A stretch of DNA of 64,000 bases, taken from NCBI GenBank assembly GCA_963812135.1, contig CAWETU010000001.1:992001-1056000 (forward strand). The letters are read 5' to 3'. Position numbers and translations under genes: made by a program. The DNA is from Vulcanimicrobiota bacterium (lineage in GTDB: Bacteria > Vulcanimicrobiota > Vulcanimicrobiia > Eremiobacterales > Eremiobacteraceae). Shown here piece after piece: positions 1 to 64,000 of the stretch. Positions within the stretch are counted from its first letter, which is position 1. Each line of letters opens with the position of its first letter. Below the pieces are notes generated by a model. That model was not told where the DNA came from and searched no databases. It worked only from the letters and a program-made list of their open reading frames with translations.

Positions 1-787
1 GCGGCGCGCCCGTCACCTGCTGCGTGACGATCGATGCGCCCGCGTGGATGCCGCTCACCGGCGCGCCAAGGATCGGACCCTCGAACAAATTCCAGGCGAA
101 ATGCGCTCCCCAGGCGAGCCAGAGCGATCGCGTCCATAACACGGTCAGACACGCCCACATCCCGTCAACCGCGATGTTCGCGATCGTCATCCACGGCAGC
201 TCGCCGAAGTTCGGATTCTTCGCGTGCAGCAGCGCGAACGCCAATGACGTGAGAATCGCGGCGGGCCAGAAAGCGAATCGCCACGGGCTGAACTCTTCCC
301 ACAGATTCTGGAAGATGTAGCCGCGCAGCGGGTACTCCTCTGCGAGCGCGGCGATTAGAAAGATAGCGAACCACACGAGCACAGAGCGCACGACCAATCC
401 CGACAGCGAGACGTCGACGATACGGCTCTGCCCGGACGCGATGCCGAACGCAAAAACCGCGAGCTGCGTGCCGGCACCGAACAACGCGCCGATCGCGAGC
501 AGCCTAAGCCAGCGCGTGTGCAACGTGATGCCAAGCGATTCGACCGACCTGCGGTCCAAGTAGAGTCGCAAGACAATCGCGCTGCCGACGACCGCGATCA
601 CGCTGATCAGCTCGTCGAGCCAGACCGGCGTGTGCAAGAACATCGCGCGTGGCCCGAGCGCGAGCTCGTAGCCCATGCCGACGAGGATCGCGAGCAAGAG
701 CTGCGCCGCGAGCGCAGCGAGCACGTAGACGAGGACGCGCAGCCATGGCCGGAGCCTGCCATCTTTGAGGAAGATGCGTGCGAGCAT
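1..787 (-). CDS. CPBP (Abi/CAAX) family intramembrane glutamic endopeptidase, runs off window start
   Basis: Not in the ORF track. Manual minus-strand translation from ATG at 787 (MLARIFLKDGRLRPWLR...) gives EEYPLRG, FALLH and HFAWN motifs in a hydrophobic protein. Confidence 0.85.
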   Translation of the reverse strand, partial: MLARIFLKDGRLRPWLRVLVYVLAALAAQLLLAILVGMGYELALGPRAMFLHTPVWLDELISVIAVVGSAIVLRLYLDRRSVESLGITLHTRWLRLLAIGALFGAGTQLAVFAFGIASGQSRIVDVSLSGLVVRSVLVWFAIFLIAALAEEYPLRGYIFQNLWEEFSPWRFAFWPAAILTSLAFALLHAKNPNFGELPWMTIANIAVDGMWACLTVLWTRSLWLAWGAHFAWNLFEGPILGAPVSGIHAGASIVTQQVTGAP

Positions 788-847
788 GCGCCGTGGCGTT
801 TGGGCGATGCCGGAGGTCGCGCCTGCTGGGCCTTGAACCCATCGCTC

Positions 848-2086
848 ATGCGGGCCGACGTTTCGAAGACCGAACTCAATCTGTGGACCGCGTTCATGGA
901 CGAGGCGAAGACGCATCGCCTCTACAGCGCGTACGCTTTGAAAGCGATGAGCGAAGGCTATCCGCAGGTCGCCGAGGCGTTCATGCAAGCGGCCGGCGAT
1001 GAGATCGTCCACGCCCTCTTGCATCTGCGCGCGCTCGGCGCGGTCAAGAGCACGGTCGAGAACCTGCGCCAAGTCGTGCAGCACGAGGCAGCTGAGACCG
1101 AGACGACCTATCCTAGGTACATCGCCGACGCGCGCGCCGAAGGCCGCGCGGATGCGCTTGAGGGGTTTGAGGTCGCGATGGCGCGCGAACGCGCGCATGT
1201 GAAGCTTTTTGAAGATGCGCTGCGGCTGGTGGAAGGCCAGATCGACGGTCGAATAAATTCGACCGCTACGTCATCGGAAGACGGTCGAGTGAACTCGACC
1301 GCTACAGCGGCCGATTGGGCGCCCTTCGGCCGCGTGGCGCGCGGCGTCGAGAAGATGAGTGGCCCCGCGGAGGTCACCGAGGAGCGAGCGCGCGTCGCAT
1401 CGCGCACGCGTATCCGCGAGTTCGTGTTCGGCGCGCAAGACGGCTTGCTGACGACGGTGAGCGTCGTGTCGGCGTTTTTCGGTGCGCACGAACCGAACAC
1501 GACGATCTTACTGGCAGGTGTGGCGACGGGCGTCGCCGGCATGGTGGCGATGACCGCCGGGCAATATCTGTCATCCAAAGCCGAATCAGAAGTGCATCGC
1601 TCGGAGATCGACCGCGAGATGCGTGAGATCCTCGAAAACCCGGCCGAGGAGCTCGCGGAGCTCGCCGAGATCTATCGGCTGCAGGGCATGGCGCCCGAGC
1701 AAGCGCGCGACGCCGCGCTGGCTGTGGCGAAGGATCCGCAAAAGGCGCTCGAGGTGATGGCGCGTTCCGAGCTCGGCCTTGACACCGAGTCGGCCGGCAG
1801 TCCGCTCAAAGACGCGGCCGTGATGGCGCCCTCGTTCATGTTGGGCGCGATCGCTCCGATCGTGCCCTACGTCTTCACCAACGGCAACCTCGCGCTTTGG
1901 CTTTCCATATTATTGGCGTGTATCGCGCTGTTCGGGATCGGCATCGTGAAGGCGCGCGTCACCGGCGGCAATCCATGGCGATCGGGTCTCGAGCAGTTCT
2001 TGATCGGTGCGGGCGCGGGCGTCATCGGCTACATCGTCGGCACCCTGTTGCCCAGTCTGTTCGGCGTGAAGTTCGTCGGCGGTTAA
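848..2086 (+). CDS. Rubrerythrin-like (ferritin fold) domain fused to VIT1/CCC1 Fe/Mn transporter
   Basis: N-term KTELNLWTAFMDEA...DEIVHA...ERAH diiron motifs; C-term IREFVFGAQDGLLT and MTAGQYLS VIT1 motifs. Start moved to ATG 848 because upstream sequence is antisense to the CPBP gene. Confidence 0.85.
   Translation: MRADVSKTELNLWTAFMDEAKTHRLYSAYALKAMSEGYPQVAEAFMQAAGDEIVHALLHLRALGAVKSTVENLRQVVQHEAAETETTYPRYIADARAEGRADALEGFEVAMARERAHVKLFEDALRLVEGQIDGRINSTATSSEDGRVNSTATAADWAPFGRVARGVEKMSGPAEVTEERARVASRTRIREFVFGAQDGLLTTVSVVSAFFGAHEPNTTILLAGVATGVAGMVAMTAGQYLSSKAESEVHRSEIDREMREILENPAEELAELAEIYRLQGMAPEQARDAALAVAKDPQKALEVMARSELGLDTESAGSPLKDAAVMAPSFMLGAIAPIVPYVFTNGNLALWLSILLACIALFGIGIVKARVTGGNPWRSGLEQFLIGAGAGVIGYIVGTLLPSLFGVKFVGG
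1246..1305 (-). repeat. Two tandem GTAG-type REP palindromes inside a coding linker
   Basis: cggtcgaataaattcgaccgctac (1246-1269) and cggtcgagtgaactcgaccgctac (1282-1305); same element recurs elsewhere in the window. Confidence 0.8.
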
Positions 2087-2505
2087 GGCCGGTCGTCCAC
2101 CCACACCGCGCCCTCGGGCGTGTGTTCTTTTTTCCAGATCGGGGCGATGCGCTTCAAACGGTCGATGGCGTAGCGGCACGCGTCGAACGCGGCGGCGCGA
2201 TGCGGCGCCGACACCGCGATGACGACGCTGACGTCGCCGACCTCGAGCGCGCCCACGCGGTGATGGATCGCCACGTCGGTGATCGGGAATTGTTTGCGCG
2301 CTTCGGCGGCGATGTCCGCGAAGACGCGCTCGACCATCTCCGGATAGGCCTCGTATTCCAGCAGCGTCACCTTGTGGCCGCGCGCCTCATCGCGCACGCG
2401 ACCGACGAACGTCACGATGCCGCCCGCGCCATCCTGTTCGATGATCTGTGCCGCCAAGTTCTCGTCGAGCGGTTCATTGGTGAGGACGAAATGACGGGTG
2501 CTCAT
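2083..2505 (-). CDS. moaE: Molybdopterin synthase catalytic subunit
   Basis: GGIVTFVGRVR, LEYEAYPEM, SAPHR and PIWKKE motifs; ATG at 2505 overlaps the moaD stop. Confidence 0.92.
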   Translation of the reverse strand: MSTRHFVLTNEPLDENLAAQIIEQDGAGGIVTFVGRVRDEARGHKVTLLEYEAYPEMVERVFADIAAEARKQFPITDVAIHHRVGALEVGDVSVVIAVSAPHRAAAFDACRYAIDRLKRIAPIWKKEHTPEGAVWVDDRP

Positions 2506-2747
2506 CCGCCGGCCACCGGGGGCAGCAGCGCCAGTTCGTCGCCGTCGCGCAGCGGCGTTTCGGGCGACGCATGCTCGCGATTCACCGCGAATGCCGTCGA
2601 CCCGATCGACGAGCGCAGCGCCGGGTGTGCGTCCGCGAGCAGGACAAGGGCGGAACCTGCGGTGCTGGGATCGGGCACGTCCGCCTGCAGCGACGACGTG
2701 CCGAGTAGTTCCCGCTGGGACGCGAAAAGCCGCACGGTGATGCGCAT
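2502..2747 (-). CDS. moaD: Molybdopterin synthase sulfur carrier subunit
   Basis: VRLFA start, C-terminal LLPPVAGG. Confidence 0.92.
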   Translation of the reverse strand: MRITVRLFASQRELLGTSSLQADVPDPSTAGSALVLLADAHPALRSSIGSTAFAVNREHASPETPLRDGDELALLPPVAGG

Positions 2748-2870
2748 GCGCGTTTGAGTACGGCGTGCACGTGCGTTCTCCCCGGGTATAGGGACTAGGA
2801 GTTATCGTAGTCCCCGAGCGAAGCTCGGGTGTCTGCTCGAGCGCACGCTCGAGCCACTGGAGGAAGCTAC

Positions 2871-3485
2871 ATGCCATTCACTGTGCCGGATCTTCCCTAC
2901 GCGTATGATGCGCTCGAGCCGACCATCGACAAAGAGACGATGACGCTGCATCACGACAAGCATCACGCCGCCTACGTCAACAACCTCAACGCGGCGATCG
3001 AGAAGCATCCCGAGCTTGGGAGCAAATCGGCCGAAGAATTGATCAAGAATCTCAACGCGGTGCCCGACGACATCCGCGCCGCGGTGCGCAACAACGGCGG
3101 CGGCCACGTGAATCACTCGATGTTCTGGACGATCATGGGACCCAACGCCGGCGGCGCTCCTTCGGGCGCACTCGCCGACGCCATCAAGAGCACGTTCGGC
3201 GACCTCGAGACGTTCAAGACCCAGTTCAACGACGCGGGCGTCAAGCAATTCGGCAGCGGCTGGGCGTGGCTGGTGTTGACCGCCGACGGCAAGCTGCAGA
3301 TCACCAGCACGGCGAACCAAGACAACCCTATGTCCGCTGGTCAGTATCCCGTCATGGGCAACGACGTCTGGGAGCACGCGTACTACCTGAAGTATCAGAA
3401 CCGCCGTCCGGACTATCTCAAGGCGTGGTGGAACGTCGTGAATTGGGATGCCGTGACCAAGCGCTTCGCAGCTGGTAAGAAGTAG
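2871..3485 (+). CDS. sodA: Fe/Mn superoxide dismutase (Mn-type features)
   Basis: [25 protein letters not shown] and [16 protein letters not shown] before ATG 2871. Confidence 0.95.
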
Positions 3486-3492
3486 GCGGCGC

Positions 3493-4260
3493 GTGGGGCT
3501 GCTGTCCGGCAAGACCGCGTTGGTCATGGGCGTCGCGAACCGCTGGAGCATTGCGACGTCCATCGCCAAAGCGCTGCACGCGCACGGCGCGCGACTTGTG
3601 CTCACGTATGAAGGCGAGCGCACCAAGGACGAAGTGGAGAAGCTGGCGCGCGAGCTGGGCGACGGGCTTGCGCTCAAGTGCGACGTATCCGACGACGACA
3701 GTCTGTCGGCCATGCGCGCCGTCGTCGAATCGGAGTACAAGCAGCTCGACGCCGTCGTGCACAGCATCGCGTTCGCACGCAAGGAGGAGCTCGCCGGCAA
3801 GTACCATGCGACGTCGCGCTCGGGCTTCAACCTGGCGCTCGACATCAGCGCGTACTCGCTCGTCGCGCTGTGCCGCGAGCTGTCGCCGATCGTGCCGGCC
3901 GGCGGTTCGTTCATGGCGATGACGTACCTGGGTTCGGTGCGAGCCGTGCAGAGCTACAACGTCATGGGCGTCGCGAAGGCGGCGCTCGAAGCGTCGGTGC
4001 GCTATCTCGCCGTCGATCTCGGCGAGAACGGCATCCGCGTCAACGCTATCTCCGCCGGCCCCATCAAGACCGCATCGGCGCGCGCCGTGAGCGGTTTCAC
4101 GAGCATCCTGGGCGAGGTCGCGCAGCGCTCGCCGCTCAAACGCAACGTGTCGGCGGACGACGTCGGCAACGTGGCGGTGTTCCTGTCAAGCGATTTATCG
4201 AGCGCGGTCACGGGCCAAGTCCTCTATGTCGACGCCGGCTACAGCATCGTCGGAGTGTGA
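3493..4260 (+). CDS. fabI: Enoyl-ACP reductase
   Basis: GVANRWSIA, YNVMGVAKAALE and NAISAGPIKT. Confidence 0.95.
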   Translation: MGLLSGKTALVMGVANRWSIATSIAKALHAHGARLVLTYEGERTKDEVEKLARELGDGLALKCDVSDDDSLSAMRAVVESEYKQLDAVVHSIAFARKEELAGKYHATSRSGFNLALDISAYSLVALCRELSPIVPAGGSFMAMTYLGSVRAVQSYNVMGVAKAALEASVRYLAVDLGENGIRVNAISAGPIKTASARAVSGFTSILGEVAQRSPLKRNVSADDVGNVAVFLSSDLSSAVTGQVLYVDAGYSIVGV

Positions 4261-4302
4261 CGGTCGAATGAAATTCGACGGCTGAATAAATTCAGCCGCT
4301 AC
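4261..4302 (-). repeat. GTAG-type REP plus a truncated second copy
   Basis: cggtcgaatgaaattcgac followed by cggctgaataaattcagccgctac, directly after the fabI stop. Confidence 0.8.
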
Positions 4303-4362
4303 AGAGGTGACATCGGCTGCGATGGACAACGTGACGTGTCCGCAGGAGGGGAGTGATCGCTG

Positions 4363-4572
4363 ATGGGCCTCACGTGGCAGGATGTCGAAGATATCGGATT
4401 TGAGCTTGCTCAAGCACATCCGGACGAGGATCCCGGTCAGGTTCCCATGCCCGAATTGCTGCAATTGGTCACCGACCTCGACGACTTCGAGGATGACCCC
4501 GAACGCGTCGATGAGAGCACGCTGGCGCGCATCGCGGCCGCCTGGCGCGAGGAGTTCGCGCAGAAGGCCTAG
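4363..4572 (+). CDS. iscX: Fe-S cluster assembly protein IscX (YfhJ) family
   Basis: MGLTW.D..DIG..L...HPD.DP...L.DF.DDP...LA.I..AW pattern; 69 aa acidic protein. Confidence 0.8.
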   Translation: MGLTWQDVEDIGFELAQAHPDEDPGQVPMPELLQLVTDLDDFEDDPERVDESTLARIAAAWREEFAQKA

Positions 4573-4575
4573 CCG

Positions 4576-5250
4576 ATGACCCGCATCGGGCTTTTCCCGC
4601 TGCGCACGGTGCTGTTGCCGGGCGCCTCACTCCAACTGCACATCTTCGAAGACCGATACAAAGAGATGATCGGCGGCTGCATCGAATCCGGCGAGCCGTT
4701 CGGCGTCGTGCTGGACCGCAACGCGAACGAGACCGGCGACGATCTCAATCCGGTGGATATCGGCACGACCGCCCACATCGCCGAGGTGACGCGCCTGCCG
4801 GCGGGCCGGATGCTCATCGGGACGCGCGGCGAACGCCGCTTCCGCGTGGAGCGCGTCGTGCAAAAGAAACCTTTTTGGGCCGCCGAGGTATCGTACTTAG
4901 GCGAGCCCGTCGGTCGCGGCGCCGCCGCGACCCTGCAAGCCATCGCAGCCGAGCGATTCACCGACTACCTGCAAGCGTTGCTCGCGCTCTTCGGCCGCGA
5001 ACTCGGCAGCGTGCGCATGCCGGAGGACGTCACCGCGTCATCGTACTTGATCGCCGACGCGCTCCAGATCGAGGGCGCAGTCAAACAGTCGCTGCTCGAA
5101 GCGGAGACCGCCATCGAGCGGTTGCGCGCGGAGATGACGCTGCTCGACAGCGAGACGCAGCGCTTGCGCGCGCTGGCGGCATCTGGCGTGCGCGCGGTCG
5201 ACCCCGAGGTGGATCAGACGCCCTTCAACGTCCGCTTCTCAGCCAACTAA
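4576..5250 (+). CDS. LON peptidase substrate-binding domain protein
   Basis: LFPL..VLLPG..L.LHIFEDRY motif. Confidence 0.9.
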   Translation: MTRIGLFPLRTVLLPGASLQLHIFEDRYKEMIGGCIESGEPFGVVLDRNANETGDDLNPVDIGTTAHIAEVTRLPAGRMLIGTRGERRFRVERVVQKKPFWAAEVSYLGEPVGRGAAATLQAIAAERFTDYLQALLALFGRELGSVRMPEDVTASSYLIADALQIEGAVKQSLLEAETAIERLRAEMTLLDSETQRLRALAASGVRAVDPEVDQTPFNVRFSAN

Positions 5251-5261
5251 GAACGGAGCCC

Positions 5262-5846
5262 ATGGCAGACCCGACGATCGTCCGGCTCCGCGAGCGGCTT
5301 GCCGCGCGCGCTTCGACCCGACTCAACGAGCCGGGCACGCGCCGCGCCGCGGTGCTCGTGCCGCTCGTCGGCTCCGGCGACGATCTGTCGCTGCTCTGCT
5401 TCGAACGCACGCATGAGGTCATGGAGCACAAAGGCGAGATCTGTTTTCCTGGCGGATCGGTCGAGCCGTTCGATGCCGACGCGGCCGGCGCCGCGCTACG
5501 CGAAGCGCACGAGGAGCTCGGCGTGCCGCGCGAACTGGTCGAGGTCCTCGGATCGCTCGACGACGTGCACACCTCGGTGTCCAATTTCATCATCACGCCG
5601 GTCGTCGGCCATCTCGATTCGATGCCGCGGCTCGTGCTCGATCAGCTCGAAGTAGCCCGGCCGGTGATCGTGACCGTGCGCGAGCTTCTCAAACCCGGCG
5701 TGGCCGGCGTCGAGTGGCGCGCGTGGCGCGGCTCGCAGCGCAAGATCTACTACTATGCAGTCGCCGGCGGGCGGATTTGGGGCGCGACCGGCCGGATTTT
5801 ACACAACCTGCTGGCCCTATGGTCGGAAGAAACGGTGATCTCATGA
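5262..5846 (+). CDS. Nudix CoA pyrophosphatase family
   Basis: [26 protein letters not shown] and IWGATG. Confidence 0.9.
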
Positions 5847-7846
5847 GCGCCCTCAAGATGTGCGAGCGTTGCGGCAAGCAGCCGGCGACGGGCGCGACCC
5901 CCACGTTCAAAGACGGCCGCATCGGCGTGACCAGTTTGTGCGACCAGTGCATGGCGCTGCAAGCCAAGGGCAACATGCAATGGATGGGCGGCGCTGCGCT
6001 GGCCGCGCTGGCGCTCGGCGTCGGCGCCGCGCTCATCGGCGACCAGATGGCGCGCGCGAAACGCGATGAGATGGGCGGACCCGTCGCCGGCGTTCCGCCC
6101 GCGGCGCCGCGCCCCGCCGGCTTCCCGGGCACTGGCCGCACGCCGACGCTCAACTCGTTCTCGCGCGACCTCAGCCGCCAAGCGCTGGAAGGGCGTCTCG
6201 ATCCGGTCGTGGGCCGCGATGCCGAGATCGACCGCATCGTGCGCATCCTCGCGCGGCGCACCAAGAACAATCCCGTGCTCATCGGCGACGCGGGTGTGGG
6301 CAAGACCGCGATCGTCGAGGGTTTGGCGCAGCGCATCGTGCGCGGCGAAGTGCCGCGCGTGCTCGCCGGTAAGCGGATCCTCGCGCTGACGCTCGCCGGC
6401 GTGGTCGCCGGCACGAAATATCGAGGCGAGTTCGAGGCGCGACTGCATCGCATGCTCGACGAGCTGTCGCGCGCAAACGACGTCATCGTCTTCATCGACG
6501 AGCTGCACACGATCGTCGGCGCCGGCAGCGCCGAAGGCTCGACGGTCGACGCTGCCAATATGCTCAAGCCCGCGCTCGCGCGCGGCGAGATCCGCTGCAT
6601 CGGCGCGACGACGTTCGACGAATACCGCCGCTACATCGAGAGCGACGAAGCGCTCGAGCGCCGGTTCGCGCCGGTCGTCATCGACGAACCATCGCCGGAG
6701 AACGCGCTGCTGATGCTACGCGCCAGCCGCTCGCGGTACGAGCGCCACCATGGCGTGCAGATCGCCGAACCGACGCTTGCGGCCGCCGTGCACCTGGCCG
6801 CGCGTTACATCAGCGACCGCAACCTGCCCGACAAAGCCTTTGACGTGCTCGACGAAGCGGCCGCGCTCGTGTCGCTGCGCGGCGGCACAGAGGTGCGCGC
6901 GGAAGACGTGGCGCGGGTCGTCTCCGGCTGGACCGGAATTCCGGTGGAGACCGTCGCGAGCGTCGAGGCGACGCGTCTGCTCAATTTCGAGTCGCTGCTG
7001 CGCGAGCGGGTCGTCGGCCAGGACGAGGCCGTGCGCGCGGTCGCCGAGAGCGTACGGCGCGGAAGGGCCGGGATGAAAGAACATCGCGGTCCGATGGGCG
7101 CGCTGTTGTTCATCGGTCCGAGCGGCGTCGGCAAAACGGAACTCGCACGCGCATCTGCCGCCGCGCTGTTCGGCAGCGACGACGCGCTGCTGCGTTTCGA
7201 CATGTCCGAGTTTTCACAAGCCCAGTCGGCCACGCGGCTCGTCGGCGCGCCGCGCGGTTACGCCGGACACGAGCGCGCCGGCGAACTGACCGAGGCCGTC
7301 CGCCGGCGTCCGTACAGCGTCGTGCTGTTCGACGACATCGATCGCGCACACCCCGAGGTGCTCGACTTGCTCTTGCAGCTGCTCGACGACGGCCGCCTCA
7401 CCGATGCAAATTCGCGCGCCGTCGATTTCCGCAACTCGCTCGTGATCCTGACCGCGAACGCGCCGTCCGGCAGCGACTTCTCGCACTTGGGCGCTCGGTT
7501 CTCGCACGAGCTCGTCAACCGGCTCGACGACGCAGTGATGTTCCACCAGCTCGGGCGCGAGGACATCCGCGCCATCGCCGTTCGCCACGTGAAGAACGTC
7601 GCCGCGGCGGCGGCGGAGCAGGGCATCACGCTCATCGTGTCAGATGGAGCCCTCGACGCGATTGCCGCTGAGGCGGACGATCAGCGGCAAGGCGCTCGCC
7701 TCGTCCGGCGTGTCATCGAGCGCCGTTTGGGCGCGCCGCTCGCCAAGGCGGTGCTCGCCGGCACGTTCGCGCGCGGGCAGAGCGTGCGCGTCGACGTCGC
7801 CTCGCGCGGAGAATTGGAGCTGCACTTATGCGATTCGTCGTCCTGA
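5843..7846 (+). CDS. Clp/Hsp100 AAA+ ATPase with N-terminal CxxC-CxxC (ClpE-like), atypical
   Basis: LDPVVGR, RRTKNNP, GVGKT (x2), FIDELH and [14 protein letters not shown] 5843 overlaps the upstream stop. Confidence 0.88.
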
Positions 7847-8097
7847 TCGACTACACAGATATGGACGCGCGCAACCGCGCCCTCGAGGCGCATCGCGCGT
7901 TTCTCGCGGCTGGTCGCGACGCCGGCACGGTCGTCGAGTCCGGTGCCTTCGCGGACGGCAAGGGCGGCATGTACGTGATCGAATCGCCCGACGAAGCCGC
8001 CGCGCGCGCATTCGTGGCGAGCGATCCATACAAGACCGACGCGAAACTCGCGATGACGATCCGCCAATGGCAGAGCGTGCGAGCAGACAAGAAATAG
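7828..8097 (+). CDS. YciI family protein
   Basis: R..H..FL, SG.F, GG..V and DPY motifs; 89 aa. Confidence 0.8.
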   Translation: MRFVVLIDYTDMDARNRALEAHRAFLAAGRDAGTVVESGAFADGKGGMYVIESPDEAAARAFVASDPYKTDAKLAMTIRQWQSVRADKK

Positions 8098-8871
8098 GTG
8101 GCCGTTCCCTTCGACGCGGTCAAAGAGATGACCGATTCGCTCACCAAAGTCTTTGAACGCCGGAATTGGCTGCTGGGCGCCCCGGTTCTCGCGGGCATCT
8201 TCATCATGTATGTCGTGATCATCGTCGTGGGATTGATCGTGATCGGCCCGCAATGGTTCAAGATCATCGCCAGCGGCGGGTCGCAGACGCCTGATGTCAC
8301 GCCCGCCTTTGCCGTAAGCTTCGCGATCGGGATGACGGTGCTCGTGCTGTTCGTGCTCGCCGTGAACATGTTCACGTATGCCTGGACGCTGGGGGCGGCG
8401 GTCGGCGTGTGGCAAGGGCACGATCCGGCCTTCGATCGTGGCTTCAACCTCGCGGCCGTGAAACTCGTGCGGTTGGTCGCCTATCAGATCCTCATCGGCC
8501 TGCTCGCGATCGTCTCGATCATCACGATCGTAGGTCCGATCATCATCGGCGTGTTGTCGATCTATGGTCCGGCGTATATCGTGCTTGGCAACAGATCCGC
8601 GACCGCCGCGATCGGCGATTCATTTCGTCTTGCGAGCGAGAACATCGGCCCTACGGTCGTCCTGGTGCTGGGCTTCGTGGTGGCGGTCGTCGCTGCCATC
8701 ATCCCCGTGACGATCCTCGGACTCATTCCGGGCGTCGGCCTGGTCGTCCAGCTCGCGTTCCAATGGCTTTTCGCGGCATGGGTGGCGGTCGCCGTCGTGC
8801 GCTTCTACGAGCTGCTCACGATCACGACCGGGGAACCGCCCTTCGCGCTCGTCCCCGAGACGCGAGCCTAG
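8098..8871 (+). CDS. Multi-pass membrane protein of unknown function (paralog of 11567-12340)
   Basis: About 6 hydrophobic segments; N-terminus similar to the gene at 11567. Confidence 0.7.
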   Translation: MAVPFDAVKEMTDSLTKVFERRNWLLGAPVLAGIFIMYVVIIVVGLIVIGPQWFKIIASGGSQTPDVTPAFAVSFAIGMTVLVLFVLAVNMFTYAWTLGAAVGVWQGHDPAFDRGFNLAAVKLVRLVAYQILIGLLAIVSIITIVGPIIIGVLSIYGPAYIVLGNRSATAAIGDSFRLASENIGPTVVLVLGFVVAVVAAIIPVTILGLIPGVGLVVQLAFQWLFAAWVAVAVVRFYELLTITTGEPPFALVPETRA

Positions 8872-9773
8872 GCCGAGTAGTTCTTCAACATCTCGTGGAT
8901 GCGCGTGGTGATGGCGAGCGAGTCATCCCACTTGCGCTGCCACAGGTTGCGGCCGAAGATGAGGCCCGTGACGCCGGCATCCATCGCGAGCCGCGCCTTG
9001 TGCAGCAGATCCTCATCGCTCACCTTGCTGCCGCCCGAGATCAGCACGAGCGTCTTGCCGGCGGATCGCACGACCTTCGCGATGGCTTCCTCTTCCGATA
9101 GATTGAGCGTGTTGTACGGTTTGGGCTGCTTCTCGAGATTCTCGCCGATCTTCGGCACGTTGAGCTTCACCACGTCGGCCCCGAGCTCGCAGGCGAGCCG
9201 CGCCGCATAGTCCACCGCATACAACGTATCTTGTCCGCCCTTTTCCTTGATCGCCTTGCCGCGCGGATACGACCACACGACGAGCGGCATGCCGTGGCGC
9301 TCGCAGGAGCTGCGGACCATATCGAGCTGCGCGATGTCGTCGTCCTGGCGCGGGCTGCCCACGTAGAGCGTGTAGCCGACGGCGTCGGCTCCGAGGCGCA
9401 CTGCGTCCTCGACGCTCGAGGTCATCGGAGAGAAGGGCTCGTCGTCGGACGGGACGTTCGTCTTGCCGTTGATCTTGAGCAACAGCGGTATTTTGCCGGC
9501 GTACGGCTGGAAATATTTCTCGGCCAGACCGATGTGGCACGCGACGCCGGAGTATTTGCCCTCGATCGCCAGCCGGAAGATGTAGTCCATGTCGATGCTG
9601 TCCGGATTGTCGAAGAAATCGACCGGGCCGTGCTCGATGCCCTGATCGATGGGCAAGAACAGCAGCGTGCCGTTCGCGGGGCCGTATTCGTAGAGCATGC
9701 GATACAGCCGGGCGCGCTTGCCCGCCGGCAGCGCGAGATCATCGATCGTCGGACGACGGACCTTGGTCAACAT
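8868..9773 (-). CDS. Class I fructose-bisphosphate aldolase (DhnA/FbaB type)
   Basis: LPIDQGIEHGP, LGADAVG, WSYPRG, ELGADVVK and FGRN. Confidence 0.9.
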   Translation of the reverse strand: MLTKVRRPTIDDLALPAGKRARLYRMLYEYGPANGTLLFLPIDQGIEHGPVDFFDNPDSIDMDYIFRLAIEGKYSGVACHIGLAEKYFQPYAGKIPLLLKINGKTNVPSDDEPFSPMTSSVEDAVRLGADAVGYTLYVGSPRQDDDIAQLDMVRSSCERHGMPLVVWSYPRGKAIKEKGGQDTLYAVDYAARLACELGADVVKLNVPKIGENLEKQPKPYNTLNLSEEEAIAKVVRSAGKTLVLISGGSKVSDEDLLHKARLAMDAGVTGLIFGRNLWQRKWDDSLAITTRIHEMLKNYSA

Positions 9774-9801
9774 CGAAGAGCCTCCAAGCGTATGGATTTG
9801 C

Positions 9802-9825
9802 CGGTCGGATAAATTCGACCGCTAC
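9802..9825 (-). repeat. GTAG-type REP
   Basis: cggtcggataaattcgaccgctac between divergent genes. Confidence 0.75.
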
Positions 9826-9883
9826 CGGCGTCTGCCTGCGTCTTGCAAGAAGAATGCGGCACCACGCGTCTAAGCTACGCAGC

Positions 9884-10897
9884 GTGGAGTTGTTCGACAT
9901 CACCGTCATCGGCGGCGGCCCAAGCGGCCTGTTCGCCCTGTTCTACGCCGGCATGCGCGGCGCCAAAGCGAAGGTCATCGACGCGTTGCCCGAGCTCGGC
10001 GGCCAGCTCTACGCGTTGTATCCCGAGAAGTACATCTACGACATGCCGGGCATCCCGGCGATCCTCGGTCAGGCGTTGGTCGACGCCTGCGTGGAGCAAG
10101 CGTTCCAATGGCCGCACGCCAAGTGCTTGGAAGAGCGCGTCGTCCACATCGAGCGTCTAGCCGATAACACCATCAAGATCGTCACCGACAAGGCGGAACA
10201 TCTCAGCCGCAGCGTGATCCTCGCGTCGGGCATCGGCGCGTTCACGCCGCGCAAGTTGGCCGCGCCGACGGCCGCTGCGTTCGAGAACAAAGGCCTCTGG
10301 TACTATGCGCGCAGCTTCGACGATTTCGCGGGCAAACGCGTCGTCGTCGTCGGCGGCGGCGACTCCGCGGTCGACTATGCGCTCGCGCTGGCGCCCCGCG
10401 CTGCCGCGCTGTCCGTCGTGCACCGCTCGCCATTCCGCGCGCATCCCCACAGCGTCGAGCAGCTGCGCGCCACCAATGCGACGCTGTACCAGCCCGATCA
10501 CGAGATCAAGGAAGTTCACGGCGACAGTCTCGTGGCGGGCGTCACGATCCAACACACGAAGACGAAAGCCGAGATCGTGCTCGAATGCGACGCGGTGCTG
10601 TGCGCGCTCGGTTTCGTTTCGGACTTGGGCGAAGTCAAGAAATGGGGCATCGAACTGGAAGGCAACGGGATCAAAGTCGACACCGCCACGCAAGAGACCA
10701 GCGTGAAGGGCATCTACGCCGCGGGGGACGTCATCTCGCATCCCGGTAAGCTCAAACTCATCGCGTGCGGCACGTCCGAAGCGGCGATCGCGGTCAACCA
10801 GGCGATGAACTACATGGATCCGACGCAAAAAGTGCAGCCGGTACATTCGAGCAACCTGACGCTGCCGATCTCCGCCAAGGTCGGGGCGCAGCCCTGA
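9884..10897 (+). CDS. Ferredoxin-NADP+ reductase (TrxR-like, YumC type)
   Basis: GGGPSG, GGQLYALYPEKYIYD, GGGDSAVD and KLKLI; no CxxC. Confidence 0.88.
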   Translation: MELFDITVIGGGPSGLFALFYAGMRGAKAKVIDALPELGGQLYALYPEKYIYDMPGIPAILGQALVDACVEQAFQWPHAKCLEERVVHIERLADNTIKIVTDKAEHLSRSVILASGIGAFTPRKLAAPTAAAFENKGLWYYARSFDDFAGKRVVVVGGGDSAVDYALALAPRAAALSVVHRSPFRAHPHSVEQLRATNATLYQPDHEIKEVHGDSLVAGVTIQHTKTKAEIVLECDAVLCALGFVSDLGEVKKWGIELEGNGIKVDTATQETSVKGIYAAGDVISHPGKLKLIACGTSEAAIAVNQAMNYMDPTQKVQPVHSSNLTLPISAKVGAQP

Positions 10898-11514
10898 TCG
10901 CACTCATCGCAGCGCTGGCGATCCAGGGCGGGCCGCAACAAGGCATCTCCGCCATCCTGCACAAAATGGCGGCGGCGAACGCGTCTGTCCGCACGTACAA
11001 AGTTCACATCCACTTCGACGCCAAGGTGCGTTCGTTCGTCTCGTTGCCGCTGTCGCTCAATGCGGTGCTCTACTTCAAGCGTCCGGACAAGACGCAGATC
11101 GTCTTCGAATCGGTGCCGCAGCTGGCCAAGGGATTCCAAAACTTCTACGCGTCGACCGGCACTCCGGCGACGTGGCCGAAAACGTACATCGTCACGCTCG
11201 AACCGCTCGACCCGGGTCAGACGAACACGGTCACGCTGCGCTTGACGCCGCGCAACTCCAGCAACCTCGATCACGCGCTGATGACGGTGGACAGCACGAC
11301 CTGGGGGATCGTCATCCAGCAGTGGTACTACAAGGACGGTTCCACCATCAACGAGACGCAGTTCAACGAAGTGACGCCGGCCTACGTGCTGCCCGACCGC
11401 CAATTGGCGGACTTCGATTTTCCGAAATACAAAGCGCACGTCGAGGCCACATACGAACCGTACGAGATCAACGTGCCGATTCCGGACTCGATCTTCAAGA
11501 CGCCGCAACAATAA
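10894..11514 (+). CDS. Secreted LolA-like / lipoprotein-sorting fold protein (start uncertain, CTG proposed)
   Basis: YFKRPDK, LRLTP, VD..TW and NVPIPDSIF C-terminus typical of the LolA-like superfamily. Confidence 0.6.
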   Translation: MIALIAALAIQGGPQQGISAILHKMAAANASVRTYKVHIHFDAKVRSFVSLPLSLNAVLYFKRPDKTQIVFESVPQLAKGFQNFYASTGTPATWPKTYIVTLEPLDPGQTNTVTLRLTPRNSSNLDHALMTVDSTTWGIVIQQWYYKDGSTINETQFNEVTPAYVLPDRQLADFDFPKYKAHVEATYEPYEINVPIPDSIFKTPQQ

Positions 11515-11542
11515 GAAAGGCCGGCGCTCACCGCCGGCCTTT
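11515..11542. terminator. Probable bidirectional intrinsic terminator
   Basis: aaaggccggcg...cgccggccttt between convergent genes. Confidence 0.7.
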
Positions 11543-11566
11543 GCTCACGCTTGCGCGGACTAGCCT

Positions 11567-12340
11567 TTACGTGGTCGTCGCGGGCGGCGCCGCCGCTGCC
11601 GGGGTTCCGGTCAGCAGGTTGTACCAGCGCATGATCGCGAGGATATTGAAAGCACCTATCAATGCGCCCACTGCGATCTGCACGATCCATCCGAGCAACG
11701 GGATGAGGCCGAAGATGCCGCTGACCAGCCCGGCCACGAACCCGATGATGATAAGCGCGACGATGAGCATCGCGGTCGTCCCTAGGTTGGCCTTCGAGAG
11801 GTTGATCGACGCGCTGATCGAGCCTGTGGCGCTCTCATTACCTTGCATGATGTACGGAAGAGAGTACATGCAGAACAGAAGGACCAGAATCGGCACGATG
11901 ATCGTCCAACCCAAGAAAAGGAAGACGACGCCGAAGATGAGGCCGAGGATGATCAGCTGCGGAAGCTTGGCCATCGCTTTGCTGAAGCTGGCGCTGATAT
12001 CCGGGTCGCCACCCTGCCACACCGGTTCTGCCGCCGCATAGGCCCATGCATATCCGAACGTTCCAGCGACGACGGCCACGACTATTGCCACGAGGAACAA
12101 CAGGCCGAGACCGCTGAACAGCATCGCGAACAACCCGCCCGCCCGGTTGTCGCCGCTTGCCAACCCCGCCGCGCCGCCGGCCATCAACGAGCCGAACGCT
12201 ATCGCGCCGCAGATCCCCACGATGATCCCCGCGACGGCGAGCCCGACTAGGATCGGGAGAGCCAGCATCCAGTTCTTCCTCTGGAAGAGCAGCTGGAACG
12301 TCTTTTGGATTTCCGCGACCGCGTCGATTTGAACAGCCAT
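11567..12340 (-). CDS. Multi-pass membrane protein of unknown function
   Basis: AGGAGG RBS before ATG 12340; hydrophobic helices; similar to 8098-8871. Confidence 0.75.
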
Positions 12341-12512
12341 TGCGCCTCCTAAAGCGATGCGACGAGAACCAGAACAAGACAAACTTCGTCATCGGAACAA
12401 AGCTTGGCTCATGCATACCCGGCGGTCGCTCGCTTCACCTCCGTTCGGCCGGGGCCGGGAATCCCTAGCCCTCCCGCAGAATGGAAACATTCCAACGCCC
12501 CGGAGTCACATT

Positions 12513-13301
12513 TTGACCGACCACCTGCAGCTTGGCGGCCGCGCCTTCGAGTCGCGCCTCATCGTCGGCACCGGCAAGTTCTCGAGCCCCGAAGTCATGG
12601 CGGACGCGCTTGCCGCGGCGCGCACGCAGCTTGTCACGGTCGCGTTGCGGCGGGTCGACTTGGATGCGCCCTCCAATCCCATCACCGACTTCATCGACCG
12701 CGAGCGCTACCTCATCATGCCGAACACGTCGGGCGCGACCGACGCGGCCGAAGCCGTGCGCCTTGCCAAGCTCGCGCGCTCGGCCGGACTGCCGCCGTGG
12801 ATCAAGGTGGAGGTCATCCCCGACCCCCGCTACCTCATGCCCGATCCGATCGAGACGCTCAAGGCGTGCGAGGCGCTGGTGGCCGACGGCTTCGTGGTGC
12901 TGCCGTACATCCACGCGGATCCGGTCCTCGCCAAGCGGCTCGAAGAGGTCGGCGTCGCCGCCGTGATGCCGCTCGCCGCTCCGATCGGCTCCGGCCGAGG
13001 CTTGAAGATGGAGACCGCAATCGCGATCATCATCGAGCAAGCGACGGTGCCGGTCGTCGTCGACGCCGGTTTGGGCGTGCCTTCGCATGCATCGGCTGCG
13101 ATGGAGATGGGCGCCGACGCCGTGCTCGTGAACACCGCGATCGCGGCTGCCGCCAATCCCGTGCGCATGGCGCGCGCGTTCGCGCTCGGCGTCGAGGCAG
13201 GACGCATGGCGTGGCTGGCTGGCCGGGCTGCTGAATTGTCGAGCGCGTCGGCATCGAGCCCGCTCACCGGATTCTTGGGCCCATCGGAGACCCGGCGATG
13301 A
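12513..13301 (+). CDS. thiG: Thiazole synthase
   Basis: [31 protein letters not shown] and VDAG.G.PS; TTG start after GGAG. Confidence 0.95.
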
Positions 13302-14431
13302 GATTCTCGCAATCGTTTTCGCCTGACTACACGCGCGAGCTGCTGCAACGCAGCGCGCGCGCCTCGCGCGACGCGGTACTCGCGGCCGCCGTCAGCGGCG
13401 CGCCGACGTTCGAAGACGCGGCCACGCTGTTATCGCCTGCGGCGGATGGGCTGCTCGAGGAGTTCGCGGCGTTGGCGCATCGCGCCACGGTCGCGCGTTT
13501 CGGGCGCACGATCGGGATGTTCGCCCCGCTGTATCTATCCAACGAATGCGTCTGCACGTGCACCTACTGCGGCTTTTCGATGGGCCTGCCCATCAAACGG
13601 CGCACGCTGCGCATCGACGAGGTCGCGCGCGAGGCTCGCACGCTCGCGGAGCGGGGCATCCGCAACATCTTGCTGGTCTCCGCGGAGCATCCCAAGCACG
13701 TCAACGCGGAGTACGTCGCGCTGTGCGTGCGCGAGACCAAACTGGTCGCGCCGTACGTGGCGCTCGAGATCGCCGCCGCCGAGGAGCCTGATTACGTGCG
13801 CTACGTCGCCGCCGGCTGCGACGGTGTCGTCCTCTATCAAGAGACGTACGATCCCGAATCCTACGCCGCGCATCACCTGGGTGGTCCGAAGAAGCACTAC
13901 GCGTCGCGCCTGGATGCGCCCGAGCGTGCGTCGCGCGCGGGGATGCGGCACCTCGGCATCGGCGCGTTGCTCGGCTTATCCGACTGGCGTTTCGAAGCCC
14001 TCGCGCTGCTCCAGCACGCGCGTTGGTTGGAACGTCACTGCTGGCGATCGCAGATCAACCTGTCGCTGCCGCGGATCAATCCGGCCGAGGGCGGCTACTC
14101 GCCCAAGCATCCGGTGAACGACCGCGATTTCGTCCACATCTTGACCTTCTTGCGGTTGGCGCTGCCAACGGCCGGCATCGCGCTCTCCACGCGAGAGCTG
14201 CCGGAGTTGCGCGACCAGCTCGTGCCGCTAGGCATCACGCTGATGAGCGCGGGCTCGAGCACCGAACCCGGCGGCTACGGCGAACCCGGCGCGGCCGGCG
14301 AGCAGTTCGAGCTTGAGGATCTGCGCACGCCTGCTCAAGTGGCGCAGCGCCTGCGCGAGCTCGGCTACGACCCCGTGTTCAAGGATTGGGAAGTCATGGC
14401 CGCTACGCAAGCAGGTGTGGCGGCACGCTGA
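13298..14431 (+). CDS. thiH: 2-iminoacetate synthase (radical SAM tyrosine lyase)
   Basis: [40 protein letters not shown] and PVFKDW. Confidence 0.93.
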
Positions 14432-14637
14432 TGTCAGTCGCGTTTTCTGCCAACGGCAAAGCGCGCAGCGCCGCGCACGGCACGACGATCGCCGATCTGC
14501 TGGCGTGCGCCTCGCTCGAGCCGCTGCAGGTGTTCATCGAATACAACGGCGAGCCGTTGGAGCGCGATCGCTTCGCCTCAACCGTGATCGGCCCCGGCGA
14601 CAGGATTGAGATCGCGCAAATGGTCGGCGGCGGGTGA
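14431..14637 (+). CDS. thiS: Sulfur carrier protein
   Basis: NG...GDRIEI..VGGG C-terminus. Confidence 0.9.
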   Translation: MSVAFSANGKARSAAHGTTIADLLACASLEPLQVFIEYNGEPLERDRFASTVIGPGDRIEIAQMVGGG

Positions 14638-15293
14638 GCACGATCGCGCGAGCGCGCTGCGCCCAGGTGCGTCTCTATTTGATCATGGACGCGGTCACGC
14701 ACAGGTCGCCGGAGCGTTTTCTTGCGGCGGCGATCGCGGGCGGCGTCGACATGGTGCAGCTGCGCGAAAAGACTCTCGGGGATGGCGCGATTCTCTCGTA
14801 CGCGCAGCGCTGCGCAAGCGTGTGCCAGCAGCGTGGCGTGCCGTTCATCGTCAACGACCGCGCCGATATCGCGCTCGCGGCCTGCGCGGACGGCGTGCAC
14901 CTCGGTCAAGACGATATACCGGTTGGCGATGCGAAACTGCTGCTCGGCCCCGGTTCGATCGTCGGCATTTCGACACATGACGAGCGACAGATCGACGCGG
15001 CGCAGGACGCGGATTACTTGGGTGTCGGCCCCATTTTCGAAACGCCGACAAAACCGGGGCGTCCAGCAGTCGGCACCGATCTCGTGCGTTTCGCAGCCGC
15101 GAACGCGAAAGCGCCGTTTTTCCCGATCGGCGGGCTCGATCCATCGAACGTCGGCGATGTGATTCGCGCGGGTGCGCACGGCGTCTCGGCCCATCGATGG
15201 ATCATGCGAGCGGACGATCCGGCTCGTGCTGCACGCGAGATGATCGCGGCGATTGACGCGGCAAGCCCGCGTGCAGGCATCGGGGCCGAATGA
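14634..15293 (+). CDS. thiE: Thiamine-phosphate synthase
   Basis: VQLREK, VNDR, GVHLGQDD, GISTH and TPTK. Confidence 0.93.
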   Translation: MSTIARARCAQVRLYLIMDAVTHRSPERFLAAAIAGGVDMVQLREKTLGDGAILSYAQRCASVCQQRGVPFIVNDRADIALAACADGVHLGQDDIPVGDAKLLLGPGSIVGISTHDERQIDAAQDADYLGVGPIFETPTKPGRPAVGTDLVRFAAANAKAPFFPIGGLDPSNVGDVIRAGAHGVSAHRWIMRADDPARAAREMIAAIDAASPRAGIGAE

Positions 15294-15868
15294 AAAAGCT
15301 CGATCCCGAGCTCGACAAACGGCTGCCGCCCGGCCAGTACTTCGTGCGGGACTTCCCGGTCTTGCACGTCGGCTCAGCGCCGGCGTTCGATCCGCAGAAG
15401 TGGCGCTTTCGGATTTTCGGCGAGGTCGATCATCCCGCAGAGCTGACGTGGGCGCAGTTCATCGCGTTGCCTACGAAAACCGTGAAGACCGATATCCATT
15501 GCGTGACGCGCTGGACGAAATTCGACACGACGTGGCGCGGCGTGCCGTTCGCCGAGATCGCGAAGATGGCGGGCCTGCACCCGAGCGTCAAGTTCGTCGT
15601 CACCCACGGCGCCAACGCATACACCGCCAACGTGCCGCTCTCCATCGCGCTAGCCGACGACGTGCTGTTCGCTTACGAATACGAGGGCAAACCGCTCGAA
15701 CCGATCCACGGCGGACCAATGCGCATGTTCGTGCCGTCGCGCTATTTTTGGAAAAGCTCGAAGTGGTGCAACGGCGTCGAGTTCACCAACGACGATAAGC
15801 CCGGGTTTTGGGAAACCCGTGGCTACAACAACGACGCCGATCCTTGGAAAGAGGAGCGGTACTGGTGA
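15290..15868 (+). CDS. Sulfite oxidase-like molybdopterin-binding oxidoreductase (YuiH/MsrP-like)
   Basis: RLPPGQ, DIHCVT, HGGP.R, YFWKS.KW and GFWE.RGY. Confidence 0.9.
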   Translation: MKKLDPELDKRLPPGQYFVRDFPVLHVGSAPAFDPQKWRFRIFGEVDHPAELTWAQFIALPTKTVKTDIHCVTRWTKFDTTWRGVPFAEIAKMAGLHPSVKFVVTHGANAYTANVPLSIALADDVLFAYEYEGKPLEPIHGGPMRMFVPSRYFWKSSKWCNGVEFTNDDKPGFWETRGYNNDADPWKEERYW

Positions 15869-16066
15869 CTACGGCGGGGTTGTGCCCGATTCGTCCCAGG
15901 GGTGCGTTGCCGGCTCGCGCTCGGCGACGGTAAAGCCAGCCGCGCGAGCGTTGGGTTCGCATCGGTCGCAGACCTTGACGGTCTCGACCTTGCGCTGCTC
16001 GTAGCGGTGGGCAAAAAAATGGCTGCCAATATCCTTTTGGCTGCCGCAAAAGGCGCATCTGGACAT
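15869..16066 (-). CDS. Small putative zinc-binding protein (65 aa)
   Basis: MSRCAFC...VCDRC, two CxxC pairs; fills the intergenic gap. Confidence 0.55.
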   Translation of the reverse strand: MSRCAFCGSQKDIGSHFFAHRYEQRKVETVKVCDRCEPNARAAGFTVAEREPATHPWDESGTTPP

Positions 16067-16116
16067 TCTGCACGTATGACCGGATTTTCGCCCGAACGTT
16101 ACAAAGAAAGCAGGCC

Positions 16117-17064
16117 ATGCGAGCCGGTCTTTCGACATTGGCCATCGCGATCGTCGCGTCTGCCGCCGCCACGTTCTTCTATCTGCGGCCATTCGACCCG
16201 CTCGTCCATCATTGGGCGTTCGCGGTCATCGCCGCGGCGGCCGGCATCGTGCTGCTCGCGCAGGCGATCGCCGGCGTCCGCGCCGGGGAAGCCACCACGC
16301 GTTTCGCGGTGCTCGCCGGTTTAGGAGGAGCGCTGCTGTGCGCGACGATGGTGCTCGCCGCCTTCGCAGCCGGCTCACCCCACGCGCTGACGGGATCGCC
16401 CGGCCAGGTCACGCCGGCCCGCCAAGGTTCATCGGTCGCCGTTCGCTTCCCGGATCTGACGCCAGAGCAGCTGCGCGCCGGCATCGCGCCGGACAGCGTC
16501 GATGTCCTTGCGGGCAGCGCTGTCGAGACGCTGCACGTCGGCGACACCGTACGGGTCGGCCAGTACGTGTTGAACGCGGCGCAGGGACCGGTCGCGCTCG
16601 TTCGCGCGACCACGCCCGACGGCCGGCCGGTGACCATCACGCAGCCGCAAGCCGCGACATTCGTGTCGCCGTATCTCTTCTTTCCCGGCATACACGGCGA
16701 CCAGCGCTTCGATTTTTTCGCGGTTCCGCCGCTGCACCGCTCGGTGACGGTCGCCTACTATCCGTTCTACCGCGATGAGACCAAAGGCATCGTCATCAAC
16801 ACGCCGTTCGTGCTCGTGCAGATCGCCGAAGAGAACGGCAACGAGCTTTTCCGCGGCGCCACCATCAGCGGCCGACCGATCCGCAAAGCCGGCGTCGTGC
16901 TGACGTTCACGCTTGGCCGCTATCCGGTCATCACGCTGTCTTCGGCGCCGGCGCGATTCCCGTTCGCGCTCGGCTTGCTGATGGTGGCCGCGGGACTCGT
17001 CGGGTACGCCGTCGCGGTTGCGCGCGGCGGCATGACGGAAGGACGCACCGCCGCAGCCAAGTGA
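16117..17064 (+). CDS. Membrane protein with extracytoplasmic beta-rich domain, unknown function
   Basis: Three N-terminal TM segments, soluble middle, C-terminal TM. Confidence 0.65.
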   Translation: MRAGLSTLAIAIVASAAATFFYLRPFDPLVHHWAFAVIAAAAGIVLLAQAIAGVRAGEATTRFAVLAGLGGALLCATMVLAAFAAGSPHALTGSPGQVTPARQGSSVAVRFPDLTPEQLRAGIAPDSVDVLAGSAVETLHVGDTVRVGQYVLNAAQGPVALVRATTPDGRPVTITQPQAATFVSPYLFFPGIHGDQRFDFFAVPPLHRSVTVAYYPFYRDETKGIVINTPFVLVQIAEENGNELFRGATISGRPIRKAGVVLTFTLGRYPVITLSSAPARFPFALGLLMVAAGLVGYAVAVARGGMTEGRTAAAK

Positions 17065-17071
17065 GGCGGGC

Positions 17072-18658
17072 ATGAAGCGCCACGCGATCGCGATCGCAGC
17101 CGGCGCGCTCGCCGCTTTCGCGCCGTTGCACATCGGGGCGAGCTCGCTGGAGGATCCGCCGCCGGGTCTGCGTCCGCCCGAGACGACGCTGCCGGCGGTG
17201 CTGGAGCATTACAACGCCGCGGAGGGTTCGCGCCAATTCCATACGCGCGTCGAGCAGTGGCGCGTCAGCGAAGGCGGATTAAGCGGTACGCTTGTCACGA
17301 CGACGTCGGGTGCGGACTATCGCAGCGTGTTGACGCTCGGCCCGTTCACGACGATGACCGGCCGCTGGCACGGCCAAAGCTGGCGCCAAGACGAGAACGG
17401 ACTGACGGTGCTGCGCCAAGACATCCACCAGAAGTCGGCGATCAGCGAGCAGGCGATCAACTTCGCGCTCGACCACCCGCAAGCGCCCGGTCCCGGCGTC
17501 AAGCTGCTCGGCGAGGCGGTCTCGCCGCTCAAGGCGCACGTCATCCAAGTGCACCCTGACGGCGGCCGGCTCGTGTGGCTGTTCTTCGATGCGGCGACGG
17601 GCCTGATCGATCGAGAAGAAGACGTCATCGCCGAACGGCGCTCGGTCACGCAGTACGACGATTTCCGTCCGGTCGACGGCGAGATGCACGCGTGGCATCA
17701 TCACATCAGCGATGGACGGCCCAACAACGACGAGGATTGGACGTTGACGTCGCTGCGCAACGATGTGCCCATCGCGCAAAACGATCTGGAGATCCCAGCG
17801 GATCGCCGGACGTTGGTCCAGTTCCCCACTGGCGCGACCCAAGTCCGGTTGCCGGCGCGCATCGTGAACGGCAACGTCATCGTGCGCCTGACCATCGCGG
17901 GCCGCGGCTTGGATTTTCTGCTCGATTCGGGCGCAGGCGACATCGCGTTTGATTCCGGCCTAGCCGATTCGCTGCACCTTCAGATGCACGGCAAGCAGAC
18001 GCAGGAGATCGCCGGCCAGTTCGACCGCTCGCGCGCCATCGTGCCGGAGATCCGGATCGGCGACCTTGCGCTGCATGACGTCGTCGTCTCGACGGTCGCT
18101 TTCCAATCCCAGCCTGTCGAGGACACGAAGATCGTCGGACTGCTCGGCTTTGATTTCTTCAAGAACGCGGTGGTGCGCATCGACTACGAGCACGGCACGG
18201 TGGACGCGTTCGCGCCTGGGTCGTTCGCGCCGCCCCAAGCGGCGGCCGTGCTGCCGCTCGCGCTCGATGACGGCGTGCCGCTCGTCAGCGCGACGGTCGG
18301 CGCCGATCGCGGCGATCATTTCATCCTCGACACCGGATCGGCGTTCACCATCATCTTCTCGGGATTCGCCGCGGACCACCCGCAGGCGGTGGCCGAGCAA
18401 AGCGGATTGCCGGGCCAAGGCGGCCCGACGCTGGCACGCGGCGTCGGCGGGCAAGTCGTGCTCGTGCCGGCCGAGCTCAAAACGTTTGGGTTCGCCGGGG
18501 CGGAATTCGACCATCTCCAAGTGTATGTCACCCGGGCGGCCCGGGCGTTGGAGCGCGAAGACGAGGACGGCTTGATCGGCGCGCCGACACTCGAGCGTTT
18601 CGTGGTCTACTTGGACTACCCGCACCAACGCGCCGAGCTGTTGCGCAACGGTTCGTAA
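17072..18658 (+). CDS. Secreted double-domain retropepsin-like aspartyl protease
   Basis: Signal peptide; FLLDSGA...GLLG and FILDTGS...GLIG motifs. Confidence 0.85.
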   Translation: MKRHAIAIAAGALAAFAPLHIGASSLEDPPPGLRPPETTLPAVLEHYNAAEGSRQFHTRVEQWRVSEGGLSGTLVTTTSGADYRSVLTLGPFTTMTGRWHGQSWRQDENGLTVLRQDIHQKSAISEQAINFALDHPQAPGPGVKLLGEAVSPLKAHVIQVHPDGGRLVWLFFDAATGLIDREEDVIAERRSVTQYDDFRPVDGEMHAWHHHISDGRPNNDEDWTLTSLRNDVPIAQNDLEIPADRRTLVQFPTGATQVRLPARIVNGNVIVRLTIAGRGLDFLLDSGAGDIAFDSGLADSLHLQMHGKQTQEIAGQFDRSRAIVPEIRIGDLALHDVVVSTVAFQSQPVEDTKIVGLLGFDFFKNAVVRIDYEHGTVDAFAPGSFAPPQAAAVLPLALDDGVPLVSATVGADRGDHFILDTGSAFTIIFSGFAADHPQAVAEQSGLPGQGGPTLARGVGGQVVLVPAELKTFGFAGAEFDHLQVYVTRAARALEREDEDGLIGAPTLERFVVYLDYPHQRAELLRNGS

Positions 18659-18692
18659 GTCTAAGAGAGCGATTCGGTTGAAGGAGGTTCGG

Positions 18693-19886
18693 ATGCCCGC
18701 TCGCACCCTCGTGCGCGCCAAACTGCTTCTCACGGGTACGGGCGGCAAAGGCATCGCCGGCGGCGCCGTGCTCGTCGAGGACGGCCGGATCAAGGCGGCC
18801 GGCGCGCGCGCCGCGATCGAACGCCTTGCGAAAAAGGCGGACGTGATCGACGCGAGCCGTTTCACGGTGATGCCGGGCATGATCAACCTGCACGCGCACC
18901 TGGACTCGGAATGCGGGCCGGATTTCCTGACCAGCGCGCTGCTCATCAGCGAGGCCAATGCGGTCATGACGTGCGTGGACAGCGCGCGCCGCACGCTGCT
19001 CGGCGGCGTGACGACAGTGCGCGATCTCGGCACGAAATACGCCGCGGCGATCGCGGTGCGCGACGCGGTCAACAAAGGCTGGGTCGCGGGACCGCGGATC
19101 CTCAGCGCCGGCAAGCTCGTCTGCATGACGGGCGGACACGGCTGGTTCATCGGCCACGAGACCGATGGTCCCGACGAGATGCGCAAGACGATCCGCCAAA
19201 ACCTCAAGCGTGGCGCCGATTGCATCAAAGTGATCGCGACCGGCGGCGTGCTCTCGCCGGGGGTCGAGGTCGGCAGCTCGCAGCTCGATCCTGATGAGTT
19301 GGCGGCGGCCGTCAAAGAAGCGCACAAGGCTGACCGGCGCGTGGCCGCGCACGCGATCGGCAATGAAGGCATCAAGAACGCGCTGCGCGCCGGCGTCGAC
19401 ACCATCGAACACGGCTGCTACCTGGATGACGAAGCGATCAAGCTGTTCAAGAAGACCGGTGCGACCTTCGTGCCGACGTTGTGTGCACCGCACTTCCTGC
19501 ATGAGCACCTAGACGAGGTGCCTGCGTACGCGCGGCGCAAGACCGAACAGGTCTACGATGCGCATCGCTCCAGTTTCAAACGCGCGCTGCGCGCCGGCGT
19601 GACGATCGCGGCGGGCACGGACGCGGGCACGCCGTTCAATCGGCACGAGCTGTTCGCCACCGAGCTCGCGTTGATGACGGCCCTTGGGATGGAGCCGGAA
19701 CAGGCGCTGCATGCGGCCACCGCCGGCGCGGCTCGCGCAGCCGGGTTGGAGAACGAGACCGGCTCGCTGACCGAAGGCAAGTCCGCAGATCTTATCCTCG
19801 TCGACGGCGATCCGCGTAAGGACATCAAGGCGACAGCGCGCGTCGCGGGTCTCATGGTGCGCGGCGCCTGGCTCGCGACCTCGTGA
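18693..19886 (+). CDS. Metal-dependent amidohydrolase (prolidase-like)
   Basis: MPGMINLHAH, GVTTVRDLG, IEHG and AGTDAG; AGGAGG RBS. Confidence 0.9.
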   Translation: MPARTLVRAKLLLTGTGGKGIAGGAVLVEDGRIKAAGARAAIERLAKKADVIDASRFTVMPGMINLHAHLDSECGPDFLTSALLISEANAVMTCVDSARRTLLGGVTTVRDLGTKYAAAIAVRDAVNKGWVAGPRILSAGKLVCMTGGHGWFIGHETDGPDEMRKTIRQNLKRGADCIKVIATGGVLSPGVEVGSSQLDPDELAAAVKEAHKADRRVAAHAIGNEGIKNALRAGVDTIEHGCYLDDEAIKLFKKTGATFVPTLCAPHFLHEHLDEVPAYARRKTEQVYDAHRSSFKRALRAGVTIAAGTDAGTPFNRHELFATELALMTALGMEPEQALHAATAGAARAAGLENETGSLTEGKSADLILVDGDPRKDIKATARVAGLMVRGAWLATS

Positions 19887-21535
19887 GCGGGTTCGGCTCC
19901 CGCTTCAGCGCCGTCGCGCTGGGTGCAGCAGTGTTGCTCATGTCGGCCGGTTGCACCAAGATCTCGACCAACACGGCAGCCCCCGGCGCGCACGCATGGA
20001 CGCATCACGGCGTGCTGCGCGTCGGCGCCTACGAGGAGCTCGACAACCTCAATCCGGTCCTCTCGACCGAGCTCTTCGTCACCGACGTCTGCCAGTTGCT
20101 CTACTCTGGGCTTATCGACTACGACGACAACGGCGAGCCGATCCCAGACGTCGCACTGGCGGTGCCGACGCGCGCCAACGGCGGCATCTCGGCTGACGGC
20201 CTGACGATCACGTATCACTTGCGCCACGGCGTGGCGTTCTCGGACGGCGTGCCGCTGACGTCGGCCGACGCGAAGTTCACGTGGCAGCAGATCGTCAATC
20301 CGGACAACAACGCGTCGTCGCGCTATCCGTACGACTACATCGCGTCGATCGACACGCCCGATCCGTACACCCTTATCGTTCATCTCAAGACACGCTTAGC
20401 GCCGTTCGTCGGTTACTTCTTGCGCAACGGCACGCTGGGCTCGATCCTTCCCAAGCATCTGCTCGACAAATACCCGAACCTCAACCGGATCGGCTTCAAT
20501 ATCGCGCCGGTCGGCAGCGGCCCGTTCGTGGTGGCGAATTACCAGCCCGGTGTGCGGCTCGACTTGAGCGCCAATCCGCATTACTGGCGCGGGCCTCCGA
20601 AACTGCGCGCGATCGAGTATCACATCATCCCGAATCAGCAGACGCTGTTGACGCAGGTCGGTTCGCATGAGATCGACTTCTATTTCGACGCGCCGGAGGT
20701 CCAATACGAATTGCTCAAAGCCATCGACGGCGTCCGCGTCACCGCGCGCCCGAACCAGAGCTTCGAGCACATCAGCTTCAACTGCGGCCGGCCACCGCTT
20801 GACGACGTGCGCGTGCGCCAAGCGCTCTCGTACGCGATCGACTGGAGCAATCTCGCGCAGCACGTGTACCTCGGTTTGGGCGTGCAGGGCATGGGAGACA
20901 TCGCACCGTCCTCGTGGGCGTACGACCCGAGCGTGAAGCCGTATCCCTTCGACCAGGGCCGTGCGCGGGCGCTGCTGGCGGCGGCGGGCTGGACGCCTGG
21001 CAGCGACGGTATGCTCGCCAAGGACGGCCGGCCTCTCCAATTCACGATGACGACGACCGCCGGCGTGTCCTCGCGCGCAAAGGTCGAAGCGCTGGTCCAA
21101 CAAGATCTGCGCCATATCGGCGTCGACGTGCAGATCAAGAACGATCACGCCAACATGTTGTTCGCGACCTACGGCGCGAATGGCACGTTCGCGCGCGGAC
21201 AATACGACATCGGGCTCTATGCGTGGAGCTATACGATTCCCGAGCCGGACGACACGCTGACCCTCGGGCCGGACCAAGTACCGCCCAATGGACAGAATTA
21301 CACGTACTGCCGAGACGCGTTGATCGGGCAGTATCAGCGAGAGGCGCGCACGAGCTACGATCGCGCGGTGCGCCGCGCGGCGCTGGTCAAGCTCCAACAT
21401 CGCGAATACGAATTCGTGCCGCGCCACACGATCGTTTGGCGCGCGAACATCGACGCCCTCAACAGCGACATGAAGAATTTCAAACCGGCTCCGGCGGTCA
21501 GCGACTTCTGGAACGCCTGGGAGTGGGATATCTAG
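19883..21535 (+). CDS. Family 5 peptide ABC transporter substrate-binding lipoprotein
   Basis: Lipobox SAGC; NGGISADG.TITYHLR, GSGPF and VRQAL. Confidence 0.9.
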   Translation: MSGFGSRFSAVALGAAVLLMSAGCTKISTNTAAPGAHAWTHHGVLRVGAYEELDNLNPVLSTELFVTDVCQLLYSGLIDYDDNGEPIPDVALAVPTRANGGISADGLTITYHLRHGVAFSDGVPLTSADAKFTWQQIVNPDNNASSRYPYDYIASIDTPDPYTLIVHLKTRLAPFVGYFLRNGTLGSILPKHLLDKYPNLNRIGFNIAPVGSGPFVVANYQPGVRLDLSANPHYWRGPPKLRAIEYHIIPNQQTLLTQVGSHEIDFYFDAPEVQYELLKAIDGVRVTARPNQSFEHISFNCGRPPLDDVRVRQALSYAIDWSNLAQHVYLGLGVQGMGDIAPSSWAYDPSVKPYPFDQGRARALLAAAGWTPGSDGMLAKDGRPLQFTMTTTAGVSSRAKVEALVQQDLRHIGVDVQIKNDHANMLFATYGANGTFARGQYDIGLYAWSYTIPEPDDTLTLGPDQVPPNGQNYTYCRDALIGQYQREARTSYDRAVRRAALVKLQHREYEFVPRHTIVWRANIDALNSDMKNFKPAPAVSDFWNAWEWDI

Positions 21536-21537
21536 GA

Positions 21538-22581
21538 CTACAGCCCCAGCGCGAGTTTGCCGAGCACTTCGCCGGCCGCGATGCGTTCGAGCGCTTTGGC
21601 GCCTTGCTCGAGCGGATACTCCTGATCGATCACCGGCTTGACGCCCGCGAGCTCCACGAAACGCACCAGCTCGGCGAACTCCGATGGCGTGCCCATGGTC
21701 GTCCCCGCGATCGTGATCTGACGCCAAAAGATCCGCGAGAGGTCGGCTGGCGGGTTGGGGCCTCCCGTGGCGCCCGCGACCGAGATTATACCGCCTTGAC
21801 GCACCGCGCGCAGTGACGTGCCCCAGGTGGGTTCGCCGACTGACTCCATCACCGCGTCGACGCCGTCGCCACCGGTCATTTTGAGGATCGCCTTCGCGGC
21901 GTCTTTGCCTGCGAGCACACCCTCGTGTGCGCCCAGCCCCTTCGCATACTCGAGTTTGGCCTCGGTGCGCGACGACGCGATCACGCGAAGCCCCGCGGCC
22001 TTTGCCAACTGGATCGCCGCGGTTGCGAGGCCGCCGCCGGCGCCTTGCACCAGCACCGAATCTCCCGGGCGCAGATGCGCTTTGATGAACAGCCCTCGAT
22101 AAGCGGTCAGATACGTCACGCCGAGCGCGGCGGTCTGAGCGAATGAGAGACCCGCCGGCTTGGGCACGATGGCGCCGACCGGCACGACGATGTATTCAGC
22201 GAACGAGCCTTCGCGATCGCCGTCGCTGAGCATCGTGAACGACCGGCACAACATGAGATCGCCCGAGAGACAGCCACGGCAGCGCCCGCACGAGCGCACC
22301 GCATAGACCGCGACCTCCGCGCCGACCGGCGGCGCGCCCTCAGGCGGATCGCCGCCATATGCGTCGACGACGCCCGCGGCATCACACCCGAGGATCCGCG
22401 GCGGCGTGATCGGATAGCCGACGATGCCGCGCAGCGTCCAATAATCGTGATGGTTGACCGTCGCCGCGCGCACCTTGACGCGGACCTCGCCAGGCCCCGG
22501 CTGCGGCGTCGGCCGCTCGCCGTATTCAAGGTTGGCGAGCGGCGAGTCGCCGCCGAGCTTGGTCGCATATAACGCGCGCAT
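21538..22581 (-). CDS. Zinc-binding MDR family oxidoreductase
   Basis: ILGCDAAG, CGRCRGC.....C and VLVQGAGGG. Confidence 0.88.
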   Translation of the reverse strand: MRALYATKLGGDSPLANLEYGERPTPQPGPGEVRVKVRAATVNHHDYWTLRGIVGYPITPPRILGCDAAGVVDAYGGDPPEGAPPVGAEVAVYAVRSCGRCRGCLSGDLMLCRSFTMLSDGDREGSFAEYIVVPVGAIVPKPAGLSFAQTAALGVTYLTAYRGLFIKAHLRPGDSVLVQGAGGGLATAAIQLAKAAGLRVIASSRTEAKLEYAKGLGAHEGVLAGKDAAKAILKMTGGDGVDAVMESVGEPTWGTSLRAVRQGGIISVAGATGGPNPPADLSRIFWRQITIAGTTMGTPSEFAELVRFVELAGVKPVIDQEYPLEQGAKALERIAAGEVLGKLALGL

Positions 22582-22583
22582 GG

Positions 22584-23909
22584 TCAGGGAGCCCTCCGTG
22601 GTGCGGTCGTGACGTTCGTGGGATACGAGCATGTCGAGATCGGCGCGCCGGCGCGCCGCAACGTATGCGTGTCGAAGACGTCGATGACGTCCTCTTTCGC
22701 GCTCGGCACATACAGCCTGCTCGTCGCTCGGTCGAGGTGAGGCGTCCACGGCCACTTCGCGGTCGGCAGCGTCGCGATCCGCGCCAACGCCCGCAATGAG
22801 AAGACGGCGACGTTCGCGTCACCTTCGTTGGTGACGAAGACACGGCCGGCGTTCTCGTCGACGGCGACGCCAAGCGGCAGCGCATCGTTCGAGCCCGTGC
22901 CGCGCGATGCGCCGACGCGGCGCAGCGAGGGCAGCGAGAACTCCTCAAGGCCGGGATGCGAGCGCGCGCCGCTCACCGTTGCCGTGTCGTTGTCCGCGAC
23001 GAAGAGCAAACCGCGCGCCGCGGCGAGCGCGATGCCGAACGGGCGTGTGCCGGTCGCGGTACGTCCGGTCTCGCGCGCATTGCCGCGGCCATCAAACGCG
23101 TAACGGATGAGCTCATTGCTGTTGACGTTGGTGACGTAGAAGACGCGGCCGTCGGGTTGGGCGACGATTCCTTCGGGGGTTTCGCCGGCGGGCGCAGTCG
23201 AGGCGACCACCGGCGTGTGGTCGGCGCCGACGCGGAAGATGAAGATGCCGGGGCCGCCCTTCGACGCGTTGTTGTCGGTGGTCGCGAAATAGCCGCCGGC
23301 GAGCAGCACGGCGCCGGAGAAGCGCGAGTTGCGCAGCGGCGCGGAATCGTGCGTCGTCATCGTCGCCAAATCGACGGCCGTCACGCGACCCTTCGCCGCG
23401 ACGAACGCCAAGCGGCGACCGGCGTCCACCACCATCCCCGCGGGAAGCTCGGGCGTGCTCAGCAAGCCCACGCGGCGCGACGTGGCCGCTTCGCGGACGT
23501 CGAGCGCGTTGCTCTCATAGCACGCGACGAGCACCAGCGGAATGCCCGCGGGCGCCCCTGTCACCTGCACGGGCGCAGAAACCGAAACGCGTCCGGCACG
23601 CGCGACCACGATGACATCTTTGGCGGGGCGATCGGGAGCGACGTAGACGCCCTCGGGCGAGATCGTGCCCGGTCCGACGACGCTCCACTGCACGGGAGAT
23701 TTGCCATCGCCGCCGATGAGACGCGCCGTGAACGCGATCGACGAGCCGGCGAACACCGACGCGTTGGCAGGCGCGATCGCGATGCCGCTCGGCAGCGATA
23801 ACTCATGCTGCCGGTTTGCGTACATCGTGACCCCGGCGCTCAGCACGATGACGATCGCGAGCGCCGCGATCGCCCAGACGGGCTTCAGCGAAGCAGTCCG
23901 ACGACGCAA
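22584..23909 (-). CDS. YncE-like beta-propeller protein with N-terminal anchor and Ig-like domain
   Basis: N-terminal TM, VQWSV..GTIS..GVY.AP Ig-like motif, repeated P.GI/VA...YV.N blades. Confidence 0.75.
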   Translation of the reverse strand: MRRRTASLKPVWAIAALAIVIVLSAGVTMYANRQHELSLPSGIAIAPANASVFAGSSIAFTARLIGGDGKSPVQWSVVGPGTISPEGVYVAPDRPAKDVIVVARAGRVSVSAPVQVTGAPAGIPLVLVACYESNALDVREAATSRRVGLLSTPELPAGMVVDAGRRLAFVAAKGRVTAVDLATMTTHDSAPLRNSRFSGAVLLAGGYFATTDNNASKGGPGIFIFRVGADHTPVVASTAPAGETPEGIVAQPDGRVFYVTNVNSNELIRYAFDGRGNARETGRTATGTRPFGIALAAARGLLFVADNDTATVSGARSHPGLEEFSLPSLRRVGASRGTGSNDALPLGVAVDENAGRVFVTNEGDANVAVFSLRALARIATLPTAKWPWTPHLDRATSRLYVPSAKEDVIDVFDTHTLRRAGAPISTCSYPTNVTTAPRRAP

Positions 23910-24460
23910 AACGCCAGGCCTATGAGGCCGCCGAGAAATCCGATGAGGAAGAGCGGGGAGCGTTTGGTCATCGCGGAGATGGACGCGAGCACGATCGAGA
24001 TCTGGAAGAGCGCAATCGCGACGTCGAAGTCGAACTTCTTCGCCTCGAGGGAGTCCACCGTGCTAAGAGCCGTTGTCCGCTCCGACTCGAGCCGCTTCGC
24101 TTCGACCATCAGCGGCTGCTGGCGCTTGCGATACTTGCCTTCCTCGTCATGCAGTTGGCGCCGCGTCGCCGGGTCAGCCGTCAAGACCTGTGCAGCTGAC
24201 TCGACGTGCGCCTTGAGACTGTTCGCCTCGTATTCGTTCCACGTGTCCGCGGCTTGTGTCTGGTCGAGCACCGCCGCTTGTGCGCGTAGCAGCATCGACT
24301 CTGAGAGGCGGTTGGCGTATAAGCTCGAGAGCCCGGCGCAGACCGCCAGAGCCGCAGCGACCAGCGGGACATAGCGCAGCACCGGGTCCGACGTGCCTTC
24401 GAGGTGCTCGTGGGCCTTTTCAGCATGTTCCAGGCCCTCGTGGGCCAAATAGTCCGGCAC
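23885..24460 (-). CDS. DUF4337-like membrane protein
   Basis: AADTWNEYEA.SLK and LFQISIVLAS motifs. Confidence 0.7.
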   Translation of the reverse strand: MPDYLAHEGLEHAEKAHEHLEGTSDPVLRYVPLVAAALAVCAGLSSLYANRLSESMLLRAQAAVLDQTQAADTWNEYEANSLKAHVESAAQVLTADPATRRQLHDEEGKYRKRQQPLMVEAKRLESERTTALSTVDSLEAKKFDFDVAIALFQISIVLASISAMTKRSPLFLIGFLGGLIGLAFCVVGLLR

Positions 24461-24577
24461 GGCGCGCTGGTTTCGGTTCGGCCAAGCCGGAGCCTTTCAG
24501 TGACCTGCAACACGTCAGATTTTGCCGATAGTCCCTATAATTGGGGCACCAATCGCACATCTGAGGACAAGTGAGCC

Positions 24578-25057
24578 ATGAAACTCGCTCTTCGTGTGGC
24601 CATCTCGCTCGCGTGCGCGACGTTGTTCGCGGCGCCGGCGCTCGCAGATCCGAAGCTGCAGGTCGCCCCAGCCGACGAGTACTTCGGCCGGCAGAAGATC
24701 AGCACGCTCGGCATCGACAACATGATCCGCGACACCGAGGCGCGCGAGAATTTCGATCCGTCGCTCGCGTCGCGCCTCCTCGGCCCGCTCTCAAATGCCG
24801 AAGATGCGCTTGAGGACTGGCAATCCAAATATCCGCACGATTCATGGATCCCCAAACGCGCCTATCTTATGTCGCATCTCTTCTGGCGGATGCACACGGC
24901 CGACGCGGACGCGATGGCCGACAGATGCCGAAACTTGCTCTTCAAACAGTTCCCCAAGTCTCGATATGCGGTTCTTGCGAAAGTCGAGACGCCGTCGATG
25001 ATCGCTCCCGAGTCGTCTGCGCGGATGCCGACGCAGAGCGACCCCGCAGTCAAATAG
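24578..25057 (+). CDS. Secreted helical protein, 'APADEYFG' family
   Basis: Signal peptide; APADEYFGR..ISTLG and W.SKYPHDSWIP. Confidence 0.7.
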   Translation: MKLALRVAISLACATLFAAPALADPKLQVAPADEYFGRQKISTLGIDNMIRDTEARENFDPSLASRLLGPLSNAEDALEDWQSKYPHDSWIPKRAYLMSHLFWRMHTADADAMADRCRNLLFKQFPKSRYAVLAKVETPSMIAPESSARMPTQSDPAVK

Positions 25058-25098
25058 CAGAAGGCCGCAAGCCGGGGCTCTGAGAAGCGCGCATGCAC

Positions 25099-25671
25099 AT
25101 GCGCGTTTTTCGTGCCGCGCTGCTCGCGGTGCCCCTCCTCGTCGCTCTGCCATATACCGCATCGGCCGCTCCCCAGCCGCTCGACGACGATTCGTGGACG
25201 ACGGTGACGGTGGCGGCCGCGCGGCCGGCCGAACATCGCCAGGCTCCGGCAGACGAGTACTTCGGTCCGAATCGGCTCAGCAATCTGGGCGTCCGCAATG
25301 CGATCCGCGACATGAATCTGGAGGGCACGTCGCCGCTGGCGTTGCCGATCCAATTGGATCGCATCGCGGCGGTGCAAGCCGCGCTCGCGCTTTGGTCCGC
25401 CAAATATCCGAACGACAGCTGGCTGCCCGGCACGACGCTCGATTTCGCGAAGTTCTTGCAGAGCAAACAACAGGCGTTCACGGATGACCTGGCCTACGGC
25501 TATCTCTTGTCTCTGCAGGCGTTCTACCCGGCGTCGCGCGCAGGATTCGAAGCGCACGAGCTGCTCGCGCGCTCCCATCCGGTTCCCGGTTTCGACATGG
25601 GCACGGCGCCGCCGGCCGACCCCATTCCAAGCGTGGGAGACAATCTCTACCCGAAACTGAAGAACCGCTAG
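25099..25671 (+). CDS. Secreted helical protein, 'APADEYFG' family paralog
   Basis: Signal peptide; APADEYFGP..LSNLG and W.AKYPNDSWLP. Confidence 0.7.
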   Translation: MRVFRAALLAVPLLVALPYTASAAPQPLDDDSWTTVTVAAARPAEHRQAPADEYFGPNRLSNLGVRNAIRDMNLEGTSPLALPIQLDRIAAVQAALALWSAKYPNDSWLPGTTLDFAKFLQSKQQAFTDDLAYGYLLSLQAFYPASRAGFEAHELLARSHPVPGFDMGTAPPADPIPSVGDNLYPKLKNR

Positions 25672-25679
25672 CGCTGAAG

Positions 25680-26372
25680 CTAGAGCAGGGTCACGTGCCC
25701 ATCGGCGAGGCTGTAATAGGCGCCGACGATGCGCATCGCGTGCGGCGCGGCGGCGTCGGCCACGATCGTCGACTCGGCGCGCAATTGTTTGGCGACATGC
25801 GCGACGTTGGCCCGGACGGCTTGGTCGAGGGTGCCGCCATGCTGTGCGAGATCTTTGACCGCCGGCGCGATCGCGTCGGTGAGCGTGCCTATCTGGCCGG
25901 GCGGCCGAGCGCCGCTCTTGAGCACTTCGAGCGTGGCTTCAACGGCGCCGCAACCTTGGTGGCCAAGCACCATCAACACCGGCGAGTGGAAATGGCTGAT
26001 CGCGTATTCGATGCTGCCGATGCCGGCCGGTTCAGCGATGTTGCCCGCGACGCGGATCATGAACAGATCGCCGACGCGCTGGTCGAACACCATCTCCGCC
26101 GGTACGCGCGAGTCGGAGCAGCTCAAGATGATCGCGAACGGCATCTGCCCCGTCGCCGTCTCGATACGCCGGTCGTAATTGCGGGCGCAATTGACGCCGG
26201 TGTCGGTGACGTAGCGGTGGTTGCCCTCCAGCAGACGTTGCATGGCCGCGTCGGCGGTAGGCTGCTTGCCGGGTGGAGGCTCGGCTGCGCCTGCGGGTTC
26301 GCCGGACGCGCCGACAGCCAGCGCGGCGCCTGCCGCCAATAAGAACTGCGCTCGATTCGACGTGTTGCTCAT
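25680..26372 (-). CDS. Beta-class carbonic anhydrase with export signal
   Basis: CSDSRV, RVAGN and GHQGCGA; N-terminal signal; AAGGA RBS. Confidence 0.92.
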   Translation of the reverse strand: MSNTSNRAQFLLAAGAALAVGASGEPAGAAEPPPGKQPTADAAMQRLLEGNHRYVTDTGVNCARNYDRRIETATGQMPFAIILSCSDSRVPAEMVFDQRVGDLFMIRVAGNIAEPAGIGSIEYAISHFHSPVLMVLGHQGCGAVEATLEVLKSGARPPGQIGTLTDAIAPAVKDLAQHGGTLDQAVRANVAHVAKQLRAESTIVADAAAPHAMRIVGAYYSLADGHVTLL

Positions 26373-26395
26373 GGCTGGTTCCTTCGCAGGCAAAA

Positions 26396-26424
26396 GAAAA
26401 GGCGCCTCCGCGGAGGCGCCTTTC
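26396..26424 (-). terminator. Intrinsic terminator
   Basis: aaaaggcgcctcc-gc-ggaggcgccttt with a U-tract on the minus strand after the 26444 stop. Confidence 0.8.
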
Positions 26425-26443
26425 GTCGTAGAGCGTGGGCCCT

Positions 26444-27892
26444 TTAGAACTTGAGGCCCAAGCCGAGATACGGACCCGAGTGCGTGTGGTTGAACGACGT
26501 CGGCGGGGTCGGTGGGCACGTGCCCCCTGGTCCGATGCCCGCGCACGAGTCGACCGTCACCGAGTTGCCGTGTTGCGTGTCTCCGCCGAATCCGCCGTAG
26601 ATGTAGAACGGCGACTCGCCGAACGTGTAGCTCAGCCCGACGTCGTACTTGATGACGTTGTACTGCAGACGATACACGTTGTCGAAGTTCGGGCTCATCG
26701 GATCAGTCACTTGATATTTTCCGGTTTGCGACGGGAAGTCGAACACCGAACCATACCATGTGAACTGTTGATCTAGTTTCGGCAGGACCTCGAGGCCGCC
26801 ACCCCAGCCACGCAACGCCGGGAATCCGGTCGTAGACGTGTTCTGTGAGTAGGCCCCCGCGATGTACATGTTTGCCGGCTTCCAGATCTTGTACTCGGCG
26901 CGAGCGTCGATGTTCGCATCGCGCGCTCTGAACGGGCTGACGAAGCACATTCCGCCATCGATCGTGTTGAATATCGTGGCTGGCGAACCGGCAGGCGACG
27001 CGCCCGGCGTGGATTGCAGGGACGGCGTGCAGATCGGTTGCCCGGTGACCGATTGCGGCACGACGCCGTTCACGGTCGTATTGTACGTGTCTTGGCGCCA
27101 GTCGACTTTGAACGCAAAGTCGCCGGCATAGTACGCGCCTGCGGCGACGTACGAGGAGCCGACGGTCTTCTCGCCGGCGGCATACTCGTTGTACACCTTA
27201 CCGTCCGTCAGACCAGCCTGGATGAAGCCGCGATGCACGATCGGCTTCGGCGTCGGCGTCGGCGTCGGCGCTAGCGTCGGCGGCGCGGTCGGAACCGGCG
27301 TCGGCGGCGCGGTCGGAACCGGCGTCGGCGGGATGTAGCGCACGACGGTTATCCGTCGATCGCCCACCCACTGGACGTAGGCACCAAGCGCTTCAGACAT
27401 GACGCGCACCGGCACGACGAGCACGCCCTTGTAGATCTCGGGCGGTACGTCGAGCGGACGCGACTCACCGTTGATGACCGCTTCGCTCTTGCCAAGCGTC
27501 ACCTGCACGGATGCGCCCGTCTTTTGCGCGGTCACGGTCTTGCTCGCGTTATCGTATGTGACCGTCGCGCCCATCTGCTCGAACATGCTGCGCAACGGCA
27601 CGAGGATGACGCCGTTCTTCACGATCGCTGCAAGCGTTCGATTCTGCTTCAAGCGGCTCGGATTGGCGTACACGTGGTGATCGTTGTAGAGGATCGGAAT
27701 CTCGCCGCTCGGCGGCGAGCCGAAGTCCATTGCCGCGATCTGCATGCCGGACGTTGCCATTGTTGCCGTTCCGGACGCGATCGTCGCATTGACCGCGGCA
27801 ACGTTGACAGCCGTTCCGTCAGCGAAGCTGGGTGCGATCCCCGCGGCGACGAAAAGAGCCGCTGCGAAGGCCGCGACGTGGAGTTTTCTCAA
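26444..27892 (-). CDS. Copper amine oxidase N-terminal (stalk) domain + Pro/Thr linker + predicted beta-barrel, copy 1
   Basis: ILVPLRSMFE.MGATV and LVVPVRVMSEALGA.V.W; PT repeats; C-term GPYLGLGLKF; TTG start after GGAGG. Confidence 0.8.
   Translation of the reverse strand: MRKLHVAAFAAALFVAAGIAPSFADGTAVNVAAVNATIASGTATMATSGMQIAAMDFGSPPSGEIPILYNDHHVYANPSRLKQNRTLAAIVKNGVILVPLRSMFEQMGATVTYDNASKTVTAQKTGASVQVTLGKSEAVINGESRPLDVPPEIYKGVLVVPVRVMSEALGAYVQWVGDRRITVVRYIPPTPVPTAPPTPVPTAPPTLAPTPTPTPKPIVHRGFIQAGLTDGKVYNEYAAGEKTVGSSYVAAGAYYAGDFAFKVDWRQDTYNTTVNGVVPQSVTGQPICTPSLQSTPGASPAGSPATIFNTIDGGMCFVSPFRARDANIDARAEYKIWKPANMYIAGAYSQNTSTTGFPALRGWGGGLEVLPKLDQQFTWYGSVFDFPSQTGKYQVTDPMSPNFDNVYRLQYNVIKYDVGLSYTFGESPFYIYGGFGGDTQHGNSVTVDSCAGIGPGGTCPPTPPTSFNHTHSGPYLGLGLKF
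27244..27332 (-). repeat. Coding tandem repeat for Pro/Thr linker (PTPVPTAP)n
   Basis: Direct 24-nt repeats of cggcgtcggcggcgcggtcggaac. Confidence 0.8.
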
Positions 27893-28151
27893 CCTGTTAC
27901 CCTCCTGGCGCGAAGTAAATAAAACCTTAGAACACAATTTCAGTTTGCCCGCGAGTGACGATCGACCCGGCTTGCGCCGCACTTAGCCCGTGAGCAGGAG
28001 ACGGAATCGGGTCGCGTCCCCAAAAAAGCAACCCTCAACGATACGGAAGCTCGCTAGAAGGCCGCATCTAAGGGCTTTTCCCTTGCGGAACGGCAAGCCC
28101 TCCCGCAGGGCGGGTTTCCATCTCATAGGTCTGCCAGATGCGGGACAGGGG

Positions 28152-28188
28152 AAATAGGTGGGGTCTTAAACGCGACCCCACCTATTTT
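28152..28188. terminator. Intrinsic terminator hairpin
   Basis: aaataggtggggtc...gaccccacctatttt downstream of the 28209 stop. Confidence 0.75.
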
Positions 28189-28208
28189 TGTCAGCCGATG
28201 CGTCAGCG

Positions 28209-29546
28209 CTAGAACCGGAATCCAAGTCCGACGTACGGACCGGAGTGGGTCTGGTTGATCGGCGCCGCGTTTTGCGCGACGTAGACGTCGCCATCCCAAC
28301 CCGCGTACAGATAGACCGGGAAGCTCTTGCTGAACACGTAGTCCAAGCCGACGTCGTAGGACTGCAGATGGTACTGCTGTCTGTATTGCACGTTGAAGTT
28401 CGGACTGTTCGGATCGTTGACGGTGTAGTTGGCCGCCATGTTCGGATAGTAGAAATACGATCCGTGCACCGTGAACGTGTTGTTCAGGTCCGGCAGCTTC
28501 TCCAAGCCGAAGCCGAAGCCGTTGAGCTTGGGATAGCCGTAGTTGGTGGATCCGCCTGCGTACGCCGCGCCGATGTAGATGTGCGGGTTGGCGATCTTGT
28601 ACTCAAGCCGACCTTCAGCCAGCGTTTGGCGCGCGTTGAATGGCGGCACGTAGCACTGGCCACCATCGATCGTGTTGAAGAACGTCGCCGGCGTGCCTGG
28701 CGTCGACGGATTCGGCGAGAGCGACGGATTGCAGACGATCGGGCTCGCCGGAATCACGCCGTTGGTCGTGGTGGTGTACTGGTCACTGCGCAGCGACAGT
28801 TTGACCGCGAACGGGTCGAACAGCAGCGCGCCGGAGTATTGGTAGCTGCCCGTCGACGTCTGCTGGGCCGCGAACTCGTTGGAGATGCGGTGGAAGACGT
28901 ACGCGCCCTGCACAAAGCCGAGGTAGTTCGGCGCGGCCGGGGCCGGCGTCGGCGTCGCGGTCGGCGCGGGCGTCGGGACCGGTGTTGGCGGAGCGGTCGG
29001 CGGCGGCGTCGGCACCGGCGTCGGCGGGATATAGCGCACGACGGTGATACGACGATCCGGCACCCACTGGACGTATGCGCCGAGCGCTTCGGACATGACG
29101 CGCACCGGCACCACGATCGCGCCCTTGTACATCATCGGGGGCACGTCGAGCGGCCGCGATTCGCCGTTGATGACGGCTTCTGATTTGCCGAGCGTCACTT
29201 GGACCGACGCGCCATCTTTCTTGGCGGTCGCGGTCTGACTGCCGGCATCCCACGAGACCGTGGCGCCCATCGCTTCGAACATGCTGCGCAGCGGCACGAG
29301 GATGACCCCGTTCTTCACCAACGCCGCGAGCGTCCGGTTCTGCCGGAGCGTGCTCGGGTTCGCATAAACGTGGTGATCGTTGTAAAGAATCGGGATCTCG
29401 CCCGACGGCGGCGAGCCGAAGTTCATCGCCGCGTCCGCGATCGTGATGCCGGTGGCCGGGCCGTTCAGCCCATCAGCGAAGCTTGGCGCGATTCCCGCTG
29501 CGACGAACACGGCCGTCGCCAGAATCGTAGAAAGATGCCTATTCAA
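28209..29546 (-). CDS. Stalk domain + Pro/Thr linker + predicted beta-barrel, copy 2
   Basis: Same architecture; C-term GPYVGLGFRF. Confidence 0.8.
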   Translation of the reverse strand: MNRHLSTILATAVFVAAGIAPSFADGLNGPATGITIADAAMNFGSPPSGEIPILYNDHHVYANPSTLRQNRTLAALVKNGVILVPLRSMFEAMGATVSWDAGSQTATAKKDGASVQVTLGKSEAVINGESRPLDVPPMMYKGAIVVPVRVMSEALGAYVQWVPDRRITVVRYIPPTPVPTPPPTAPPTPVPTPAPTATPTPAPAAPNYLGFVQGAYVFHRISNEFAAQQTSTGSYQYSGALLFDPFAVKLSLRSDQYTTTTNGVIPASPIVCNPSLSPNPSTPGTPATFFNTIDGGQCYVPPFNARQTLAEGRLEYKIANPHIYIGAAYAGGSTNYGYPKLNGFGFGLEKLPDLNNTFTVHGSYFYYPNMAANYTVNDPNSPNFNVQYRQQYHLQSYDVGLDYVFSKSFPVYLYAGWDGDVYVAQNAAPINQTHSGPYVGLGFRF

Positions 29547-29614
29547 TCCATTACCCTCCTGGCGCCCTCGACGCCCAACTCGTCCTCTTCTTATCCCCAG
29601 AACGCCGGGACATC

Positions 29615-29649
29615 AAAACACGAAGGCGGCGCGTAGAACGCGCCGCCTT
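29615..29649 (-). terminator. Intrinsic terminator
   Basis: aaggcggcgcgt..aacgcgccgcctt hairpin followed by GUGUUUU on the minus strand. Confidence 0.65.
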
Positions 29650-29677
29650 GGGGCTTTGTCGGGGGTGCTTGGTCAGC

Positions 29678-31027
29678 CTAGAACTTGAACCCGAGGCCGA
29701 CGTACGGACCGGAGTGGGTCTGGTTGATCGGCGCCGCGTTTTGCGCGACGTAGACATCGCCATCCCAACCAGCGTACAGATAGACCGGGAACTTCTTGCT
29801 GAACACGTAGTCCAAGCCGACATCGTAGGACTGCAGATGGTACTGCTGTCTGTATTGCACGTTGAAGTTCGGGCTGTTCGGATCGTTGACCGTGTAGTTC
29901 GCGGCCATGTTCGGATAGTAGAAGTACGATCCGTGCACCGTGAAGGTGTTGTCGAGATCCGGCAGCTTCTCCAAGCCGAAGCCGAAGCCGTTGAGCTTGG
30001 GATAGCCGTAGTTGGTGGATCCGCCTGCGTACGCCACGCCGACGTAGACGCGCGGGTTGAAGATCTTGTATTCAAGCCGACCTTCAGCCAGCGTTTGGCG
30101 CGCGTTGAATGGCGGCACGTAGCACTGGCCACCATCGATCGTGTTGAAGAACGTCGCCGGTGTGCCTGGCGTCGACGGATTCGGCGAGAGCGACGGGTTG
30201 CAGACGATCGGGCTCGCCGGGATCACGCCATTGGTCGTCGTCGTGTACTGGTCGCTGCGCAGCGACAGTTTGATCGCGAACGGATCGAACAGCAGCGCTC
30301 CGCCGTACTGGTAGCTGCCCGTAGACGTCTGCTGGGCCGCGAACTCGTTGGAGATGCGGTGGAAGACGTACGCGCCTTGCACGAAGCCGAGATAGCTTGG
30401 CGCGGCCGGAGCCGGCGTCGGCGTCGCGGTCGGTGCGGGCGTCGGGACTGGTGTCGGTGGCGCGGTCGGCGGCGGCGTCGGCACCGGCGTCGGCGGGATA
30501 TAACGCACGACGGTGATACGACGATCGGGCACCCACTGGACATATGCGCCGAGCGCTTCAGACATGACGCGCACCGGAACGACGAGCGAGCCCTTGTACA
30601 TCTCAGGCGGCACATCGAGCGGACGCGATTCGCCGTTGATGACGGCTTCGGTCTTGCCGAGCGTCACTTGGACCGACGCGCCGTCTTTCTTCGCTGTCGC
30701 GGTCTTGCTGGCCGCGTCGTACGATACCGTGGCGCCCATGGCTTCGAACATGCTGCGCAGCGGTACGAGGATCACGCCATTCTTCACCAACGCGGCGAGC
30801 GTGCGGTTCTGCTTCAGCTCGCTCGGGTTCGCGTAGACGTGGTGGTCATTATAAAGGATGGGAATTTCGCCGGATGGCGGCGAGCCGAAGTTCATCCCCA
30901 TCGCATCGGCCACCACCTGCGGGGCCACGACCGTGTCGTTGCCTTGGGCCAGGGTGGGCGAGGCCACGGCGAGCAGGCCGACGAGAGTCAGCGCCGCTAC
31001 CGCGAGACATGTGTAAACCTTCTTCAA
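29678..31027 (-). CDS. Stalk domain + Pro/Thr linker + predicted beta-barrel, copy 3
   Basis: Same architecture; AGGAGG RBS and TTG at 31027; C-term GPYVGLGFKF; near-identical to copy 2. Confidence 0.8.
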   Translation of the reverse strand: MKKVYTCLAVAALTLVGLLAVASPTLAQGNDTVVAPQVVADAMGMNFGSPPSGEIPILYNDHHVYANPSELKQNRTLAALVKNGVILVPLRSMFEAMGATVSYDAASKTATAKKDGASVQVTLGKTEAVINGESRPLDVPPEMYKGSLVVPVRVMSEALGAYVQWVPDRRITVVRYIPPTPVPTPPPTAPPTPVPTPAPTATPTPAPAAPSYLGFVQGAYVFHRISNEFAAQQTSTGSYQYGGALLFDPFAIKLSLRSDQYTTTTNGVIPASPIVCNPSLSPNPSTPGTPATFFNTIDGGQCYVPPFNARQTLAEGRLEYKIFNPRVYVGVAYAGGSTNYGYPKLNGFGFGLEKLPDLDNTFTVHGSYFYYPNMAANYTVNDPNSPNFNVQYRQQYHLQSYDVGLDYVFSKKFPVYLYAGWDGDVYVAQNAAPINQTHSGPYVGLGFKF

Positions 31028-31266
31028 GTCTTGTCCTCCTAGTGATGTGTCCACGATGGTCGGGGCCGTCGGGAAAGGGTGACGCTTGATCGTGCGGACC
31101 CGGACCCCCCATGCCTCATCCGCGTTCCCCCAGCCATTCCTCCTTTCCCGCCGTCAGTGCATCGTGTGTCGCTATGAAACGTATCTTTAATGCTTTTCAT
31201 GCTAGTAATACTTGCGTTCTGCGCTGAGGCGGACAGCCCGCACCGCAAAGCGAAACGCGTCCCACT

Positions 31267-32040
31267 ATGCCCGAAGTAACCGTGCGCGTCACATTGTTGG
31301 AGAAATCCCCGTCACCGACCGCCATGACCGCGACCGCCGCGCGCACGTGCTATTCCGCCAACGCGCCCGAAGCGATCGTCGAGCGCTGGCGCACCAAGCC
31401 CGACGACATGCGCAAGACCGTCGACCGCGTGCGGGCTGCCGGCCATCATTCGACGCTCGAGCACAACATCTACATCTTCGGCGTCACAGGTCTGTCTCGC
31501 GCCGCGACGCATCAGCTCGTGCGCCATCGCCATTTGCAGTTCGATCAGCAAAGCCAGCGCTATCTCGCGTTCAAGAACGCCGAGTTCCCGTTCGTCAAGC
31601 CGAAGAAGATCGCGTCGCTACCGGAAGTCTCCGAGCGCTTCGATCAACTGATGGCCGATGTGGGAAAGGCGTATCAAGCGTTGCTCGACGCCGGCATCCC
31701 GGGTGAAGACGCGCGCTTCGTGCTCCCGAACGCGACCGCGAGCCAGCTCGTCGTGTCGGGCAACGCGCGCGCATGGTACGAATTTTTGACGTTGCGCACG
31801 TGCAATATGGCGCAATGGGAGATCCGCGAGATGTCATTTCAGGTGTTGCGGATCTTGAAGCGCGAGGATCCCGATCTGTTCAAGGACGCCGGTGCGACAT
31901 GCGTGCGCGGATATTGCCACGAACCCGACGGCCCGAACTGTCCACGCTACGTCGCCGTGGCGAAGGCGCAGATAAAGGAAGCGGAAGCAGCCGGCCGGTG
32001 GCTTGAGTCTCGCGGGAAGAAGAACGGCACGTCCGAGTGA
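31267..32040 (+). CDS. thyX: FAD-dependent thymidylate synthase
   Basis: GHHSTLEH, SRAATHQLVRHR......SQRY, EDARFVLP and AQWEIR. Confidence 0.93.
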   Translation: MPEVTVRVTLLEKSPSPTAMTATAARTCYSANAPEAIVERWRTKPDDMRKTVDRVRAAGHHSTLEHNIYIFGVTGLSRAATHQLVRHRHLQFDQQSQRYLAFKNAEFPFVKPKKIASLPEVSERFDQLMADVGKAYQALLDAGIPGEDARFVLPNATASQLVVSGNARAWYEFLTLRTCNMAQWEIREMSFQVLRILKREDPDLFKDAGATCVRGYCHEPDGPNCPRYVAVAKAQIKEAEAAGRWLESRGKKNGTSE

Positions 32041-32046
32041 CCGCTG

Positions 32047-32196
32047 CTATGATGCGTCGCGCACCGCTGAATAGATAGTCTGAAAGGCCTTCGCGACCGC
32101 CTTGTCATCCCAGTCGCCGTTGTGATTGTCGAGCATCGACTCCGTCAATGAGGCGGCGATGCGCTTGAGCTCGATCGTTCGGTCTTCGGAATCCAT
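32047..32196 (-). CDS. Small hypothetical protein, 49 aa (below the ORF-track cutoff)
   Basis: GGAGG RBS 5 nt before ATG; MDSEDRTIELKRIAASLTESMLDNHNGDWDDKAVAKAFQTIYSAVRDAS*. Confidence 0.6.
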   Translation of the reverse strand: MDSEDRTIELKRIAASLTESMLDNHNGDWDDKAVAKAFQTIYSAVRDAS

Positions 32197-32208
32197 CTGA
32201 TCCTCCAT

Positions 32209-32248
32209 CGGTCGAATAATCTATCGGTCGAGTAAACCCGACCGCTAC
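32209..32248 (-). repeat. GTAG-type REP plus a partial copy; overlaps the TlpA-family gene stop
   Basis: cggtcgagtaaacccgaccgctac (32225-32248) and cggtcgaataa (32209-32219). Confidence 0.75.
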
Positions 32249-32784
32249 AGTATCTTTTGAAGGTTGTCGTCGAGGATATCCGCGCTCATCTCTCCGATGT
32301 GCACGGCGCGGAGCACGCCGTGGGCGTCGATGAACAGCGACATCGGGATCGCATGGCCGCCGTAGGCGTCGAACGCGGGGCCGCCATCGATGACGACCGG
32401 GTAGGTCACGCCATGTGTCTTGACAAACGCGCGGACCTGCGCCGCGTCTTCTTGCTGATCAACGCCGACGACGCGCAGCCCGCGCGAGTGCAGCTGCACG
32501 TAGCGCGACTGGAGGAGCGGCAGCTCGGCTTTGCACGGCACGCACCACGTCGCGAAGAAATTGACGACCAAGGGACCGCCCTGAAATGACTCGAGCGGCG
32601 TGCGAGCGCCGTCGAGCGTGACCAGCGGAACATCGGGCGCCGGCGCGCCGATCGTCGCGATGCCATAGCGGAGCCCCACGCCGTTTGTCCAGCGCCCGTA
32701 GTCCACGTAGAGCAAGGCGGCCGCGGCGCAGAACAGTACGATGACCGCCGCCCATCCGAGCCGTAACCGCATTTCGGGACTCAT
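32245..32784 (-). CDS. TlpA/ResA-family thiol-disulfide oxidoreductase, membrane anchored
   Basis: VVNFFATWCVPCKAELP; N-terminal TM. Confidence 0.9.
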   Translation of the reverse strand: MSPEMRLRLGWAAVIVLFCAAAALLYVDYGRWTNGVGLRYGIATIGAPAPDVPLVTLDGARTPLESFQGGPLVVNFFATWCVPCKAELPLLQSRYVQLHSRGLRVVGVDQQEDAAQVRAFVKTHGVTYPVVIDGGPAFDAYGGHAIPMSLFIDAHGVLRAVHIGEMSADILDDNLQKIL

Positions 32785-32915
32785 GGGATTCCCATTCAAC
32801 GCGTCGTATGCTGTTTCCGCGGCGAACATGGCGGGCGCGCTACGATAAGCTTTGTAACATAGATTATTGCGAATATGAAGGACTCACCCGCGCGGCGCCT
32901 GAAGCGCCGCCAGTC

Positions 32916-33371
32916 ATGGAATCATCCAAACGCAACGGAGCCCGCTCGGCAAGCGCCCAAGCGTGGCAGCTGATGATCGAGCTGTTCCAATCGCAGCGCC
33001 ATCATTTCGAACGAGCCGCTGCTGCGTTCGACCTGACCAAGCAACAGGCACACGCGCTGTACGTGCTTGGTAGCGAGGGTCCGCGGACCATGAGCGATCT
33101 GGCCGAAACGCTCGCCTGCGACGCATCGAGCGTCACCGGGCTCATCGATCGCCTCGAGGCGCGCGGGCTCGTGAGCCGGCACAGCGTGCCGAACGACCGT
33201 CGCATGCGGATGCTCGCCGTGACGCCCGCCGGCTCGCGGCTTCAACAGCGCTTTCGGACCCTCGTCTCGCAGCCGCCGCCCGCTTTGGCAGGTCTGCCCG
33301 ACGACGTGGCCCGCGGGTTGCGCGACGCGTTGACGCGCGTGCTCGACGCGAGCCGCTCGCACGCCTCGTGA
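32916..33371 (+). CDS. MarR family transcriptional regulator
   Basis: LAETL.CDASSVTGLIDRLEARGLV.R.....DRR.....T..G. Confidence 0.92.
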   Translation: MESSKRNGARSASAQAWQLMIELFQSQRHHFERAAAAFDLTKQQAHALYVLGSEGPRTMSDLAETLACDASSVTGLIDRLEARGLVSRHSVPNDRRMRMLAVTPAGSRLQQRFRTLVSQPPPALAGLPDDVARGLRDALTRVLDASRSHAS

Positions 33372-33496
33372 AAAGCGAAACACCGCGGCGCATGACGCAG
33401 TACGAGCTAGATGTAGAACCCGAGCGCAGCTCGGGTGTTGTCGCGAGCGGAGCTCACGACTATGGCAAGAGAAGGATAAGAGGTCTTAATCTTTTG

Positions 33497-34744
33497 ATGA
33501 ACAGTGCATTTCTCCGCGGTGCGGGAGCGTGCGCGATCGCCGCGTCGCTCGCCATGAGCCTCGGCGCATGCGCGGCCAAGCCCGCCCAGAACAAAGCCCC
33601 CCAAGGCTTGCCCGTATCGGTCCAGCCCGCAGGGCGCGGCGACATCACGGCGACATTCACCTTGACCGGCGTAGTCGCGCCGCGCCAGCAAGCGGTGCTC
33701 GCCTCGGTCGTTTCCGGCAACGTCCAAAACGTCTACGTCGCCCTCGGCAAACCGGTGACCGCAGGCGAGCTGCTGGTGAAGATCGACGACAGCACGCTTC
33801 AGGCGCAGGCGGCCGCGGCCGCGGCGCATCTCGCAAGCGTGCGCGCGAGCAACGTCGGCGGCGACGCGACCGCGCAGGCGAATCTGGTTTCGGCGAAGGT
33901 CGCGGCGGACAACGCCGACTCGAACCTCGCGCGCAACCAGTCGCTCTTCAAACAAGGCTACGTCTCGCGCACGGCGCTCGATCAGGCGCAGAGCCAAGCC
34001 GCGGCGGCCGATGCCGCATACCGCGCCGCGCAAGTCACCGCGCAGAACGCGAATCTGTCGCAGAGCGGCGGCAGCGCGCTCGCGGACATCGCCAACGCGC
34101 AAGCGGCGCTGTCCACGATCCAAGCGCAGATCGCGCAGACCAGCGTGACGGCACCGTTCGATGGCATCGTCACGCAGCGCAGCGTCGACCGCGGCGCGCT
34201 TGCGACCCCCGGCACGCCGCTGATCACGGTGTCGCAGCTCGATCCGGCCTGGATCAACGTCGGCATTCCCGACGACGACCTCGCCTACGTGCACAACGGC
34301 ACGCCGGTGACGATCACCGTCGACACGATTCCGGGCCGCACGTGGCGCGCATACGTCGATGTCGTCAACGCGGCGGCGTCATCGGGCACGCTGAGCTACC
34401 TGACGCACATCGTCGTACCAAATCGCGACTACACGTTGCGCGCCGGCATGGTCGCTAACGCGAACTTCCAGCAGGCGACCCATCACAACGTCGTGATCTT
34501 GCCGCGCGTCGCGTTGTACCAGACCGAATCGGGCAACGCGGTCTACATCGTGGTGGACGGCAAGGCGAAATCGGTGCCCGTGAAGACCGGCTTGCAAACC
34601 ACTGACAAAGTCGAAGTGACAGGCGTGGATCCCGGCGCGCAGGTGATCACGCAACGGCCAGACGCGTTGCAAGACGGCTCGATCGTGAGCATCGTTGGTT
34701 CTCAGGGGGGCACTACACAATCTTCCTCTCGAACTTCTCAGTAA
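33497..34744 (+). CDS. RND efflux periplasmic adaptor (MFP), lipoprotein
   Basis: Lipobox LGAC; lipoyl-like halves, coiled coil, APFDGIV and LRAGM. Confidence 0.9.
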   Translation: MNSAFLRGAGACAIAASLAMSLGACAAKPAQNKAPQGLPVSVQPAGRGDITATFTLTGVVAPRQQAVLASVVSGNVQNVYVALGKPVTAGELLVKIDDSTLQAQAAAAAAHLASVRASNVGGDATAQANLVSAKVAADNADSNLARNQSLFKQGYVSRTALDQAQSQAAAADAAYRAAQVTAQNANLSQSGGSALADIANAQAALSTIQAQIAQTSVTAPFDGIVTQRSVDRGALATPGTPLITVSQLDPAWINVGIPDDDLAYVHNGTPVTITVDTIPGRTWRAYVDVVNAAASSGTLSYLTHIVVPNRDYTLRAGMVANANFQQATHHNVVILPRVALYQTESGNAVYIVVDGKAKSVPVKTGLQTTDKVEVTGVDPGAQVITQRPDALQDGSIVSIVGSQGGTTQSSSRTSQ

Positions 34745-37700
34745 ATCGTCCGGTCGCGGTCATCATGGCGATGATCGCGATCGTGTTCCTCGGGTTCTAT
34801 GGCCTGGGCCAGCTCACGATCGACCTGCTGCCCAGGTTCTCGTTCCCGCTCGTCTTCTTGCAGGTGACGTATCCGAACGTCGCGCCCGAGGAGATGGAGA
34901 CGCTGGTGGTGCGGCCGATCGAGGACGCCGTGTCGCAGGTGCCCGGCATCCAACAAGTCACCTCGACATCGTTCGAGGGTTCGGCGACGGTGCGCGCGCA
35001 GTTCAACTTCGGCACCGACGTCGACACCGCGGCGACCGACATCCGCGAGCAGCTCGACCGCGCCAAGAACCGCTTCCCGAACGATCCAAACCTTTCGCCG
35101 ATCGGCATCTTCAAAGCCGACCCGACGCAGCTGCCCGTGCTGATCGTCGGACTCAATGACGCATCGCTGTCCGGGCCTCAGCTGGACGATCTCGTCCAGA
35201 ACACGCTCGTCCCGCAGCTCGAAGGCGTTGCAGGCGTCGCGTCGGCGGTTGAGACTGGCGGCATCACGCGCGAGATAAGGATCGAAGTCGACAACGATCG
35301 CCTCGCTGCGCTGGGCATCCCGCTCTCGACGGTGATCGACCGCGTCGCGCAGCAGAACGAGAACGTCGCCGGCGGCATCGGTCGCGAAGGCTCGACCGAA
35401 TACGAGATCCGCGTGACCGGACTGGTCAAGGATCCCAAGCAGTTCGAGCAGCTGGTGCTCGCCACGGCCAAAGACGGCACGCCGATCATGCTCGGAACGG
35501 TTGCCCGCGTGCTCGATACCGGCCAAGAACAGCGCATCATCGGACGCCTCAACAGCGTCCCCTCGGTTGGCGTGACGATCGCCAAGCAAAGCGATGCGAA
35601 CACGGTCCAAGTCGTGACCGCGCTGTACGCCAAGCTGAAGAGGTTCGAGAAGACCTATCCCGGCTTGCACTACGCGTCCATCTATGATCAGCACAACTAC
35701 ATCTCGGATTCGATCACCGCGTTGCAGCAGAACGCGCTGCTGGGCGCCTTGCTCGCCGTGCTCGTCATCTTGTTCTTCCTTCACAGCATCCGCAGCACGT
35801 TGGTCATCGCGCTCTCCATCCCGACCTCGGTCGGCGGCGCGTTCCTCGCGATGTATCTCGCCGGCTTCAGCCTCAACATCATGACGCTCGGAGGTCTGGC
35901 CCTTGCCGTCGGATTGATGGTGGACGACGCGATCGTCGTGCTCGAGAACATCTTCAGGCGCACGGAAGCCGGCGAAGACCAGATGACCGCGGCCAAGAAC
36001 GGCGCGGCGCAGATCTACGGCGCGGTCATGTCGTCGACCGTGACGGTGATGATCGTGTTCTTGCCGATGCTGCTCATAGGCGGCGTCGCGAGCAAGCTCT
36101 TCCAGCCGTTCGCGCTGGTCGTCGTGTTCGCCGTCGGCGTCTCGCTGCTAGTCGCGTTGAGCGTCGTGCCAATGCTCGCGGCGCGCTTCATCCATCGCAG
36201 CGACGTCGACGACTCGGTCTATGATCCCAACGCGAACCTCTTCGTGCGCGTTCAGGAATGGTTGTTCGTCCGGTTCGGCGCCGGCTACGATCGCCTGGAA
36301 GCGGTATATCGGCGCGTCTTGGCCTGGAGTCTGGATCACGGCCTGGCTGTCGCGGGCATCGCGGTGGCCGCGGTCGTTGTCGGCGTCTTGCTGCTCGCCA
36401 AGGCCGGTTTCGAGATCCTTCCGCCCGCGGTTTCCAACTATATCACCATCAACTACACGCTGCCCGCTGGCACCGCGCTGGCCGTCAACAACGCGTTCGC
36501 GCAAAAAGTGGAATCCGGATTGCGCGCCGACACCGACAACGTGCAGGACGTGTACGGCAACATCGGCACGGGCGGCACGTTCGTCGGCCTTGGCACTCGT
36601 GCGGTCACCAACCAGGGCCAGATCTTCGTCACGCTCAAGCCGTTCGGCCGCGGCAGCCCGCGGCGCGTCAAGACCGACGCCTATGTCATCAAATTGCGAA
36701 GCGACCTCAGTAAGATCCCCGGCGTGCAGGCATATCCCGTCGCCGTCGATATCGTGAGCCGTATCCTCTCGTTCGCCACCGGTGCGAGCCAAGGCGTGGC
36801 GGTGCAGCTGTACGGCCCCGATCTCACCACGCTCTCTGCGCTGTCGAAGTCGGCCGTCGAGTCGCTGCGCGGCCAGGTCCCAGGCCTGATCAACGTGCGC
36901 TCGTCGATCACCGATTCCTCGCCCGAGATGGACATCGTCGTCGACCGCAATCGCGCGGCGGAGCTGAACATCCCGCTCTCGACGATCGCCGATACGGTGG
37001 CCACCGCCACCAACGGCACGATCGCATCGCGTTTCGAGAGCGGTGGCGAGCAGTACAACATCAATGTGATGTTCCCCGAAGGCCAACGCAAGACGGTCAA
37101 TAACATCAACGACATCAACCTCATCGCGCCCAATGGCATGAGCATACCGCTTGCAGAGGTCGCGACGGTGGTCGTCGGCAAAGGCCCGAATCAGATCACG
37201 CGCCAGAACAAAGAGCGCTACGTCGAAGTGGACGCCGACGTGTTGGGCGCGCCGGTCGGCACCGTCACTCGACAAGTTCAGCAGCGGCTGCAAGCGTTTC
37301 CGCTGCCGCCCGGTTACCGCTGGGACTTCACGTCGGGCACGCAAGCGCAGACCGAGGCGTTTGGGTCGCTGTTCGTGGCGGTCGCGCTCGCCATCATCCT
37401 CATCTATATGCTGCTGGCGGCCAAGTACGAGAGCTTCTGGCAGCCGCTGGTCATTATGACGACGCTGCCGCTGGCGATCGTCGGCGTCGGCGTGGGGCTC
37501 GTCCTCTTCAACAAGTCCATCGGCCTGACGGCCATGATCGGCGTGCTCGCGCTCATCGGTATCGTGGTCAAAAACGCCATCTTGGTGGTGGAATTCACCA
37601 ACCAATTACGGGCACAAGGGAAAAGCGTGCGCGAAGCGCTGCTGGAGGCAGGACCGATCAGAATGCGCCCGATCTTGATGACGACGTCAGCCACATGCCT

Positions 37701-38001
37701 TGGCCTGCTGCCGCTCGGGCTCGGTCTCCAGCCGGGCAGCGAGACGCAAGCCCCGCTCGCCGCGGTCGTCATCGGCGGGCTGCTCACCTCGACGCTCCTG
37801 ACGCTATTGGTGATCCCAGTAACCTATCTGAATGGACAACGATTCATCAACTGGTACATGCGCACGCGGTTCGGCCGCGCGCTTGGCGATCTGTTCGGCG
37901 TCGCGCCGCCGGCTGAGCCGGCGTTTGTCGGCGCGACAGACGGACACGCCGAAGCGCTCGACGAGTTCGACGCGCCGCTACGAGAAAAGGAAAGGGTATG
38001 A
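34720..38001 (+). CDS. RND efflux permease (AcrB/SwrC-like); start probably ATC 34720 (first ATG 34765)
   Basis: FSVNRPV, IDLLP, GLMVDDAIVVLENI, GIVVKNAIL and RMRPILMT. Confidence 0.92.
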   Translation: MFLSNFSVNRPVAVIMAMIAIVFLGFYGLGQLTIDLLPRFSFPLVFLQVTYPNVAPEEMETLVVRPIEDAVSQVPGIQQVTSTSFEGSATVRAQFNFGTDVDTAATDIREQLDRAKNRFPNDPNLSPIGIFKADPTQLPVLIVGLNDASLSGPQLDDLVQNTLVPQLEGVAGVASAVETGGITREIRIEVDNDRLAALGIPLSTVIDRVAQQNENVAGGIGREGSTEYEIRVTGLVKDPKQFEQLVLATAKDGTPIMLGTVARVLDTGQEQRIIGRLNSVPSVGVTIAKQSDANTVQVVTALYAKLKRFEKTYPGLHYASIYDQHNYISDSITALQQNALLGALLAVLVILFFLHSIRSTLVIALSIPTSVGGAFLAMYLAGFSLNIMTLGGLALAVGLMVDDAIVVLENIFRRTEAGEDQMTAAKNGAAQIYGAVMSSTVTVMIVFLPMLLIGGVASKLFQPFALVVVFAVGVSLLVALSVVPMLAARFIHRSDVDDSVYDPNANLFVRVQEWLFVRFGAGYDRLEAVYRRVLAWSLDHGLAVAGIAVAAVVVGVLLLAKAGFEILPPAVSNYITINYTLPAGTALAVNNAFAQKVESGLRADTDNVQDVYGNIGTGGTFVGLGTRAVTNQGQIFVTLKPFGRGSPRRVKTDAYVIKLRSDLSKIPGVQAYPVAVDIVSRILSFATGASQGVAVQLYGPDLTTLSALSKSAVESLRGQVPGLINVRSSITDSSPEMDIVVDRNRAAELNIPLSTIADTVATATNGTIASRFESGGEQYNINVMFPEGQRKTVNNINDINLIAPNGMSIPLAEVATVVVGKGPNQITRQNKERYVEVDADVLGAPVGTVTRQVQQRLQAFPLPPGYRWDFTSGTQAQTEAFGSLFVAVALAIILIYMLLAAKYESFWQPLVIMTTLPLAIVGVGVGLVLFNKSIGLTAMIGVLALIGIVVKNAILVVEFTNQLRAQGKSVREALLEAGPIRMRPILMTTSATCLGLLPLGLGLQPGSETQAPLAAVVIGGLLTSTLLTLLVIPVTYLNGQRFINWYMRTRFGRALGDLFGVAPPAEPAFVGATDGHAEALDEFDAPLREKERV

Positions 38002-39479
38002 TCCGGTTCTTTACGATTCTGTGCTCCAGCGTCGTGCTCGCGTCGGCGTCGCCGGCGCTCGCCGCGCCCGCCCCGAAGGCAACGCCGACCCCAATACCGC
38101 TCGGCAACAGCACGCCATCGCCTGGCGCGCAGGCGACGCCGATCCCGCTTAACATCCCGACGGGCATCGCGACGTATCCGCCAGACACCTCGGGCCGCTA
38201 CGGCATCCCGAACACGGGCACGCCTGTGCCGCTCTCATTGCACGACGCGAAGATGATCGCGGTGAAGCAGTCGCCGCAATTGGCCCTCGCGCGCGCGGCA
38301 GCGGATCTCGCCGGCGCTCAGCTCGAGACGGCGAACAGCGCGGCATTCCCGAACATCTCCGCCTCCGGCAATACCGGTCGGCAGCGCGGCCAGAACCGCG
38401 CGGGCACCACGGTCGGCGGCATCACGCCGAACATCTTCACTTCGAACAGCGCCTCGATCGACATCAAGCAGCTCGTCTTCGACGGCGGCGCGACATACGC
38501 GCGCATGAGCCAGGCGAAGTTCAGCCGCGACGCCGCAGAGTTGAGCGCGTTGCGCCAGGTCGACACCGTGCTGTTCAACGTCTCGCAGTTCTACTACGCC
38601 GCGTTGCAGGCACGCTACACGTATCAGGTCGCGCTCGCGAACACGCAGCTCGCGCAGGTCCAGGAGAATCTGGTCGAGGCGCAATATCGCGCAGGCGTCG
38701 CATCGCGTGCCGACGTGCTCACGGCGCAGCTGCCGGTCGCGCAGGCACAGCTTGCCGAAGCGCAGGCAGCAAACGGTGAACAGTCGCAGGTCGCCTCGTT
38801 GCTCAACGCCATGGGGCTCTCATCGGATACGCCGGTCACGCTGACCGAGACGTTCGAGCAGTCCGCGCCGCCGCTGCCGCAGTACGCGACAGTGGAGGCG
38901 ATGGCGCTCGCGCGGCGTTCAGATCTGCTCGCCGCCAACGCGTCGCTGACCGCTGCGCAGCGCGGCGTGCGCGCGGCGCGGGCTGCGCGCTATCCGGTCA
39001 TCACGGCGAACGGCAGCATCGGCACGTCCACAACCAGTCAGGACAGCGCAGGCAACTTCGTGACCAACGGCGGCAACTGGACGGCCTCTTACTCGTTCGG
39101 TCTGGGAGTGACGCTGCCACTGTACGACAGCGGGCTGACCAACGGGCAGATCGCGGCGGCGCAAGCGCAGACCGAGACCGCAGCGGCCAACCTCGCGTCG
39201 ACGCAGCTCGGCGTTTCGCTGAGCGTGCGCCAAGCGTATCTGTCGGCGCAGACTGCCCTGCAACAAGTCCTGGCCGCGAAGGTGGAGCTCGACCAAGCGA
39301 CGACCGTGCTCGACGTCACGAACGCGCAATATAAAGCGGGCGTGACGACGCTGGTGTTGCTGCTCAACGCGCAGGTCGGGCTGACAAAAGCGCGGGGCGA
39401 TTACGTCAACGCGCTGTTCGGGCTGTTCACCGCGCAGCAGAACCTGTTCTTCGCGGAAGGCATCATCGCGAACAGATAG
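37998..39479 (+). CDS. TolC family outer membrane efflux protein
   Basis: Signal peptide; A..QSP.L, YRAGVAS..DVL.A, LPLYD.G and YKAG repeats. Confidence 0.85.
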   Translation: MIRFFTILCSSVVLASASPALAAPAPKATPTPIPLGNSTPSPGAQATPIPLNIPTGIATYPPDTSGRYGIPNTGTPVPLSLHDAKMIAVKQSPQLALARAAADLAGAQLETANSAAFPNISASGNTGRQRGQNRAGTTVGGITPNIFTSNSASIDIKQLVFDGGATYARMSQAKFSRDAAELSALRQVDTVLFNVSQFYYAALQARYTYQVALANTQLAQVQENLVEAQYRAGVASRADVLTAQLPVAQAQLAEAQAANGEQSQVASLLNAMGLSSDTPVTLTETFEQSAPPLPQYATVEAMALARRSDLLAANASLTAAQRGVRAARAARYPVITANGSIGTSTTSQDSAGNFVTNGGNWTASYSFGLGVTLPLYDSGLTNGQIAAAQAQTETAAANLASTQLGVSLSVRQAYLSAQTALQQVLAAKVELDQATTVLDVTNAQYKAGVTTLVLLLNAQVGLTKARGDYVNALFGLFTAQQNLFFAEGIIANR

Positions 39480-39490
39480 AAACGAGCCGC

Positions 39491-39871
39491 ATGCAGCCGT
39501 CGCTCCGTCACGCATGTTTGCTAATCGCGTGCGCGCTCATTTCTGTCGTCGGCCTGGCCTCCTGTCAAGAGCACTCCAACTCGCCGGTGGTCAACATCGA
39601 CATCCTTGGAAGTCGTGGCGACCACTCATACAAGCCGAACAACATCTCGGTCAACTTGGGGACGATGGTCATATGGACAAACCAAGATTCCGTGCCGCAT
39701 TCGGTGACGGCGCCGGGCGCATTCGACTCAGGCATGATCGCGCCGAACGGCGGCAAGTTCACGTGGATGGCCGCGCAGCAGGGCTCGTTCGACTACTTCA
39801 GCATCACGGATCAGACGATGAAAGGCAGCATCACGGTCGTGGCGCAGCCGCCGGCGGGAGCCTCGCAATAA
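39491..39871 (+). CDS. Small cupredoxin-fold lipoprotein
   Basis: Lipobox LASC; V..GT.V.W.N.D..PHSVT and MKG.I.V; the C-terminal Cys/His copper ligands look absent (YFSITDQTM). Confidence 0.7.
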   Translation: MQPSLRHACLLIACALISVVGLASCQEHSNSPVVNIDILGSRGDHSYKPNNISVNLGTMVIWTNQDSVPHSVTAPGAFDSGMIAPNGGKFTWMAAQQGSFDYFSITDQTMKGSITVVAQPPAGASQ

Positions 39872-41517
39872 CGTTCCGCTTCGCGGTGACGGCGCTCGCG
39901 CTCGCGACGTGCGTGTGGCTGGCGGCGTGCTCGAAGATCAGCACCGAGGTGATCCAGAACGGCGGCCCGGTGGGCCGTACGATCCCGGGCACATTGCGCT
40001 ACGCGGACATCTCCGAGCCCACGTCCTTGAATCCCCTGTTGCGCCTCGAGGCGACCAGCACGGACATGGACCACTTCGTGTTCGGGTTCTTCTATAACCT
40101 CGACGACAAAGAGCACTTCGTGCCCGAGCTCGCGCTCGAGGTGCCTTCGTATCAGAACGGCGGCATCAGCAAGGACGGGCTCACGCTCACCTATCACTTG
40201 CGCAAAGGCGTGAAGTGGCAAGACGGAGCGCCGTTCACCGCGCATGACGCGGTGTTCACCGAACACGCCATCATGAACCCGGCGAACAATTTGCAATCCA
40301 GGGCCGGTTGGGAAGAGATCGCGAGCGTCGAGGCGCCCGACGACTACACGTTCGTCATCCACCTGAAGAAGATCTACGCGGGAGCGATTTCGACGTTCTT
40401 CGCGCCGCCCGGCGAGTACCCGGTACTGCCTGCCCACCTGCTCGAGAAGTATCCGAACATCAATCAAGTGCCGTTCAACACCCATCCGGTCGGCACGGGA
40501 CCGTTCAAGTTCGTCAAGTGGGTGCACGGCGATCATATCGAGTGGGTCGCCAATCCGGATTACTGGCGCGGGCCGCCCAAACTCAAGCGCATCATCTATA
40601 AAATTGTGCCGGAAGATCAGACCATCCTCACCCAGTTGAAGACGCACGAGATCGACGCGTGGTTCCGCGCGCCGTCGTCGCTGTATCCTCAATTGAAAGT
40701 GCTGCCCGGCTATCGCATCCAGCTCGAGCCGTCGAACCTGTTCGCGCACATCGATTTTTCGTTCAAAAACCCGATCTTCAACGACAAGCGGGTCCGCCAA
40801 GCCATCAACTATGCGATCGACAAGAAGAAGATCATCCACGACGTGACCCATGACGTGCACGTGCCCGCGTATTCCGATCAGCCGTCGTTCTCATGGGCGT
40901 ACGAACCCGACGTCATGCACTACGATTACAACCCCGACAAGGCCAAGCAGCTGCTCGACGAAGCCGGCTGGAAGGTCGGTCCGGACGGCATCCGGGTCAA
41001 GGACGGCCAACGGCTGGCCTTCACGCTCTCGACCGTCGCAGGTGGATCTACCGGCATCGCCGCGGAGACGTTCACGCAGCGCATGCTGCATGACGTCGGC
41101 ATCGACGCGTCGGTGAAGAACTACCCGACCGCGTTGTTCTTCGCCGGCTACCAGCAAGGCGGCATCCTGCAGACCGGCAAGTACGATATGGCGTTCTTCT
41201 CATGGGCCGCCGGCGTCGATCCCAGCGACGACGAGCTGGTCTACGCGTGTTACGGCATCCCGCCCAAGGGCCAGAACAGCATGTATTGGTGCGATCCGCG
41301 CATGGACGCGGCGCAAAAGGGCGCGCTCTCCACGTACGACATCCCGACGCGCAAGAAGTATTATTCGATCATCCAAAAGCTGCTCGCGTCAGAATCGCCC
41401 ACGATCTTCAGCTGGTTCGCCAGGCAGATCTATGTGACCAACCCGAACTTCAAGAACTTCAAACCGGCGCCCGCGGTCACCAGCAACTGGAACTCGTGGG
41501 AATGGGAGATGCAATAA
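39868..41517 (+). CDS. Family 5 peptide SBP lipoprotein (ATA start proposed)
   Basis: Lipobox LAAC; NGGISKDG and GTGPFK; ends WNSWEW. Confidence 0.88.
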   Translation: MTFRFAVTALALATCVWLAACSKISTEVIQNGGPVGRTIPGTLRYADISEPTSLNPLLRLEATSTDMDHFVFGFFYNLDDKEHFVPELALEVPSYQNGGISKDGLTLTYHLRKGVKWQDGAPFTAHDAVFTEHAIMNPANNLQSRAGWEEIASVEAPDDYTFVIHLKKIYAGAISTFFAPPGEYPVLPAHLLEKYPNINQVPFNTHPVGTGPFKFVKWVHGDHIEWVANPDYWRGPPKLKRIIYKIVPEDQTILTQLKTHEIDAWFRAPSSLYPQLKVLPGYRIQLEPSNLFAHIDFSFKNPIFNDKRVRQAINYAIDKKKIIHDVTHDVHVPAYSDQPSFSWAYEPDVMHYDYNPDKAKQLLDEAGWKVGPDGIRVKDGQRLAFTLSTVAGGSTGIAAETFTQRMLHDVGIDASVKNYPTALFFAGYQQGGILQTGKYDMAFFSWAAGVDPSDDELVYACYGIPPKGQNSMYWCDPRMDAAQKGALSTYDIPTRKKYYSIIQKLLASESPTIFSWFARQIYVTNPNFKNFKPAPAVTSNWNSWEWEMQ

Positions 41518-43178
41518 CGTCTCCAGCGCGCGCGGGTCGCATCCTCGCGCTCGCGTGCTGGGTGCTCGCGTTGTTCGCGCTCGCGAGTTGCTCGAAGATC
41601 TCCCAGAGCACTGCTCCGCCGAATGCCGGGCATTCGATCCCCGGCACGTTGCGCTACGCGGACATCGAAGAGCCGATCTCGTTCAATCCGCTGCTGCGCA
41701 CGATCGCGGTGGCGACAGACATGGACATGTTCATCTTCGGGTTTTTCTATAACTTCGACGACAAGATGCGCTTTGTGCCAGAGCTGGCGACGGTCGTGCC
41801 GACGTTAGAGAACGGCGGGATCAGCAAAGACGGTCTGACGATCACGTACCACTTGCGGCGCGGCGTCAAGTGGCACGACGGCGCGCCGTTCACGTCCCAT
41901 GACGTCGTCTTCACCGTGCATGCGATTCTCAACCCGGACAACAATTTGAGCCTGCGCACCGGCTGGGACCAGATCAGCAGCGTCGAGGCGCTCGACGACC
42001 ACACGGTGCGCTTCCATCTGAAGCGCATTTACGCGCCGGCGATCTCGACGTATTTCGCCGAGGGCGGGCTGTACCCGGTGCTGCCGGCGCACTTGCTCGA
42101 GAAGTATCCGAACATCAATCAAGTGCCGTTCAACTCTGACCCGATCGGGACCGGTCCGTTCAAGTTCGTCAAATGGGTGCATGGCGACCGGGTTGAGCTG
42201 GCGGCGAATCCGGACTACTGGCGCGGACCGCCGAAGCTCAAACGCATCATCTACAAAGTCATCCCGAACGACGTCACAATCCTCAACCAGTTGCGGACGC
42301 ACGAGATCGACGCATGGTTCCGCGCCGCGGTGAATCTGTATCCTCAGATCCGCGAGCTTCCGAAGGATGGTTTCCGCGTCGAGCTCGCGCCGTCGCTCGT
42401 CTACTCGCACCTCGACCTCAACCAGAAGAACCCGATCTTCCAGGATCTGCGCGTCCGCCAAGCCATGGCCCACGCGATTGACCGGACCAAGATCTTGCAC
42501 AACATCACCTACGACGTGCACGTCGTCGGGTATGCGGATCTCCCGCCGTTCTCGTGGGCCTACGAACCGGACGTCGCGCATTACGACTACGATCCCGCCA
42601 AGGCGCGCCAGCTGCTTGACGAGGCGGGCTGGGTGATGGGGCCGGATGGCGTGCGCCTCAAGAACGGCCAGCGTCTGGCGTTCAACCTCGCCGCAGCGTC
42701 GGGCGGCAAGACCGGCGAGGCGGTCGAGCAATATCTCCAGGCTGATTTCAAGAACATCGGCATCGAGGCGGACATCAAGAACTATCCGACCGCGTTGTAT
42801 TTCGACAACTACGCGCGCGGCGGCATCCTGCAGGCCGGCAAGTACGACGCCGCGTGGTTCTCGTGGGTCGCCGGCGCCGATCCGGGCAGCGACGAATCGA
42901 TCTACACGAGCTATAGCATTCCGCCCGCCGGTCAAGACAATCTGTGGTGGTCCGATCCCGCGCTCGACCGCGCCGAGCGGGGCGCTCTCTCGAGCTACGA
43001 CCAACGCGTGCGTAAGAAATACTACTCGATCGTCCAAAAAGAGATCGCCGGCCAGGCGGTGACGATCGTGGTGTTCTTCCAGCGACAGATCTTCATCACG
43101 GCCGATGGATTGCAGAACTTCAAGCCGGCGCCCGCGACCACGAGCAACTGGAACACCTGGGAATGGGAGATGAAATGA
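41514..43178 (+). CDS. Family 5 peptide SBP lipoprotein (ATA start proposed)
   Basis: Lipobox LASC; close paralog of the preceding gene. Confidence 0.88.
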   Translation: MTSPARAGRILALACWVLALFALASCSKISQSTAPPNAGHSIPGTLRYADIEEPISFNPLLRTIAVATDMDMFIFGFFYNFDDKMRFVPELATVVPTLENGGISKDGLTITYHLRRGVKWHDGAPFTSHDVVFTVHAILNPDNNLSLRTGWDQISSVEALDDHTVRFHLKRIYAPAISTYFAEGGLYPVLPAHLLEKYPNINQVPFNSDPIGTGPFKFVKWVHGDRVELAANPDYWRGPPKLKRIIYKVIPNDVTILNQLRTHEIDAWFRAAVNLYPQIRELPKDGFRVELAPSLVYSHLDLNQKNPIFQDLRVRQAMAHAIDRTKILHNITYDVHVVGYADLPPFSWAYEPDVAHYDYDPAKARQLLDEAGWVMGPDGVRLKNGQRLAFNLAAASGGKTGEAVEQYLQADFKNIGIEADIKNYPTALYFDNYARGGILQAGKYDAAWFSWVAGADPGSDESIYTSYSIPPAGQDNLWWSDPALDRAERGALSSYDQRVRKKYYSIVQKEIAGQAVTIVVFFQRQIFITADGLQNFKPAPATTSNWNTWEWEMK

Positions 43179-44812
43179 GAGGTACTCTACGCATCGCGCT
43201 CGCGTCGGTCTGCCTGATCGCGATGTTCGGCTGCAGCAAGGTCACGCAGAGCACGAATCCGCAGCCGGGCAGCGGGACCATTCCCGGCGTGCTGCGCTAC
43301 GCCGACATCCAAGAGCCGGATTCACTCAATCCGTTGATAACGACTCAATCCGTCACGGCCGACCTCGAGTACTTCGCGTTTTCATTCTTCTTCAATTACG
43401 ACGACAAGGCGAACCTCGTGCCCGAGCTCGCGCTCGAGGTCCCCACACTCAAGAATGGCGGCATCTCGGCAGACGGACGCACCATCACCTACCATATCCG
43501 CAAAGGCGTCAAATGGCAAGACGGCGAGCCGCTCACCGCCAAGGACGTCATCTTCACGTTCCACGCGATCATGAACCCGAAGAACGACGTGCAGGTGCGC
43601 ACCGGCTACGATCAGATCGCCTCGATCGACGCGCCCGACGATTACACCGTGGTCGTCCACATGAGGCGCGTGTTCTCGCCGATCATCGCGTACTTCATGT
43701 GCCAGCAGGGCGGGTTCCCCGTCGTGCCCGCGCACCTCTTGGAGCAGTACCCGAACGTCAATCAGCTGCCATACAATTCTCTGCCCATCGGTTCGGGGCC
43801 GTTCAAGATCACGGAATGGCAGCACGGCGATCACATCACGCTCGTCGCGAATCCGGATTACTGGCGCGGGCCGCCCAAGCTCTCCAAAATCGTTTTCAGG
43901 TTCGTGAGCAACACCACCACGATCCAGGTGCTGCTCCAGACGCACGAGATCGACGCGTGGTTCCGCGCGTCTGCGGACCTCTACCCGCAGCTGCAGAAGA
44001 TCCCCGGCTATAAGGTGCTCGTGTCCGACGAGAATCTGTTCGGCCACATCGACTTCAACGTCAAAGATCCGATCCTGTCGGACGTACGCGTCCGCAAAGC
44101 GATCGAATACGCGCTGGACCGTCAGAGCATGGCGCACACGATCACCCACGACGTCTATCAAGCGGGGACGAGCGACATCCCGACGTATAACTGGGCCTAC
44201 CCGCACGACCTCCCCGTTTACGACAACAACCCCGCCGCGGCACGTGCGTTGCTTGATGAGGCTGGATGGACGGTCGGTCCGGATGGGGTCCGGCAGAAGA
44301 ACGGGCAAAAACTCGAGCTGCAGTTCTCCTACATCAGCGGCAACGTGATGGGCTCGAACATCGCGACCGTCACGCAAGCGCGTCTGCACGACGTGGGCAT
44401 CGCCGTCGCGCAGAAGGTCTATCCGGCGCCGCTCTATTTCGGTTCTGCACAGGCCGGCGGCATCCTCAACGGCGGGAAATTCCAGATGGCATACTTCGGC
44501 TGGGTGAGCGGTTTCGATCCGGACAACTCATCGCTCTACGCGTGCGATCAGTTCCCGCCTGCCGGACAGAACAATCTGTTCTGGTGCGACAAGAAGCTCG
44601 ATGACGCAGAGAAGGATACGCTCGGCACGTTCGACCAGCAGCGCCGCATCGCCGACTACTCGATCATCGAACACGAGCTGATCGAACAAGTGCCGACCAT
44701 CTTCGTGTTCCACGACCGGCGCATCGACGTCATCAGCGACAAGTTCCACGGCTACAAGCCCGGGCCGGCCAACTCGGCATACTGGAATCCGTGGGAATGG
44801 TCGATGGAATGA
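43175..44812 (+). CDS. Family 5 peptide SBP lipoprotein
   Basis: ATGA overlap; lipobox MFGC; same family motifs. Confidence 0.9.
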   Translation: MRGTLRIALASVCLIAMFGCSKVTQSTNPQPGSGTIPGVLRYADIQEPDSLNPLITTQSVTADLEYFAFSFFFNYDDKANLVPELALEVPTLKNGGISADGRTITYHIRKGVKWQDGEPLTAKDVIFTFHAIMNPKNDVQVRTGYDQIASIDAPDDYTVVVHMRRVFSPIIAYFMCQQGGFPVVPAHLLEQYPNVNQLPYNSLPIGSGPFKITEWQHGDHITLVANPDYWRGPPKLSKIVFRFVSNTTTIQVLLQTHEIDAWFRASADLYPQLQKIPGYKVLVSDENLFGHIDFNVKDPILSDVRVRKAIEYALDRQSMAHTITHDVYQAGTSDIPTYNWAYPHDLPVYDNNPAAARALLDEAGWTVGPDGVRQKNGQKLELQFSYISGNVMGSNIATVTQARLHDVGIAVAQKVYPAPLYFGSAQAGGILNGGKFQMAYFGWVSGFDPDNSSLYACDQFPPAGQNNLFWCDKKLDDAEKDTLGTFDQQRRIADYSIIEHELIEQVPTIFVFHDRRIDVISDKFHGYKPGPANSAYWNPWEWSME

Positions 44813-44819
44813 CGTTGAT

Positions 44820-44843
44820 GTAGCGGCCGAATTTATTCGGCCG
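44820..44843 (+). repeat. GTAG-type REP overlapping the DAG-kinase stop
   Basis: gtagcggccgaatttattcggccg. Confidence 0.8.
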
Positions 44844-45759
44844 CCAGAATCGTTGCCCCGAGCGGCACGAGCTCGATCGTCGCGCCCTGCGTTTGGGCGA
44901 GCTCCCCATCGACGTGCATCGCGAGCCGTCGTTCAAAAGCGATCTCAATCCGGCTTGCGCGAAACGCGGTGACGTTGGACTCATCGGCGTGCGCGCCGGC
45001 GCGGATGCGGTGCATGAGCGCCATGCGTGCCGGTAAGCCCGCAACGTCTCTGAACGCGTAGCAGTCGAACACGCCGTCGTCGAGTCGAGCGCGGGGCGCG
45101 CCGCGAAATCCTCCGCCGTACCATGCGCCGTTGCCGACCGTGACCATCACCAGGTCTTTGAAACGCATATCGGCGGCGCTTGTGCGGATCGTCGCTCCCA
45201 CCGGCTTGACCGACAGCAAACCGCGCAGCGCGGCAAGATAGTATGAGAAGCCCTTCGCGAGTCCGCTTGCGCGGATGCGCACCGCCAGGGCGGCCACTTC
45301 GGCGTCGAGACCGATGCCGACGCAGTTGAGAAAGCGCTGTCCGTCCACCGTGCCATAGTCGATCCGTCGCTCGACGCCCGTGCGCAAGACGTCGAGTGCG
45401 GGTTTCCCGGGTTGCACCCCCAACGCCGTGGCGAGATCGTTGCCGGACCCGCACGGCACGATGGCGAGCGTCGTCGCATCCGGTGTGGACAGTGCATCGA
45501 ACGTCAGTGAGAGCGTGCCGTCGCCGCCGATGCAGACGAGCAGCGGACGACCAGCAGATGCCGCGTGTGAAACGGTTTCGTTGAGACGGCGCGAAAACGC
45601 GGGTGTCAAATCCGGCTCGACGATCGCGACAGGCGGACCGCCAAGCGTGCGTTCGACATCGCCGACCAAACCGTGGGCTTTGCCGCTGCCCGCCCAGCGG
45701 TTGGCCACGATGATGTAGGGTCGAATAAATTCTACCCCCACAATGGTGTCCGAGGTCAC
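44833..45759 (-). CDS. Diacylglycerol/lipid kinase family (YegS/DgkB); start approximate
   Basis: N..AG.G, GGDGT, P.GSGND.A, G.G.DA, GN...YGGG and VDGE. Confidence 0.88.
   Translation of the reverse strand: MTSDTIVGVEFIRPYIIVANRWAGSGKAHGLVGDVERTLGGPPVAIVEPDLTPAFSRRLNETVSHAASAGRPLLVCIGGDGTLSLTFDALSTPDATTLAIVPCGSGNDLATALGVQPGKPALDVLRTGVERRIDYGTVDGQRFLNCVGIGLDAEVAALAVRIRASGLAKGFSYYLAALRGLLSVKPVGATIRTSAADMRFKDLVMVTVGNGAWYGGGFRGAPRARLDDGVFDCYAFRDVAGLPARMALMHRIRAGAHADESNVTAFRASRIEIAFERRLAMHVDGELAQTQGATIELVPLGATILAAE
45715..45738 (+). repeat. Degenerate GTAG-type REP at the DAG-kinase 5' end
   Basis: gtagggtcgaataaattctacccc. Confidence 0.6.
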
Positions 45760-45895
45760 GGGGCGCGGTTCAATGATGCGCGGGAGTTGTCCCGCGAAAA
45801 GGCACGGAGGAAGCGTGAGCAACTTCCTCCTGCCCCTACGACTAAGCGTCCACGGGTTTCGTTACACGCGAGGAGAACGGTGTGGTGAAGCTCAT

Positions 45896-47101
45896 ATGAT
45901 GACCATTGGCCGCCTTGCCGGCATCGAGATCCGCGCCCATTATTCCACCCTGATCGTCTTCGGCGCCCTGACGAGCGTCCTCGCCTATGGCTACTTGCCC
46001 GTGGTCACGCCTGCGGCCGATTCGCTCGAGCGTCTCGCCGTCGCCATCATCGTTTCCTCACTGCTCGTGGCGTCGATTCTCGCGCACGAGCTCGCGCACG
46101 CGTTCGTCGCGCGCAGCCGCGGGCTGACCGTCAGCGGCGTCACCTTGTACTTGTTCGGTGGCCTTGCGCACGTCGGCGGTGCGCGCAGCGGACCCGGCGA
46201 CGACATCGCGATCGGCTTGGCCGGTCCGGCCATCAACGCGCTGTTCGCGGCTGTCTTCTTAGCCGCAGGCGCGTCCGTCATGCACGCGAACGCGCAGGCC
46301 GCGTTGCTGCTCATCAACCTCGGTCTGGCGAACGCACTGCTTTTCGGGGTCAACGTGCTGCCCGGCTATCCGATGGACGGCGGCATGGTGCTGCGCGGTG
46401 TGCTATGGAAGCTGACCGGCAACGTCGTCGCGGCGACGCGCCGCGCTGCGACGATCGGCAAAGCGCTTGCGTATCTGATCGCGGCCGCAGGCGTGTGGCT
46501 GCTCTTGCGCGGCGACGTCATCGACGGCATGTGGGTCGTGCTCATCGGCTGGCTACTCGCCGGTCTCGCCGAAGGGGCGTATCGCGGCATCATCACGCGC
46601 ACGGCGCTCGAAGGGTTGCGCGTCAAAGATCTCTGCGCTCGCGACGTGCCCGTGCTGCAGACCTCGGACACCGTCGCCACCGCGGCCGCGTTGTTGCGTT
46701 CGGGCACATCATCGCGCATCATCGCCGTCATGTTCGGCGAGCGATTGGCCGGACTCGTGGCGGACATCGACGTCGCGCGCATCGCGTCGAGCGACGCGGA
46801 GGCGACGTCGATCTCATCGATCATGCTGCGCACCGGCGGCCAGCCGACGCTGGACGCCGACTGCGACGCGATCGTGTTGATCCAAGCCATGCCGGCCAGC
46901 CCGCTGCGCTGCATCATCGTCGTCGACGAGCGCGGCGACTATCTCGGCCTCGTGCGCCACGAAGACGTCACGCGCTACGTCGAGATGATCGAGACGCTGG
47001 GCAACTCCAGCGCGCTCAGCACCCGCTGGCTGCGCCGCCTCGGCGCGCGCCAGGATGCTAGCGAGTCACTTCAATCTCCAGCGCATTATTCAAACGATTG
47101 A
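45896..47101 (+). CDS. Site-2 protease (M50) with degenerate CBS domains
   Basis: GIEIR.H, AHELAH, AGP..N and NVLPGYPMDGG. Confidence 0.88.
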   Translation: MMTIGRLAGIEIRAHYSTLIVFGALTSVLAYGYLPVVTPAADSLERLAVAIIVSSLLVASILAHELAHAFVARSRGLTVSGVTLYLFGGLAHVGGARSGPGDDIAIGLAGPAINALFAAVFLAAGASVMHANAQAALLLINLGLANALLFGVNVLPGYPMDGGMVLRGVLWKLTGNVVAATRRAATIGKALAYLIAAAGVWLLLRGDVIDGMWVVLIGWLLAGLAEGAYRGIITRTALEGLRVKDLCARDVPVLQTSDTVATAAALLRSGTSSRIIAVMFGERLAGLVADIDVARIASSDAEATSISSIMLRTGGQPTLDADCDAIVLIQAMPASPLRCIIVVDERGDYLGLVRHEDVTRYVEMIETLGNSSALSTRWLRRLGARQDASESLQSPAHYSND

Positions 47102-47585
47102 AATAGTTGAACAGGCCGATCGAGCAAATGATCTCGATGATCTGCTCGTCGTTGTAATGCCGTCGCAGATCATCCCATAGCGGCTGCGCGAGGCCCGTCG
47201 GATCTTTGGTGAGCGCCTCGGCCACCGCGAGCGCTGCTTTTTCCGATTCGTTGAAGCGTTCGCTCTTCGCGTAGTCGCGCAGCGCGGCGATCGTCTCATC
47301 GTCCGAACCGAACCGCCTTGCCAAGGCGGTATGTGAAGCCATTCAGTATCGGCACGAGTTCAAGGTCGAGACGAGCGTGATGCACAGCTCCTTGAGCCGT
47401 TGCGGCGCGGCACCGGGTCCCGTGACCGCGGCCATGTGCTCCGACGCCGTGCGCATGATCGCCGGCGTGACCGCAAGCGTGCGGAACATGTTCGGGTAGT
47501 TGCCGCGCGCCTTGAAGAAGCCCTCAAGCACCGGCTTGGCTTCGTCAGGCGCGTCCTTCGGATCGATCGCGGGCAGTCTGGGCAT
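47058..47585 (-). CDS. AhpD/carboxymuconolactone decarboxylase-family peroxidase, predicted selenoprotein (UGA at 47343-47345 = Sec)
   Basis: The two track ORFs are in frame and separated only by TGA, giving NSCRY-U-MASH at the family CxxC..H motif; hairpin 12 nt downstream. Confidence 0.85.
47312..47330 (-). promoter_or_regulatory. Candidate bacterial SECIS element
   Basis: mRNA ACCGCCUU-GGC-AAGGCGGU: perfect 8-bp stem, G-initial small loop about 20 nt 3' of UGA. Confidence 0.7.
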
Positions 47586-47652
47586 TTCTCACCTCGATGA
47601 TATCTTGTCCAAAGGAAGCCGTGTTTACGTGCGGCAACAGTTGCGACCTCTG

Positions 47653-48939
47653 ATGAAGAGTGTACAGAGCCGTAGCGCTGCCCTTTTCGAACGCGCTCGC
47701 GCCGTCATTGCCGGCGGCGTCGATTCGCCGGTCCGCGCGGGCGGCGCCGTCGGGGCGCCGCCGCCGCTCATCGCGCGCGCGCAGGGCAGCCGCGTCGTCG
47801 ACGTCGACGGTCGCGAGTACGTCGACTATCTGTGCGCCTACGGTCCAGTGTTGCTCGGCCACTCGCATCCGGCGGTCAGCGCGGCCGTGGCTCGCGCCCT
47901 CGAGGATGGCGCGGTGTTCGGCGCCACGCATCCCGAGGAGATACGGCTCGCGGAGCGCATCGCGACGCTGATGCCATCCATGGAGCGCTTGCGCTTCGTC
48001 AACACCGGCACGGAGGCGTGCATGAGCGCCGTGCGCCTCGCGCGTGCGTTCACCGGACGTGAGACCATCGCGCGCTTGGGCGGCAACTACCACGGGCACA
48101 GCGACGAGATGATCTTCTCCGCTGGCGCGTCGTCAGCGTCGACGCCGACGCTTGCATGCGGCGTCACGAGCGTCGTCGTCAACGCCGTGCGCGTGTTGCC
48201 GTATAACGATGCGGAGGCGATCGAGCGCGCGCTCGAAGATAGGGCCGTCGCAGCGTTGATCATGGAACCGATCGCGGGTAACATGGGGCTCGTGCTTCCG
48301 GAAGACGGCTATCTCTCGCGCGTCCGTGAGGCGTGCACGCGAACCAATACTGTGCTGATATTCGATGAGGTCATCACCGGCTTCCGCGTCGGCTTGGGCG
48401 GCGCGCAAGAGCGCTACGGGGTACGGCCCGACCTCACGTGCATCGGCAAAACGTTGGGCGGTGGATTGCCGATCGCGGCGTTCGGCGGCCTGCGCGACAT
48501 CATGGCATATTTGGCGCCCGAGGGTAGCGTTTTCCAAGGTGGCACGTTCGCCGGCAATCCGGTGTGCGTCGCCGCCGCGCACGCGTTCCTCGATGTGCTC
48601 GAAGCTGACGCGGGATTCTACGAGCGGCTCGACGCGCTCGCCGGGCGGCTCGCGGCGGATGCATGCGACGCTTTATCAGACGCTGGCCTTGCGTATCCGG
48701 TTGTGCAGCTCGCATCCATGGTCGATTTCGCCTTTCGCGCCGGCGCGCCGCCGCGCGACTGCGCGCAAGCGGCTGAAGCCGACGGCGACGCGTACGCGAG
48801 TTATTATTGGAAGATGCTGGAGCGCGGCATCTTCTTGCCGCCGTCCAAGATGGAGCTCATGTTCGTGACCGCGGCGCATACGCGTGAAGACGTCGACGTC
48901 ACCGTTAACGCGATGCGGCACGCGCTGGCGGGCGCCTAG
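47653..48939 (+). CDS. hemL: Glutamate-1-semialdehyde 2,1-aminomutase
   Basis: GGVDSPVRA, NTGTEA, YHGH, EPIAGNMG, FDEVITGFR and GKTLGGGLP. Confidence 0.9.
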   Translation: MKSVQSRSAALFERARAVIAGGVDSPVRAGGAVGAPPPLIARAQGSRVVDVDGREYVDYLCAYGPVLLGHSHPAVSAAVARALEDGAVFGATHPEEIRLAERIATLMPSMERLRFVNTGTEACMSAVRLARAFTGRETIARLGGNYHGHSDEMIFSAGASSASTPTLACGVTSVVVNAVRVLPYNDAEAIERALEDRAVAALIMEPIAGNMGLVLPEDGYLSRVREACTRTNTVLIFDEVITGFRVGLGGAQERYGVRPDLTCIGKTLGGGLPIAAFGGLRDIMAYLAPEGSVFQGGTFAGNPVCVAAAHAFLDVLEADAGFYERLDALAGRLAADACDALSDAGLAYPVVQLASMVDFAFRAGAPPRDCAQAAEADGDAYASYYWKMLERGIFLPPSKMELMFVTAAHTREDVDVTVNAMRHALAGA

Positions 48940-50600
48940 GCGGTCTGCACCGCCGCGTCCTCCTGGCGGCCGAACTCGTCTACCGCCATCTCGCGCAGTT
49001 TGTATTTCTGGATCTTGCCGCTTGCGGTCATCGGGTAGGCGTCGACGAACATCACCAGCGCCGGCACCTTCTGGCGTTGGATCTGGCCATCGCAAAACGC
49101 GATGACCTCTTCGGCCGTCAACGTCTCTCCGGGCTTGACCTTCACAACCGCGCAGACTTCCTCGCCCCAGCGCTTGCTGGGCACGCCGATCACCTGCACG
49201 TCGGAGACCTTGGGATGGCTGTAGAGGAACTCTTCGATCTCGCGCGGGTAGACGTTCTCGCCGCCGCGGATGATCATGTCCTTGATGCGTCCGACGATCT
49301 TGACGTAACCGCGTTCGTCCATCTGCGCCAGATCGCCTGAGTGCAGCCAGCGATCGTCATCGATCGCCTTGCTCGTCGCCTCAGGATCGTGATAGTAGCC
49401 CTTCATGGTGCCATGACCGCGCGAGCAGAGCTCGCCAGGAGCGCCAGGCGATTGCGCCGCGCCGCTCTCCGGATCGGCGATCTTCACCTCGACGCCTGGC
49501 AGCGCCCGCCCGACCGTCGCGACGCGCAGTTCGATCGAGTCGTCCGTGCGCGTCTGCGTGATGACCGGCGACGCTTCGGTGAGACCATAGGCGATCGTCA
49601 GCTCGCGCGCGCCCATCGTCTCCGTGACCGCGCGCATCACCTCGATCGGGCACGGCGATCCGGCCATGATCCCGGTGCGTAAGCTGCTCAGATCGAAGCT
49701 CGCGAACTCAGGATGCTCGAGCTCGGCGATGAACATCGTCGGCACGCCGTAGATAGCAGTGCAGCGCTCTTTGTGGATCGCGTCGAGCACCGCGCGCGGC
49801 TCGAACACTTCGATGGGCACCATGGTGGCGCCGCGCGTCATGGCGCCAAGGCTCGCCATCACGCAGCCGAAGCAGTGGAACAACGGCACGGGAAAGCACA
49901 GCCGGTCGTTTTCGGTGAGGTTCTGGCACCCGCTGACGTGGTAGGCGTTGAGCACGATGTTGCGGTGCGTCAGCATCACGCCCTTGGGGAAGCCGGTCGT
50001 GCCGCTCGTGTACTGCATGTTGATGACGTCGCTCGGATTGAGCGACGCCGAGCGCGCCGCGAGCTGCTCGGGGCTGACCGCGGACGCCAGATCGAAGATA
50101 TCGCTGAACTTGAGCATGCCCGGCAGCCGCTCGTCGCCGATGAAGATGAGGCGGCGCAAGCGAGGGAGCGTCTCGAAACTATTGTGGCCGACCTTCGAGC
50201 GGTCGAGCTCGGGCAGCACTTGGCGCAGCGTCTGCACGTAATCGACGCCTTTGAAACTGCGGATGAGGAAGAACGTCGTTGTATCGCTTTGCCGCAGCAG
50301 ATACTCGAGCTCGTGCGCGCGATACGCGGTGTTCACCGTGACCAACACCGCGCCGATCTTCGCGGTCGCGTACTGGAGATAGAGCCACTCGGGCACATTC
50401 GACGCCCAGATCGAGACGTGTTCGCCCTTCTTGATGTCGAGGGCGAGCAATCCGCGCGCGAGCGTGTCTACGCGATCGCGGAACTGCGCGTAGGTGAGGC
50501 GCAGCGGCCGATCGGTGTACACGAGGCACTCGCGGTCGCCGAATTTGTCGGCCTGGCGATCGAGCAACGTGCCGATGGTAATGCGATCGATGTCTTGCAT
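48936..50600 (-). CDS. AMP-binding acyl-CoA synthetase
   Basis: YTSGTTGFPKG, YGLTE, GRIKDMIIRGGEN and GKIQK. Confidence 0.92.
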   Translation of the reverse strand: MQDIDRITIGTLLDRQADKFGDRECLVYTDRPLRLTYAQFRDRVDTLARGLLALDIKKGEHVSIWASNVPEWLYLQYATAKIGAVLVTVNTAYRAHELEYLLRQSDTTTFFLIRSFKGVDYVQTLRQVLPELDRSKVGHNSFETLPRLRRLIFIGDERLPGMLKFSDIFDLASAVSPEQLAARSASLNPSDVINMQYTSGTTGFPKGVMLTHRNIVLNAYHVSGCQNLTENDRLCFPVPLFHCFGCVMASLGAMTRGATMVPIEVFEPRAVLDAIHKERCTAIYGVPTMFIAELEHPEFASFDLSSLRTGIMAGSPCPIEVMRAVTETMGARELTIAYGLTEASPVITQTRTDDSIELRVATVGRALPGVEVKIADPESGAAQSPGAPGELCSRGHGTMKGYYHDPEATSKAIDDDRWLHSGDLAQMDERGYVKIVGRIKDMIIRGGENVYPREIEEFLYSHPKVSDVQVIGVPSKRWGEEVCAVVKVKPGETLTAEEVIAFCDGQIQRQKVPALVMFVDAYPMTASGKIQKYKLREMAVDEFGRQEDAAVQTA

Positions 50601-50621
50601 GGGAGCGTCCCCCGGCCCCGA

Positions 50622-52223
50622 TCAGGTCTTTGATTTGTGCGCGGCGCTTCGCTCTCGTAGCTTGAAACGTTGGATCTTGCCCGTCGCGGTCTTGGGCAAC
50701 TCGTCCAGGAAGTGCAGCGACCGCGGATACTTGTAGATCGCGAGCCGCTCTTTCACGAACAGCTGCAGCTCCATCGCCAATTCATCGGATGCGGCGTGTC
50801 CGCGGCGCAAGACGACGAAGGCGATCGGTTTGATCAGCTCCGCTTCATCTGCGACGCCGACCACGCCGGCTTCGAGCACCGCCGGATGTTCGATGAGCGT
50901 GCTCTCGACTTCGACCGGCGAGACCCATTGCCCGCCGACCTTGAGCATGTCATCGCTGCGCCCGGCGTACCAGTAGTAACCGTCCTCGTCCAGCCGATAA
51001 GTGTCGCCCGTGTCGAGCCAGTCGCCTAAGAAGGTGGCTTTGGTCTTCTCGTGGCGGTTCCAATAGCCGGCGGCGATGCTGTCGCCAGCGATCTGCAGAC
51101 GCCCGGTCTCGCCGACCGGCACGGGCTCGCCTTCCGCATCGACGATACGCGCATCGTAACCGCTGACGATCTGGCCGGAAGAGCCGGGGCGGATCGCGCC
51201 CGGCCGATTGGAGATGAACATGTGCGCGGCTTCGGTCGAGCCGATGCCGTCGATGACATCGAAACCGAACGCGCTCTTCCAGCGCCGATAGATCTCCGCC
51301 GGCAGCGCCTCGCCGGCCGAAACGCCGAAACGCACCGATGAAAGGTCGAAACGCGCCGGTCCGTCCGCGACGTCGAGCATCGCCGCATACGACGTCGGCA
51401 CGGAGAAGAACAGCGTTGGTTTGCTGCGGGCGGCAAGCTCGAGGACTGCTTCAGGCAACGGCCGGCTCGGATACAAGATCGTCGTCGCGCCGACGCCGAA
51501 CGGGAAATACAGCGAGTTGCCGAGCCCGTAGGCGAAGAAGAGCTTGGCAACCGAGTACGTTCGGTCATGCTCAGTGATGCCCAGCACGTGCGTGCCGAAA
51601 TGATCGCAGCAGAATGCCATGTCGTGGTGCAGATGAATCGTGCCCTTGGGGAAGCCGGTCGTGCCCGAGCTATAGAGCCAAAATGCGGCGTCGTCTTTGC
51701 TCGTCTCGTAGGCGCTGAACTCGGGCGACGCCGCTGCCACTGCCTGACGAAAATCGACAATGGCGATCGTCGCATCCGACGGCAGCCCGGTGCCGGCGTC
51801 ATCCACGATGGCGATGACGCTGAGATGGTGGAGATCTTTGAGAATCGGTTCGACGGCTGGCCATAACGACGTCGAGACCACGAGCACGCGGGCGCGGCTG
51901 TCCTCGAGCATGTACCGGTAGTCGTTGGGCTTGAGCAGCGTGTTCGTCGGCACCGCGACCGCGCCCAGCTTCATGGCGCCGAAAAAGCAGTAGACGAACT
52001 CGGGGCAGTCTGGCAAGAGCACGGTGACTCGCTGTTCGAGTCCGAGACCGAGCGAGACGAGCGCATTGGCGCAGCGATTGACGTTGGCCCGGACATCGCC
52101 GTAGCTCAGACGCTCATCGCCGAACTCGATCGCGATCTTCGCGCCGCGGCCGAGATCGAGGTTGCGGTCAACGAAGTGCAGCGCCGCGTTGAAGAGGTCC
52201 GGCACGTCTGCGACGGCGGCCAT
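50622..52223 (-). CDS. Benzoate-CoA ligase family protein
   Basis: FWLYSSGTTG.PKG, AKLFFAYGLGN, DGIGSTE, GRSDDMLKV and TGKIQRF. Confidence 0.88.
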   Translation of the reverse strand: MAAVADVPDLFNAALHFVDRNLDLGRGAKIAIEFGDERLSYGDVRANVNRCANALVSLGLGLEQRVTVLLPDCPEFVYCFFGAMKLGAVAVPTNTLLKPNDYRYMLEDSRARVLVVSTSLWPAVEPILKDLHHLSVIAIVDDAGTGLPSDATIAIVDFRQAVAAASPEFSAYETSKDDAAFWLYSSGTTGFPKGTIHLHHDMAFCCDHFGTHVLGITEHDRTYSVAKLFFAYGLGNSLYFPFGVGATTILYPSRPLPEAVLELAARSKPTLFFSVPTSYAAMLDVADGPARFDLSSVRFGVSAGEALPAEIYRRWKSAFGFDVIDGIGSTEAAHMFISNRPGAIRPGSSGQIVSGYDARIVDAEGEPVPVGETGRLQIAGDSIAAGYWNRHEKTKATFLGDWLDTGDTYRLDEDGYYWYAGRSDDMLKVGGQWVSPVEVESTLIEHPAVLEAGVVGVADEAELIKPIAFVVLRRGHAASDELAMELQLFVKERLAIYKYPRSLHFLDELPKTATGKIQRFKLRERSAAHKSKT

Positions 52224-52332
52224 CCATGCCTCCAGACTTCAAGTGGACGGCGGGCTACCACCCGAGGGAGGTCGCTTCCTCCGTCGGCTCGTACTATCCG
52301 CCAACCGTCGCCGTCCGCACGAAAGGCACATC

Positions 52333-53448
52333 ATGCAAAGCTCTACTCGGGCGTTTTTCGTATTGTCCGCCGCAGCGCTGCTCGCGTTCGCATCCTCGCC
52401 CGCCCACGCGGCGAGCGGCGACGCATCGGTCGGCGCGGTCTTCGACATCACGGGCTCTGCCGGCTCATACGGCGACGGGCAGAAGAACGGCTTGCAGATG
52501 GGCCAGGATTACGTCAACCGCAACGGCCGCGTGCATCTCACGTTCGACATCCAAGATGCGGCGTCGCAAAAAGCTCAGGCGGTCAACCTGTTCCAGAGCT
52601 TCACCACCGGCGGCAAGGTGTCGGCGATCATCGGCCCGACGCTCTCGAGCGAAGCGTTCTCCGCCGATCCCATCGCGGCAGCCGCGGGCATGCCGGTGCT
52701 GGGCATCTCCAACACGGCCAACGGCGTGACCGCAATCGGTCCGTGCATTTTCCGCGACTCGCTGACCGAGGCCGCCGTCGTGCCGCACGCGTTGAAAGCG
52801 GTCATCGATCGCTATCACGTCAAGACCGCCGCGATCATCTACGGCAACGACGACGCGTTCACCAAGACCGACTACGATGTGGCCAAAGCGGCGTTGGAGA
52901 AGCTACACATAAAGGTCTTGACAACGCAGACGTTCTCGAAGGGCGACGTCGACTTCCAGGCGCAGCTGACCAACATCAAAGGCGCGAACCCCGACCTGCT
53001 GTTCGTCGGCGCGCTCGCCGTCGAGGCGGGTCACATCGTCGCCGATGCCCACACGCTTGGCGTTAAGGCGCACATCGTCGGCGGCAACGGGCTCAATTCG
53101 CCGCAGGTCTACAGCCTTTCCGGCGGCGCCGCTGAAGGCGTTGTGGTCGGCGCGGCATGGGCGATCGGCGCGCAAACGCCCGGCAATCTCGATTTCGTGC
53201 AAGCCTACCGCGTGCGGTTCCAAAAAGATCCTGATCAGTTCGCCGCACAAGCATTTGCCGCTGCGCAGATCATGGAGAACGTGCTGACGGGCGCCAAGTC
53301 GTTTTCGCCCAAAGACGTCTGCGATGCGATGAAGTCGATGAAGCCGGTGAACACGGTGCTTGGGGCGTTCTCATTCGATTCGAATCGCGATGCGACCGGC
53401 GACGGCGTGGTGCTCGAGGTCCACAACGGCAGGTTCATCGGCTTCTAG
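52333..53448 (+). CDS. HAAT (Liv-type) ABC transporter substrate-binding protein
   Basis: Signal peptide; TG....YG, IIGP..S and DF.AQLT. Confidence 0.88.
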   Translation: MQSSTRAFFVLSAAALLAFASSPAHAASGDASVGAVFDITGSAGSYGDGQKNGLQMGQDYVNRNGRVHLTFDIQDAASQKAQAVNLFQSFTTGGKVSAIIGPTLSSEAFSADPIAAAAGMPVLGISNTANGVTAIGPCIFRDSLTEAAVVPHALKAVIDRYHVKTAAIIYGNDDAFTKTDYDVAKAALEKLHIKVLTTQTFSKGDVDFQAQLTNIKGANPDLLFVGALAVEAGHIVADAHTLGVKAHIVGGNGLNSPQVYSLSGGAAEGVVVGAAWAIGAQTPGNLDFVQAYRVRFQKDPDQFAAQAFAAAQIMENVLTGAKSFSPKDVCDAMKSMKPVNTVLGAFSFDSNRDATGDGVVLEVHNGRFIGF

Positions 53449-53491
53449 GCCGGCGACGTGACGTAGGCGCGCGCTCCAGGCCGGCGATCAC

Positions 53492-54370
53492 ATGCTCATA
53501 CAGCAACTGGTCAATGGCTTGTTCATCGGCAGTGTCTACGCGCTGTTCGCGCTCGGCTATACGCTGATCTTCGGCGTCCTCGACATCCTCAATCTCGCGC
53601 ACGCATCGATCTTCATGCTCGGCGCGTTCACGACGCTCATCATGGTGCTCAAAGGCGTGTCGCTGCCATTCGCCATCGCCGGCGGCGCGATCGCCGGCGG
53701 GTTGTTCGGCGTGCTGCTCGATCGCATCGCGTTCTGGCCGCTGCGCCGCCGCCAGGCCGGTCCGCTCGCGCCGCTCATCTCGAGCATCGCGGTCGGCATG
53801 ATCTATGTCGCGCTCGCCAACGGCTACTTCGGTCCTGATGTCCGCCACTTCCCGTTCGACGTCGTCCGCACGCCGACGATCACGATCGGCCCCGCGACGT
53901 TCACACTGATGCAGCTCATCATCTTTGTGGTAAGTCTCGCGCTGATGATCGGCCTTCAGGCATTGCTGCGGTACACGCGATTGGGCGCCGCAATTCGCGC
54001 CGTGGCGGAGAACCCCCGCGCCGCCCAACTCGTGGGCATCGACCTCGAATCGGTGTACGCGCAGACGTTCTTCATCGCGTCAGCGCTCGGCGCGGTCGCC
54101 GGCGTCTTATTCGCGCTGAATTTCAACACGGTGAGCTCGCTGATGGGGTCGACCGTGGAGCTCAAAGGGCTCGCGGTCATCATCCTGGGCGGGATGGGCT
54201 CGATTCCCGGATCGCTGATCGGCGGCTTGCTCATCGGGCTCTCCGAAGATCTGACCGTGGGTTATTTGAGCTCGAGCTACCGCGACGCGATCGTCTTCGC
54301 GATATTGTTCCTCGTCTTGATCGTCCGCCCGGGCGGGCTGTTCGGCCGGCGCAGTCTGCGCGCTGCCTGA
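53492..54370 (+). CDS. livH: HAAT ABC permease
   Basis: QQLVNGL..GS.YAL.ALGYTL.FG...NLAH. Confidence 0.88.
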   Translation: MLIQQLVNGLFIGSVYALFALGYTLIFGVLDILNLAHASIFMLGAFTTLIMVLKGVSLPFAIAGGAIAGGLFGVLLDRIAFWPLRRRQAGPLAPLISSIAVGMIYVALANGYFGPDVRHFPFDVVRTPTITIGPATFTLMQLIIFVVSLALMIGLQALLRYTRLGAAIRAVAENPRAAQLVGIDLESVYAQTFFIASALGAVAGVLFALNFNTVSSLMGSTVELKGLAVIILGGMGSIPGSLIGGLLIGLSEDLTVGYLSSSYRDAIVFAILFLVLIVRPGGLFGRRSLRAA

Positions 54371-54374
54371 CGCG

Positions 54375-55214
54375 ATGCACGCGCTCGGTTCGTTCCTGAC
54401 CTCACACTCGGCGCTCTTCAACGAGATCGGCATCAACGCGCTGCTCGCGCTGTCGGTGTGGGTGACTTTGGCGTGCGGCCAGCTCTCGCTCGGCAACATG
54501 GGGTTTATGGCGATCGCGGCATACTCGTCGGTACTGCTGGTCACGCGCGGGCACTGGCCATTTCCCGCAGCGGTGCTGGCGGGATCGCTCTTGGCTGCGA
54601 TCGCGGGCTTGTTGCTCGGCTGGCCTGTCCTGCGTTTGCGCGGCGTGTTCCTCGCGATCGCGACGATCGGCTTCGGCGAGATCGTCCGCATCTTCGCGGT
54701 GAACCTCTCGATCACAGGCGGAGCAGAAGGCATCGCGAGCATCCCGCCGCTTGCATCGACGCCGCTGATCTACGCGTCGCTCGCCCTCGTCACGTTCTTG
54801 CTCTGGCGCCTCATGCGCTCGCGCGCCGGCCGCGCATTCACCGCGATCGCGCAAGACGAGATCGCCGCACAGGGCATCGGCATCGATCCAGCGGCATACA
54901 AGCTGCTGGCGTTCGCGATCGGCGCGTTCATCGCGGGCTACGCGGGCGCGCTTGCGGCGTTCTCTTCCTTCTATATAAGTCCAAGCGAGTACGGTTTCGG
55001 ACGAGCGGTCGACGTCCTCGCGTATGCCGTGGTCGGCGGGATGGGGTCAGTGGGCGGCCCGATTCTCGGCGCAGCGTTGCTCACGGTCTTACCGGAGGCG
55101 CTGCGTTTCTTGCACGACTACCGCGACGCCGTGAACGGGCTGATCTTATTGCTCGTCATCATCTTCTTGCCCCAGGGCCTGTGGTCGGTCTTCCGCGGGC
55201 GGAGCGGTCGATGA
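54375..55214 (+). CDS. livM: HAAT ABC permease
   Basis: GQLSLG, LRLRG.FLAIAT.GFGEI and TGGAEG. Confidence 0.88.
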   Translation: MHALGSFLTSHSALFNEIGINALLALSVWVTLACGQLSLGNMGFMAIAAYSSVLLVTRGHWPFPAAVLAGSLLAAIAGLLLGWPVLRLRGVFLAIATIGFGEIVRIFAVNLSITGGAEGIASIPPLASTPLIYASLALVTFLLWRLMRSRAGRAFTAIAQDEIAAQGIGIDPAAYKLLAFAIGAFIAGYAGALAAFSSFYISPSEYGFGRAVDVLAYAVVGGMGSVGGPILGAALLTVLPEALRFLHDYRDAVNGLILLLVIIFLPQGLWSVFRGRSGR

Positions 55215-55975
55215 TATCGTTGAGCGGCGTGTGCAAGGACTACGGCGGCGTACACGCCGTCAGGAATCTCACCCTCGAGATGCCGCCTCGCGCGCTGCTC
55301 GGCTTGATCGGTCCCAACGGCGCCGGCAAGACGACCGTGCTGAACCTCATGACCGGCCTTGCGACGCCGACCAGCGGCAGCATCGAATTCGGCGGTCAGC
55401 GCATCGACCACCGCAAGCCGCACGAGATCGCGGCACTCGGCGTCGCTCGAACCTACCAGACGTCGCGCTTGTTCCCGCACATGACCGCGCTCGAAAACGT
55501 CGTCGCGGGCATGCACCTGCGGGCCGACGATTCGCTGTTGGGCCAGCTTGTCGCTTGGCCCGCCACGCAACGCCAGCTCGATGCGCTTCGCGAGCAGGCG
55601 CGGGCGCTGCTCAACGAGATGGGCTTGGCCGACCGCGCGGACGTCGAGGCGCGCAATCTGGCGCACGGCGAACAGCGCCGCGTGGAGCTGGCGCGTGCCA
55701 TCGCAGTGCAGCCGCGCGTCTTACTGCTGGACGAGCCTGCGGCCGGGCTCAACCAGATCGAGACCGAGCGCCTGCGCGACGAGATCGGGCGGCTGGTGCG
55801 CGAGCGCGACATGAGCGTGTTGCTCGTTGAACACGATATGGCGCTCGTGATGTCCGCGTGCGATCGGATCGTCGTGCTCGATTTCGGCGAGAAGATCGCC
55901 GAGGGAACGCCGGCGCAGGTGCGCAGCGATCCGAAAGTCATCGAAGCGTATCTCGGTGTGGAGAACGTGTCGTGA
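55211..55975 (+). CDS. livG: HAAT ABC ATP-binding protein
   Basis: GPNGAGKTT, LLLDEPAAG, VEHDM and VIEAYLG. Confidence 0.9.
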   Translation: MISLSGVCKDYGGVHAVRNLTLEMPPRALLGLIGPNGAGKTTVLNLMTGLATPTSGSIEFGGQRIDHRKPHEIAALGVARTYQTSRLFPHMTALENVVAGMHLRADDSLLGQLVAWPATQRQLDALREQARALLNEMGLADRADVEARNLAHGEQRRVELARAIAVQPRVLLLDEPAAGLNQIETERLRDEIGRLVRERDMSVLLVEHDMALVMSACDRIVVLDFGEKIAEGTPAQVRSDPKVIEAYLGVENVS

Positions 55976-56703
55976 GCGGCGCGCTGCTCGACGTCCGCGG
56001 GCTGCGCGCTGGATATGGGCGCGTCGAAGTGCTGCGCGGCATCGATCTGCGTTTGGAACAGGGCCGCGTGGCGACGATCATCGGCGCCAACGGCGCCGGC
56101 AAGACGACGACGCTGCTGGCCATCTCGGGAATCCTAAAACCGACGGCGGGGACCATCGAGTTCGGCGGCAGCGAGATCGGCGGCCGGCCGCCGCACGAGA
56201 TCGTCTCGCGCGGTCTAGTCCACGTGCCGGAGGGCCGTCTGATCCTCGCGCAGATGAGCGTGCGCGAGAACCTGGCAGTCGGTGCGTGGACACGCCGCGA
56301 TCGCGCGGGTGTCGCAGCGGACATCGATTCGATGTTCGCGCGCTTTCCGATCCTGCGCGAACGCGCGGACTTGACGGCCGGCTCGCTGTCGGGCGGCGAA
56401 CAACAAATGCTGGCGATCGCACGCGGCCTGATGGCACGCCCGAAACTTCTACTGCTTGACGAACCGTCGATGGGACTTGCACCGCTGCTCGTCGCCCAGA
56501 TCTTCGAGATCATCAAAGCGCTGCGCAAGGAAGGCCACTCGATCGTGCTGGTCGAGCAGAACGCGCGCCAAGCGCTCGCGGTGAGCGACGATGCGTACGT
56601 GCTCGAGCGCGGTGCGATCGTCAAGGCCGGGCCGGCGGCCGAGCTCGCGCGCGATCCGGGGGTGACGGCGGCCTACCTCGGCGAAGCTCGGCCGGTCGGA
56701 TGA
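55972..56703 (+). CDS. livF: HAAT ABC ATP-binding protein
   Basis: GANGAGKTT, VPEGR, LSGGEQQMLA and VEQN. Confidence 0.9.
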   Translation: MSGALLDVRGLRAGYGRVEVLRGIDLRLEQGRVATIIGANGAGKTTTLLAISGILKPTAGTIEFGGSEIGGRPPHEIVSRGLVHVPEGRLILAQMSVRENLAVGAWTRRDRAGVAADIDSMFARFPILRERADLTAGSLSGGEQQMLAIARGLMARPKLLLLDEPSMGLAPLLVAQIFEIIKALRKEGHSIVLVEQNARQALAVSDDAYVLERGAIVKAGPAAELARDPGVTAAYLGEARPVG

Positions 56704-56744
56704 CACAGCACTTTCCCAGGCGAAACCGATAGGCTACAAAGGCA

Positions 56745-57434
56745 ATGAAAACAACACCCAAAGTGGTAGTCGTCGATGACGAACGCCACGTCCGCGAGAT
56801 GCTTGAGCTCGGCCTGACGCGCGAAGGCTATACGGTGCGTTCGGCCGCCGACGGCGCGCAAGCGCTCGAGCTCATCGGCCAGTGGCAGCCCGACGTCATC
56901 ATCCTCGACGTCATGCTGCCCAAGATCGACGGCTTCACGCTGTTGCCGATGCTGCGCAAGAAGACCGAAGCCCCCATCATCATGTTGACCGCGAAAGGCG
57001 ACATACCGGACAAGGTCGTAGCGCTCGATCGCGGCGCCGACGATTATCTCGCCAAGCCATTCGCATTCGAAGAGCTGCTCGCGCGGCTCGGCGCGGCACT
57101 GCGGCGTCCGAAGCTCGTTGCCGGCGCCGAGTTGCGCTACGACGATCTCAGCGTGAACGTCGAGACACACGAAGTGATCAGAGGCGGGCGTCGTATCGGC
57201 CTGACGCCGCGCGAATTCGATTTGCTCGTCGCGCTGATCCGCGTGCCGCGTCGCGTGCTCACGAAGGAGCAGCTGCTCGAGCAAGTGTGGGGCCACGATT
57301 TCGAGGGCGAGGTCGGCATCGTCGAGACGTATATCTCGTATCTGCGCGCGAAAGTCGACGGCGGCGCGCAGAAGAAGATCATCCACACAGTACGCGGGGT
57401 CGGGTACGCGTTGCGCGAAGATGAGCTCCCATGA
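56745..57434 (+). CDS. OmpR-family response regulator (MprA-like)
   Basis: VVDD, LDVMLP, GADDY..KPF and TVRGVGY. Confidence 0.93.
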   Translation: MKTTPKVVVVDDERHVREMLELGLTREGYTVRSAADGAQALELIGQWQPDVIILDVMLPKIDGFTLLPMLRKKTEAPIIMLTAKGDIPDKVVALDRGADDYLAKPFAFEELLARLGAALRRPKLVAGAELRYDDLSVNVETHEVIRGGRRIGLTPREFDLLVALIRVPRRVLTKEQLLEQVWGHDFEGEVGIVETYISYLRAKVDGGAQKKIIHTVRGVGYALREDELP

Positions 57435-58783
57435 AATCTCTCGCGTCGAGACTGGCGGCGTGGTACGCGATCATCTTCGTCGCGCTGCTGGCGTTCGTCG
57501 TCGTCGCGTCCTCGCTGACGCTGGTCTCGATGTTACAGCGCGAGACTCGCGCGATGCTCATGGCGCGCGGCGCCGACGTGCGCGTCCTCGGCACGGCGCT
57601 CGGTTCGAACGAGACCGCGCTGCGCATGGTCGCGCCGGCGATCGCGCAGGATCTCGAGAGCTTGGGGATGCGCGGTGCCATCTTCGACAACGAAGGCCAG
57701 TTCTTGGCGGGCGACGCGAGCCAGGCGGCCAGCGGCGCGGTGTTCGCAGGCGTCAAGCGCGGCGTCGTGTCGCCCGACCGCGGTCCATTGCACTACGTGC
57801 CGTATCCTGGCGGCTACCTCACGCTCGCACCCGCGTTTGACTTTTTGTTGTTCAATCTCGGCCCATACTGGTTGACGCTCGCGATAGTGCTGGGCATCGC
57901 GCTCATCATCGCGTGGATCGCCGGCCGTGCGCTCGCGGCACAGGCGCTCGCCCCGATCGTCGACGTCACCAACGCGCTCGATTCGCTCGGCCGCGGCGAT
58001 TTCTCGCGACGCACGTCCGCGCGCGGCGAGCCGGGCGAGATCGGCGCCTTGGCGGTGGCATACAATTCAGCGGCCGAGAAGGTCGGCGAAGCGTTCGAAG
58101 AACGCCGCCGCAACGAAGCGAGCATGCGCCAGTTCTCCGCCGACGCGGGCCATGAATTGCGCACCCCGCTGACGGTCATCTCCGGCTACGTCTCCGTGCT
58201 CAGACGCGGTGCGGTGACCGAACCTACGGTCGCCAACGATATCCTGGGGACGATTTCGCTAGAGTGCGAGCGCATGCGCCAGCTCATCAACAAACTGCTG
58301 GCGCTTTCCCGTTTGGACAACGAGCCGCAGGCCGAGCTCGAGGTCGTCGACGCCGCGCGCGTGACGCGCGACGCCGTCGAAGGCTCACGCACGCTGATCC
58401 CCGCCGGCACGCTGACCTTGGACGCCCCGGGCCCATTGCAGGTGCGCGCGCACCCCGCCGAACTGCGCGACGCGGTGCGCAACCTGATCGAGAACGCCGC
58501 GAAGCATGCGCCGGGCGCGCACGTCGACGTTCGCGCGCAACGCCGCGACGGGCGAGCCACGATCGAGGTCGCGGACGACGGCGCCGGCATGCCGGCGGAC
58601 GAGCAAGCGCATGCCTTCGAACGCTTCTTCCGCGGAGAGATGCGCGGCGATGTCAGCGGCTCTGGGCTCGGGTTGGCGATCGTCCGCAAGGCGATGGAGC
58701 GCATGGGCGGCAGCGCCGAGTTGTGGAGCGAACCTGGTAAGGGAACGAAGGTGACGTTGAGCTTGCCGCTCGCTGAAGGTTAG
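57431..58783 (+). CDS. HAMP-domain sensor histidine kinase
   Basis: HELRTPL, NLIENA, D.G.G and GSGLGL. Confidence 0.93.
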   Translation: MKSLASRLAAWYAIIFVALLAFVVVASSLTLVSMLQRETRAMLMARGADVRVLGTALGSNETALRMVAPAIAQDLESLGMRGAIFDNEGQFLAGDASQAASGAVFAGVKRGVVSPDRGPLHYVPYPGGYLTLAPAFDFLLFNLGPYWLTLAIVLGIALIIAWIAGRALAAQALAPIVDVTNALDSLGRGDFSRRTSARGEPGEIGALAVAYNSAAEKVGEAFEERRRNEASMRQFSADAGHELRTPLTVISGYVSVLRRGAVTEPTVANDILGTISLECERMRQLINKLLALSRLDNEPQAELEVVDAARVTRDAVEGSRTLIPAGTLTLDAPGPLQVRAHPAELRDAVRNLIENAAKHAPGAHVDVRAQRRDGRATIEVADDGAGMPADEQAHAFERFFRGEMRGDVSGSGLGLAIVRKAMERMGGSAELWSEPGKGTKVTLSLPLAEG

Positions 58784-58785
58784 AC

Positions 58786-60129
58786 CTAGCGGCGGCGGAT
58801 CATCGGCAGTACGTCGGCCGTCGCCGGCGCGGTTGCCGCCCGCAGTGCGTCCACTGCCATCGGATCGTATTTGTGCGGCGTCAACGAGCGTATCTCGTCG
58901 ATCGCCTCGTCGTGCGTCATGCCTGCGCCCTGCGGACGCGCCGTCGTCAGGTCGACGTATTTGGTCGCGACGCCGACGATACGCGCGAGCATGCAGATGT
59001 CGTCGGCATGCAGGCCGCGCGGATATCCCGTGCCATCGAGCAGTTCGCAGTGCTGCTCGACGATATCGGCGATTTGCCGGTAATCGCGCCAACGTGCGAC
59101 CAGCCGAGCGCCGACCTCGATGTGGCGCGGCGTACGCTGGCCAGGCATCGCAAGCATGCCGACGTCGTGCAGCAGCGCGCCGCGGCGCAGCATCTCGAGG
59201 TCGACCGAAGATAACCCGAGCGCGACACCGATGGCGGTCGCCATCTGCGCAGTGCGCCGCGAACGTCCGCTGTCCGTGCCTTCGCGATAATCGATGGCGA
59301 AGGCCAGCGCCTCGATGAGGTCGCCGTTGATGCGATCGAGTTTTCCGATTTTGTCGAAGAAGTCGATGTTCTCGTGTTCGAGCGCGGCGAGATACCGTTC
59401 GGAGCGCGCGCGCAACGCCGAATACGAGAGCCGCGCGACGACGAGCGGCGCGCCGAAGTACAGCAGCGCGCTCCAACGCTGCGCGGCGATGTCGCCGGCG
59501 AGCAGATAGCCGAGACCGCACAGCGCGCCGAAGGCGAGCAGCGCCCAGCCGGCGATGCCGTCGCCGGAAAGCGCGAGCGAGGGCGGGCCTGAGTTGCGCA
59601 TCAGCGCGGCGGGCGCGATGACTTCGGCGACGTAGGCGAACGCGGTGTAGATGAGCGCGGCGAAGATGCCGGGCGCCCCGAACGCGGCGGCCGTCGTCGC
59701 GATCACGCCGCCGATGAGCGGTCCGAACACCGAGCCCGCGAGGATGAACGCGCTGTCCGAGCCGCTGACCGCGCGCGAAGAGAGCAAACGAGCGCCGCCG
59801 CGCGCGAAGCCCACGAGCACCGCGGCCGGCGTGCCGTAGAGCGCGAACGCTGCCACGACGATGGTGAGCGACGGCCCGATGACGCGTCCGCCGACGCGCA
59901 CCATGTCGCCGGTGAACCACTCCAAGAAGACCGCGCATGCGACGAGCACCGCAAGTGTCACGGGCGCATGCCACGCGGCGAGCACCGCCCAGATGAGCGC
60001 CGCGACTGCGAGCCCCGCGACAACGCGAGGCGCAGCGTTCGGCGTCGCGTCGAGCGACCAGAACGCAGCGCGCGGGTTCGCGAACGGCCCGCGGACCGGA
60101 GACAATGGTGAACGGAGCGGTTTGCTCAC
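58786..60129 (-). CDS. Membrane-bound HD-GYP-like protein (partly degenerate)
   Basis: About 7 TM segments; LLHDVG and DGTGYP.GL. Confidence 0.8.
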   Translation of the reverse strand: MSKPLRSPLSPVRGPFANPRAAFWSLDATPNAAPRVVAGLAVAALIWAVLAAWHAPVTLAVLVACAVFLEWFTGDMVRVGGRVIGPSLTIVVAAFALYGTPAAVLVGFARGGARLLSSRAVSGSDSAFILAGSVFGPLIGGVIATTAAAFGAPGIFAALIYTAFAYVAEVIAPAALMRNSGPPSLALSGDGIAGWALLAFGALCGLGYLLAGDIAAQRWSALLYFGAPLVVARLSYSALRARSERYLAALEHENIDFFDKIGKLDRINGDLIEALAFAIDYREGTDSGRSRRTAQMATAIGVALGLSSVDLEMLRRGALLHDVGMLAMPGQRTPRHIEVGARLVARWRDYRQIADIVEQHCELLDGTGYPRGLHADDICMLARIVGVATKYVDLTTARPQGAGMTHDEAIDEIRSLTPHKYDPMAVDALRAATAPATADVLPMIRRR

Positions 60130-60281
60130 ATCATATGAGACCTTAGCGCTTGGCAGCCTGTTACGGGCGTAACCATTGCGCCGGAGGGCTTCGTTCTTAC
60201 TTGAGGAAGGCGCAAACTGTGATACACGCGATATACCGGCCCCGGAGATCGACGCTGCTGTTTAGCATCGTGGGACGCCTC

Positions 60282-60719
60282 ATGCTGGCGAGCGCGTCTT
60301 GCCTGCTCGTGCTGACCGCGGTCACAATCGCCCGCGCAGCCGGCGCACCCGCGGTCGTGCACCTGAGCCTCGACCACAACGCGAAGGTCAGCCACGTGAG
60401 CGCCGGCGACTCGGTCGGCGTCGGGCCCGCGGTGTTGACGGTCCACGTCGGCGACTCGATCGTCTTCGTCAACGACGACGCCGTCGCGCACCACACCGCG
60501 ACCGGGCTTGTCGGCGCAACGCTGTTCGGCGAGCCGCGCTGGACCCAAGCGGTGCTCAAGCCGTTCGGCGACATCGGAGCGCAGCAGTGGAGCAGCGGCG
60601 ACATCGCACCAGGCGCGCGCTCGGCCCCTCTCATCGCCAGCACGCCAGGCACGTTCCTCTACGGCTGTTTCTTTCATTACTCAGCCGGAATGCGTGGCGA
60701 AATTATCGTCGAACCTTAG
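60282..60719 (+). CDS. Secreted plastocyanin/azurin-like cupredoxin (start approximate)
   Basis: V.VGD...F.N....HTAT and YGCFFHYSAGM (C-x2-H-x4-M). Confidence 0.8.
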   Translation: MLASASCLLVLTAVTIARAAGAPAVVHLSLDHNAKVSHVSAGDSVGVGPAVLTVHVGDSIVFVNDDAVAHHTATGLVGATLFGEPRWTQAVLKPFGDIGAQQWSSGDIAPGARSAPLIASTPGTFLYGCFFHYSAGMRGEIIVEP

Positions 60720-60744
60720 GCTCCCGCCACGAAGGGAGCGACGA

Positions 60745-62145
60745 GTGGAATTTCGCGAGCCGATCGAGCAGCTGATCCACGATCCGCGCGAGTACACCAA
60801 TGATGTGCATTTCCCACCGGCATCGGAACTGCGCATCTACGATACGTCGCTGCGCGACGGCGAGCAGATGTGCGGCATCGCCTACACACCGGAGACGAAG
60901 TACGAGATCTGCCGGCGGCTCTCCGATATCGGCGTCCACATCATGGACGTCGGGTTTCCGGCGGTCTCTGAAGACGAACGCCGCTCGCTGCAGCTGATCA
61001 TGGAAGGCAAGCGCAAAGGCGAGATCCGCGAAGACCTCGACGTCGTCGTGATGTGCCGCAGCACGAGCAAGGACATCGACGCGACGCTGAGCGCGCTCGC
61101 CGAGATCAACGTCGCGCCGAGCGCGGTGACGTTCTTCGTCTTCACGTCGGGTAGCGATCTGCACATGAAGTACAAGATCGGCAAGGCGCTGCTCGCACGC
61201 GAAGGCAAGTCTGAGTCAGAGTGGCTCGACCTGCCGTTGTCATTTTTCCGGCAAGCCAACATCCGCATGCAGTGCGATGCCATCCGCTACGCGCGCGGCC
61301 ATGGCGTCGAGCGGGTCGAGTTCGGCGGCGAAGACGGCAGCCGCGGCGACGTCGATTATTTCATCGAGCTGTTCAAGGCCGGCCTGGAAGCCGGCGCCAC
61401 GCGGCCGTCGTGGCCGGACACGGTCGGTTGCCTGACGCCCGAGGCCACGCGTTGGCACTCGGAGCGCATCGTCGACGCGATGCCCGATGGCGTCACGCTG
61501 CTCAATCATTTCCACAACGACTACGGGCTGGGAACGATCAACTGCATCACGTCGCTATCGTGCGGATTCAAAGCGTTCACCGTCACGGCGAACGGCTATG
61601 GCGAGCGTGCCGGCAACGTGCCCCTGCACCAAGTCGTCACGGCGCTCAAGGTGCTCTACGGCATCGACATCCCGGGTTTCAAGTACCACAAATTGTGGGA
61701 GCTGGCGCGCTTCATGGAGTCCGTCTCTGGGTACCCGATACAGGCGCACGAGCCGATCATCGGCGCGAACGTGTTCGCGCACGAATCTGGGATCCATACG
61801 CACGCGATGCTGATCGACCGGCGCATGTACGAGGCAGTGCCGGCAGAACTCGTCGGCGGACATATGCATTTCGTGTATGGCAAGCACAGCGGGCTGTCGG
61901 TCGTCGAGGCGGCGCTGAAGAAGAACGCGGCAAAGCTCGCGAAGGCAGGCGTCACGGTGGACGCAGCACTTTCCAAGCGCGTGCTCGAGGAAGTCAAGCG
62001 CGTGCGCGAGGAGCGCGCCTCGACCGGGCGCACGCAGGACATCATCAACCAGTACTACGCAGGCATCAACAGTCTCGGGCTGACCGAGGACGACGTGATC
62101 ACGATCGCCGAAGGACTCGGGCGTCCGCTGGGCGCGAAGGCCTAA
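60745..62145 (+). CDS. DRE-TIM acyl-CoA condensing enzyme (homocitrate/isopropylmalate synthase-like), no LeuA regulatory domain
   Basis: DTSLRDGEQ, HFHND.G, NG.GERAGN and FAHESGIH; GGGAG RBS before GTG. Confidence 0.85.
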   Translation: MEFREPIEQLIHDPREYTNDVHFPPASELRIYDTSLRDGEQMCGIAYTPETKYEICRRLSDIGVHIMDVGFPAVSEDERRSLQLIMEGKRKGEIREDLDVVVMCRSTSKDIDATLSALAEINVAPSAVTFFVFTSGSDLHMKYKIGKALLAREGKSESEWLDLPLSFFRQANIRMQCDAIRYARGHGVERVEFGGEDGSRGDVDYFIELFKAGLEAGATRPSWPDTVGCLTPEATRWHSERIVDAMPDGVTLLNHFHNDYGLGTINCITSLSCGFKAFTVTANGYGERAGNVPLHQVVTALKVLYGIDIPGFKYHKLWELARFMESVSGYPIQAHEPIIGANVFAHESGIHTHAMLIDRRMYEAVPAELVGGHMHFVYGKHSGLSVVEAALKKNAAKLAKAGVTVDAALSKRVLEEVKRVREERASTGRTQDIINQYYAGINSLGLTEDDVITIAEGLGRPLGAKA

Positions 62146-62176
62146 CGACTCCCAAGGGCGGGAAAGACAGGACAGA

Positions 62177-63115
62177 ATGAAAGAGACCTCTACAGACAGC
62201 GCACACGTGACATCGGAATGGATTCGGCGGCCGCTTCCGGACCTTGGCGGCATCTCGCCGGTCGACGCGGTCAACGAACCAGAAGCCCGTCGCAAGCTCG
62301 ACGATCTCTTGACCGAGTTGGCCGGCCACCACGTACGGCTCGCAAATCTGGGACTGCCGGCGATCGATCCCGCGGAGATCCGCAAAGCGCTCGGCATCGA
62401 AGCCGCGACGGCAGCGCATGCGCGCGCGCCGGCGCGAGTGGTGCGACCAGGCCCGATCAAGCGCAACCAGCTCCTCGACGAACTCGGCACCGCGCTCACC
62501 GGCGGCGATGTCGACAGCGTGGCGTATTACAACACGAAGTCGCACGCGGTCGAGCACTTCATGCACAACCTGGGCGACCAGGAGAACGCGCGCATCGCGG
62601 AAGCCGACGCGAACGCCGACATGAAGAAGATCGCGCCCGTGACGACGGAAGTCCGCTACGGCATCATGTCCGACTTCATCAGCCTCGTCGAGGACATCAA
62701 CGTCGCTGGGCGCTTGCGCAGCGCGATCTCCGGTAAGGGCGCTTTCCGGCGCTTCCGCGAGGCGGTCGACGAGGATGACACGCTGCGCCGGCGTTGGCTC
62801 GGCTATCGCACCAAGCGGCACTACCACTTGGCGCTGGACTGGCTGCATGCCAACAGCTACAAGCCCGAAGGCATGATCCCGGCCGACTACGACTGGGAAC
62901 CGCAGTCCGAGGCGGCGCAGGCGGCGGCGCGCACGGCGGAGGCGGCGAAAGCCACAAGCTCGCAACCTGCAGCCGCTGCACCGGCACCCGCGGCAGAGAC
63001 GGAACAAGCGGCGCCGGCGGCGGAGGCGGTCAACGACGCGCAACCGGTGCAACAACCGGACGAGTCGAGCGCGACCGATACGCCCGGGGAAGAGGTCACT
63101 GCGTCGACGTCGTGA
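62177..63115 (+). CDS. UPF0158-family protein with N-terminal MbcA/ParS/Xre-like motif and low-complexity tail
   Basis: M.DFI..V.D....L..AI.GKGAFRRFR; N-term W...P.P.LGG.SP. Confidence 0.7.
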   Translation: MKETSTDSAHVTSEWIRRPLPDLGGISPVDAVNEPEARRKLDDLLTELAGHHVRLANLGLPAIDPAEIRKALGIEAATAAHARAPARVVRPGPIKRNQLLDELGTALTGGDVDSVAYYNTKSHAVEHFMHNLGDQENARIAEADANADMKKIAPVTTEVRYGIMSDFISLVEDINVAGRLRSAISGKGAFRRFREAVDEDDTLRRRWLGYRTKRHYHLALDWLHANSYKPEGMIPADYDWEPQSEAAQAAARTAEAAKATSSQPAAAAPAPAAETEQAAPAAEAVNDAQPVQQPDESSATDTPGEEVTASTS

Positions 63116-63124
63116 CGCAAATAG

Positions 63125-63151
63125 GCGCGGATCCAAACTGTGGTCCGCGCC
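63125..63151. terminator. Hairpin, possible terminator
   Basis: ggcgcgga...tccgcgcc after the 63115 stop; no clear U-tract. Confidence 0.45.
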
Positions 63152-63276
63152 TCTATCGGTTCAAAGTGCCGGGTGCGCCTTATCCTTGGGGGACCGCACG
63201 AGCGTCACCCGGCTACTCACAAGACCAGGCTGCCCATGGTTTTGTTACAGCCCCCAGAAAAGAATTTTTTGGGTCC

Positions 63277-64000
63277 CTAATCGACCGCGCCGCCCAGGGT
63301 CATGAGTGCCCGAAAAGCCCGGAAAACCGTGAGAAAATCCTCGTGGGCGTAGCGGATGTGGCGTCCCCCGATCCGCTCGGCGCCGGGCAGCAGGGCAGCC
63401 ATATCGGCCTTGACCGTCGAGGTGAAACGCAGCTCGAGGACCACCGGACTCTCGAAGCGGTAGGGCTGCGCCCCTCGCGCCTTGGCACCTGACAGCGCGC
63501 GTTCGATGCCGGCCCGGATCGCGGCGCGAGCTTCTTTTGGGGAGAGTGACTCCGCGGCATAGCGCCCGATTGCGCGTTTGACTTCCACCGTCTCAGCCCA
63601 CGGCAAGAAACTGCGGGCATCGGCGCACGCCGATTGATCGCCTGACAAGAACACCACCGGCACGCCAAACGTTCCCGCGACGGCCGCATTGATGCGCGCT
63701 TCGCTGCACGGTTGGCCGTTGATGATGACTTCGTAAAGCTCTTCGCTCGTGTACGTATGGTCGAGCACGGCGTCTTGCGTGCCGGCGCCGCCATGATAGC
63801 CGACATACGCCGCAGCCGTAAAGGTCGGGTCGACCCCTTGGTTCATCGACAGTGGTTTTGGACTGCCGCGGATGAGACGCACCTGCGGCGGCAGCTGCTC
63901 GTGGATGATATTGCGCATGTTCCAATGCGAATCGTTGACGAGTATCTCTTGTGCGCCGGCCGCGAACGCGCCCTCGCACGCCGCGTTGACCTCGCCGGTC
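63277..64000 (-). CDS. dppA: M55 D-aminopeptidase (DppA family), 5' end outside the window
   Basis: VNDSH..M.N, VGYH, LDHT, SE..INA and LSGD. Confidence 0.88.
   Translation of the reverse strand, partial: TGEVNAACEGAFAAGAQEILVNDSHWNMRNIIHEQLPPQVRLIRGSPKPLSMNQGVDPTFTAAAYVGYHGGAGTQDAVLDHTYTSEELYEVIINGQPCSEARINAAVAGTFGVPVVFLSGDQSACADARSFLPWAETVEVKRAIGRYAAESLSPKEARAAIRAGIERALSGAKARGAQPYRFESPVVLELRFTSTVKADMAALLPGAERIGGRHIRYAHEDFLTVFRAFRALMTLGGAVD

Follow-up and report, generated by a model that had tools for sequence, protein, structure and literature searches.

We conclude with high confidence (a probability of roughly 0.92) that positions 47058..47585 on the minus strand of the window, by which we mean the whole 64,000-nt stretch of DNA analysed, encode, as a single gene, a selenoprotein of 175 residues with the AhpD/carboxymuconolactone-decarboxylase (CMD) fold, in which UGA codon 81 is read as selenocysteine (Sec) by way of a bSECIS hairpin. 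The reading frame, the family placement, the pairing of Sec with Cys among homologues, the conserved and covarying hairpin, the Sec machinery and the further selenoprotein genes that bear on this reading were all computed here. As far as the available parts of the literature describe it, CxxU AhpD-like is a selenoprotein family listed since 2005, with its enzyme family and mechanism already known; what is new is modest, namely the use of selenocysteine across Eremiobacterota and an in-place series of Sec, Cys and Thr-x-x-Cys active sites.

One frame interrupted at codon 81

ORF reading gave a single frame of 175 sense codons plus a stop, running on the minus strand from Met1 (47585-47583) to TAG (47060-47058), and the sole in-frame internal stop is the TGA of codon 81 (47343..47345) in the context ...LNSCRY[TGA]MASH; a Shine-Dalgarno-like GAGGUGA (47589..47595, minus strand), read from the sequence, lies 3 nt upstream of the start AUG. 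The listed open reading frames are the two halves (47343-47585, 80 aa; 47058-47342, 94 aa), and the first-pass annotation had taken them for a single frame split by one TGA at the second Cys of the AhpD motif, which the 175 codons and the TGA at 47345-47343 confirm. The Pfam CMD model (PF02627) matched residues 41-124 in one stretch across the TGA (E 3.4e-15; 56.3 bits vs. 23), and the solved relatives 6ohi, 2oyo and 6k40 aligned over residues 4-173, nearly the full length, with the CxxC of 6ohi and 2oyo falling on C78/U81, where the TGA corresponds to the second Cys. Glu66 (codon GAG, 47390-47388), Cys or Sec at position 81, and His85 (codon CAT, 47331..47333), all on the minus strand, were invariant in the alignment of 14 homologues, and Cys78 (codon TGC, 47352..47354, minus strand), presumed to be the resolving cysteine of CxxU, was kept in 8/8 Sec forms. 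The E-x11-C-x2-C-x3-H arrangement of AhpD-like proteins, which we take to be the AhpD catalytic core motif, is kept here, U standing for the second Cys.

Among the 14 best homologues from 61 related genomes, position 81 was TGA in eight and Cys in six; the homologue alignment that the first-pass annotation had put forward as a check thus pairs Cys with TGA at codon 81, the second position of the C78-x-x-U81 redox motif, with the downstream hairpin kept with TGA only. The TGA forms span at least six genera and protein identities down to 41%, and both of their halves are intact and evidently constrained. In a phylum sample of 201 genomes, 30 held a homologue at E <= 1e-25, with one TGA in 8/30 and none in 22/30. 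A TGA unique to this assembly, or reads showing TGC or TGT, had been named beforehand as findings that would speak against Sec; the TGA recurs in independent assemblies and in other runs' contigs, and no letter other than TGA at 47343-47345 appeared among the differences listed for the contigs of four public runs (contigs only, with no depth, strand or transcript ends; 50 further differences fall outside the listing; word shares below 0.2 were left out of any reading of habitat). One RNA-library contig (X9, 47104-47417, 18 differences) bridges the TGA; it was not counted as a sign of expression, given its origin in a related strain and a possible carry-over of DNA.

Hairpin, selenocysteine machinery and proposed decoding

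Beyond the TGA, 12 nt (AUGGCUUCACAU) lead to a hairpin (47312..47330, minus strand) of sequence ACCGCCUU-GGC-AAGGCGGU, a perfect 8-bp stem (5' arm 47330-47323; 3' arm 47319-47312) closed by a 3-nt loop with G first (47322-47320). Because the hairpin begins 12 nt past the UGA, its loop lies 20 nt past it; the hairpin alone has a fold energy of -11.2 kcal/mol. The bSECIS model, as set out in the available part of PMC13188914, describes a loop of 3-9 nt with G in the first two loop bases, a stem of 4-16 bp, a UGA-to-loop distance of 16-37 nt and an MFE <= -7.5 kcal/mol, and the hairpin agrees with all four constraints as worded there (a 3-nt GGC loop, 8 bp, 20 nt and -11.2 kcal/mol). The fold of 66 nt around the site was unexceptional (z = -1.86; 9/200 shuffles fold equally well), and the case for a more-than-chance hairpin comes from comparison across orthologues, not from the single-sequence fold. 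A hairpin at the same offset was present in 8/8 TGA orthologues, with 98.4% of 64 pair cells paired, and three of the eight pairs change on both sides (A-U/G-C, C-G/G-C/A-U and U-A/C-G); 0/500 shuffles equalled the alignment in paired percentage or in covariation score, in a comparison whose eight TGA rows are related lineages and not independent samples (G013 is an unpublished genome) and whose shuffle control kinship alone may beat. The stronger controls were slid partners, which were 30-58% paired, and the matching columns of the six Cys-bearing relatives, at 27% paired. In three of these six, the genus-g4 Cys forms, A-L-A-R is retained at the hairpin site in other codons and the hairpin is gone. 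The perfect 8-bp, G-first hairpin 12 nt after the TGA that the first reading had picked out is therefore real and conserved with compensatory changes, and the comparison supports taking it for a conserved bSECIS. The E. coli fdhF-type SECIS, which works with SelB, is likewise a stem-loop 3' of the UGA in the coding region with a small G-first apical loop; in contrast, the stem here is a plain run of 8 bp, free of bulges and closed by a 3-nt loop, and we infer that this organism's SelB binds the hairpin.

A search for Sec machinery had also been proposed, and tRNA-Sec, selA, selB and selD were all found in the genome, which is 98% complete. The tRNA-Sec (RF01852, 75.7 bits vs. a cut-off of 47; anticodon UCA) lies on the contig that holds the gene, ~430 kb upstream of it, and selA (523 bits, TIGR00474), selB (298.2, TIGR00475) and selD (381, TIGR00476) each scored above cut-off; no RNA genes or families were found in the window itself (ARAGORN; Rfam scan at the gathering threshold). 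At least two further genes carry a TGA, encoding FdhA (...ARIUHSSTV) and a DsbA-like protein (SDVIUPFCY), each with an 8-bp, 3-nt-loop, G-first hairpin 11-13 nt downstream. This count is a lower bound and not the selenoproteome, drawn from home-made heuristics that combined GC3/GC2 coding filters with a hairpin rule: with a GC3 of 0.71 in its C-terminal half, the gene studied here failed the first coding filter, a relaxed motif scan returned 401 matches that were mostly wrong-frame noise, and a SECIS-shaped scan returned 46, three of them convincing by eye and two confirmed by Pfam. A change of code with UGA reassigned was considered and rejected, as TGA is the commonest stop and terminates 475/1012 long coding-like frames. 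The earlier proposal that this organism decodes UGA as Sec thus gains support from the machinery, the pairing and the covarying hairpin, all read from sequence.

From these features we also infer actual Sec incorporation, the roles of the catalytic residues and the kind of substrate. SelD and SelA would make Sec-tRNA(Sec), to be carried by SelB; SelB would bind the G-first apical loop of the hairpin 12 nt past UGA-81, and selenocysteine would be delivered at UGA-81 in place of termination, giving a product with the active site E66...C78-R-Y-U81-M-A-S-H85. U81 would be the attacking nucleophile, replacing the family's indispensable second Cys; C78 would act as the resolving residue, forming with the oxidised selenium a selenenylsulfide that a cellular thiol reductant would re-reduce. 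Candidate substrates would include hydroperoxides, protein disulfides and organic electrophiles.

Alternatives to selenocysteine insertion

The gene could instead be split, with UGA-81 ending an 80-residue piece, the adjacent AUG restarting a 94-residue piece, and the pieces assembling into a Cys-only enzyme, as the adjoining stop and start codons (UGAAUG) and the listing of both halves as proteins by public gene callers might suggest. We consider this very unlikely, since the codon after the TGA is ATG in only 5/8 Sec orthologues (CTG in two, GGG in one), stopping would delete a position that is invariantly Cys or Sec, and the covarying hairpin, lost exactly where Cys replaces TGA, would be left unexplained; a purine-rich ribosome-binding motif was also not seen, by eye, in the 15 nt before the ATG. 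The same 5/8 count leaves unsupported the earlier suggestion that the C-terminal half may be expressed separately from that ATG.

Still more unlikely, in our view, is selenium-free read-through, in which a near-cognate Trp or Cys, or Cys on tRNA-Sec, would yield a full-length protein: the Sec pathway is complete, FdhA carries a classical Sec site, the hairpin fits the SelB-type model, and TGA is the commonest true stop of the genome. In favour of such read-through are the viability of Cys forms and two database relatives that show W or G at position 81 (CEYW, CEYG), although these letters are, we suppose, more simply TGA under gene callers' other code tables. Finally, one base separates TGA from TGC or TGT, and a pseudogene or a sequencing or assembly error would amount to such a nonsense change in the Cys codon; this is close to refuted by the sharing of the TGA among eight genomes of at least six genera, at identities down to 41% and with constrained, intact halves, and by other runs' contigs, which carry no difference at the site among the differences listed.

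Family, active-site forms and genomic context

The gene is probably a member of the 'peroxidase-related enzyme' (TIGR01926-like) branch, its protein scoring 81.4 bits, at the very edge of the curated TIGR01926 cut-off of 81.8, and the orthologous group lies on both sides of that line; below it are also G005 (81.3), G001 (78.4), G020 (78.8) and the g4 Cys forms (72-77.2), and above it are G013 (83.4), G059 (99.6), P0024 (88.5), P0031 (89.0) and P0040 (93.4). The AhpD-like selenoprotein family first came from Sargasso Sea and GOS metagenomes, in work of Zhang, Gladyshev and co-workers in 2005 and 2008; in the available parts of these and a later source, it is represented by 27 CXXU sequences (PMC1088965), by AhpD-like 1 (COG2128, CxxU, 299 genes) and AhpD-like 2 (pfam02627, CxxU, 70 genes) (PMC2398784), and by the table row 'AhpD-like protein TIGR01926 CxxU' of a 2026 review (PMC13188914). 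The gene shares with this COG2128/TIGR01926 family the AhpD/CMD fold, Sec at the second CxxC position, a downstream bSECIS and widespread Cys homologues. Unlike the catalogued members, which are marine or deltaproteobacterial, it comes from a soil Eremiobacterota, and most of the full-length database relatives nearest to it carry TxxC (88/110, against 16/110 with CxxC), a state absent from the published accounts in the parts available.

Other members of the superfamily are more distant. Mycobacterium tuberculosis AhpD, the AhpC reductase, is resembled at the level of the core domain (TIGR00778, 42.3 bits vs. a cut-off of 27.8), but orthology with AhpD was rejected (TIGR00777, 20.7 bits vs. 191.95; ahpC is not adjacent). 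Two curated AhpD-superfamily models allow Sec, NF053654 ('YciW-related (seleno)protein') and NF041238 ('alkylhydroperoxidase-related (seleno)protein'); membership in either was likewise rejected, the full-length scores being weak (75.4 and 40.6 bits) and far under the cut-offs of 310 and 175. The best solved match was the debrominase Bmp8 (PDB 6ohi, 6ohj; E 1.2e-15, residues 8-173), a thiol-dependent reductive dehalogenase of the CMD fold with low identity to the gene product, whose bmp-type biosynthetic neighbourhood is absent here; the match only shows that the CMD fold serves chemistry beyond peroxide reduction. The label 'peroxidase' in the first-pass annotation derives from the family name and goes beyond the evidence, which is for a thiol/selenol oxidoreductase fold with Bmp8 as best solved relative.

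At one syntenic position, the homologues form an active-site series of C-x-x-U, C-x-x-C and T/A-x-x-C. In the three Cys orthologues of genus g4, Ala or Thr occupies position 78, and these nested Cys forms, with the first Cys replaced, have lost the hairpin; as the tree has a midpoint root only, the direction from Sec to Cys within g4 is read by parsimony. Because the Sec forms always retain the first Cys and the nested Cys forms drop it, the series suggests that selenium may require a resolving thiol and that the sulfur version may be a one-cysteine, peroxiredoxin-like (TxxC) enzyme. The locus presents a clean exchange of Sec for Cys at a fixed chromosomal position, in which the RNA signal decays and the partner residue changes, and is useful for the question of why some enzymes keep selenium; knowledge of Sec decoding itself is unchanged by it.

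Because selA scored above cut-off in 57/61 related genomes, selenium use looks like a general trait of this widespread but little-studied soil phylum. At somewhat less than even odds, Eremiobacterota are unnoticed phylum-wide Sec users with a small selenoproteome (at least FdhA, DsbA-like and AhpD-like) and compact SECIS elements, and the AhpD-like locus is a natural experiment; if true, the compact lineage-typical SECIS would have an 8-bp stem and a 3-nt G-first loop 11-13 nt past the UGA. A literature search, with the supplementary tables of large surveys outside its scope, found no paper on Eremiobacterota and selenocysteine together. Public databases hold the gene as an 80-aa 'hypothetical protein' and a 94-aa 'alkylhydroperoxidase family enzyme', two separate entries that exist because UGA serves for Sec in this gene, much as had been predicted of gene callers at the outset. 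The two further selenoprotein genes of the genome are exposed to the same mis-annotation, and annotation of Eremiobacterota should therefore allow for Sec. The label that JGI gives to full-length relatives is 'uncharacterized peroxidase-related enzyme'.

Among the 12 neighbouring genes scanned, we found no peroxiredoxin gene or ahpC, no redox partner gene beside the selenoprotein gene and no functional lead from gene context; nearby genes encode an M50/CBS peptidase, an aminotransferase, acyl-CoA ligases, solute-binding proteins and a lipid kinase. The convergent M50 peptidase with CBS domains (45743..47101, plus strand; PF02163, PF00571), whose longest ORF shares 44 nt with the 3' end of the selenoprotein gene, lies outside the system and serves as a synteny marker. 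It adjoins both Sec forms (G000, G005 and G001) and Cys forms (G009, G024 and G018), and synteny was read from this neighbour only, the aminotransferase matches being partial. The divergent class-III aminotransferase (47500..48939, plus strand, longest ORF; PF00202, 229.8 bits), also outside the system, probably has its true start at the ATG near 47653.

The interrupted frame and its hairpin

On the minus strand, window positions 47585-47058 form a single frame of 175 sense codons followed by TAG, whose sole internal stop is a TGA at codon 81 (47345-47343; ...VSTLNSCRY-TGA-MASHTALARR...) and which appears in the ORF table as two minus-strand halves (47343-47585, 80 aa; and 47058-47342, 94 aa). 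Upstream of the start AUG, at a distance of 3 nt, is a GAGGUGA motif. The hairpin ACCGCCUU-GGC-AAGGCGGU (47330-47312, minus strand) begins 12 nt 3' of the TGA and has a perfect 8-bp stem and a 3-nt loop with G first; all elements of the first-pass annotation's observation, a frame split by TGA and followed by a hairpin, were found in the sequence.

We searched 61 related genomes for homologues with stops read through (28 matched at E <= 0.001) and compared the 14 best loci (E <= 8e-30), excluding weaker paralogue-like rows, three of which carry one TGA. At exactly codon 81, eight of the 14 loci have TGA (the window's own genome, G000, and G005, G001, G013, G020, G059, G035 and G036; motifs C[RED]YU, CDYU and CTYU) and six have Cys, as CxxC in G055, G047 and G037 and as S[AT]PYC, with the first Cys gone, in the orthologues of genus g4 (G009, G024 and G018; loci L023-L025). 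One TGA row, G013, is an unpublished genome, and our conclusions are independent of it. Glu66, position 81 (Sec or Cys) and His85 are invariant in all 14, and Cys78 varies. When sampling was widened to 201 genomes of the phylum, homologues at E <= 1e-25 turned up in 30, eight with one TGA and 22 without. More distant AhpD-like homologues with one in-frame TGA (G012:C10:20868-21176, G045:C51:9445-9843, G025:C3:840013-840513 and G128:C16:37246-37617) may be further selenoprotein paralogues.

An 8-bp hairpin stands at the identical offset in all eight TGA forms, with 98.4% of 64 pair cells paired and three of the eight stem pairs varying on both sides (A-U/G-C; C-G/G-C/A-U; and U-A/C-G). Neither the paired percentage nor the covariation score of the alignment was matched in any of 500 column shuffles, a control that does not account for the kinship of the eight rows; with the 3' partners displaced by 1-3 columns, pairing was 30-58%. 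The hairpin, kept with compensatory changes in the TGA forms, is lost in the six Cys forms, where its columns are 27% paired, not above slid or shuffled versions; the three g4 orthologues keep Ala-Leu-Ala-Arg at this site in codons unable to pair. We infer from these alignments that the hairpin is selected as RNA. Folded alone it reaches -11.2 kcal/mol, and it fits all four constraints of the bacterial SECIS model as quoted in a 2026 review (loop 3-9 nt with G among the first two positions, stem 4-16 bp, UGA-to-loop distance 16-37 nt, MFE <= -7.5; PMC13188914) with 3 nt, GGC, 8 bp, 20 nt and -11.2, respectively. For a sequence of this composition, the 66-nt local fold is unremarkable (z = -1.86).

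Selenocysteine decoding and rival readings

The host genome (2.79 Mb, six contigs, rated 98% complete) carries all four components expected if, as the first-pass annotation proposed, the organism decodes UGA as Sec: tRNA-Sec (contig 1, C1:612209-612298; RF01852, 75.7 bits vs. a cut-off of 47; ARAGORN anticodon tca), adjacent selA (523 bits) and selB (298 bits; C1:620259-623509), and selD (C1:531860-532789; 381 bits). TGA still closes more of the 1012 long coding-like frames (475) than any other stop, and recoding is therefore site-specific rather than the product of an altered code. Our own heuristic, non-exhaustive scans found two additional TGA-interrupted genes outside the window, both with Pfam matches that cross the TGA. 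One encodes a formate dehydrogenase alpha subunit (FdhA, L047; C1:445126-448221, plus strand; ...ENQARIUHSSTV...), with molybdopterin domains (PF00384, PF04879, PF01568) either side of the TGA and the hairpin GGUGCCCG-GUC-UGGGCACC 11 nt 3' of it. The other is DsbA-like (L048; C1:1251382-1251999, plus strand; PF01323, 95.4 bits, residues 5-192), with UxxC replacing CxxC (MDRIINIWSDVIUPFCY) and an 8-bp, GUU-loop hairpin 13 nt 3' of the TGA; because this TGA is codon 13, gene callers would miss the gene or start it downstream. Like that of the AhpD-like gene, both hairpins have an 8-bp stem topped by a 3-nt loop with G in first position. More broadly, of the 61 related genomes 57 have selA above cut-off, Cys-form genomes included (a tally that includes unpublished G010, G013 and G016). 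In the library searched, we found no paper naming both "Eremiobacterota" and "selenocysteine", and the phylum is absent from the main text of the 2026 review (PMC13188914) and of the BSepDB paper (PMC13326102); the trait may, as the first-pass annotation suggested, be undocumented for this lineage.

Sequence comparison supports recoding of UGA-81 via the SECIS hairpin and the SelB pathway. A pseudogene or a sequencing error is excluded by conservation of the TGA and of the gene: the TGA recurs in independent assemblies rather than being unique to this one, and contigs of four public runs, which drop rare variants, show no other letter at 47343-47345 among the differences listed, while synonymous differences near codon 81 do appear. 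A split gene, in which UGA-81 is a stop and translation restarts at the adjoining AUG, was raised in the first-pass annotation as separate expression of the C-terminal half; it fails, as that AUG is present in just five of the eight Sec forms and the hairpin is left unexplained. Reading through UGA-81 without selenium is unlikely because the Sec machinery is present and FdhA has its own Sec site.

If UGA-81 is recoded as Sec, then, by roles that we take the matching AhpD residues to have, U81 would act as the nucleophile and C78 would resolve oxidised U81 as a selenenylsulfide, with residues E66 and H85 assisting catalysis. The CMD fold of solved relatives serves peroxide, disulfide and dehalogenation chemistry, and the neighbouring genes give no clue to the substrate.

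Protein family and database records

For profile searches, Cys was substituted for Sec in the read-through protein. Pfam CMD (PF02627) matches as a single stretch over residues 41-124 (56.3 bits vs. a cut-off of 23) and therefore spans the TGA. The best NCBIfam model is TIGR01926, "peroxidase-related enzyme" (81.4 bits vs. a cut-off of 81.8), which scores 72 to 99.6 bits across the orthologous group, on both sides of the cut-off; the cut-off of the AhpD core domain TIGR00778 is exceeded (42.3 vs. 27.8), that of true AhpD, TIGR00777, is far from reached (20.7 vs. 191.95), and two curated NCBIfam "(seleno)protein" models score far under their cut-offs. Fourteen solved structures matched at E <= 0.01, led by the debrominase Bmp8 (6ohi; E 1.2e-15, residues 8-173), with 2oyo ("uncharacterized peroxidase-related protein") and 6k40 (an AhpD) also among the top matches; the C-x-x-C of all three aligns with C78 and position 81. 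Earlier papers describe 27 CXXU AhpD-like sequences from the Sargasso Sea (PMC1088965) and 299 plus 70 AhpD-like selenoprotein genes in GOS (PMC2398784), enter AhpD-like selenoproteins under TIGR01926 (PMC13188914) and take them as the browse example of BSepDB (PMC13326102). Because this CxxU family is long known, the gene adds a member of a described kind.

As anticipated for a Sec gene missed by gene callers, exact look-up found both halves stored publicly as distinct proteins, the 80-aa half in a seven-member cluster called "hypothetical protein" and the 94-aa half in a 17-member one called "alkylhydroperoxidase family enzyme". The closest full-length database relative is merely 72% identical, with orthologues at 83-91% known as DNA, as expected if gene callers split every close Sec form. 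The representative (>= 90% identity) of the 80-aa cluster is labelled 'Magnetospirillaceae bacterium', at odds with the Eremiobacterota titles of the remaining relatives; the MAG it comes from may have been mislabelled.

Sec/Cys exchange and gene neighbourhood

A tree of the 14 loci places the g4 Cys forms, a clade with support 100/100, in a nine-row clade otherwise made up of six Sec forms, and at least three Sec/Cys changes are required over the tree, rooted at the midpoint only. An M50/CBS peptidase gene adjoins both Sec forms (G000, G005 and G001) and the g4 Cys forms. The simplest reading is that Cys took Sec's place in situ, after which the hairpin decayed and the first Cys was swapped for Thr or Ala.

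Among 110 full-length database relatives at E <= 1e-20 (P0002-P0111, of 356 candidates), 16 have CxxC, one CxxW, one CxxG and four no match; most (88) have TxxC, as TPYC with Thr for the first Cys, resembling the TxxC arrangement of peroxiredoxins. The CEYW of P0032 and CEYG of P0090, where other relatives show CxxC or CxxU, are probably TGA codons that depositors' gene callers read with genetic code 4 or 25, and both proteins may be hidden Sec forms.

In the window, the M50/CBS gene converges on the selenoprotein gene, and its longest ORF (45743-47101, plus strand) shares 44 nt (47058-47101) with the 3' end of that gene, which is encoded on the other strand. Between the selenoprotein and aminotransferase genes, related-strain contigs (public runs X2 and X3) have extra letters at 47597-47606, including a CGGTCGAA-nnnn-TTCGACCG-type palindrome. 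This sequence, which looks like a REP-type mobile palindrome, is present twice elsewhere in the window (1246-1265 and 9802-9821; 0 expected by chance) and also follows many TGA stops genome-wide.
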